DNA from: Balanoglossus misakiensis
Taxonomy: Eukaryota > Animalia > Hemichordata
Assembly (NCBI GenBank): GCA_040954595.2
Contig: CM082577.2
Coordinates: 7,713,846 to 7,777,845 of the forward strand
Direction: 5' to 3'
Length of the DNA: 64,000 nucleotides
Below are positions 1 through 64,000 of the stretch, piece by piece. Numbering within the stretch: the stretch's first letter is position 1; the number at the start of each line of letters is the position of its first letter. The notes beneath the pieces were generated by a model. That model was given only the letters and a program-made list of their open reading frames with translations, searched no databases and was not told the DNA's origin. The translations under genes and the position numbers were made by a program.

Positions 1-2882
1 ATCCTCGCTGTCAAGCAATGATAAAATAACACAAATAAATGCATAGTACAAAAATTAATGATAGCATCCTCTTGCAATTAAAAAGTGACTGAATGCAACA
101 CAACACAACAAGACGCATTTGCCACTGTTCCAAAGTTTAAAATGTTCATCATGAAGATCGACGCGACAGCATCTACTTTGTACAAACTTTTACACGTCTA
201 CCGTTATCACTCAATTGGTTGATTTGGAAAAGATAGCCAAGTCTATAGTTAGCGACAACTAAAAATTAGTAATACAAAAGGGGGAAAATACGATAATTTA
301 TGGTAAATGGAAATACCTTGGAAGCACCAGCCACCATGAATTTTGTAATATTTGTCTGTGGAGCCTTTTTGTGACCGACGTCAGCAATTGTATCCATGGC
401 ACGAACAGAAGCCTGACAACAAAAAAATACAGGTTTCGCTTTAGTACTCCACTCTGTCTGTCTGTCTGTGTCTGTATGTCTGCCCGCCTCTCTCTCTCCC
501 TCTCTCACTCTCCCCCTATCCCGTTAGTTTTGTAGGCCATGCCCCATTTTGCAATCGTAAGATTTATAAGAACTTAAACGTTGCCTTTAACGTGGATGGC
601 ACAGTAGACGGACAAACGTGTCTCTCAACAAAATAAAAGTTATTTTTCGAATACACTTTTGCGACCCGTCATTTATAGGGAGACTATTTCTTGATGTGAC
701 ACACCTTTGTCATGGGCATGCGCAGAAGCCAGTCAGGCTGAGAGGGATCATCCATGAAATGTTTCCAGGTGTAAGCGATGATACCATCTTCCGTTCGACT
801 CTTGTTCTTTGGGTCTCCCTGTATTTAAAGCGAGAAATTAAACGACGTCAATCGACATTACCATAAAAGGTACACAGTCACCTTTACCTATAACATTTAT
901 ACATAATACTAATACAAGGCAATTTCAAGGTCTTCAAATGACCGTTTGGTGACGCACTTTTCTCTCGGATAGTTGTCAGATCTTTGTACGTGTCTACAAG
1001 TGGTCTTTTTGATGACTTACTAGTAGTTTCCAAACAAACACAATACAAATTCACAAACTCACCCAAAATCTGATGTGTTCGTTTGGGATTTGTTTTAAAC
1101 ACGCTCCAATGCTGAAACGACAAGTGAAGATTATGGCAGGCCATTTAATGGAATAACATACTTAGACATTATGATTCGCATCACATACATGTATGTTGAA
1201 AATGTAGGCGAGGTGTGTTTAGGACAGATCACCCGGGAATGTGTTTTAGGTTATTCACTGATCCCATCGCACAGTACAGTGCACTTTATTTGCTACGCGC
1301 CATGTTCTACTTCCGACGTGTGTCATCATGTCACGATTTCTTCGTCTGGTAATGGCAGTTAGTCAGGCGAGTCCTTACCTGCCGGTTGCTAGGGCGAACA
1401 GTGACGTCATCAAAACTTCTTCGTCTCCAAGGGGATCCGGAGGGCTGCGATTTGAACAAGGAAATAAAAGTATACGTAACAAAGACACGTAAAACACTTC
1501 CTGGAAAGTGGTACAGGGAAGCAAATATACAAAGTACTAAATTATAAAAACGAAGTGTACAAAATTTAGTGCAACTTTAAAGGGGCAGATTTTCAGTAAA
1601 ATGAGTAAAAAATGGGTGAAAAATGGAACAGAAAATAATTGTGACCTCCGACACTCACCTATCAGAGTTACTACCACCTGTGATGTACATAAATGCTGTA
1701 TCTAAGATTTTCAATTTGTGTGGTATGGTGATGGCCAAGTAATGAAACCAAATCGATCTGTCTGAGTCCTTTTCTGAAAATGACGAATAGAAAATACAAA
1801 ATTGTGTCAGGAAAAACAGGTGTCATTAAAGTTTTAAAGAAGGGACGTTTCCCAGAGATTCCGCAGTCAAACCTTACTCACAAACTGTGATGTCTCCCTA
1901 GATACATGTATATTTGCCCGTTATCAATGATGCTATCAATGAATGAATCGAGATCCCGCACTTCGAACTAGAGACACAAACTCTTATCTCGTGTATATCT
2001 GGGTTCTTATCTGCCATGTTCAACCCACACTCTGATTCTGCGCAAGTCATCAGCGAGGGTAAAGGACGGAGTTCTTGTGGGATTTGTCAAAACCCCATGT
2101 TGAATATACGTAGGATGATCATTTTTTTTATTTAATGCTTAAATTAAACAGTTCTTCCCAAATATCAGCTATTGAAAACAACTCGCAAACGTTGTCAATC
2201 CTATATAGAGCTTAAATAGTTACAGACTCTTCGCTGACACACCCCTTATAAGAGATGTCCCACTAGTGTCACGGCACTAAAAACTCAGTACCGAATATTT
2301 ACAAAGTAGAATATTTCTTATGGCACGAATTTGATCGCAGAGGAGTTACACTTGGACAGTACAATTAACCAACCGATTTGGGTAAGGCTGGTATATTTTC
2401 AGTCAAGGGCCGAGCTCCTGCAAACTGTGCAGTGGATGACCGGAACACGCCCCTTTAAGGTGGGCTTGTCACGTGAGATGGATATTCTTATCGCCTCATC
2501 AAAAAAGATACATTTAAAAAAATATTTAACAAAATGCATAAATTTAAACAAACTGAAGAAAAGATCAGGAAAAGTCTGAATAAAAATATTATTAAAACTC
2601 TGTATTACAGAATTTTATCCCGCGTGAAACATGCTTGTCAGACACTAGGAATTCAACCAGACATGAAGCCTGGGTAGAGTCAATCTTACCTGTAAGCCAT
2701 TTCTGTGAGGTCATGTTTACGATATACACGGTGTATTCGTCGGCTAACACTGTTTTCTCGCTAAGGATCTCATACTTGTAGTGAGGGTCCGGTCGGTTCA
2801 CGTAATCGTCTAGCGGTGTTGCTACCACGCATGACATCACGCACGCGACGGCTACACAAAAAGCGGCCGCTGCCTTCGACAT
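1..2882 (-). CDS. PqaA/AprA-family secreted protein, paralog 1 (5' part; gene runs off the left edge)
   Basis: Exons 2882-2690, 1773-1659, 1444-1379, 1111-1063, 818-705, 412-317, 7-<1, all GT-AG and in frame. Signal peptide MSKAAAAFCVAVACVMSCVVA, then [56 protein letters not shown] and GASK|RG. Intron positions match paralog 2. Confidence 0.9.
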
Positions 2883-4218
2883 TTTGAAATGTCTGTTTTA
2901 ACCCGCAATGCTGTAGTTGTTATAGTTTCTTTCCCGGCCTATACACAGCGCTGTGACCCTCTCTCACGACTCAGCTACGATCAAGATCTAAAGCTGACGT
3001 AGAGACGTGCCTGGATTGTCAGCTGACCATTGGCGTGGCAAGTAAAAATCAAAGTTCGGGTTATCGAGATGGCACTATGGCAAATGTGACCCGCTTGTTC
3101 GTCAGTCCACCACCGTTGGTCCACAGTTCAACAGCAAAATGGTGCTCTGTTCGCCTGACCGTTTAATCGTCATCGACCTTTGAAAAAGTCCGATGGCCAG
3201 ATTATGGTCAGTTTCTGTGCGGTCCAAATGACATACTTTTAGCGTGGACTACAGTGTGTTATGACGTATGCATAGCACCTGAGACAGCTGTCTCGAATCT
3301 GATTAGCGTATTATTGTTCTCTTACACCGCCGTGACCAGGAAGTTTTGATTACTTCACTACGAGAAAATCTCATTTCCGCGTTCACTTGCCACGTGCCCG
3401 TGACTCACGAGAATTTCCCGCACACTCGGAAAATTTTAGCAAATGTGGAACGCACGCGTTACCTGCCAGTGCAGTTCTTGTTGAGCTCTGCTGTGTGCAG
3501 CCCAGCTTGAAGTTCAATCGCATTCCAGGTCAATTTTGTAAAACCTGTTGATAGCAGAGATACTTTAACGCCGGTGGTTTGGGGTCAGAGGTCATGGGCG
3601 ACCTGGTCCAATAACTACTATTATATGCGAAGCTAGCTATTGTTTTTGTCACAGCTGATTCTTATTGTATTAACCAACGAAAAAAGTATCTTGGCGAACA
3701 TTGCACTAAAATGGCACTAGGAAAACAAGCAGAAGTAGTCTGCTGTAACAGGAAGCGTGCCCAAGTTCCCCTTTTCACAAATGATCGACAATTTGTCATG
3801 TTCTTTCTCCGACAGGTAAACGATGTCGCGAGGTAACTGGGTCACATCGCAACCGCATTGTAATTTGAACTAGAGCTATATTCAAAATAACGGAAAATCT
3901 GGACCATCAAGATGTTAAATTTTCTTTTATTATCAATGGTGGTGAAAATCACTTGTTCCAAGTCTCCGTTATTTTATAATGAGTCATTGATTTTCTGGAT
4001 GATTTTGTTTTCACTTTAATACACCAAAATCCAAATGAAATAAAATTCAAATTTAACAAACAAACTAAAAACAAGTAGAAAAATACGTTCTAATTTGCGT
4101 GGCACCTTACAGGCCGTTTTGTAAAACTGAAACACTCTCTTCATTGTTATATGATTGTGGGAGGTTGGTAATGATCCGCTCTTGCGATCTCAAAGTAAGG
4201 TTTTACTTTTCAGTGGAT

Positions 4219-4380
4219 TTAAACTAAACTTCCATAGCAAGTCTGTCCCTCGCATGGTGGGAAAGGGAATACATCAGGAATTATGTTGACCTCTGTAGTG
4301 AACTCTAAGACGGTGTCCTTCAGACCCGGGAATGTCGCCTATGGGTGGGGGAAAGGTACGGCGAGATTATTAAATACATG

Positions 4381-4470
<90 letters not shown>

Positions 4471-7400
4471 GAACTGCGACTATATAGGCACTCGATTCCT
4501 CAAAGTCGACTTAATAAATCAGATTCCAGTAATCGCAATGATTGGTACTTTTCAGGGCATCTGGCACTTCCAGGCGAGATAGCGAATCATCATAATAAAT
4601 ACAAATAAAAGTCGAAAATAAAAACTGACCAGGATGTAGAATCCGATCCAGCCATTGCGAGGTTTCTCAAACGACACGTGGTAGACACCCTCACTCTGTA
4701 ATTCAAACATACAAGAATTACGGCGAAGATCCAGGATGACTTCAGACCTACTACGATCACCACAGTAACCGTGACGTCACTGATACCATCGATTGATATT
4801 TTGCTTATACAGGTATCGCTTGTTGTGTATGTTGGCATGATTCAATGCGGTCACTTTGTGTAATGTGGTTGAATGGTAACATAACGGATATGTCTTGGTC
4901 GTGAGATAACTTGCTAGGCACAAACCCTTGACTTGAGACAGTGAGTACAGCTATTTGGATCGGGTAAAGAACAAGTGTCTCCGTCTGTTAACTAGGGCTT
5001 AACTTACCGGATTTTGTACTGAGAAAGGTAACCATGGAATAGCCTGTGGTCCAGGTTGACCAGTTGCTGGATCGATCCCCACCAATCGGAAGTCTCGTCT
5101 GAAAATGTATGAAAGCAGAGATATATAGCTGAATGAAGGATACGTTTTCCTAAGATTTAAAATCTAACTTCCAATTGGGTATTTTTTGTACACTTTAAAT
5201 GGCAACGTTGTACCATTGTCTTCGAGACTACCCGGATGAAGTGCACCAGATGACGGCACAGTTCACATATACCTTCTGTCGTCCAAGGTCTTTGCTCTGT
5301 AACAAGTCACTGTCAGAGGCTTGGTGTCAGTGTACATGGTGATGCTGCCAGTGGTATCTGTCTAAAGATGAAAAGACAACCACGTCAACATTAGGAATTG
5401 TGGTCATTTGAAGCCTGAGACTCAGTTATCTATTGGCCAAGTATGACGCCCTTGTATAGTTGTCTGTATTGGAACCATATTTGTTGCTCTTTCGTAGCGT
5501 CACATTATGACGTCACAAGTGTCGCCGTCTTGCATGTTATTTTACACCCTTTTGCATGTATTTGATATGTTATTTATACTATAATTAGTGACATTGAACA
5601 GTTACCTCTTTTCTCTCCCAGGTCATCTTTGGTAGTTTCATTCCCTACAGGAAGATACACAAAATTGTCAAACGGCATACTGTGGCTAACGAATTTTCAA
5701 TTGATGTTGCCTGGCCAGTTATTGAGTAACTGTTTGCAGTCATTTGTATTCTCGGTCCAATATTAAGACTTCTTAACCAAATTCTCGCAGACATCACAGA
5801 AGATCCCCAGGAAAAGGCCATATAGATTACTTACGTAGTAAACTGCCAGGAAAAATCCTCTCATGGCGAAGAGATCGTCGACGTAGTGGCCTGTCTGTGA
5901 ATGCTCGGAGTTCGGCGTAACCCTGGAAATAATAAGACGGTTGCCATGCAGATAAACTGACCAAAGTCACGAGCTATCCACTCTAACTCTTTAAGTACGG
6001 CATGATTGCTCCTCGTCTTCGCTTGGTAAACCATCATGGTCAATCTCTCTCGGCATCGATGTGTTTACTCAAACTATACGATAAATGGCTAAAATACATC
6101 TTCATTAAGGTGCAGATATCTAAAAAAGTTCTTGAATCGTATATAGTTGAACAAGAGAAAGAATGGGTCAACATTTACTTTTTCATGAGCCATTTGGTGG
6201 AGAGTGTAGGCACACCCATTTAGCATATATGTTGTACTTTAGAGGCCTTCATTTATTATATTCTCATGTTTTTCTTCTCCCTCTACAGCCATTACTCACT
6301 TGAGATATGTGGGTCCCTTCATGTCGTCATAATAATAATGAGAATCATCTGGTAAGAAGAATTCATCTCCAGATGCGGTGATTACCAGTTTTGGCATTGT
6401 TAGCCGATCTCTGTAAGCTGCAAAGATAGAAAAAAACTGAATTAAGCATATGACAATTATACAATCATTCCCAATATCTTTTTCTCTGCGATTTGCAAAG
6501 AAACATCACGTTTCAACATGAGCAGTGTTGAATAAAATTATCTCTGTAGAGGGCGTTATTCCATTCAGGAAATGCCAGTGTCACAAATAGGTAACACGCA
6601 ACTAGGTGACGAATAGAGAAGTCTTACAGTATGGGTCGACGATGTCAGCAAGTTTCTGGGTGAGAGGATTATCCAGGTGCATCGTGATCTCTTCCTCGTA
6701 GTAGTCTTCAAATGCAAACGTCCATCCGCCAAGCGAGCGGTAGTGATGATGCAGGTTCTACGACAGGGGAATATGTCAGTATCATGAATTTGTGGTTTTA
6801 TAAAGACGAAAAGTAATTAACGTTATTTTTATGTGGTGACCTGCCACCCACCTATACCAAGCCAAAACTCAAAACAGACCCGCCAATGAACAGATCAAGC
6901 TCAGCCATCACAGTGTAATTTGATCCCAACAGTTACCTTGACAAAGTTCAAACAATCCAACACTATTGGAGCAATCGCAAATACACGTTTGTCGACTGCC
7001 GCTGTCGTCCATGTTGTCCATCCACGCTACAGAAGGAAAAACAGAGAAAACGTTCAATCAACACTTGTATTCCCTAAACAGCGTACCGAGTCTTTCAAAA
7101 GAACACAGATAGTTCACCAGTATCATGCGATTGCACCTTTAATTGGCGACACACGATAAAACTTGTTCTCAGAAACTGTTTGCTATTCTCTTCTCAGTTT
7201 TCTAGTTTCGTAATTGATCGATAAATGTCACCTGACGAAAAAAGATGGTGGAGTGTGACCACCTACGTCACTCAAATAACTCTTTTCTATTGGTTACTTG
7301 CAGAATGGAACGCTCGAGCGCTTTTAATATTACGTTACCTTTGAGCCGCCGGCAATCATGTATTTCTGTATGTTGGTCTGAGGACTGACTTTCCTGGCAA

Positions 7401-10343
7401 AGTCTGTGATGGTATCCATTGCACGAACCACGGCCTGTAGTATAGACAGAAACATTTGGTGATCGACAGCATTTGGGCGGTTGTGTAAATTTACCAGCAA
7501 CTGGGGGGGGGGGGGCTATTTCTTTTCATTCTGGTATTGGTAATAACATTTGATCTTGGAATTGAATAAATCTAAGAATAGAAGAGTACTTTCTGTTTTA
7601 CAACTACTGACTTCAATGGGACTTTGTTGAAGAGCGCGTAATTCCGATAAAGAAATATCACCTTTGTCATGGGCAGCCTAAGGATATATTCAGGTTGCGT
7701 AGGATCGTCTATAAAATGCTTCCAGGTATATGCTATGATGCCATCTTCTGAACGTGATTTCTTCTTTGGGTCCTCCTGCAAATCCACTCTGATTTAGCGA
7801 CTACTAAGGATTCATGGTAGACGTATACTATCATCACTCATTTTATTAAAATTATTAAGTTAATATTAACAACATTGTATTATTATGATCTGATCTGATC
7901 GTGTAAACTATGCAAGCACGATCCTGAAGCATACATTTTAGTTGGTCAGCTACGTGGTACAAGATATAGTTCGTTGGGTTCACGGCTTGACCCAGTTACT
8001 TACGTAAAATGTGATGTGCTCGTTTGGTATTTGACGAAGACACGCGCCGATGCTATAACAGAAAAGATGGGAATGATGTCAAATTGGCTGATCATCAAAT
8101 AAAAGGCGTTATCAGTGATTGAACGTTCTGGTTCAGCTACATGAATCGAGTTTCCAGATGGCGTTATAAAACCCACTCATCAAGCCGTTTGTCGATCTAA
8201 TGATTTCACGATTGCGTGTAATCAGCCATGATCCACAAAATGCGTTTCGATGATTTTTAAAGTGAGTCCGTTATTACGCGCATGATAGGAGATAAGTACG
8301 AGCGATCGAGTGAGTGAGTGATGAGTGAGTGAGTGAGTAAATGAGTAAGTCAGCCAGTGCGATAAAAGATGGCACAATATCCCGTTAAAACATTCTATCT
8401 TTTTGACAAAAACATTCAGTAGTAATAGTAAATTACAACATTTCATCTCGTGGTATGTCAGCTGTTACGTTTGGATTTCTGTGGCACTTATATTACTCCA
8501 CAGGCTGCAGTATTGTTGAGTCACTTATTGGTCCGTATACAATTTATTTTGGCATATCATTCCAAAAAATACTTTCACTTTCACGTCTGGTTTTGTCTCT
8601 GAGTGACATTAACGCAAACGCGAATGCCAGACAAAAAAAATCAGACGGAAACCGCGTCAGTGGCGCCAAAATGTCTGTTGGCAGACGATGTCACCGGTAA
8701 CGTTCCAACCGACCGTGCTGTAATTTGATAAATTTCATTACTGTCGCTCTTGGCAGACGATTGGGTTCGCATTGGCACGAATTCCTTATAAATTCTAAAA
8801 AAATGCACGCACCGTCCTTGTGTTATCTCTCGTGATGAAGCATGCAGAGTATAAGTTGTGCGTGACACTGTCAGCCCGTCAGCATGTTTCAAAAAGACAT
8901 CGGCACGCCAATTTCTCGAAGTAACTAAATTATGACAAAAGATGGCGGCTTTGTCTCTGTCATTTTGATATCACGTTTCACCGGGTTCCGCTTCAGATGA
9001 AATATGCAAAGTAGGATACTTCTATACAAGTTCGGTTTCCTCTCTCCTGAACTCAGGTGGTGCTAATATAAACCCCACCCGCTCTTGCGCACACGAATTT
9101 CGTGCGGCACATCAATCCGAACAAAAACGAATCGCTATATCCAAATACGCTACCTTCCTGTGCCTACAGCGAACACGGAACTCATCAGTACATCCTTGTC
9201 TGAAGTTGGGTCTGGCGGACTGCAATAAAAAATAATAATATTTGGGGGTGAGTCGTCCCGACCACCTTTAAATAATGTAAACATGGAGTTTTACATTTTT
9301 GTGAAACAAAATTCTTTATGTAATGTTCAATTACAATTGGAGAAGTCTAAGGCAAATTTCAGTCCATTATCCAGTTGTATTCAGGCTAATAACAAACAAT
9401 ATCGACGTTCATACACTTACACGACGCCGGGACCGTTGCTACCTCCAGTGACGTAGATGAAAGACGCGTCAGTGATCGTGAGTCTGTCAGGAATCGTGAC
9501 GAAGAGAAAATGATACCAGATGGAACGGTCTACGACGGTTTCTGCGAGACGATAGTTAAAACGCGTTGTCAGAAGGACGTGGGCCTGTTTATTTGAAATC
9601 TAACGTATGAGTTATAAGCAAGATGGTTGGAGATTTCTCGGTCAGTGTGTAAACGTCTGAATTTTGAGTTTACATCGTACGATACTTCGCATGAATTTTT
9701 AAGCGTCAGAGCTTAGGGGTGAAAGGGGGCAAGCGAATTGTACCATGGGATATGTTGGACATTGCTCAAGGGTCATCAATGTAAATAACCCTTGTACGAC
9801 AGGTACATACATCAACGAGGGCTGCAAGTCCCTGGGGTTTGGCCAACTACTCCCAAAGTCTATACATGCATTTGATTTTCCGTCGTGAATTAAATTAGAA
9901 GATATACCCGTGATCAAACGTCTTGCCATACTGTAAAATGCACAATAATTTAGGAGGAATGCTAATTTTCGCAAAATTGGAGCTATGGTTCCCAGAAATA
10001 ACTTAATCTTTGTGCGTTATTTTTTCTATTGCCTTAAAATTCCATTTATAAGAAATTATCCACGCAGAATGCTTGCAAATTGAAACGTCACACATTGCTC
10101 AACTAATGGCAAATATGCAAAGGCCATCGCGGTTATTGCTATCGTTCAAAACTCACCATTAAGCCATTTCTGTGATGTCATATTCAACACATACACCGTG
10201 TAGCTGTCGGGTACACGGACAGTCAAGTCCGTGAGAATGGTATATTGATAGTGCGGATCGAACTTCTTGACGTAATCATCGAGAGGCGTTGCCAGCACCA
10301 AGGCGGCCGCCGAGCAAAGAATTGCCGCTGTTAGAAATTTCAT
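4219..10343 (-). CDS. PqaA/AprA-family secreted alpha/beta-hydrolase-like protein, paralog 2 (complete, 15 exons, 487 aa)
   Basis: Exons 10343-10157, 9541-9421, 9219-9154, 8052-8004, 7775-7662, 7434-7339, 7026-6937, 6757-6628, 6417-6300, 5922-5835, 5644-5606, 5361-5273, 5098-5008, 4695-4630, 4338-4219 total 1464 nt with a TAA stop. Motifs TPLDDYV, GGSK|RGWTTW (nucleophile elbow), [23 protein letters not shown] and C-terminal [27 protein letters not shown]. Confidence 0.93.
4381..4470. repeat. (TCA)n trinucleotide microsatellite in the last intron of PqaA paralog 2
   Basis: About 30 perfect TCA units; explains the poly-His and poly-Ser ORFs at 4283 and 4345. Confidence 0.97.
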
Positions 10344-13300
10344 GGCGCCGCGGTATACCTGTGTGCGTCGGTCTGCTAGCTGTAGGATGGACAACACCCC
10401 CTAAACTGAGTTGGTCATCAACCAGACGATAGTTTGATCAGCAACTTATTTTAATAATACAGAGACTCGGTCACAGCAATGACCTGATTGCAGACCATCT
10501 CACTGAGTGTATGGTACCCGTCTATCTGTTATCGTGCCATCACGTTTATCTGTCGAAAGGAGGGACTTTGCGCTCATCGTCTGCATCCAGTCCGCCTAAA
10601 CACTGCCAGTTTTGGGTCACACTGCGAGCCTCGTATTATTGTTGTTATAGAAGAGCAGTTCTTGCACCTGCCATTGAAACCCACGATCGATTCCCCTTTC
10701 GCTTCAGCGGTCAAAACCATGCCCAATACGACCACTGACTGTCAAAAGATTTTTGCTGCGGTCTATGATATTGAGAGCGGCACCAAACAGGGCTTTTGAG
10801 GATCTATGGCTTACACAAGATATTTCGTCGCCTGTGGGCGCTCTTTTATAGGTTGCTAAGTATGAAACGCGGAAATACATTCGGCGGATTGTGCTATGTC
10901 ACCAATTATGAAAAAAATCGAGATTTAATACACATGCATATCCAATATTAGACAGGCATCGCTATATTTTTTCAAGTTGACTTCATGAAAATAAATTCTT
11001 TATATGAATTCCTAGAAGAAATGCAATGGCTGTTATAATATTTTTGTTTTGATCATGTAGTCACTCACATTCAATAGCTCTGAAAACCTAATCTGGCTAT
11101 GCAACTGTTTTGTAACGTGCGTGACGATTTCAAACGCGATACATTTTCCTCGTCACGCCGCAATGCAGGATTCTATTCGACGACTGATATGGGACATTCA
11201 TCTGGAGTGTGAAGGAAAGGGGCTTGATTTATCTAACGCCAGCGGGTCCCGACAACTACCGCGGCGTACCCCAAAGGCTTGCCGGCTTCCCTGTGGAAAA
11301 TGAACAAAAAACGAACAGGAAAACAATCAGCCACAAATAGAATTCGAATTCGGCTTAGATGTGACGCAGTTTTGGTCTTACTTTCGCTTCCAGATTCTCA
11401 CAATATCATGAAACGTGGCATATTTAGTTTATAGGACATGATAAGATGTTACTTAGTCACATTCTATGCGAAACATGCGATATCACGTGATATTGCGTTT
11501 TCTGTACAGCACATGTACACCACGACCCCGATTTAGACCCAAGGGGAAACTACGAGATCGGGAGCGAGTTGAGTGTGATGGCGGACATCCCCAGGACATC
11601 CTTAAACCAAGTTGAACGTTGAAGGTTGCCTTCATTCATGTGCACCATGAGAAAGGTGTGGGGCGAAATCTGTCAAGAAGTCGACCGCAGAGAGAGTATG
11701 CGGATTTTGACCCCATTGTTATGCATGCCACGTTCTCCGGACCCTTTTCAGATAAAAAAAAAAAGTGCAAACTGTTTAAGGGGTCTCAAGCCGCGATTTG
11801 CCATTTCCGTGCAAGTCATATCAGTTATAAATCACGTCTTTTCAAAATGGGGGATGGCAGAGTCCCTTGAACCATGATTAAACGGTTGCGTTCCAGCTAC
11901 TTGTTGGTTTTATCTTTGGTTCTCAAGGTAAATTATAATAAGATGTATCATTTAATCCACGATTGGGGGGGCACATTAAACGGAAACTTGAGAACATTTC
12001 CACTTTGTAATCAGGCAGCGAAATGCACAGACACGCAGACAGTTCACGTGACAGTGCACACTTTTAAACTATCATTGAAAGGAGTCGCTTTCCTGAACGA
12101 CAGACAGTTGTGTTGACGTCATATATGACATGGGTGATCACGTGATTTTTATGCAATGTGAACGTAGAAGATGCTGTTTGGTTAGAATTCGGGGTTAGAT
12201 GGAGGTAGGGCTACAGTTTTTTCGTGTTATCAGAAACGAGTGGAAGAAAAAAAACGGGTGAAAGCCTTCAAAATTCGTGCTAATGTGTCAGCCTATTATT
12301 GACCGGCGCCACTTCCGCCTCATTCTGCTCCAAAAAAGCGCAACCGTCTGGGTCGTTTTATTAGTTTTTACCTTATTTGCCCAGAGTTACCGCTGCATTA
12401 GGCGCGAACGAGCACTACATACAGATATAAATACCATGCCTCCTCCTCTTCCTAACGCCACACACTGTCAGACCTATTCTTGCGTACAGTTTTTAGTTAA
12501 CTAAATAATGTTTTGTCCAGGCGGCAGAGTCGCACAGGCATGTAAAACGAACCAGCCACGTGTACGTTTACTGCAGGGCGTACCACAAATGAACCGTGTT
12601 CCTCTGCTGGCCGACAATCCACGCAACTGTGGAATGTTGCAATCATTCTCCAGACACAATTGAATATAATTCCGAACCAGTAAATTTAACAGATTTGTTG
12701 AAAAGAAAGTTTATTAATACAGAGGAATGAATACACTCCCTCAATCACAACGCGGCCAAGGATATTTGCTTTGGCCCTTTTATTTGACAGATTTGTTAGT
12801 CTAGAAAGCAGAGAATATTAATCAGACATATTTGGCACTAACATGGCACTGACTTGGTACAGCACACGACTTGAATTGGATGAACACGTCAAAATGATAC
12901 TAAAATATGCAAAGTTACACAATGTGCATATTTTGCCTATCATAAAGCGTCAACAATACAAAATGGCGGCGGGATTTCATTGATGACGAGAAGATAAAAG
13001 TACTCTTGAGAATGGCTCTGCACCAGGCCGCGAATACCGATTTCGAAGACAACAGAAACGAGTCCAACTAACCGTATGCGTGAGTTCGCATAGAGAACTT
13101 GGACCGTGGTTGGTGCCATGTTGTTTTCATTGCCATGGGAACGAAAGGCAAGATGTTCTTGTCCTGCACGAACTGGATTTCCACTTGTATCTTATAGTAT
13201 AGGAAGATATATACTACATATACGTTTTACCACTGAGTTACTTCTGGTCTGACAAGATACATATGGGGCAGTTTAATAAGCTTAGGCCTACATTGTATAT

Positions 13301-13562
13301 GTGAGAAAGGTCAGAACGGAAAAAAGACACAGAAACACCACGACCAAATCTTATTACGCGGATGTTTCTTTCCTTTCAAAGTCAAAATAGTTCGTGGAAG
13401 TCTTCTCATGGAGTTTTTTTGTAAATTCAACAACGTGTAACATTCGCAACATATAAATATGACAGGCGTGTAGTCACTCTGGCATTGCTGGCGCGTATAG
13501 CCAGTTCATCCTTATATCACGTGACATTACAAATGGCGCTGAGCAGCTGAGCAGCTGACCCA

Positions 13563-14639
13563 CTATGTGTGCGTCGTGGCGACTGTGTTGACGTTGGCAT
13601 TGAACTTGGCCCGGGGTTCGTTGCCACCCGAGTTTAACTTGGTCTCCTGCTCCACGTCGACGTCCGCCAGTCGCTTGCACGTGATCACTTTGGCGAAACA
13701 CTTGCGGAAGTTGTCGCTCATGAAGGAGTAGATGAACGGGTTGATGCTGCTGTTGAAGTAGCTCAGACAGATGGTGAAGTAGTAGCCGATGAGAAAGCCT
13801 CGGCTCGGCATCCAGTCCTCCGACGTCGTCAGGGTGTACAACTGCACCCCGTAGAACGGCGTCCAGCACACGACGAACACGAAGATCACGGTGAGGACCA
13901 TTCGCGCCACCTTCTTGGTCGGCTTCTTGGTGTTGGACTCCCCCAGGGCTGCCACCCCCGTGTACAGACGCTTTATCATCAGCATGTAGCAGACGGTTAT
14001 GATGAACACCGGCAACACCACTCCAAACATGAACATGTATATGTAGAAGAGTTTCTGGAAGTTCTTGTACGGCCAGGTCAGCGTGCAGATCGTCGTGTTC
14101 GCCTCCGGATAGAAGATAGTCCTGGTGTACAACCACAGCGGCATCACCGTGACGCACGACAGAACCCAACACGAGATGTTGACGGCGGCGGCGATTCTCT
14201 TGGTGCGAATCTTGATGCTTCGGATGGGGTGCACTATGGCGAAGTAGCGGTCGACGGCCATGGCGGTCAGGCAGTATATCCCCGTGGTCTGGTTCAGACC
14301 GTCCACCGCCATGACCAGCTTGCACCAGGCGAACCCGAACGGCCAGTACTGCTCCGCGTGCTGGAAAGTGACGAACGGCATGGTGAACATGAAGAAGAGG
14401 TCCGCCGTGGCCAGACTGAGGATGTACATATTGGCCACCGTTTTCATTTTGCTGTTCTTCAAAATGACGTAAATAACCAACAGGTTGCCGACGATGCCCA
14501 GCAGGCAGTTGCAGCCGAAAACGACGGGTATGACTATGTGGGTGTAGTCGCCATTTGAGTCGTCTGGGCGGGAAGAAGAATTGCCTTCTGCCAAAGTTCC
14601 CGCTACAGTGGATAAGTTCTCCGTTGTGTTATCCGCCAT
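13563..14639 (-). CDS. Somatostatin/allatostatin-C-type class A GPCR, intronless CDS, 358 aa
   Basis: ATG at 14639 (MADNTTENL; the ORF track's 14660 start is TTG). Seven hydrophobic segments; GN..VI in TM1; KMKTVANMYILSLATADL; WPFG..CK; VDGLNQ..CLTAMAVDRY..VHP; CWTPFY; SYFNSSINPFIYSFMSDNFRK. TM3 Asp typical of SSTR/opioid-group receptors; N-terminal NxT/NxS glycosylation sites. Confidence 0.93.
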   Translation of the reverse strand: MADNTTENLSTVAGTLAEGNSSSRPDDSNGDYTHIVIPVVFGCNCLLGIVGNLLVIYVILKNSKMKTVANMYILSLATADLFFMFTMPFVTFQHAEQYWPFGFAWCKLVMAVDGLNQTTGIYCLTAMAVDRYFAIVHPIRSIKIRTKRIAAAVNISCWVLSCVTVMPLWLYTRTIFYPEANTTICTLTWPYKNFQKLFYIYMFMFGVVLPVFIITVCYMLMIKRLYTGVAALGESNTKKPTKKVARMVLTVIFVFVVCWTPFYGVQLYTLTTSEDWMPSRGFLIGYYFTICLSYFNSSINPFIYSFMSDNFRKCFAKVITCKRLADVDVEQETKLNSGGNEPRAKFNANVNTVATTHT

Positions 14640-17600
14640 TTTTTTATCCTGTCGTTTCAAAATACAAAATCGTTTTTGAAACTGTCAGTTCGCCTGTTAC
14701 ATCAGTTGCAAACAACAATCAAGACTATTGAAACGGCCGATAGATTCCATGTTGTTGAAAACGCTCTCGCTGTGTAGCTGTCTGGTCCAATTTATATCTG
14801 AAATATAAAGCAAGTAATTGTTTATTAAAATATGCACTGAAACGTATTTCGAACACAAAGGATAACGAGAAGCGTCTGTAGATCTCACATTCTTTCAATC
14901 TCAATCGCATATTCATCGCAACAGAGTCGATGCTCAGGCGAACAATTCAGTTCCTGAGTTAAATGATGTCTGGGAGCGTCAGCGAAATTGATGTTATTCA
15001 AGCAGATTTATCGCGTGGTTTTTTCTGAAGCACTTTAAATGAAAGACTTGAACACCTTCCTCGATTAATAGTATCGCTTCAATTAACTCATACATTATTT
15101 TCGGTTGATTAATTACAAAAAGAAACTGAGGTTTCGTTTGCGAACGTGTCCTATCCAAAACGCGGCAGATTGTAAGCGTTAGCGTGGAATAATGAAAATT
15201 CCCAGAATTCGCGAACATGACCGAGACGATGGATAGAGTGTAAACTCGGTACAGGTTAAGTCAATCCACCCAAAGGTATTTGCTTAACGCTTCGTCGACA
15301 AAAGTCTAGACAAACTCGATACGATCCACACACTTCGTTCTAGAAAGCCGCAGTCATATCTTGTTCTCTGTTCCATGCATCTATAGAGTGAGATACAGGT
15401 CTGACTCAGTTTGCGCGATACCCGATGTGAATCAAGAATGATGGCCACGGTTCTCATAGGGCTATCTTCAACAAGACGTGATAAATTCCACGTCACAGAA
15501 TCACTTGAATTGAAAATGGCCTTTTCTTCTGGCACTCTTCTTATCATCTTATTTAAGTAGACGAATTCTGAAGCACATTCTTGGAATGAAGTGGTAGTCA
15601 AGTGCTTGTTGCTAGGAGCAACTTGATACAAATAATAATTATGTCTCACACACAACATCTATGCTGGAACACCGATACCTTTGAAAGTAAAATTGGAACT
15701 GCGCGGTTAAGTCTTCGTGTTAGAAAAATCCAAATACCACGGTATATTATTACAGTAGCCGTAAAGAAGCACCATGTTGGACTGAGTAATTCTTGTCCTA
15801 TGGCAACACTTAATCAAAAATTAAAATGTAAATTTCTTGCCATATTCATTGCGTATCATAATCAATGTTTTATACAAACGGCGAGCAGTCTAAGGCAGTT
15901 AGTTCACATGTCAACAATATTCCATTATCCCAAAATAGTTTCAACGGTGTTACATGCACCATAATTTGCAGTTAAACCGATTATTTTTTCTCTCGCGAAG
16001 GTCTTTGTCTAGGATTACAAGGTCGCTGATGATACTATACAGGGTGATTGCAAAATAACGTTGCTGGGAATATAAGAATTGCATTGAACTGCGGCCGCGC
16101 TGTGTGGCACAATCTCAGTCATTGGCGGGTGCAATCATACGGCCACTGAGTCAAGTGCTTGCCGTATCGCAGACGGTATCAACGCAGTGTGCTGAATTTC
16201 TCCAATCATTCTTTAACTTTTTTTCAGATCAGAGAAGTGCTCTCCGAGGCAACTGGAGATACATGTGCACCGTTCATCCCGGCGGTAAAACTCGACTCAA
16301 GATGTCTTGTTCAATTTGCTTTCGGATCTATTACCTTGTAGAAAGCGAGTTTTCAGGATGGCTGAACTCCCCATCAAGGGTATGTTGTCGCCGACCGGTG
16401 CTGCCCACGCGGTGCTATTACCCGTAGTTCATGCGTACGTGATGTGTGCACAAACAAGGGTCTGCGCGCGAATCCGGGAATGATTGCGCGCCTTTAAGAT
16501 GGAGAGATGCGGTGCCTAATTTAGGTGCACACGCCACAAAACACACAAGGCCCCACCCCATAAAAGATATCTGATACTCCGGAGGAATATTTCGCAATTT
16601 TGCCCTTTAAAACCCATCGTGTCGTTCTTATAATGTAGGCGCAATTACACCTCGTCTCGTCTCATGATTGCGCAGTGCGAGAAGCTTCCTCCATTCTGTT
16701 GAAACCCCCGCGTATACGCATTTGTCGTCGGAGTTTGATTGCAGGTACAAGATTGTCCCATTCACTTGGACCGGAGAAGCTCCATTTTAGATAATCGCCC
16801 CAGTCATTGTAGCATGCCGGCCTCACCCGAAGCACACAATGAGGATGCGAACCGTCATACAGTCACGAGAGAGAGACGCACCATCAATACAGTTGGAACA
16901 ACACAACCATTCGATCAGCTAACCAGTGACAGTTTGGCATTTGGGAGACAAAAAACGCCAGACACAATTACGAGGGGGTGATAGCAAAGATACCAATTTA
17001 CGTCAAATTCAAAGAAATTCGTACGCCGACGCGTACAATACAGAATTTTTTCCTCGGTTGTGTAATGGCGACCTTCGAAAATTGTACAAGACCCAATAGG
17101 CTAAGTCCTACAGCGGGATGAGTTAAAATACATACGAACATAGTATTGTCAAGTATAAGACAAAATACGCTATAAAAAATACATGTAAGAAAAATTGTAT
17201 GTGCACAATATACTCTACAACGGACTGTAATGATATATTTTGTACGTCGACAACAATCTTCAAAGCTCGTCGACAACAATGTTTCACGATCAACTTAAAG
17301 ATTGCATAGCTGGATCATTAGAGAAACCAATCACATTGTTAAGTGACAAAAATCAAAATACCCCCCCCCCCTCCCACCAGGTGTCCATCCAACACGCAAT
17401 ATTCAAGTTACAATCCCTGAAAATATTATTTAAAAAAAACATACTGATTTGTTTGGGATATTGGTAAAATTACGTCAGCAGCTCCGTCGGGGTTCTTAAG
17501 AAGTTTGCGGATTATAAGGGTATGACATATGAATAAGAAGATTGGTTTTCGAGAATCACACGCGGCTAAGAATTGCAACTTTAATCAAGTAAATGTCCGG

Positions 17601-19926
17601 CTTGTTACTTTAATATCAGTTCGAAATAGACAACACGGGTGACCTCCCCAACACAGCACTAACATTTCCCATGCTTATCCGCCCACGGAGTCTCTTATTA
17701 AATGTTGCGATCTTTGAGACGAGATCCTATACTGCTGTCTTTGTCCCTTTTACTGATTTCCCCAGCTGTGAACATCTGCCGTTGATTTGCATTATCTATC
17801 TATCGCTTATCCCTTACACCCGAACGAGTGCCTTCGCCGTGATTATTTCTTGTTGAATCTTGCATTAGGTTAAAACTGTAATCCCTTCTAACTATAGTGT
17901 TCATCCTTCCAGGGAATCCCCGCAGTTGTCTCCAGACAGTAAAGTACGCGGAGCTTGTAAACACAGAACGGATCGAATCATGCGTCGATTAATTATGATT
18001 ACATACACTGCCAGGAAAAGTTTGCTCCTGTAAGCGGCTTCTCCCGCGGGAGATGATTTCGCTTAAAATTCGACTTTGTAAATACGATTGATATATTGTT
18101 TTATTTGCGCGTTGCTTTGACTTGATGACGTGCATTTCAATAAACTAATTTAAAGGCAAATTGTATATATTTCGGTTGTCACATGACGACGTGCTTGAGC
18201 CGTCGATAGCTATATGCATTGATGGCAGACAGGAATTGCCATTTGCACTGTACGCATCTCTCTCACGTGCTCGGGTTGAAAACAGTGTTTTTTTGGAACG
18301 TGTCCAACCGTCGTAAACATTCTCGTATGAATGTCGTTTTCTTTAAGTTTTGACGAGCTATAGTTCGAGCGCATGCCTGAGATTTGCTTTTCGGCTGGAT
18401 AGCAGTTTGCGACCAGTCAGAAATATTTTCATACAACGTATGGAACGCACGAGTATACGTTGCCAGACAAGTGGGCGCCTGTCGGTACAGGTGGTGCTTT
18501 GAGCTAACTCCCTTGATTTCAAACATTCGCAATAGAGGCAATCGAATTCATAGGCCCGCCAACCGTCTGCTTTGCGACGACAAATACGAATGTACTTTAA
18601 CCAGCAATGAATAAAAACGGCCAATATAGGAATAGGTGATTCATGTTGAACTGTTGAGTGTGTGGACAGGATATCTCCCGCAGGATACCCAATAAAGCAA
18701 CATCTATAGTTTTGTATATCGAAACCGCGCCTGCCAGTTTCTCAGTTTACGAAGCCGCTGATGGAAAAAAGGGGACAACCAGGTCTGCTGTACTTTATAC
18801 AAGAGCATGTTATGAAATGCACTGTGTTCATATAGCGAAGTGGGCATTGTGAATTTGCCATTGAAGAATGCCAGAGATGCGGTCCTGATAACAATACAGT
18901 TGGTTCTCTGATACTATAGGTGATAAAGGCAAAACAGTTTGTCTGGACAATGCTTGCATTCAGCCATTTCCATCGCCGTATGGCGTTCCGTTTCGGCGAA
19001 ATTAATTACAATCGCCGACTTTATCTGAGAAGTGACCCTGAAAGTGAAATACATGTATACTTTTATATGAACACCTGGCCATGTATATTGTATACCGTTT
19101 GCGGATTTATTATTCGGACAGCGAGCATTAACAATTCAGAATATGATAAGGGTTTATTGCATTGTGGACGATATTAAAGTGGCCTTCCAGTTTTGCATAA
19201 TATCTTAAACTTGTTGTTAAGGTTTCCATGGCCGCGTATTGTGCAAAATATTGGGCGAGGTTTTACCAGTAAATTACGTTGGCCCAGCGAAATTCACATT
19301 GCGAATAAGGAAGGCGTATACGTAGATTACGCGCCACTCCGCGTGCGCGTATACTGTGAGGTGTGCGCATTTCACCGCTTTTAAAATGGAGACATTGTGG
19401 TTTATATTGGTTCATGTACGAAGACTTCTGAGTGTAAGACACAGCTAAAACAACATATCAGTATATCGGCTTGATCCACATGACCCCGAGGCTCGTAAGA
19501 TGAAGAGAAAGGAATACATATTAAATTCGAATGGAAAATAAGGCCAATGATATCACTGTACAAGAAATGAAAGACTTCTCAGTAATTCGATGAAAATAAT
19601 CCTCGCGGAAAAGGTCATGGGCGCACAATCTTTCTGAAGAGGCAAAGAGTTGTGCTTAAAAAGGACAACTGAACTTAATATTTCACTGAAATTGGGAAGG
19701 CCGCCAGGTATGGAGTTGATAATAACATATCGGCGCCGAAATAGGCTTAGAGACGAAATTGCTTTGTAATTTGAAATTGAACTTGAGTCAGTTATTGCAA
19801 TTTTCTATTAAGATTCAAGGTCAACTTGGAATAATTCCGCAAATTTGTTTTCCAAAGAAAGACATTTATGATCAAACACCTGGTCATACACAAAATATTT
19901 TGATTGACAAAATGGCAACGTGTACG

Positions 19927-19943
19927 TCTCTTTCTCTCTCCCC

Positions 19944-20014
<71 letters not shown>

Positions 20015-20078
20015 TCTCTCTCTCTCCCCCTCTCTCTCTCTCTCTCTCTCGCTCTCTCGCTCGCTTCTTTCTCTCTCT
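19927..20078. repeat. (CT)n / (GA)n microsatellite
   Basis: Long imperfect CT run; source of the ERER and LSLS ORFs. Confidence 0.95.
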
Positions 20079-21378
20079 GAAAAGATGCATGTATAACGTA
20101 ATCCCAAAATATCGTGGGTATCATTATGTGGTCGCCTGCTTTGAAAATATCTACAATGGCATTTAACATTGTGCCATAGCCCGACTAAACACTCGCCTGT
20201 TCGCCGTTGAGAATAAGTCCATCTACAGCGAGAGATGAACGACGAGCTGCAATTCCTCCTAGGTTCCACTTCAATTTAAAAGGCGTTTTCGCACGTTCCC
20301 ACTAACCGTGTCTAATAGATGTTGTCATTTGGAAAGCTTAGCCAAACCTGAATCGGTGTGTTCATTGAGGTCGGTGTCGGATTCGTCTTTTATAGAAAAA
20401 AAACTCCACGTCTCTCATTTTCTGAGAAAGAGACGTACCCACTTATGCTTGATTTGCATACGGAGTCCGGTCGACCGCAGACAAACGTAAGGGCATTTAC
20501 ACGAGAGTACACGCATGACGTACCTTTATATCACGGCGCCTACATTTGTATATTGGTAGTGTCGATCTTAACATATTCACGGCAAATTTGTACACCACTT
20601 TTAACTCCTTGGCTTTCGCGTCCCATTTTTGCAGGGTCTAATTGTTTCGTAATGGGTACTGGAACTGTACATTGAACAAGCGCATTTAATTTAACCTCGA
20701 AGAACCATCGCTTTTTATTGTTTTGGGGGATTTCATCTAGATATTATACGCGCATTTATCTGCAAACTCGACATTTACTTAACACTGGACCAGACCGGCT
20801 GTCGACGTTCACCGCCGTGGTTTTCATATTGTTTGTACCTTTAAATTACATTTAAGTTGAATTTCGTCGGTTATATTTCAGTCGTATTGACTCGACTTGA
20901 AAACGTACTGCTTCGGGAAACGAGGATGTGCACTTGTATTCCCTTCTCAACAATGGATATCAAGCGCATCTTTGTGTTTGTCTGATAACGACCCTTATTG
21001 GCTCAATTTCGATCATGTGTACTGCATTCACGTGTAAGAGAAACTGCTGGGTTCAAAAGAGAACCAACGAACAACAAAACGTGGATATTCTGCAGTCGAA
21101 ACACTGCGGATAATAGACCTCGCCTCTTCTTCTCTCTGAACGTGCGGCCTTAGTGGCAATTTCCATGTCTTGTGTTATATTATAAAAACAAATCAACCTT
21201 TTTTTCAAAAATGTGCAAAGTGCATACAAACTCTTCAGTATCTATTAACGGCCACTTTCTTCTTTTCCATATTTCTCCAATATTTAAGGACATTCGAGCC
21301 ACTGGCTTGGAAGATGTTTACACGTACGTTCAATTGATAATTGTAGCTGTTGGATATAGTATATTCCCCCGCCATTAA

Positions 21379-21710
21379 GGTAGTACGCGCCCCGGGGACA
21401 CATTTTCAAGAAGAAAAAACCTCCCAATTTTTTGATATATATTAAAGTGTGTGAGGAAACAAAGAAGAAAATAGGGTGTTCACCGTCTTGTTTTCATAAA
21501 AATCTCTACTATATATTTTCTCCATAGAGTTAACACAGGGATTGGCGGCCGTTTTGAATTTCAAATTTGAGACAATTTCTCTCTCTCATTCAAAATTGTG
21601 CACGGTGACCCCAAATGTTTATTTTCATCTTTAAAAGAGAATAATCTTAAGTTGCCTTTAGCAAAATACGAGAAAAGGTATAATAATTTGATTTTAGAGG
21701 CGCATACTAC
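21379..21710. mobile_element. Degenerate non-autonomous DNA transposon (Kolobok-like MITE)
   Basis: TTAA|GGTAGTACGCGCC at the left and the imperfect inverted copy GGCGCATACTAC at the right; the right-hand TTAA is missing. Confidence 0.45.
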
Positions 21711-22260
21711 AGAATCAAATACACACTTTGTTCGCGTGTAAGTCGATGGTTGATGAAAGTGGTAGTATCGTGCCTTGGCGAGGTAATTGACGACAAACGT
21801 CATGACGTCATAACCAGCCGCTGTCAACAGCTCACACGCCACCCGAACATATACAGGGCGAAAGGCAATGCTGTGGAAACCTCGACGGTTTCACTGACTC
21901 CCGTCTGTTTCGGCTACGCTCAGAGCTGGAGATTCCATTACTGCATTCATGAGATAGTGCTAATAGATACGCCGGGCTAATCGATGCCACTCGACCAAGG
22001 TTCGCGATGTGGCAATCTGGCAGATGGCTATCTGGTTCACGAAATTTTCACTTTCATCAAGTTGCAGACGCTCAGTGTACTTTCCAAATGCCTTTATTGA
22101 AATCGAAGCGAAGCGAACAAATTGGCAGTGACAGAAGAGATGTTATCAAGTCGCGGCCAGAGATGGGCTTATTGGAAATCATTGTTACATCGTGATAAGG
22201 ATTAAATGTATACGAAACCAACATAGTGAAAGACGAAACATTCACGAGCGCGAGCGAACT

Positions 22261-22523
22261 TACACATACACACATACACACATACACACATACATACATA
22301 CATACATACATACATACATACATACATACATACATACATACATACATACATACATACATACATACATACATACATACATACATACATACATACATACATA
22401 CATACATACATACATACATACATACATACATACATACATACATACATACATACATACATACATACATACATACATACATACATACATACATACATACATA
22501 CATACATACATACATACATACAT
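22261..22523. repeat. (TACA)n tetranucleotide microsatellite
   Basis: About 60 units; source of the MYVC and HTYI ORFs. Confidence 0.98.
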
Positions 22524-22669
22524 AAATTGTAAATTTTCTCAGTTAAAATTATTGTTGTTTCGGACAGACAGAAAGCGAGTTAGCATAGCTCTTCCGTTTA
22601 ATCTAGATGAGAAAGTAACTCGAGCTTCTTGCCTTTTTCAGATCGACAACTATTCTCAGAATCCTTAGA

Positions 22670-22900
22670 GACATGTCGGCGTGAATACCTGGCACCCTAT
22701 AGTCATCTTATTTCTTTTTCAGTCACTTTAATGGCTATTCCAATTTAGGCGGATTTTATAGAACTCTCGGGTAAGAAAAGTAACGATTCCTTCGTTAAAT
22801 CATTCCCAAATCCTGATTTACCGAGAACACCACCCGTCCATTAGGGTTGCACTTAGCACATATTGGTTCATCGTGTCAAAAGGCTCGGTGAAAATATAAG
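22670..22900 (-). mobile_element. Possible highly decayed non-LTR retrotransposon RT fragment (CR1/L2-like)
   Basis: Minus-strand translation FTEPFDTMNQYVLSATL...GIVTFLTREFYKIRLN..SD* loosely resembles the RT segments DFSKAFDTVNH..LL and SFLTxRxQxVRLN..SDW; several stops. Confidence 0.3.
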
Positions 22901-23589
22901 TAACCTGACTTGGAGACGGTGTAGCATAACAGCCTGGCCGTCTCTTGGGTTCGTGATTTCGAAAAAAAGACCTACAGTGGATCGAGGGATAAGCAGCACA
23001 TCAAACTAGGATTACTCCCGGTATTAATATGTTGCAGTCTGCGTCCTCCTTAGGACTTCCCCAGTGATTCTATCGTAACAAAACAAAACAATGTATTTTT
23101 CTCCAAGAGCTTTCAGTTTGCAAGAGTTTTCTCCTTTTCACGACACGCGTATGATGTCCTCCTGCAGCGGAATAGGCTTGTTAGAAGATTAGGGCTATCA
23201 TGTACCACGAAAGAAGCTGCGCGTATACGTCAGTTGTATTTTGACAAGGTCAGATATTTAAGAATACGTTTCGGCATCAACGCTTGTCTAAATACTTGAT
23301 TCCATTATTGCGAGCTATATGATTACTGACCGTGGGTTCCATTGATATAATCATATCAGATTTAATGATGCGATTCCCAGCTTTTAACCTTGAGTTTCTC
23401 CTTTTCCCATAGGCCTATATTTCGAAAATCTCTTCAATCGAATAATTTTGGATTTTTTACGTGAAGAAATAACGTATTGAGTTGTACGCGCAGGTGTTTT
23501 GTTTAGTGTAATTTGTCTTATTTACGGAAAATATACGTTTAGAAAGAATTGGAACACGCAAGGGAGAGCTATCATCAGTCTAGTACGAG

Positions 23590-23665
23590 AGACAGACAGA
23601 CGGTCAGATAGACAAACAGACAGGTAGGGAGGCAGGCAGACGGACAGACAGACAGACAGACAGAC

Positions 23666-23744
<79 letters not shown>

Positions 23745-23772
23745 GGCAGGCAGACAGACAGACAGACAAACA
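23590..23772. repeat. (GACA)n microsatellite
   Basis: Long GACA/GGCA run; source of the CLSV ORFs. Confidence 0.95.
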
Positions 23773-26700
23773 GATTTCGACTGACAACTCGTAAATGATG
23801 CACCGTTCCAGACAACAAAACCGCGGAATGCCGCACTTATCAGAAACACCTTACAGGTCTCGCCCGAGTTAATTGGGTTGATAAAGCAGGTGTTGCCAAT
23901 GGTCCGTGTAATGGCACATTCGGCGTGATTTGGTGAGCCGTCAAACCGGGTCAGCGGAGACATAAACCCAAGGTTTCGTGTCTGTGGATGAACGTACATG
24001 TACGTGTTCGGTCGCTCGGCTAGTCCGCAATCGCAAGTTGAGCGCTAAACTATTAGACGCTAGGACACACTTCGATTGCTGTTTGATTGCTGCGACTCAT
24101 GGTTCGGTTTATAATCAGTCTCCGGCCCAACCATATGATATATGACGTCAATCCCCCTTCAATGCAACCGCAAAATACCTAGCCGGTCGAGATCTTTCCC
24201 TGCCAAATGGTGTATTTATTTTTTTTCCTTTTCGGAACAAGACAAAAGTCTGTTAACATTACTTTAATGTCCTGTTGCCTTAATTGTGATATCGCGTTCC
24301 CTTGTGTTATTTTTCTGTGGCAATACAAAGAGGTTATTACAGTCATTGAAATGAACCATTTTAAAGTGATAATCTCATTAAGCATTATTCAACCGCAACA
24401 TGGCTAGTGGAAAATGACGTGAATGTTTCGTTCCCATGAGCTTCTGAATCTTGTATAGAGCACAGGAGTCCGGAAAGCGTACGATTCCATTTTGCTCACC
24501 CGAATAACAAGCGCGAAAGAACTACTAACTGTTCGTCGTATACAATCATTTATCTGTACGGGAAAGAATTCCAAAAATTTCTATTCCAAAGAAAGATTTT
24601 AATGATGAAAAAACGCTTGGTCATACACGAAGTATTTACTCTCTCTCTCTCTCTCTCCCCCCCCCTCTCTCTCTCCCCCTCTCGCTCCATATCTCTCCCC
24701 TCTATCCCTTTTCTCCTAACAATTAACGGCCGACCTAGAATTTATTGGTATGGTCACAATTCTCGAAATCAGTCATCTCCCTCGCCTGCCAAGCACACAG
24801 AACACACTAACAGATTAACCCAAAAGTATACGAAACGTCCTACTGTTTATGTGGATTGACGGAACGGCAACGTGCACAGCTATAAATTGATAAAATTGTT
24901 TCATTGAGTTAATTGTCCCCTTTCTTGTTCAAGCGATTGCAAGAGTGGCTATATGTGTGAATGCGAAGCGTATTCCGATGTAATGTATAGTGAAAGGAGT
25001 AATTGACTGCATTTCTGCAAGGGCTTTTATACACTTGAAAAACTGCGCTGTCGAATTGATAGAGTTTGCGCTGTACGAAAAGCTTTGTGATATAGTGTTC
25101 GCCAACCTGTAACTGTACAGGTATATACGCAGTGCAACACTATATCTAAGAAACATTCTTCAATATATGTTTCGATACCGAAAGTCCAGAGTTACGACAT
25201 TGATAGATAGATAAATGATAAATACATAAATCTTCTTATAAAGCGTGTCACACATCGACAGATTCTGGCCGATGAACATCGAGTCAGGAAATGCAAATAG
25301 ATTTGTCAGAAAGAAACATATATGCGCTAAGCCAACGTGAATGAGATTGAGGTTCACAGTCCATCATGAATTTTCGGCAACAAACCTCAGACTTGCAGAC
25401 CTACCTGTAACTGTTACATCAAAAGTGCTGTATAGGTTGAGACTGCCTCTGCGCTGCGAACACCCCTCTTGCACGGACCACAACTGACTGCGAAACCAAT
25501 CGCGGTACCTCTCAGTGCCTGCTGTGTGAAATGGCAGCATTCAGAACGAGGCTCATGAATAATGAACGGCTACTGGCTGTCGCTAGGCAGCAGGCTGCGA
25601 TCTCTCAGCTCTTAATCTCGTACATGTTGCGAAGTGGCCAGCGCTATACACGAGGAGACGAGACTTGCAAATTTGGCGCAATTGCCCAAATTGGGCCGCA
25701 CGTCGGCTTGAAAGCCTGGGAGGTAAAAACCACATCGCCGGATATATCCTCGCCACTAACATAATGTTTCGCCGTGGTTTCTTTTTTTCCTGCGTTCTTA
25801 TACATAACCGCATTCATCAACTGCGTGAGTTCATTCTTTCCTGCTTAAAGATCATGTAGCTATACTAAGGTGAAGCATGACTTGTTTCGTATATTTCTCA
25901 GGGTATCCAATTCAGCTATGGAGACTGACTTTTTCGTGATTTAAACTTTATTTGGCAAAATGGGAACAAGTTTTAGAACTTGAATAGCTTGCCGTAATAA
26001 AGACAAAAATCGGTTTTCACATTTTGAGATTTGAAATTAAAATAACATATAAAAGCAACCGACCGACCGACAGTTTATCTGGGTTTTCATGTCTCAGACA
26101 CGGATTGTTGGGATTTAGCAGCGGAAACACTGATATGGCAATGCACGTATCAACTGACGGATAATTTGAAATGTATTAACAATCTTTAATATGCAATAAT
26201 GAAGGGTTGAAGGACAACGCTAATGCAATCTGGCTTTCTCGGTTAACAGCCCCACGCTGCAGAGATCACTAAAGAAAGCACCCAGCACCCAGGAATTACT
26301 AACAGTAGCCTCAAGATTGTGGACTAAATAGGGCTAAGAATAGGAGGAAAGAATATGTATTTGGATAAGAGGCGGCCGAGATGGAATCCAGATGGTTATG
26401 ACCGCAATTACGATTATCATTACGATCTGAAACTCAAAATACACGCACAGCGACTGGGGCAAAATATCATATGAATAAAAAGTATAGCTAGGCAATATAT
26501 TAATAAGCTATTAGCTTTTTCTCAGATATTTATCTGTGGTATACATGTACATGTTCACCGGATCAACTACGGTAAAGGTCATTTCTATTTCTGCAGTGCT
26601 TTACCCAGACTTCATGAATATAAATTAATCTCTAATTCACGTTAGGAATAAGTGGCATGAGATAAGGCATTGTTGAATCTAAACGTTATCTAATGTTATC

Positions 26701-28806
26701 ATGCTGTAATTGTTTTCACTGATATGTAACAGCTCGGCATTACTTTAAAGGATGATCATCAAGATGTTTGTCATATTATTTGTGTGTTTCTTTGTTCATC
26801 GCTCACCGACGCGCATATTTGGAAATGTTTCGCTAAGCTTGTGTATACGTGTTTGCAGATGAGTCCTACCTATATACGCGAGCTTCCCTTTTTGAGTTAG
26901 GTGGCTAATCATTAATACTGTAACTAGTTCCCGTGGGATGGTTGTTCCTTCCTAGTTTCTTAAACGTTAGCAATGCCGCCTGCGGGGATTATTTTTCAAA
27001 ACCTGCTTTTGTTGGTGATTATGTCAGTGCGTTAGCAGGACAAGTCTCTTAGGGGAACTTGACAGCTATACTGTAAACACTGGCCATGTATTGGAAAGTA
27101 TTTGGCAACGAAGTGAAAGTACAGACCCTAGCATGTACAAAATGCGATGTCCACGAACTGTTGTTGTGATGAAAACGACGAAGGTTGTTGGCGTGTACAT
27201 GGAAACTTAATAAGTTTACAGCTACAGAAGAAGGTCATGTTTTAATTGAAAATAGAAGTTTCATTCGTGGTCTGTGGCTGTGGTTTACGGGCAAATTTTG
27301 CACAAAGTAAACGCCATGTTTCCATTGCATAAAGCAGTGATTTGTGTGAGTGGTGTCTGACAGTGTATATTATAATTACTTGTACTTGTCAAAGGCTATC
27401 AACAGCTACCCAATGCTATGCTAATAGTGATCTGTCTCTCTATACATGCAAGCTTTGTGTTTTGTAATAAAGCAGCTATTGATATATTTTAAGGTTTATG
27501 TGATGAATCTCTTTTAAGACTTGCGCCAATGTTTGTTATTTTTCTAGCAAATCTGCGAGCGGTATCTTTAAAGACTAGTGCCTCTGTTTAGTTTCGTCTA
27601 ACAAATAATTGATTGAATCGTTTGCTAATCTCTATAGGTTATCAATAAATTTTTTGTTTTGTATACCAAGCTGTAGAAAGTCTCCTGCTCTTTTGAAATA
27701 TGATATTCTGGTGTTTTTTTGCAATTATCTGAAGCTTAAGCAAAAACATGTATATTTATGAAAACATGAGCATCACAATATCCTGAGATAAGGCGTCAAT
27801 AAGCGTATCCATGGATACCATGCATTCATCGACATCCAACAGTTCACGCAAAATGGAATTTCTCATAAAGCATGACATGAAATGTTGGGGATTTGATATC
27901 TGGAGGAGATAATAGTACGCAAGGTACTTATTTTGTCACTGTCATCTGAACGTGACGTTACTCTCGTGGATTATCCGGCGCTGTTTTTCCGTTATGAAAG
28001 CGTCAATCGACAGATTAGGCTATAGCTGGGGCAACAAGCAGGCACACAAAAAAACACTCCAATTTTCCCCAGTGGGATAATTGCAGTTCATCAGAACGTA
28101 TTTTCAGTTCTCAATAACGCTGACGATTGAAGAAGGATTGACATTCTCACAGATTAGATTGCAACACTGCAGAAGATGACCCCACGCTTTGGGTTGGGTA
28201 ATTGGAGTGCATGCACACAACGGAATCGATTGTGCCGCATACTTTTTAAGGCATTGTTGTATGATGGGTATTTTAATCGCGTTTTTAATATTTTCGCTTC
28301 TTTGAAATAAAAATAGTACGCGCGACCCCTTAACCAACCGGTTGCCTGTGAAGTAAAAAAATACAATTTCAACGTGAAGAAAGAACAGCATATGAATATT
28401 CTATATACGGCATTGTCGAATACTATTTGTTCGTTTGGTATTAACGTTTTATTTCAACTACATGTATACTGTACTTTAAATACATGTCATCACACCTTTT
28501 GTTTTCATGAAATATTTACAGAATTGATCGATAAGGAGATTTTCCACCGACACTGTAATTTCTCTCATAATTTTTTTTTAAAACTGTGACAAAATGATCA
28601 ATGGACAAAATATGTACACATTGCATACGGCAAGTGGCAAAGTCTCCCTTTGAATCGAAGTTCTGCCATGACAACCAGCCGATGCACCGGTTTTGAAACA
28701 CCATAGAAGTTTCAGCGGCGATCAGCCAAGGCTATATGCATGGTATAGAAACAAACTTGTCGACCGCACTCTACATGGTGACAGCCAGGTCTCCTGTGAA
28801 TTGCAA

Positions 28807-28833
28807 CATAGACCCTAGAGAAAGGGGTCTATG
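28807..28833. mobile_element. 27-bp CATAGAC...GTCTATG micro-element or excision footprint with 7-bp target-site duplication
   Basis: attgcaa|CATAGACCC tagagaaag GGGTCTATG|attgcaa: 9-bp inverted ends and an exact 7-bp flanking direct repeat (28800-28806, 28834-28840). Confidence 0.7.
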
Positions 28834-30427
28834 ATTGCAACAGACAATAACAGAAACGGGATTACCATGAGCAGGTCTGCTAAATATGATCGCATTTGCT
28901 TTATCTCCAGTAGTCGATCAAGTAGAAAACAATAAAATGAAAGAAATATTTTCCTCAGTTCGTGGTATATTCGCGTTACTTATCCAAGCCAGAAAGCTCC
29001 ATCGTCTCGCCCTTAACGGTTACTATGCCGTAGATACGATTATTATTGAAGAATGGCGTCATTTAATTTCCTTCAATTCCACTACTGACTCCAAAGCACA
29101 GATTCTTATATTGCAAGCCTATTATTATATTTTACTCTAAGACGTTTAACATTTAAGTCTTATAGACATATAAATTTAATATTATGAAATGTCTTCTTCG
29201 GGTACGGGTTCATCAAATCAGCAATAAAGGTCAATGGAGAGATAGTCTACGCGACTCCAATCCCTGAATTGACGTTCTAAAGTCTTCTGAACCAATGCAT
29301 GCTTCGGTGTATATGTATTTAATCTGACATACGGCAACATTTGACTGGCATACCAGTTTCCGAAATCTACGTAAATCAAAATTAAAAGACTGGGTTTTTT
29401 CGTGTTCTTTTTTGGAGCCTTGCGCCGAGGAATTCGCCTGCCATGCCCACTGCCAAGACAGCAATGCCGACGCCCCTCGCCAACTCTCTGTGCGTTGAAT
29501 TGCAGTTGTGGCGTTAAAAGGGGTACGTTTCTTCAATTAATTGGAATCGGGTAAGCTTACCCCCATCCACTCACGAAACGTGAGAAACTTAATCTACAAA
29601 AAATGAGACACAGACTCAGAGAAAGAATGGAACGACGAGTTTCCACCCACGCGGCGTCCCGAGCATGTAAAGTGGGATTCGACTGCAGTCTGATATTGCA
29701 GTCATCAGCCATTTTCTATGACTTAATACCCAGAATGATCTAATCCGATCAAATCCCCCCTTTCAAACCATAACGAAAGAAAAAAGCTTCGGGTATTTTT
29801 ATCACGACGTTAACGTGATCTGCAAAATGATATAGCTTGTATTAAATCTAACCGATACCCAGACTGTATGGGCATTATTGGTGTCGTTGTGTTGTTAAGT
29901 ACATATAATTTATATTGACATTTAATATTCGTTATTTATCTGTCATTAGTTGCAGGGAATGTGAAACCGCGTGCGATTATATTCTGTAAAGAAAGTCGCG
30001 ATCCCTCGGGAGCACGTGATGAAATCTCAAATACATGTACTATATTAAAACTTAGAGGGGGTATGCAGGGGCAATGGAGTAGCATGCACAGCGCTTTTAT
30101 GATTTATTCAAATGTTGAAATGGGAAAATGGGACATAAACATGGGGGAAATTAGTCATGTCATCATTACTGTCGTGCTGTGTAAGTAATCGAAGGTAATC
30201 GAGACGTATGTGGTGTTTTGTTGCTTTCAGTGCATACCCCCTGCGACTGTGTAATTGTGGTTCGCTTGTAGCAAAAGATTACAGTGAAAATCCGCCTGTG
30301 TGATATTTAGGTCTTTGGTATAAACAAAACATGTTTGCCCGATCGAGATGTTCGCAATTAAATAGCTGATGTTGCTCTACCATAGAAATTGATCAGAATG
30401 TGTTTCATACATAATATTCGACGACAC

Positions 30428-30511
30428 AGACAGACAGACAGGCAGACAGACAGGCAGGCAGACAGACAGACAGGCAGGCAGGCAGGCAGGCAGGCAGACA
30501 GACAGGCAGGC

Positions 30512-30548
<37 letters not shown>
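30428..30548. repeat. (GACA/GGCA)n microsatellite
   Basis: Mixed tetranucleotide run. Confidence 0.95.
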
Positions 30549-33500
30549 GTTAAAGCGTGATTGAATCAACACGTGGTCGTGGGAAGTTAACTGTTGTATT
30601 CATTAAAATAATGCTGGTGCTTATACAGGGTGTACACGTATTGAATCATTCTATTGAGATGTTTTTCTTTGCTGTATGATTTTTGTACAGAGACACTCAT
30701 GGGTCCTAATAGCTAACAGTGTAGGAGTGAAGATGTGACAATGTTTTTTTTTATGATTATACATCTTCCTGCTGTTGCTCACAGAGAACTGTATCAGAAG
30801 GTACGTGCCAAGCAAGTCGTCGTGACGTCAAAGCTGCACGTACGTGGGTCTCGTCGAGATGGCTTTTTCGAATCATTCACTCGTTTCACCGAAGGGTAGA
30901 AAAACAATGAGGCGTGATTACGTCCAAGACAGTCTTTTCAGACACGTGCTGGACGTCGTCTCTCAGAAGACCCGAGCCTGCATCCGCAAGGACGACTGCG
31001 GCGAGCCGAAGCCAACAAAGTGCATTTGTCTCTCCAGGCACGCCTTCTCTGCAGCGTACAGGTGAAATTAATGACATTCCCAATTTTCCAACAAAATGTC
31101 AAAGAATCCGCAGGATGTATAAGCGTATATACTGGGAAGGCAATCTCTGACCAGTGACGTCATTAATAATCGAGTTCACATGGCGACGACATGTCACGTT
31201 CGTCTGCTACCTGCAGGCAGAGCATTTTCTATGGAGGTTTGTCGACGTATCTAACAGTGCAATGACCAGTGTTTCTCGACTGTGTTAGTTATTATCTCGT
31301 CGGAAGGGTTGATATGCGACAAAAGTCGCCATTTTGAGGTGTCCCTCCCATTAAAAGGATGCCATTCTTCTCTGTTGAATCTACATCTTTTATCACAAGC
31401 GTCCTGGAGAAGTTAGATTACCAATTATACGAAATACACACCTGGGACTTCTCCACGGTAAAACTGATCCGTATAATTGCAAAGCCTGTAATCGATCCTG
31501 ACACCGAGCTAATGGCCCGCTCCGTGGAAAGACCGGGGATGGATTCTGACGTCACAAAACACCCCCTGATGGCCGACAGACTGTACTGACAATCACCGAT
31601 GACGACGTCGACAACTGCGAGAGGAAATCAGGTTTTTATTGAGACCGCAATCTAAACCGCTTATGGACAGATTGCCGTGACAAAGAGTATGGCACTTCGT
31701 GTATACATTTGACGGTTTGGATGAGCAAAGCATACGCATTCGGATTGACGCACAGCATAGAATCGCCATGTTATCTGAGTTCGTGCAGTTGCCCAATTTT
31801 CTCCGAAGTCGTCAGGTTTTGACGACAATAGCCGTGAGTCAGCGGATATTGTCGCAAACGTGAAGGATATGGCTGCTTGCGTCAACTGTACATACACATG
31901 TAATGAGAGCCCTGTGATGTGTAAATGTGCTTACAAACAAGCCATGCATTGTACAGACTGCGCTTGAAAGGAAGATTATAGACCAGCACTGCGTCATGGC
32001 AGCCCTACAGCGTGGGTGACTTCTGACTGACATGAAAAATGAGTAAATGTTTGCGGTAATTATCGGTGTCATTTTTTATTTCGTCTCACTGTAAGTGCGG
32101 ATATCTTGTCTAACCTGTCTGCGCGTTCTGTTAACTTTAATAGTTGACAGGTAACAAAACCCGGACTAACACGTATGCGGGCGTAGAGTCACGAAATAAT
32201 TGTTCTGTTATAACATGCAGCTGACAAGTGACATGAAAATAGGTGTAGTTCACAGCATGTGTAGAGAGAGAGAGAGTCTGGTGCCGTAATATGTTTATCG
32301 AATCGTGTTCCATTGATCCAGCTCGTCTTGCGGGAAAAACATCATGACTCAAACCGTCATCAAATGTTGATAATGGGAAACGAGCCATCTGCGCTTACTA
32401 CAGATACTAGAGAACATGCACTCTCATGTACTGTAAACAACCGCTCGAATATTTCCGAATTTCACTTTCCAGAGCCTTCAATTTAGTCAACATTTTATGG
32501 TCACTTTGTGATGAAAATAATTTTGCGATGAAATGAATCAAAGTCAATCTATAGTATCACGAGGAATTGACAATTTTTTTGCGGAATTCTACTTGAGATC
32601 ATAATTGACAGCCCCTTGGCACTCCAACGCAACCACCGCCATAATATAGTGAGTGACTTTCATCTCCAAAAAGTTTTCAAGGTATTGAAAGTTCATATAT
32701 GTCACATTATTATTCAATTCAGCGATGGATATTTCCACGAATGGGTTCCGTGCACCGTTCAAGGAGTCAGACTGCTACTGGATTTTCCCAGGTTTGGCAC
32801 GGCTGCTCTCAATCACAGTGAAACTTTGACATCTAGCAGGAAAAACACACGCCTGGCTCATCACTCACATTCAAAATCAATAACTCGGAACAACTTCTCT
32901 TGTTTGCTAATTATCCGTAACAGATGGTCACCTTTAATTGGCCATGACACGCGATAGACGTGCTATACCTCGTTGTATTGTCTCTCTTTGCGAAACTCAG
33001 AGTACGGATTGAATGATCCGTTAGGACGAGCGCTGCCTGGCTCTGTGATATCGCTTAATTGGATAGTATAGCAAATACTATACGGAGACTGGCATCGCCC
33101 ATATGATTAGAGTACCGTATACGCTTCTGTATATTGTCACGGGCACAATTGCAAGACATCACGCATGTCATGTCAGCACACTTGTAAAAGGCCAGGCTGA
33201 ACGCACTTTTCATCAGACATTCGTTTATTTCCCCCTTTTGATGTCTCTCCTAAGGGTTACTCGGTTTTAATATAGAACAGTGCGCGCATACGATGTGAGT
33301 GCAGACTGGCTTTTTGCAAAGATCCTTTCCGGCCCAAGTTTATTTGGTCGCTTGGAAGTGGCTAGACAGCCTGAGCGCTGAAAAAGCCTTCTCGGAGATA
33401 GACATGAATGCATTCATTGCCAGAAAGGCAACCATGATGGTAAAGGAGTTAATTGAAGGGAAAAAACTTGATGACTTGAGTTGCATATGTTGTTTACACC

Positions 33501-34582
33501 GTCACAACAACAGTGCTCGGATCTTGAAAGCATATCTCAGAGTTAAATCCCCGCAAGTCGGCAGAAGCACCAATTAGAATAATTGAGGATGGGGGGAAGT
33601 GCCTGGAAGGTTTTTTAGGAATATTCAATACACGGAATCTAATTTGGTAATTATGGGCGCGCGGTATCTATCATCCTTGAAAGCGCGGGCCTTTTCAACA
33701 ATTGTGTTTACTGCGACGCGGAACGGAACGTGAGCGGGTCGAGGACGATGAGAATTATAGGACATCTATAAATGGTGTTGTGCATCTTCAAGAGAATGTG
33801 AGATTATAACGGGCGTAAGACATGAAAATTGCTCATTTATTGCTGATACACGTCAACGGGACGACGCTCACGAACGCGGAAGCAGTGCTGACATTCGCAT
33901 CCGAATCAAACATGCCAGTCTTATTTCCGACGAAAAGGTTTTATACGAATTAAATCTGACGATAATCCGCGCGGAGCCCGCCAAGGTGTCTCTGACATAT
34001 ATAGATATTCATATGAATTCAAGTGGCTTCAGGATGCAGCTGAATAATATTCCCCTTCACGAGCTTGGGATGAGAGGAATTTTTCTGTCTTGCGTCATGT
34101 TTTGCCTGGTATACTTTCGCACGTCAGAAAGACACTCAACAGGATTGTGCTACACCCACATCCAACCGACCCCATCCATCCATCCATCCACCCAGTCAGT
34201 CACCCCCACCACCCATCTTACCAAACACCGACCCATCCGGCCATCTTCATATTTAACAAGAACAGGAAAATGGGAACTAACAGCAGAAATTTTAGTTGGA
34301 ACCAAACTTCGGGGAGCGCCATGATCTTTGATGAAACATCTGATTCTGTAATTTTGTCTGCTGACAATAAAATTTAGCATCCTAAAGAATCATTACGATA
34401 AGTTTCATCTACAATGTTTATCATCTGACATCACTTTCTATGTTACGCTGACGAAATCAACGTATTTAAAAAAAACGTGAACTCTTCAAACGAAGGAAAA
34501 GACGTTAGGAGTTGGAAATATTGAGCCGCGAATGCCGTAACGTGATGACAACCCTCTTTGTAGTGTTCGTATAATATTGGAA

Positions 34583-34720
34583 GTATGGCCGAGTGGTTTT
34601 GTCTGCAAACCGGTGGCTAGACGGCGGTACCGGAAACGAGCGAGTTCGAGCCATTAGAAAAGCGAAGAAAAAAATGTAGATTTGAATCTGACCTGCTTTT
34701 TAGCGCCACTCTGCAAATGA
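34583..34720 (+). mobile_element. tRNA-derived SINE-like head (Pol III A and B boxes)
   Basis: A-box TGGCCGAGTGG (34586-34596) and B-box GAGTTCGAGCC (34642-34652). I could not fold a convincing cloverleaf, so it is not called a tRNA; the 3' boundary is approximate. Confidence 0.45.
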
Positions 34721-35526
34721 GCTTTCTGAACACAGAAACGGCATTAAACCAGCTTCCAAATTAAATAAGTGCGTGAAAATGGCAACTTACAACTGCTCCG
34801 ATGATTGACATGGTCTCTTTGTGCTATTTGCAATTTACCCACACGATACATCAGAAACCAATTACGGGTGAGAACCAATGATTGAGTAAGTCACTGTCAT
34901 TATCATTAAGGCACTCCTATTTTGAGACAGTCCCTTTACAACTGGATATATTGACCGAAAGGATTCGCCGAGGCGATTCATGGAAGCGAAAATTGTTGGG
35001 AGCAAGTTAATAGCGCCCTCAGTGACGAAATCTTTTAATTTAGAGAAAATCCGTGTGCCAACCGTGTAGAGGGCACCTATCACGGAGAAAGTAAGCGAGT
35101 AAGATTTCATATCAGTTCTTCATAAATATTTTATTGACACCAACTCAGAAGTTAACCTTCCCCTTTATATACTATGATTTACAACACTCCTGATACATAA
35201 TATGAAACTGGATGACCTGCCCTGGGTTACACACACCACAGGGCGCATTTGGATGACCTGCCCGCGGTGTGATATACAAGCATTCCAACCTATGATGTCA
35301 TTCCTGTCCACAACCTGGCAGAGAACTTTTATGTTCTCTTCCAGTTCATGACTAGACAGACAGATCTTGCAGATTCTGAGAATGTACATTTCACTCATCC
35401 ATGATCTATTGCAACTGCATTGGTTAATTCAGCTTAAAGTCCCTTTACAAAATTCGCATTCACTGTGAGGCAAACACATACTGGGAAAATGGACACGCTC
35501 CTGACAATCAACGACTTTCCCGGTTT

Positions 35527-35599
35527 AACCATGGTTTGGTCCACACCCATTGTTTTCTATGAACTTGGACCTCCATAGAGGGAACTAGGGGTGAAAGGG
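35527..35599. mobile_element. Degenerate piggyBac-like MITE (copy 1)
   Basis: Right end GGGGTGAAAGGG|TTAA; internal ACCATGGTT..GTCCA.ACCCATTG.TTTCTATG..TTGGACCTC is shared with 39401-39486. Confidence 0.5.
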
Positions 35600-35857
35600 T
35601 TAAACCCATATGACATCACAGGTTATCAGGAGTCAGAGGTCAAATGTCATTCTTCGTCTGGACAGGTACTTATGTACCAGTGGTGAAAAATCAAACTATA
35701 TCCTATTTTATCCACTATGCCCCTGAATAAGTAAATAAATTATCTTACATGTAAGAAATTAAAATCAACCACAATTCGATATTCCTACTGTAAATTATTC
35801 TATACAAACTGATTACACAAATAGGAGTAAATGCTATCTGATTAAATGCAATATTAA

Positions 35858-36032
35858 AGGTATACGGTCACCTATGGAAAATTAGGTATAGTTACCATGG
35901 CAAATTGAGATCTTTCCAATCACAGGTTTTCAGTGGGTGGCACAAGAGCGCCGCCATATGTTCTTCAGAACGCCCAAATACGGCATTTCAGCCATATATG
36001 GGCGTATGTAAATTGGAGGTGACTGTATACCT
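35858..36032. mobile_element. Kolobok-like MITE, 175 bp, TTAA TSD
   Basis: TTAA|AGGTATACGGTCACCT ... AGGTGACTGTATACCT|TTAA: 16-bp TIR with one mismatch; probably lies in the SEC14L 3' UTR. Confidence 0.75.
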
Positions 36033-38132
36033 TTAAACTCGATTTTTTTTTCTTGACGGTTTAGATGCTAACGTGTCTGTTTATGGAAAACACTGCAAAC
36101 GATGGCACTTAATCTAAACTCTTATATTGCCGTGTTGCTGTATATATCACAAATGTAAAATTGAGAAATTAAATTTGACAAAATCAAACTGCTTTCACTT
36201 TCAACATTTCAATACGCTTGTATCTCATCTCACATCTTGCCAAACAAAACCACATTGAGACTACCAAATATATGAATATGTAAATCAGCATTTTTGCTTT
36301 TGAACCAATTCGGCTAATAGGAAAGCATTATACATTTGCTGGTTCCCTTGGACCAATCAGAGCATGATTGACATGAATGTATTCGCTATTACAGACAGGA
36401 GATCTCGATAACACATCTGCCATTTTTGATAACTTTGATTCGTACCGGGTGGCAGTGTTATACTTGCAATTCTATCACATAAATTTGCTTTGTACCTCAT
36501 ACTGGAAATCCAGAGCTAAATTACATAGTCAGTGATAGAAAAAATTAGGTAATCCAATGTAAGTTTACTTAACTAAATAATACTAAAGAAGTTAAATTTT
36601 CCCTACAAATTTTACAACTTACAACAACAACATACATCTTGAAGATTTCAAAGATGAACGTCATCAAATTCTCAAATGCAGTATTTTTGTTTTTCATTTA
36701 CACTACTGAATTTGTGAATCAAGCAAGATTTTGCAAGTAGGAATAAGTTACAGAATTTTGGGGTTTTACCCTTTTTTGTAATTCATCCAGATGAACTTAC
36801 TTTCCCCCAAAAAATTCATATATTCCTTCTTTGTAAACATTTTATTTACATGTCTCGTCTCTTGAGCTCTCACTTCTCATTTAAATATTTCAGACTGTGT
36901 ATTCACATCAATTGTATTTTTTTCTTCTAGGACCAGCCTTGATAACAGTTGCATATAAAGAACTGTCTATGTTGGTCTCTTCCAACCCCTATAAGATAAA
37001 TGGAACATTCCTCATCACTAACTTTTTATGGCCATGTGAAGAATGTGACAACATGATTGTTACATGAGCGCCATTTGCCAACAAAGTGGTCGGGCGCTAT
37101 TCTACTTTTGCCTAAACAATAAAATGTGATGGAGCTTTCATTTTTTTTCCATTCTTTTGTATTGCACACTAAAGTCCATGTCAAACAATAACAGGGTTTC
37201 TATGATGTTAGGTACACTGATATTAAACACTGACAGTGACACTGCGTCACAAAGATTATCCATAATCAATGTAAATAAAATAGCAGAAAAATGAGCATGG
37301 TAATGTTTGTAATAATAGCATCAACTTACACAGGTGAACCCCAGTAATTATCAATTCAAAATTACAGTATTCAAACTGCTATGACACATTAATGGTAGAA
37401 ATGGCGAAAAACTGAAGCAAAAGTTGACTCAGATGGCGTGATTCAAAAGACAGTCATGGCATATTTTCTCCCTGAGTCAGTGAACAGATTGTGATAAATC
37501 AATGATTACTTAGGGATTCAGACTCATATTTTCCTTTTCAATCTATCTTCCATGATATCCTTAGGATGTATTCTGTAAACAATATTCTACCAAAATTATT
37601 CATCCTATACTATATTATATACCATAAATTAACTGATCAACAATGACCCTGTAATTACATACCTGAAGTTACATCAAATAAAATTCATAATAGACAGATT
37701 TTTACCTGCAAGTAAAATGCATAATAAAAGGACTAAAACAAAAAATCCTGAACGAATTTATGGAAGAGTAAAATCAATTTGCATAATTAAATGTGAGAAT
37801 TTGAGCGTCGTAGAATGGTGTCTTGCACAAGAGGCATACTTTGGCAAGCATGGTCGCCTGGTACCATTTTTTCCCTCTTCTCTTCGCATGATACTGGCGC
37901 AAAAGAAGCCAACAAGCTGACATGGATCCTCCGTCATTGGTGCTGCTACCAGAAGCAAATACAGCCCAAATCCTGTAAATATTTTGTAAAAGCATGCCAA
38001 CCTCAATGCCATCGGCATTTGAGGCTGTCAGGTCAAAGTTCAAACGTTGTTGCAAAAAAGCTGGGTGTGGCAGGGACGGTCGGGATAGATATATCATCTG
38101 GGTCCGGCATCTGGCCTGGGTCGCCCGGCTAG

Positions 38133-45419
<7,287 letters not shown>

Positions 45420-45547
45420 CTTGTGTGTGTGTGATATATATTTCCAAATTCAAGGGGTCCGGCCGTCAGTCGGCGAAATTGGCCGAAATACCAAACTCAC
45501 TTTCCCCCTGACAGCATCATCATGGCGTCAAGCTTTTAACCTCACAA

Positions 45548-45561
45548 ACGCGCATGCGCGT
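45548..45561. promoter_or_regulatory. NRF1-type palindrome just upstream of SEC14L
   Basis: Perfect 14-bp palindrome ACGCGCATGCGCGT containing GCGCATGCGC, about 130 bp upstream of the ATG in a CpG-rich patch. Confidence 0.55.
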
Positions 45562-45782
45562 GTACACTCGCGCTCTTCGGCTCCCCTCAACCGAACCACG
45601 CACACACACATTTGATGTCCATCCGCCAAATAGTCCTCTTTCTGTGGTTTTAAAAAAAAATGCTTCGGTTCAGAATGATCTAAATCATACCCTATAACCT
45701 TGTTTTCGCCAAAGGTATAATCAGTCACTTTATTACGCCAAATGTACGGACAATATTTTATCAAACGCTGCTGTTTTATTAT

Positions 45783-45895
45783 ATTAGCATGGTCACTGTG
45801 ACCGTGACATTAGCTATGAGCTCGAGTGGCGTATAGCTGTATTTAATAGTACTAATATGACGACTGCCTATTCTCTGTCTGTCTGTCTGTCTGGC
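45783..45895 (+). mobile_element. Helentron/HINE-like 5' end (hairpin followed by GTCT microsatellite) heading the tandem array
   Basis: ATTAGCATGGTCACTGTGACCGTG hairpin, then (TCTG)n at ~45875-45892, directly followed by the ~530-bp array. Confidence 0.5.
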
Positions 45896-45917
45896 TCTTT
45901 TTTCTATTTTTTTTTTT

Positions 45918-48712
45918 GAGAACTTTTAACGACATTATAATTGTAATTTTTATCATTTTCATAAATCCAATTCATTTCAATATCTACGCTGCGTTTTTTA
46001 TCTGTCGGGTATAAGAAACATGCAGGGAAACTTGGTCATTTTTTTTGTCGCGGTTCACTTGGGCAAGTCTGAATACGGAGTGCTCAGCAGAGAGAAAGAT
46101 AAACTCGCTAAAACAGTGTCTTTCCGTCCGCATGACCAGCCAAGGAGCGAAAAAGTCGTTATTTAGGCCGTCATAAAACGTTTTTGTCGCCGAGGAGTGA
46201 ATAAAGAACGGTCAGATCGTTGCGGTGCAGGGAACTCTTATTTGCACCGCTGCGGTGCAAATAAGATCATTGGAGTTATGCTGCAATATAGTTCGGAAGA
46301 TTTCCGACTTTTTCGAGTACACATCGTGATGGCGAAGGGTTCAGGAAGGCCATCCTTTTACCTGAAGGTGTCAACTGATGTTGGTTCGAGACCACTTTTT
46401 TTCTTTTTCTTTATTTTTTGTGAGAACTTTTAACGACATTATCATTGTAATTTTTATCATTTTCATAAATCCAATTCATTTCAATATCTACGCTGCGTTT
46501 TTTATCTGTCGGGTATAAGAAACATGCAGGGAAACTTGGTCATTTTTTTTGTCGCGGTTCACTTGGGCAAGTCTGAATACGGAGTGCTCAGCAGAGAGAA
46601 AGATAAACTCGCTAAAACAGTGTCTTTCCGTCCGCATGACCAACCAAGGAGCGAAAAAGTCGTTATTTAGGCCGTCATAAAACGTTTTTGTCGCCGAGGA
46701 GTGAATAAAGAACGGTCAGATCGTTGCGGTGCAGGGAACTCTTATTTGCACCGCTGCGGTGCAAATAAGAATTTGCACCGCTGCGGTGCAAATAAGATCA
46801 TTGGAGTTATGCTGCAATATAGTGCGGAGAATTTCCGACTTTTCGAGTACACATCGTGATGGCGAAGGGTTCAGGAAGGCCATCCTTTTACCTGAAGGTG
46901 TCAACTGATGTTGGTTCGAGACCACTTTTTTTCTTTTTCTTTATTTTTTGTGAGAACTTTTAACGACATTATCATTGTAATTTTTATCATTTTCATAAAT
47001 CCAATTCATTTCAATATCTACGCTGTGTTTTTTATCTGTCGGGTATAAGAAACATGCAGGGAAACTTGGTCATTTTTTTTGTCGCGGTTCACTTGGGCAA
47101 GTCTGAATACGGAGTGCTCAGCAGAGAGAAAGATAAACTCGCTAAAACAGTGTCTTTCCGTCCGCATGACCAACCAAGGAGCGAAAAAGTCGTTATTTAG
47201 GCCGTCATAAAACGTTTTTGTCGCCGAGGAGTGAATAAAGAACGGTCAGATCGTTGCGGTGCAGGGAACTCTTATTTGCACCGCTGCGGTGCAAATAAGA
47301 ATTTGCACCGCTGCGGTGCAAATAAGATCATTGGAGTTATGCTGCAATATAGTGCGGAGAATTTCCGACTTTTCGAGTACACATCGTGATGGCGAAGGGT
47401 TCAGGAAGGCCATCCTTTTACCTGAAGGTGTCAACTGATGTTGGTTCGAGACCACTTTTTTTCTTTTTCTTTATTTTTTGTGAGAACTTTTAACGACATT
47501 ATCATTGTAATTTTTATCATTTTCATAAATCCAATTCATTTCAATATCTACGCTGTGTTTTTTATCTGTCGGGTATAAGAAACATGCAGGGAAACTTGGG
47601 TCATTTTTTTTGTCGCGGTTCACTTGGGCAAGTCTGAATACGGAGTGCTCAGCAGAGAGAAAGATAAACTCGCTAAAACAGTGTCTTTCCGTCCGCATGA
47701 CCAACCAAGGAGCGAAAAAGTCGTTATTTGGGCCGTCATGAAACGTTTTTGTCGCCGAGGAGTGAATAAAGAACGGTCAGATCGTTGCGGTGCAGGGAAC
47801 TCTTATTTGCACCGCTGCGGTGCAAATAAGAATTTGCACCGCTGCGGTGCAAATAAGATCATTGGAGTTATGCTGCAATATAGTGCGGAAAATTTCCGAA
47901 TTTTTCGAGTACACATCGTGTTGGCGAAGGGTTCAGGAAGGCTATCCTTTTACCTGAAGGTGTCAACTGATGTTGGTTCGAGACCGATCTTTTTTCTATT
48001 TCTTTTTTTTTTGTGAGAACTTTTAACGACATTATCATTGTAATTTTTTATCATTTTCCTAAATCCAATTCATTTCAATATCTACGCTGCGTTTTTTATC
48101 TGTCGGGTATAATAAACATGCAGGGAAACTTAGTCATTTTTTTTGTCGCGGTTCACTTGGGCAAGACTGAATACGGAGTGCTCAGCAGAGAGAAAGATAA
48201 ACTCGCTAAAACCGTGTCTTTCCGTCCGCATGACCAACCAAGCAGCGAAAAAGTCGTTATTTGGGCCGTCATAAAACGTTTTTGTCGCCGAGGAGAGAAT
48301 AAAGAACGGTCAGATCGTTGCGGTGCAGGGAACTCTTATTTGCACCGCTGCGATGCAAATAAGAATTTGCACCGCTGCGGTGCAAATAAGATCATTGGAG
48401 TTATGCTGCAATATAGTGCGGAAAATTTCCGACTTTTTCGAGTACACATCGTGATGGCGAAGGGTTCAGGAAGGCTATCCTTTTTTTACCTGAAGGTGTC
48501 AACTGATGTTGGTTCGAGACCGCTCTTTTATCTATTTCTTTTTTTGTGAGAACTTTTAACGACATTATCATTGTAATTTTTATCATTTTCATAAATCCAA
48601 TTCATTTCAATATCTACGCTGCGGTTTTTATCTGTCGGGGGTATAAGAAACATGCAGGAAAACTTGATCATTTTTCTTGTCGCGGTTACCTTTGGCAAGT
48701 CTGAATACGGAG
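45918..48712. repeat. Tandem array of ~530-bp units (5 full and 1 partial) with an internal 31-bp palindrome
   Basis: GAGAACTTTTAACGACATT recurs at 45918, 46422, 46952, 47482, 48015 and 48548 (periods 504, 530, 530, 533, 533); units are nearly identical. Palindrome TCTTATTTGCACCGC-T-GCGGTGCAAATAAGA first at 46236-46266. Confidence 0.98.
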
Positions 48713-49921
48713 GGTTAGGGTTAGGAATCCAAATTTTTGGCCCAATATTTGGAGTACCCTCAGCTGACCTTTGAAGTACTTACGTAGAAGTTCACTTTTG
48801 TTGTTGTTGTTGTTTTGTCACTGGTTGTGGTATTTGTACCTGTAGGACATCCATTTCGGGTGGTTGCCTACTTCCCCATATCTCCACATCCAGAGCAAAT
48901 ACAGCCTACGCATTTGAATGGTACAACCCTGAATGGAGTCTAATGGTTATTATCTCTATGCTTCGGCCCCTTCAATGCTGCTTGCATCTTTAATTTTTGT
49001 CAGGATTTCTTCCCAAAATGTGTGTCGACGCTTTTTTCACTCGACATGTATCATTTAAGCAGGCAGGATAAAAACGAATATTTAAATGTTTTGGGGGCTA
49101 CCCCGTTCATCGATTTTACATGCGATTAGGCTAATTGCGGCACCCGTTTTTCAAGCATATTGTAACACGATTTAGTTATCAAAAAATCATTTTTTTTCTC
49201 AGATTCCTCTTCAATAGGCCTATCAACCGAGAACACAACTTTGCCGACATTCTAAATGTGTAGTCCATCGGGGGGGGGGGGTGGTAAAAAGTTGGTAGTT
49301 CAGGTGAGCTATGCCAAAGGCGATCGACACGGAAGACGCTGACTCCAATGGCAGAATCTTGCATCATTGCTCGAAATAGCTCTTTCCTCCTTGCTCTAGT
49401 CTTTGTGTAATTGCACACTTTTTGACGGAGATCATATTGATGCGACACGACATAGGCCTAATACTTAAAACTCACCACAATCATCACCTTGCACAGCACG
49501 ATCACGGCCGATACGACATGATGTGATAAGATGGGCATAGTACGACTAAAAAGATGTTTGAGCATTTTCCACACCATTGCGAAACGACAAGCCGTGCACA
49601 CACTGTGTTTTTTTTAAGATTAGCCGATGCCAAATTTTAGGAAAAATGCAAAACAATTCCGGTCACTGGCTAATCCTGTGTTAGGTTTGTATCTTTTCAC
49701 AGCCTGTTGCCGCTCACGCATCATTCGTTTTACGTCAGTCATCGACAATCCTAATTTCCTGCCAGCTGTCGAAGATAGTACAGTGACCACGCACCTGTAG
49801 AGTTCCTCTACTTTTTCTGTCTTCGCTTTGACTCCTTGAAGTACCTTTCTAGCAGATGGATAACAGACAAGCTCATCGCCCCCACCTTACCAAAGCCGGA
49901 CACTCACGCCATAGTCGAAGT

Positions 49922-50151
49922 CACAGGCGCTTGTACAGACGCTATTTCAGTTTTTTAATAATTGTAAAATGACTAAAAACGGTCTAAAAAGAGATTCTTT
50001 ATGTGTCAGTGGGGTATAGGCCCAGGCCCGAACATAGCGAGAGCGCTCGTTTGACGCAAAGTCGGGACATCGTCTAAGCTACCGATTTATCGTTTTTAGT
50101 CACTTTACAATTATTAAAAAAAATGAAATAGCATCTGTACAAGCGCCTGTG
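49922..50151. mobile_element. 230-bp MITE with ~60-bp TIRs and 8-bp TSD (hAT- or P-like)
   Basis: gtcgaagt|CACAGGCGCTTGTACAGACGCTATTTCA...TGAAATAGCATCTGTACAAGCGCCTGTG|gtcgaagt; TSD at 49914-49921 and 50152-50159. Confidence 0.9.
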
Positions 50152-50337
50152 GTCGAAGTAGGGCCAAACATGCCTAAGTTGTAGCCGAGGTTCCACGGGG
50201 AAACACAATTAAATGTGCATTTGAAGTCAAAAATGATCGGTCGGTTCTTAATCCTGATTTTGCATCAAGCTAGATACATATCAGTCGGGCTACAGAAAAC
50301 CTATGTAATGTCAGTCACGATAAAATGAAAATAAACA

Positions 50338-50541
50338 GCAAACAGATCCAACCAATATACTTGTAACCACGGTCACTCCGACCGTGATCTAATCAAACAC
50401 AGTCCCTCTATCATCAAATCAAATTGAAGTCCTGTACATGTAAACTGTATTTACGGAGGCGTCATTATTTACGGCCCAGAAAAAGGTCGGTCATTTAACC
50501 TACGACATATCCTGATAAAAATTCTGAGTAACACACTGAAA
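50338..50541 (+). repeat. Dispersed hairpin-containing repeat, copy 2
   Basis: Matches 44401-44591 (GCAAACAGATCCAAC...CACGGTCACTCCGACCGTG...GAGTAACACACTGAAA) with a short internal length difference. Confidence 0.85.
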
Positions 50542-50826
50542 CGTGCTGTCTATTTACCTTCCTTTTAGGAAAACAGTCGAACTGTTATCTTTCCCGGCTC
50601 AGTGTGTTACATGACGAACATTCACACACTTTAGGAATTAAGGTGTCCATCACAGCGTGTTGGCCAGCTGCTTGTATTTCTATAGGGAGCGAGATGCTAT
50701 GGCAAAAAGTCTGACGTAGATAGCACTATGGCAACATGAATTAAGGTCTCTTGAGTTTTGCCTGATTCTCACTAGCTAGAGGCCCATCGTTGAAACCCGT
50801 CTCAATCGCTCTTGTCTCTAGGGAAG

Positions 50827-53800
50827 ATGGCGTACACTATACTTCTATTGGCCTGTCTGGCTGCCACGTTTGATTTCTCTGCCCCAGCTACTGTTCACGT
50901 CATGAAACGAGATCCAGAAGAACTTCAGGTGCGTGGTTTTCGGGTTCAGTTTTTCCCATCCTTACATCACATTTTTTATATAGTTTCACTTTGATTTGCA
51001 TGTTACTTAAAGTTTATCATCTTCCAATTATGCCTGATAACAGTTATGTCGTTGCATTGATGGATGTCCAGCAAAAAAGTCGGGAGAAATCTGATTTTAT
51101 GTTATGATGAAAGTGTTGTCCTTTATTGGGCTCAGTAGAATTCATTGTTATACCACTTTTGCCACGAGTAAAGCCGCTGGTCTTTCTTCTTTGATGCACT
51201 TGGCAAGATAGGTCAACGTTTAGCCATGAAAAAAGTTATTTAAATCAATTAATCTGTGGGAATACTCCCGAGCAACGGTGTAAGCGGTTTAATATTCCAT
51301 CAACCATGTTAACTTGTCTTTTCAAATAATCTGTGGCAGTTAATGTAACATTGGTTCAAAGCATAGAGGCGATCGCAAAATGCTCGAGTTTGTCCTGACT
51401 TCAAGGTGGGGGCAATATTCATATTGATATTTTTCTGATTTTATGTATGTTGTATGCCAATTGATTTTAGAAACAAAAACATTTTACTTATAGGTGTAAA
51501 ATGAAAAGGTGTGTTCAATAAACAATTATGGAACCTCAACTGAAAAAGTCACTATTCATATATAAAACTGAATGCTTGTATACAGATACCAATGGTTCCA
51601 CTGGCCGATGTAATAGCCGAACTTGATGCGAGACGAAATAACGTGGTCAAACGACAAGAAGAGGAGGTCACGATATTACCGGAGAGTACGTCAACTTGCA
51701 ATTATCGCCCGACCGTGTATAGCTAATATCGCAGTAAAGCATAATTTTCTTCGTAATTTCCTAGTTTTGAATTCATTTATAGGATGGTATAGTGAGTAGA
51801 CCTACCATAGAAATAATTAGCGTAAAGACGATTATACCATTCCCCTCAGTGACACCCATAGCGGTATAGGGATATCAAATAGTGTACACTCTCTTGTCAT
51901 AAGTCATAACGCGCCATGTAGTGACGAGGCAGTAACATAGAGTAAACATCAATCTCTTCCCAGCACCAACTTTAGCCTACCAGACATACCGAACGTGTAA
52001 CTACATCATATTAGCGGTGATCGACTTTTCGGCAGGCGGAGGAGGCGTGCCCGTTTTCGATGGCGGCAACATGTCGTATGTAGTCTACCTGGCTGGAAAT
52101 CCCCCTTCGCCACCCGTGTTTTCAGTTGCCACTCAGCTGGAGGGACTCAATCCGCTGTTCCCAGTTTTCATATCGGCATGGGCGGGACCATTCCCGTTGT
52201 GCAGCGACTTAGTTATCAACGTCACCTTGTCAAATGTCGATGGAACGTTAACGAGAGCAGCATCTTTCCACAGAAAGCTTGGTGAGTGATACTTGGACAG
52301 ACTTGGCAAAATGTAAATAATAAAAAAAAATGAGTGAGTGCCTGGGTGCGTGGATAGATAGATGGAAGAGTTGATGAACCATACATACAAAGTGCCTTTC
52401 CTTCTTATACTATACTATGCTATGCTATGCTATATGCTATGCCATACACTAAAAACCTTCTTGTCTTTCATGCATTTAGCGTGTAGTTGTCGTACGGGTG
52501 GTGCCAGTGGTGATCCTCACGTGAAGTCGGCTGACCACCAAGGGGTAAACGTTAACGGTCCCTGTAAATATGTCCTAGTCGAGGATTGTGAAAACCATCC
52601 CCCAGCATGGAAGATCACAATGACCAATGGTAACTTGTTTGGACGTACCCGCTCACGACGAGTTCAGTGTGCTAGCCTAACGATGCACAACCACACCGTC
52701 GATCTTTACCCAAATGGAAATGCTTCAGTGAGTTTCTTGCGTTTGCATTAATATTCAATTTTGATAAATATACAATTTTTTTTTTGTAATTTCCATCTAG
52801 AAATCATGCAGTACAAATGTGGGCAAAATCCTAGAGATTTAATGTGCTGTAGTAAAGTGACGCTAGGATAAATGTAACAAAACGAGTATTTGTACAAATC
52901 CGGAAAAAAAAAATCAAGCGTGCATGTGTAGCAAAGTAGAAGTATATTCTTAATTTTCTCGTGTTGAGACCCTATTCAGGGTTATCTTGAGTAGCCCTAA
53001 TATTTGTCATGTTTTCATTATTTCATGTGTTTACTTTCAAACATCTAACGTTGTATTTAAATGAGCTTACTGATTGGTGCACACAAACATATTATCAACC
53101 CCTGGCTGTGGCTGTATACTTAGATATGAACAAGTCAATCAATAAACGAGTGCTGCACCCTTTTATTCAGTCGCCCATTGCAGTCGAACACACAAATTGC
53201 GGTATACGCAAATGCGCAGTAGAATCCCAATAACGTAAAACATGCGTCGTTTGTCGAGTAAGGATGAGATTTAAGCATTGTATCGATTACAGTGCATTGT
53301 AAATCCTTAAAGGACACCTATCAGGGCTTTACTTTACGACATGAACCGGTTACCTTGTGTATAACGAGACCTAAATCATGAAGTATCATTAAGTTTTTTT
53401 TTTCTTACTCAGTGCGATGGTATGGATGTGCATAATGGGATGACTCCAGATTTCAAAATTGCCATACTTGCCGCCCCTGAAACGACCGGCATGTATGTAT
53501 CGTCCTACGAAGACAAAGTATACTTGGAAATGACCGCCAGTTATTCAATTGTAGTAGGCTTCTTGGAGCAATACATGAAGGGAGCTACATGCGGTCTCAT
53601 GGGTAACAACAACGGCATTAAGGACGACGACTTTAACTTCAACGGGAACACCAATACGGACCCCAGCGAATTCGTGAATTATTGGACGGAGAGGTAGGCG
53701 TTCTTGTTGTGCCACACGTGATCACATCACGTGGGGTAATATTACACCGTTTTCTCTGTGTTTGTTTGTTTGTTTGTTTGTGTCTGTCTGTCTGTCTGTC

Positions 53801-54102
53801 TGTCTTTTTAATACAGGATATCTCAAGAACGGTTGATCAGATTTTGATCAAATTTGGCGTACGTTTACACTAGAATGAGACAAAAATTAACAAACTTGTG
53901 CAATTATCATTTTAAATTCAGGACTCCAGCGCTGAATATGGCGAAATTTGCTCAAAGACACTGATTTTATATATTATGTACACGTAGCTTAAAATGTATA
54001 ACAGAGGTTGCACTGAAAAAATGATGAGTGTAGTGGCAAAATCAACTCTTCTATAATTTCTTTCTTTTGTTTATCTTCTGCTGCAGCTGCCGTAAGGAAT
54101 GA
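50827..54102 (+). CDS. Secreted single-VWD-domain proprotein A (signal, KR propeptide, unknown ~105-aa domain, GDPH-VWD), 6 exons, 354 aa
   Basis: Exons 50827-50928, 51586-51685, 51964-52281, 52480-52727, 53413-53693, 54087-54102 total 1065 nt. Signal MAYTILLLACLAATF; VVKR|Q; CSCRTGGASGDPHVKSADH..GPCKYVLVEDC; TCGLMGNNNGIKDDDF...FVNYW (VWD C-terminal motif); ends SCRKE*. Confidence 0.88.
53707..53990 (+). mobile_element. Non-autonomous Helentron-like (HINE/DINE-type) insertion in intron 5 of VWD gene A
   Basis: Hairpin CACGTGAT-CAC-ATCACGTG (53715-53733), then (TTTG)n(TCTG)n, then GATATCTCAAGAACGG..GATTTTGATCAAATTTGG; the 3' boundary is approximate. Confidence 0.55.
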
Positions 54103-55044
54103 GCTCAAATTGGACATTTTGCATGGGAGCAGCGTAGCTGTGAGCTTCTTCACCTCCTCAAAGAGTGTGGCAAAAACAATCCTGGCGCACATCGTATTCA
54201 ATGGAAAGGACAGCTTTGAATTTCATTATATGCGAATTCATTGCTTAAGTATTTTTTTTTCGCTTTCTTCACGCAAAGCCCCCAACTAGCCAGGGTAGCT
54301 GAATATATTAATAAGTTTTCCGGAATTTTAGAAACGGTTTAGCTAAATAAAATAATCATGGTATCTTTTGAGAATATTCAATTTTGGTTGATGTTCCTGG
54401 ACATGTATTCCCAGAATTTGGCGCCCAAAAAAGTGTTACGTGTTCATCGAGAGAAAGACAAACGTTTGTTTATGTGACCTTGAGAGCTTCCTTGCAATGC
54501 AGAGTAATCACATTTGCGTGATGACTGGTGTGGAATTTGGCAAATGATGCTTATTGTGATTATGATAGAAAGAAATAAGAAATAGCATACCAATTTATGT
54601 ATACTCATATATGGATGAAGGAACCTGTCTAAGACTTGGGTGACCTTGCGGCGGCGTATTTTATTTTAGCGTGGCCACCAAGTCAAAATCCGTGGTTGCA
54701 CATGTCTCATCTTTACCTTTAATGAATACTGCCCCATTATGACTACTTCAAGCTTTATTTCATTTACTGAGCTGGTTAAAGAAGAGTAAACTAAAAGTTA
54801 CAATGCAAATCACAGATATAGCTTACTGAGCGGTTCATTGGATACGTATATCCGCTTTGTTATTGTAAGACCGTTTCCATGTTGGTGCATTTATATAATA
54901 ATGTGATGAGCGGAACTGAATTTGCAGAAAACATGCTTAGTAGGAGAACTGAAGAATTTCAATACAGCCAAAAAAGCTCCTCATTATAATTCTGTACTGT
55001 GTCCAGCTGACTTCCCACGGTTACCACTGAAACAATAACTGGAT

Positions 55045-58000
55045 CTAACTCTCAGCAGACTGGCAGCTGTAGCAAACAAAGTAAATATTAACGATATTGT
55101 TAGTACGAGATCATGCTTCTGTACGGCTTGCACGTAAATATCCGAACTGTGCGCTCTGTTCAAGATGGAAAAAATAAAATTCCCAGACTGTTTAATCAAT
55201 AATGCCCGCTTGGACGAAGACGGGTAAACGCGAGATTTGCTTCCTTTGTTTGGTTTAACCTCACATTTCCCCCGATGCATGCTAGTTCAGGAGCCCGTTT
55301 TACCACAGCTAGCCGTGCTAAAACATCGTTTTACCACAGCTAGCCGTGCTAAAACAGTATTTTAAGCATCGCTAGATTGAGCTCTCGCCCGGCTAATCAA
55401 AATGGCGGGCGCTAGCATGATATACTAGTAAATGTAATATGATTTTAATGACAGTATTATACATGGCAGGACAGGTAACTACACGATGTACGGTTCATGT
55501 ATATCTGTTTTAAAAGCACCATATCATGTATGGAATGGTTATATTCGGATGCCTTAACAGTAATTGAAGAAAAGTAGACACGACTTTTCAACGTACAATT
55601 GGAAACCATAACGGGATGTATCGAGTGCGGGTAAAACATACCTGCCAGGCACGATCCAGTGGTTCATAAATACGACAGGGTCGACATTGGCGTTTCCATT
55701 AAAGAAGAAGTCATCGCTCTTGTCGCCGTTGTAGTTACCAAACATACCACACGATTCCAGCCCCATCTCTTCGACCTTAACGCCGTACTCAATTCTGTAG
55801 TCGCCGTAGACACCAAAGAACATCGTATCTTCATAGTTGATTGCCACTTTCCCGCTGGGGTGGTCGGGGGACGGGAAAACCGCAAACGTGTTATCCGCAG
55901 CCATACTGTAGTCGCTATTCTGAGCGGACACCACGTCATCGACAGTTATCTAATTGCGCGAAAAAAAGTAAATATATTCAAGCACATCCAAGTTGATAGC
56001 GACGACTGGGGATGCTACTGAAAAATCTGGAAAAGGTTTTTTTTTATTGTTTTTATAGGGTGTTGTTAATGCAAATGCATTTCAGTTCAAGTCACTACAA
56101 AACGCTGCAATGCCTACTGTCGATTTTATGAACTTGTGCACCCATGAATCAAATAATACAAATTTAATTTACGACCGTTAATTATTGCTTACGGGCTTGG
56201 GGCTGTTTTCCAAAGTTGCTGTAACTGTACATTTAACACACACAATGTGCACTTTTGTTATCAAGTTAAATATTAGGTGCTTCAACATTTAATTCTGGAC
56301 CGGAGAACTATGCATGAACGATCGTTTTGGAAATAATGGCTATCAAAACTGAAAGTCCCAGGCTTTGTGTATAAATGAGGCCAACGCAACAGCCGCGAGA
56401 TACTCACTTCAGTGACTCCATTTGGAAATATTTCAACACTGTTGTTGTACATGTTCAATTTGCCGCACTCAACTCTCCGACTGCCGCTCCGTCCAAGCAA
56501 GTCACCGTTCGTCATCACAAGGGTCCATTCCGGGGGAGTGTTGAAACAGTCTTGAGCAAGGATGAATTGACACTTTTTGTTGACGTTGATTGTGGAGCCG
56601 TCCAAAGTTTGTACGTGGGGATCACCATACCCTTGACCGGTCGGGCATCTACAAGCTGAAGGCGAGAAGGAGACAAAAGGGAACTCTAAGACGCAAATTG
56701 GCAGTTTATAATATTTCAACTATCGGAATGCGAGGAACTGAAGATAAATGACCTTCAATGCGATTTGTCTTTTTTTTTCACAGCCAACTGAAATTTTACA
56801 TTGTCTGCAAGCTGTAGAAAGAAACACGTGAGTTATTTTGTTACACTGGGCAATATTGTTTTCTTTGGCAATTTTCACTCACTCACTCACCCCCACACCC
56901 ACCCACCCACTCACTCACTCACTCACTCACTCATCAACAACAACAACAACTCGCTTGACATTTGTTAGCAAGTCACTCATTCAATTTCAAGTAGGGCCTA
57001 GCTAAATAATTTCTTGTGACTAATGTGTAATCATAGACCCTGAAGAAATGTGGTTTAATTATCACTCACCAATCTTTCTGGCGAAAGCTGCATGTCTCAT
57101 CACCGTTCCATCGGCATTTGACAAGGTGACGTTGATAACTAAGTTACTGCACAACGGGAATCGTTCTGACCATGCCGATACGAAAACTGGGTAGAGCGGA
57201 TTGACTCCCTCCAGCTGAGTGACAACTGAAAACACGGGTGGCGAAGGGGGATTTCCAGCCAGGTAGACAACATACGACATATTGCCGCCATCGAAAACGG
57301 GCACGCCTCCTCCGCCTGCCGAATAGTCGATCACCACTATTAAGATGTGATTACACGTTCGGTATGTCCCGTAGGCTAAAGTTGGTGCTGGGAAGAAATT
57401 GATATATTCATAAAAAGAGTGCCCTGTCACGGGTCATAGGTTACTATGACAAATTTTATTCACGCACTGAATCTCCAAAACCCTGGACCCATGAATCTGT
57501 TCAAGTCGATTTCGCAAAATGGAATACAAGTCACCTGAAAATTTGAAGAAAAAATCCACGTGACCCTGCGAGATCTCGTTATACGTTGTAACACACGAAC
57601 TCTGCGCCTATTCTAGTTTCGTTCAAAGCTTGACAGCAACCCATTGCAAGTCTCGTGAGATCTCGCTATGAGTGAAATCTGTTCCACCGATATGGCCTAA
57701 AATGAATAAGTAGTCGACATATACCATATACCCATAAAACTCTATCTCTGGCTTGATGTTAAATACCACAGTGCGATTACATGGCATGATCATGAACTTA
57801 CTCTCCGGAAACCCTTCCAATGGAGCCTGTCGCTTGTCCATGTTTGTGTGTGGATTCATTTGGGCTATTATATCAGCCAGTGGAACAAACGGTATCTGTA
57901 AGCAAGAACGATCAAAAGAAAATCAACGTAGAATGGGCAAAATTAAGCTTTGAGCACATCGGGCATGTATGTGTCTATAAAAAAAATAACAGCACTGAAG

Positions 58001-58307
58001 AAGGATGTCCGATCGGTACTTTCAATTAGACCACGGTAATGCGCAGCGCGTGCCTTTTTGAGGTATCTTGGTGTGCTCAGAACGGACAAATATGAAAACA
58101 GCCGACATATTTTTTTTTCAGCTCTGTGGAATAAACTGATGTTTGCTAATGATTGCCATTATGGAAATAAATCAGACGTCAAATATGTCAAAATCCAAAC
58201 TTTACCTGAATTTCTTCTGCGTCTTGTTTCATTTGTACAGTCGCCGAAGCACAGCCTTTAAGCAAGACGACCAGGCCGACCAAAAGAATAGTGTACGCCA
58301 TCGTCAT
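55045..58307 (-). CDS. Secreted single-VWD-domain proprotein B (inverted paralog of A), 6 exons, 363 aa
   Basis: Exons 58307-58206, 57895-57802, 57387-57070, 56655-56408, 55949-55642, 55066-55045 total 1092 nt. Same intron phases as A; exons 3 and 4 have the same lengths (318, 248 nt). MTMAYTILLVGLVVLLKGCASA; MDKR|Q; CRCPTGQGYGDPHVQTLDG; SCGMFGNYNGDKSDDF...FMNHW; ends SCQSAES*. Confidence 0.88.
55296..55356. repeat. Short tandem duplication (2 x 30 bp) in the last intron of VWD gene B
   Basis: CGTTTTACCACAGCTAGCCGTGCTAAAACA twice, separated by one base, between short inverted CATGCTAG/CTAGCATG motifs. Confidence 0.85.
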
Positions 58308-58810
58308 CAGAAGTCAGGAGTAAGTGAGACGAATAATGAAGATGTGTCGCCAGAGCGATTCAAACAAAGAATGCCCAGGAAACTACAGGCGCTTAATTTA
58401 TGCCCAAAATTCCGACGGACAGATGTGCCAGCATCCGCCTTTGCTGTATAATCTGCTGACCACTTATTACAACGTGCTGCAACAAGTATGTTTTCATGGC
58501 ACGGATTAACCGTAAAAAAACTATGCCTAATGTATTGGAATGTTTTTATGAGTAAAGATAAATTTATTAGATTGTTTTTAAAGGGTAGGTAAACACGCAA
58601 AACATTAATTGATTCAATTTTTTGATTAGAGAGTCGGTGGTTTCATTTGGCGAGACAGTTATTTGGAAGTGGGGGTTTCTAATAGTAAACTTGACTCGAT
58701 CAAGTTATGTTGATGCAAGACGATGATAAAAAGTCGGGACGCCACCTCGCCTATTTTAATTGGATATGTAAAAGTCATATCTATCTGCCAAGTGGATTTA
58801 TAAGTTGTAC

Positions 58811-59266
58811 TAGTCTCGGTTACCCAGACGCCTTTGCTCTTCCGATGCTCTCCAGAAAAGGGTCTGGGGAAATGCTATTGAAAGCTTTGTAAAACAAAAT
58901 GGCCGATGTCAGGATTTTGATCATCGCCTGATTGGCTGAGCTGTCTGTATGACCCGGGTCACTGCAATAGTTTTGACAATCGTCTACCAAAGATATTTCA
59001 TATAATTTCTCCAACAATGCTAACAGAGGACGCCTTTTGCCTTTCGCATCAACCAAGAAGTACCGGTCTCTTGATATGAAGATACGACAAATAATCACAC
59101 ATTGTCGAGAGTCAGTGACCCGGGTCATACTGACAGCTCAGCCAATCAGGCGATGATCAAAATCCTGACATCGGCCATTTTGTTTTACAAAGCTTTCAAT
59201 AGCATTTCCCCAGACCCTTTTCTGGAGAGCATCGGAAGAGCAAAGGCGTCTGGGTAACCGAGACTA
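58811..59266. mobile_element. 456-bp foldback MITE with 154-bp TIRs and 9-bp TSD (Mutator/MULE-like)
   Basis: aagttgtac|TAGTCTCGGTTACCCAGACG...CGTCTGGGTAACCGAGACTA|aagttgtac. TIRs 58811-58964 and 59113-59266 differ at one position that I could see. Confidence 0.93.
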
Positions 59267-59652
59267 AAGTTGTACGGAATAATGAACGAGACGTTACGTG
59301 GTACTGTATAACTCGCATGACCAAAGGGTGAAAAATAAGGCAAGGCGAAACAAATGAACGTCCTTGCCTTAATTTGTTGAACAAAACTGTTCTCGCGAGT
59401 CGTCCTGCGTTTAATGGCCGACCAAATCCTGTTTGTGCAAGCTGGTTGATGAATGCAGAAAAAAACCTATTGCTGGATTATTTTTCTGTAAACAAGCCTT
59501 AACCTAATTGTCTTACTTGAAAATCCAAATCCACTTACAGATGTTTATGAAACGTCATCCCCCACTGTATGTAGAATTATGCAAATTCGGTCGTGAACAG
59601 GTGGTCCGGATATATTACTCACAGTGACACTTTTACGATGTTCGAATGCAAT

Positions 59653-59670
59653 CATAGACAGTAGTCTATG
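59653..59670. mobile_element. 18-bp CATAGAC...GTCTATG micro-element or excision footprint with 7-bp TSD
   Basis: atgcaat|CATAGAC agta GTCTATG|atgcaat (TSD 59646-59652 and 59671-59677). Confidence 0.7.
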
Positions 59671-59689
59671 ATGCAATATAGCATATCAC

Positions 59690-59810
59690 GTGAAAAAACT
59701 CCAAAGTTTCGAGTGTCCACCAATAACAAGTGAGTCGCTGCTTCAAGTGTCATTGGAGGACAGCCTTCGCATTCTAAGCAAACTGGACATGACAAAAGTT
59801 CCTGGTCTTA
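59690..59810 (+). mobile_element. Possible decayed LINE ORF2 fragment
   Basis: QSFECPPITSE..VSLEDSLRILSKLDMTKVPG resembles the pre-RT segment F..IT..EV..IL..LD..KAPG of CR1/L2 LINEs; short and isolated. Confidence 0.3.
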
Positions 59811-61664
59811 CTAGGCAAGGTTGGAGGTCAGGTGGTAGGAAGAATACACCAAAAGAGGGCGCATCGCGCGCGTAGGGCAGCCTGAGTGTATCGGCAAGAG
59901 AAAGGTTAGCATCTCACACACAGCAGAGGTGGCATGACATCAGCGAAGGTAAAGCTCGAGCCAACCATGTCTGGTTTAAATCAGATTGGATTTGTGTAGA
60001 ACAAGAACTTACTGCAACAGTAGACACAATCTACTGTACATAAAATAGGCAAACCCGTCGTAAGACTTTCCTCAACTGTCCTTTATAGACATATGTTCTT
60101 TATCTTTAGGCAGGTCAATTAATTATGCAAATGCAAATTGCACAACGATTGCAACACACTGGCCGCAAAAAGTTTCCATTACATGCCTGAGATGGCAACA
60201 TGTTTGACTGTATATGTATGATGTACTATCCAGCTTGGAGAAAATACGAAAAATGCTAAAAATAATAACAGACACGTGCATCATGTGGGTTTTAGATAGC
60301 GCAGAGAACACGGACTACTATGTAATTCATCCCCGTGGCCGGACTCTCATGTGGGCAAAGTTAAACTATGACAGACCCCCCCCCCACCCCGCACCCACAG
60401 ATGTAAGGACAATTTGGGTCAAACTGGCCGATCAGGCCACGTCTACAGACAGACGTGCTGTATGTTTGCATCGGCGATGCAAATATGAATCAGGTCGGCA
60501 CGACCATGGCGGGAAATTGGCATATGTTGCGATTACAACCGCTTATGTCGCGATAAACCCGATGAATGTTTTACACAAAGATATTACTGCAATCACCACA
60601 TTTTGACATGTTGCTGATAGTTAAGTTCATCTGTCGTCTTCATCGACCGGGCAGACATGCCGTCGCGAGGAAAAGCAATACCATAGTCGGTTCTAGAAGA
60701 ATCGGTGGATTTTTGCTATGTCACTTGATCGTATTTCTTTTATCTGTAGTCTGACGCGCAGCATAATTTCTTTAAACATTTACAGAAAACAAAGACTCGG
60801 TTTTATTCTTTTCTATTCTATTATATTCTTTTAAAATATCTCTTCCAGTTTCATTCACAGTGCCAACTGCGTTATTCTCCGCGATTTTCATTATTTTCGC
60901 GGCAGTATGGCACGTACACTACCATCGTGGGATACAATTATGCCACCTATCGAGGGTCCAATAAATTACACACAGGAACCAGTATTAACTAACTTTATCA
61001 AGGACTCTTGTCAGGTTTTACAGTATTACAGCTAGCTCTCGTGAGTATCGGCTGATAATATGTACAATGCAAAAGATTTCAAGCTGACGTGGTTCCCACA
61101 GTCGCGGTTTAAAACTACGCACCGTACCACGGCAACATCACTTTTTCATTTGTCTCTCACCGCAGCATTGCCACTACACAACCGAGACTAAGGTAGGATG
61201 CTTGGAATTGTATTAGTGCTTCGATAAAATTGTATTTTTGATCTAGTGAAATTACACGAACGACGGGAGTCTGGCGCCTGGTGTTTAGCGACACTATTCA
61301 GTCAATAAGAGGAGATATGGCCCAAAAGGTCTCTACCCTCCTGAAATTTCTTTGTGTGTTTCTGAGCAAAATTCCTATATTGTCACTGGAACTCTAATAT
61401 GGTACAAAAACAGCAGCCGGCATTTTCGCTAGTGAACCAGCTGATACATGAATGAGTAAAACGTTCACGCTAATATTTATTGTCTGGTTAGAGATGAATG
61501 GCAAGAAAATACAACATTTTTCATTATGAAATGGAGAGGAAGAAAAGCTGGCTGAAAATTTTCTTCCAGCGACTTGATCGTTTCCAAGTTTTTATTTCTC
61601 ATCATGACGGTTGCAACACAACAATTACGACTGTAGATTTCTGTCCTGCCGCCAGATTTACACC

Positions 61665-63935
61665 ATGCGTCTGTTCGTCCTCTCCGTTCTGGTAGCAGTG
61701 GCTACAGCCCAGTACACTGGGCCCCTCCCGTGGGGACTGGATCGTCTCGACCAAACGAAGTTGCCTCTTGATGGCTCATACATGCCATACGGTGAGTCAT
61801 ACCTCCAATTTATCATTGAATTTCGTCTGCCATCTTGTATCTCGTGTTACAGTACCGTAACCAGTCGACACTATTTACTCGCACTTTTGTTTCGTGTGAA
61901 ATTGTCTGTTGACGTTTACCTCGTGTACTTTAAGGATAAGACATGCCTAAAAGGTGGTTTCAGGAATTGTACTTTTATCAAAGTCCTTACCCAGGCTTTA
62001 ACATCATATATTCCAGATACAGAACACAGTGTATATTTCTACAGTAGTCATGTGACACGCTTTTTTGTAGACCTTGGAAAATAAAACATTTGGTCATTGG
62101 TTTATTGGTCAAATAAAATCGTATGGTCACCGCGCTCTATTTTGAGGTAAATTTCGTTAAATGGTTTGCCCATAGACAAACCACTGGCGATGAAAAAATG
62201 CTGACTCGGCAGTTTTCGTCAAATACCGACCAAATTTACGGCCTTGCATTTCAAAAACAATCGTGGTGTCCCTTGCATTTTGTTACAGATTTTTTATGCT
62301 TGCAAAGAAAAACCAAAACTCTACAAATAAAAGAAATGGCAATGCATTGAATTTCACTGATCGTACGTCCTTAACATTATGTTTCTACATTTATTACTCT
62401 CTGGCATTGCGTATCGCCCTCTGTGGTTAGATAACAGGCAAGTAAAAGTGGCGAGTGGGCGTGTGCTCCTAACCCAACTCAGTCGCTTTTTTCGGCTTTT
62501 CGAAGTTCAGCGGTAGACTTATCTCCATGTTGACAAATAGTCTTTCACACCTTCCTAAATCACCTGCCCACAATGCTTTGAACACTGTTTATATAGTTGG
62601 GTTTGTCTGTGGACTTAATTATGTATGCATGGACCGCTAATTACACTTTACTGTCAGCAGAGTGGTACACTAGAACCTACCTGTTTTTCCATATGCAAAT
62701 ACCTTTGCCTGGCTCGAGTGCGAAGTGGCTCCCTGATCACAGGCATTAAAAAAGGTGGCAAATTCCGGCATTCGCGCACATTTTTCGGAATCGACACAAT
62801 AGGCAATGCATAGACAGGTACCCTAGGTGAGCTTTGATGGGGGGGGGGGGATGAAAACTTTTCAAAGCATGTCATAGACACTTTAAACACATTGCACGTT
62901 TCATATTAATTCAAGGTACGGGTGACGGAGACCAATCTATCGTATATGTCATGGCAACTGGTATGGAGAGAACCCACGAGAACTTTGGGCCAAGTTTCAC
63001 AAGAACCAGTCTAATCTATGATTTCCAGGGAGGCACTGTAAGTATACTATGTAACTGTTTTGTGCTGTGTGCTGGTACCCTAGTCAGAAAGACTTCCTTT
63101 GCGACTGCGATGTACATGTACCTACACTGTGCAAATTTGTGCGCGTGACGTAATGTCACATTCTAAACAAAATTTAGAGCATTTTATGGGCAGTCACGGA
63201 GCTCGTAGAAGGGGAACATTTATATCCTGTAAATAAAAAGTGTGGCGTGAAAACGATGTTCAGCGGTCCATGTGCATTGTATGGTTGCAATGGGGCAACC
63301 TCCGTGAATCAAGCATGGTGAAATACGAAAAAAAGTACACTTATAGAAATTATAGGACATGGCCTATATATTCATTTCGATTTGTATTTTACATTATTAT
63401 AATAAAATATAAATATACAAAATCAATTACCTTGACTTACCTTATCTGGCATACCTTATCATGATGAAGGGGAAAGGGTAATATTTTTGACATTTTATTA
63501 TTTTTGAATAAGCACGGTGGCCCTATATTTTTTCTTATTTGTGGATTTGGTATACAGAAATGTTTTTTTTAATATCACAACTTTTCTTTTTTCCTGAACG
63601 TACATCCCTCAAAATGATAAAGTCTGTTTCTGTGGCATAGTTGCAGGGAGATGGGCAGACAGACAGACAGACAGACAGACAGACAGGCAGACAGACACAC
63701 AGACAGATAGACTTACACCTGATCACTATTAAAAGGGTTCGTATTGTGAAAATGTGTGTCCCGACCTTCTCTATTCGTCGTTGACAGGGCGAAGACACCA
63801 ACGGTGCCGGCACTGCTTTCTCTGGTATTATCGCTGGACAGTACACAGGCGTGGCCGCAAAGACAAGACTCGGTATAGTCAGGATTAACGACGTACCAGA
63901 CACAGCTACCCTCCTTGCAGATAACGTGATCGCCG
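61665..63935 (+). CDS. Aqualysin/proteinase-K-type (S8A) subtilase homolog lacking the prodomain and catalytic Asp/His (5' three exons; continues beyond the window)
   Basis: Exons 61665-61791, 62916-63037, 63788-63935 (GT-AG, phases 1, 0, 1) give MRLFVLSVLVAVATA-QYTGPLPWGLDRLDQTKLPLDGSYMPYGTGDGDQSIVYVMATGMERTHENFGPSFTRTSLIYDFQGGTGEDTNGAGTAFSGIIAGQYTGVAAKTRLGIVRINDVPDTATLLADNVIA. This is colinear with the mature aqualysin-type motifs PWGLDRIDQ..LPL, VYVIDTG...H.EF, DCNGHGTHVAG.I..YGVAK and VIAG. Confidence 0.88.
63657..63712. repeat. (GACA)n microsatellite in subtilase intron 2
   Basis: Tetranucleotide run, possibly part of a reversed HINE-like element. Confidence 0.9.
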
Positions 63936-64000
63936 GTAAGACTCCATGAAACTATTCGAAACGTGCAGGTGGACATCGTGTTAATAATGAATTGGTATTA

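Follow-up and report, generated by a model that had tools for sequence, protein, structure and literature searches.

Secreted subtilases normally need a prodomain to fold, and both canonical inhibitors and prodomains dock on the two substrate-binding strands; folding without a classical prodomain is found in the intracellular subtilisins and in the engineered calcium-free BPN′, and is unusual, not unprecedented. In vertebrates, PCSK9 has an intact triad and a C-terminal Cys/His-rich domain; it makes a single cut in itself, and its prodomain remains in place as a cap. PCSK9 is a proteinase-K-type animal protein that acts by binding, as in the LDL receptor complexes 3bps and 3m0c. The spore proteins CspC and CspA of Clostridioides difficile, the best known among dead subtilases, combine a subtilase fold with a degenerate triad and a selected non-enzymatic job, and keep an uncleaved prodomain, which CspC needs in cis; catalytic mutants of subtilases fail to autoprocess (sections of PMC7200643 on these proteins). 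In Plasmodium, PIMMS2 is a subtilisin-like pseudoenzyme of the eukaryotic secreted pathway, lacking the HGT and GTS motifs; it is SUB1-like, with its own transmembrane segment and a C-terminal extension, and some orthologues keep triad residues (excerpts of PMC5520436).

The window, that is, the whole 64,000-nucleotide stretch of Balanoglossus misakiensis DNA analysed here, contains the beginning of a gene that resembles these systems and differs from each of them. With aqualysin I, Vibrio VPR and proteinase K (MEROPS S8A, proteinase K subfamily; PDB 4dzt, 1s2n and 2prk) the gene and its acorn-worm relatives share the predicted fold, the N-terminal calcium-site motif, the signal peptide and, in the relatives, the Cys pair of the second disulfide; they differ in having no I9 prodomain, no catalytic Asp or His (window gene), no Asn or Ser (relatives), no first disulfide and remodelled substrate strands, and in their new Cys pair and C-terminal tail. 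Unlike CspC and CspA, the acorn-worm family has deleted the prodomain, and the window gene encodes a predicted secreted animal protein. None of the above traits of PCSK9 (triad, bound prodomain and Cys/His-rich domain) occurs in the family, despite a sequence match at E 7e-14.

Judged by its sequence, the window gene is a member of a clade of dead, prodomain-less acorn-worm subtilases. The reading that we favour, with a confidence somewhat above the midpoint, is that of a spliced and intact family member, likely secreted, which would keep the fold but be unable to cut, and which would most likely serve as a binding or structural part of an extracellular secretion, for instance mucus. Dead subtilases are already known; what sets this family apart, undescribed in the literature searched, is the prodomain deletion, the animal proteinase-K-type origin, the new Cys pair and the long conservation. 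That search, with subscription papers and bioRxiv supplements outside it, returned no earlier description of an acorn-worm dead subtilase family, the matches in PMC10508912 being confined to its reference list; six accessions were found in no paper, and the words subtilisin, PCSK9 and protease do not occur in the text of the hemichordate genome paper, nor any of five such terms in two supplements.

Structure of the window gene

The gene lies on the forward strand. A 5′ non-coding exon at 61152–61192, its extent being that covered by a transcript contig (39 letters upstream of the joint, which is listed at 61190/61654 with its GT..AG at cut +2; the true 5′ end may differ), precedes the first coding exon at 61656–61791, which comprises a 9-nt leader, the ATG at 61665, a predicted signal peptide, the mature N-terminus and a phase 1 donor. 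The second coding exon (62916–63037) carries a degenerate Asp motif, and the third (63788–63935) a degenerate His motif and a remodelled loop in place of the Cys-x-Gly-Ser-Gly strand; the 5′ part of the third coding intron occupies 63936–64000, and the gene extends past the window, the transcript contig going 408 nt further. Re-reading of the coordinates bore out the structure proposed in the sequence-only reading, with coding parts of 127 nt (61665–61791), 122 nt (62916–63037) and 148 nt (63788–63935), GT donors and AG acceptors, phases 1/0/1, and 132 codons free of stops.

At the position of the catalytic Asp, in VYVMATG, stands Ala56 (GCA, 62954–62956), identical in the public runs X1, X2 and X3, and at that of the catalytic His, in DTNGAGTA, stands Ala90 (GCC, 63806–63808), with a silent GCT allele in run X2; both replacements had been read from the window, and their presence in all three runs rules out an assembly error at the two codons. 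The 132 residues contain no Cys, so that neither partner of the first aqualysin-type disulfide is present, again as claimed. The predicted signal peptide of 15 aa (61665–61709) has hydrophobic residues 2–12 (Kyte-Doolittle up to 3.2) and ends in Ala-Thr-Ala, pointing to cleavage after Ala15, and it abuts the mature domain within one exon. The motif WGLDRLDQ..LPLD (61731–61778) holds the side chains of a putative N-terminal calcium site: Asp26, Asp29, Gln30, Asp36 and Ser38 match the site of VPR and aqualysin, as its residues are given in a part of PMC9085296, and the protein may bind calcium there. The Asn and Ser sites, which lie beyond the window, are presumed lost, as they are in relatives 65–74% identical.

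From residue 15 on, exon 1 resembles the start of the mature domain in aqualysin-type proteases (E 9e-5). Taken singly, exons 2 and 3 give only weak alignments (E 0.2–2.8), placed on the Asp and His motifs of aqualysin, keratinase and proteinase K. A mature-domain profile run against the six frames of the window returned exactly the three exons and no second subtilase; a second profile, made from the prodomains of 131 active relatives, gave no match in the same six frames at domain E ≤ 1. The three window exons alone gave no S8 match in a Pfam search, and exon 3 alone found no homologue among 39 candidates.

Transcript and allele evidence

The three runs derive from a single sample within one study, perhaps the sample that gave the window, and do not form an independent population. 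None of them is recorded as RNA, but X3, listed as 'DNA?', is very likely an RNA run, since it lacks coverage of intron 2 and yields a spliced contig. This contig of 858 nt, whose depth of 218.5 gives no ranking of expression, skips three GT..AG introns exactly (61192/61656, 61791/62916 and 63037/63788), confirming the proposed joins and adding the 5′ non-coding exon; it carries both Ala codons unchanged and contains no prodomain exon. A hidden prodomain exon is ruled out by this contig together with the blank profile scan of the window, in agreement with the earlier claim that nothing stands between signal peptide and mature domain. A retrocopy as the origin of the spliced contig is judged unlikely, given that the three joints have depth 0 in X1 and X2, the two deeper runs, and that X3 leaves intron 2 uncovered. 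Past exon 3, the first 30 letters of the contig continue in frame, and by hand reading their ten residues match the next Ptychodera helix.

Between the runs and the window, at least six coding differences are listed in 397 nt, five of them silent (one in the Ala90 codon) and one the conservative Phe79Tyr; for the X1 contig all six exon 1 differences are listed, and for X2 part of exon 1 may hold further ones. With an expected silent share of 25–31%, five silent among six coding differences has a binomial P of 0.005–0.012, on a small count. The two indels among the run differences are both intronic. At exons 2 and 3 the three runs showed no further copy with a likeness of at least 80%.

An acorn-worm family without triad and prodomain

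The search for relatives with the same losses, proposed in the sequence-only reading, led to nine database proteins from acorn worms, six of Ptychodera flava, two of Saccoglossus kowalevskii and one, a fragment, of Glandiceps talaboti (P0004–P0009, P0124, P0125 and P0148). The exon 1 search yielded three of these among 55 candidates, all from Ptychodera flava, and an alignment search three more; the two Saccoglossus proteins and the Glandiceps fragment were added by a profile search of 1.84 billion representatives. Relatives of P0004 were absent from the metagenome contigs searched (93 pattern matches). The relatives are proteins of 336–347 aa with a single S8 domain, and Pfam PF00082 scores above its cut-off in eight of the nine (P0005 lies below). 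P0009 and P0148 are without the N-terminal part and P0005 ends at 199 aa; with two of the six Ptychodera models (P0005 and P0009) truncated, some copies may be decaying or mis-modelled. The accessions of five Ptychodera proteins run nearly consecutively on a single record of 41.5 Mb, suggestive of a tandem arrangement.

Wherever a relative covers the site, the catalytic residue is gone: the Asp in 7/7 (Ala, Gly or Ser), the His in 7/7 (Ala, Gly, Arg or Met), the oxyanion Asn in 9/9 (Asp or Glu) and the Ser in 8/8 (Ala, Ile, Gln or Gly), against 253 of the 290 domains of the whole set in which all four catalytic residues are intact. The prodomain profile matches none of the nine, and in all seven with a modelled N-terminus a signal-like peptide is fused to the mature domain and the prodomain is absent. 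The family has retained the positions of the fold core and lost those of the catalytic sites and the groove. All eight aligned members have the same four Cys, among them Cys 286 and 333 of P0004, which are absent from active relatives and probably form a bond; the relatives also retain the second ancestral Cys pair. Tyr143 and Met182 are among further family-specific invariant positions. The nine entries, named in databases 'aqualysin-like', 'exoprotease-like' or 'serine proteinase-like', are probable non-enzymes.

The window protein is 65–74% identical to four Ptychodera members (113–115 columns), 45% and 35% to the Saccoglossus members, and 40–47% to four prodomain-bearing relatives, values that point to a ptychoderid acorn worm as its most likely source, and its gene is nested in the Ptychodera group with a FastTree support of 0.977. 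The nine relatives form one clade with support of 100/99 (34 rows), and of 99/97 in a 29-row tree from which four long rows and the 28 columns surrounding the catalytic sites had been taken out; the rows are a hand-picked subset of the 290 domains, and the bootstraps had not fully settled. The losses shared across three acorn-worm families imply an age of the family of about 370 million years or more, and the family may be regarded as a lineage-specific secreted protein for acorn-worm biology.

Degenerate catalytic sites are also seen in four bacterial proteins, known as database entries only: P0126, P0127 and P0128 (two of them labelled Planctomycetota MAG) have two or three tandem domains, nearly all degenerate, and P0231 has a single one; in P0127, P0128 and P0231 the signal peptide sits directly on the mature proteinase-K-type domain, as in acorn worms. 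They stand apart from the acorn-worm clade in the best trees, with a single origin not rejected by the AU test (p 0.139), and probably represent a convergent dead, prodomain-less family.

Predicted fold and substrate groove

The structure prediction without a prodomain suggested in the sequence-only reading was made for the Ptychodera member P0004, whose predicted fold is still that of proteinase K. With a 118-sequence alignment the model reaches pLDDT 90.6 and pTM 0.91, the alignment consisting mostly of active proteases, so that this confidence is silent on folding without a prodomain. Its best structural matches are VPR, aqualysin and proteinase K (Foldseek E ~1e-22; Z 37.6–38.9, rmsd 1.8–2.2 Å), with Z 38.5 and 2.1 Å over 272 residues for aqualysin; the Atlas model agrees (pTM 0.85), and a single-sequence prediction gives pLDDT 36.8.

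In the groove, the family has other residues in place of the Gly-Gly of SLGG, where Gly is present in 215 and 184 of the 253 active domains. In the window gene itself, a different sequence takes the place of the Cys-x-Gly-Ser-Gly loop; among the copies, the loop next to the old cleft is variable. Since both substrate-binding strands are remodelled, the job of a decoy for protease inhibitors, which had been proposed for the protein, has lost ground.

Order of the losses

P0154 of Glandiceps talaboti (XP_077998247.1) bears on the order of these losses. It is dead at all four catalytic sites (Ser, Gly, Asp and Val), its Asn-to-Asp change being shared with the clade; it retains the Cys pair of the first disulfide, and it still has a prodomain, detected at E 1.8e-11 with a profile built without P0154 and below detection by Pfam at E 0.01. 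Each of the four mixture-model trees (94; 90; 98/89; 89/85) joins its long branch to the clade as sister, but FastTree does not place it there. P0154 is likely the sister of the clade and a candidate intermediate and, if this placement is right, a dead protein with a prodomain in this position suggests that the loss of catalysis preceded that of the prodomain. In Ptychodera flava, P0137 (XP_070542696.1) has the triad and prodomain intact and the oxyanion Asn changed to Gly, so that an apparently active subtilase may be impaired.

Under the proposed mechanism, an active aqualysin-like ancestor would first have lost its catalytic residues. Because catalytic mutants cannot autoprocess, the dead subtilase would have been unable to remove its own prodomain and would have stayed capped, like CspC of C. 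difficile. Deletion of the prodomain would then have opened the old cleft, and the protein would have come to fold without it, probably aided by the calcium site and by a new disulfide pinning the C-terminal tail. Active, dead-with-prodomain and dead-without-prodomain proteins may together offer a natural folding test of whether the prodomain is the price of an active, self-destructive protease.

Possible functions

In the favoured reading, the remodelled and uncapped cleft, or another surface, would bind a partner unlike a normal protease substrate; the mucus or secretion setting is the least supported step of the proposal. Data touching on this setting come from a marker table of Schizocardium (PMC13554239), in which about 55 of the 126 Pcsk9 rows are listed and the column meanings are as we take them. 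Among the rows listed, Pcsk9-57 (SCA35444) is strongly raised in cluster 12, the secretory cluster positive for muc2, and lowered in its 10 other rows, this gene being tied to the acorn-worm family by name only, through a label resembling the older name of Saccoglossus P0125. In the same table, 8 of the 14 endoderm cluster 0 rows listed are positive markers, in keeping with the gut expression of an amphioxus subtilisin-like protease described in part of PMC6015868. A broader account, which we put forward tentatively and with less confidence than the favoured reading, would have a digestive subtilase turned into a non-enzyme in two steps, active site first and chaperone second, and kept for 370 million years as a ligand-binding or scaffold protein of acorn-worm mucus; the family would then be a natural proteinase K fold without a prodomain, P0154 a surviving intermediate and the planctomycete bacteria a parallel.

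The best placed of the alternatives, though unlikely, is that the dead protein acts on its own protease system, binding active aqualysin-like paralogues, released prodomains or inhibitors, or shielding substrates, as CspA and CspC do with CspB. Acorn worms have many such genes, the numbers of the Pcsk9- or aqualysin-named genes of Schizocardium reaching at least 61 in the part of the marker table covered (PMC13554239), in addition to the endoderm markers just mentioned; pseudoenzymes often regulate active relatives, as noted in PMC7200643, and the cleft of the family is uncapped. Against this explanation stand the same changes that weaken the decoy role, in the Gly-Gly of SLGG in the family and in the Cys-x-Gly-Ser-Gly strand in the window gene.

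The five neighbouring Ptychodera copies and the variable loop beside the old cleft would also suit a recognition or defence factor, a binder of small molecules, glycans or microbial surfaces whose tandem copies diversify its targets, for which the bile-salt-sensing CspC offers a precedent. This explanation appears less probable than an action on the own protease system, since the alleles of the window gene look constrained and not diversifying, and the three runs hold no second copy at least 80% alike on exons 2 and 3.

Re-use of the fold as an enzyme with another chemistry, for instance through the acidic residue at the oxyanion Asn site, is improbable. It could draw on the Asp or Glu at this site in all nine members and in P0154, and on invariant positions such as Tyr143 and Met182, but the residues at the triad positions are small or unrelated and differ by lineage (Ala, Ile, Gln or Gly at the Ser site), which looks like relaxed constraint, and a sedolisin-type chemistry would still require the Ser. 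That the window copy is decaying, either as a transcribed pseudogene or as a duplicate on its way to loss, as the two truncated Ptychodera models and the reading of the gene only to exon 3 might suggest, is the least probable explanation in view of the open frame, the exact splicing, the in-frame run-on into the next exon, the silent-biased alleles and the same losses in lineages some 370 million years apart. Taken with the clade, the splicing and the 5:1 ratio of silent to non-silent allele differences favour the original view of a maintained non-enzymatic secreted protein over random decay.

Other features of the window

The first coding intron of the gene holds high-copy repeats at 62100–62900, with summed depth from thousands to above 100,000. 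The nearest upstream neighbour consists of two inverted copies, facing head to tail, of a gene with exons for von Willebrand D (VWD) domains (Pfam VWD E 2e-6 to 7e-5), at 51575–53700 on the plus strand and 55550–57920 on the minus strand, with arms at 51921–52294 and 57057–57430 that are 87% complementary; VWD domains are typical of mucin-like secreted proteins. The element at 58811–59266 resembles a non-autonomous transposon and is bounded by terminal inverted repeats of 154 nt that are 99% complementary; it is present at very high copy in X1 and X2 and missing from one allele (joint 58799/59267). Three further genes were recognized on the minus strand: an intronless rhodopsin-family GPCR ORF of 373 aa at 13563–14684 (7tm_1 E 1.4e-63), which by eye we take to be somatostatin/allatostatin-C-receptor-like, the exons of a CRAL-TRIO (SEC14-like) gene at 38885–42741 (E 5.3e-27), and, at 2592–2897, the first exon of a secreted PqaA/PhoPQ-related protein (PF10142, E 1.3e-5).
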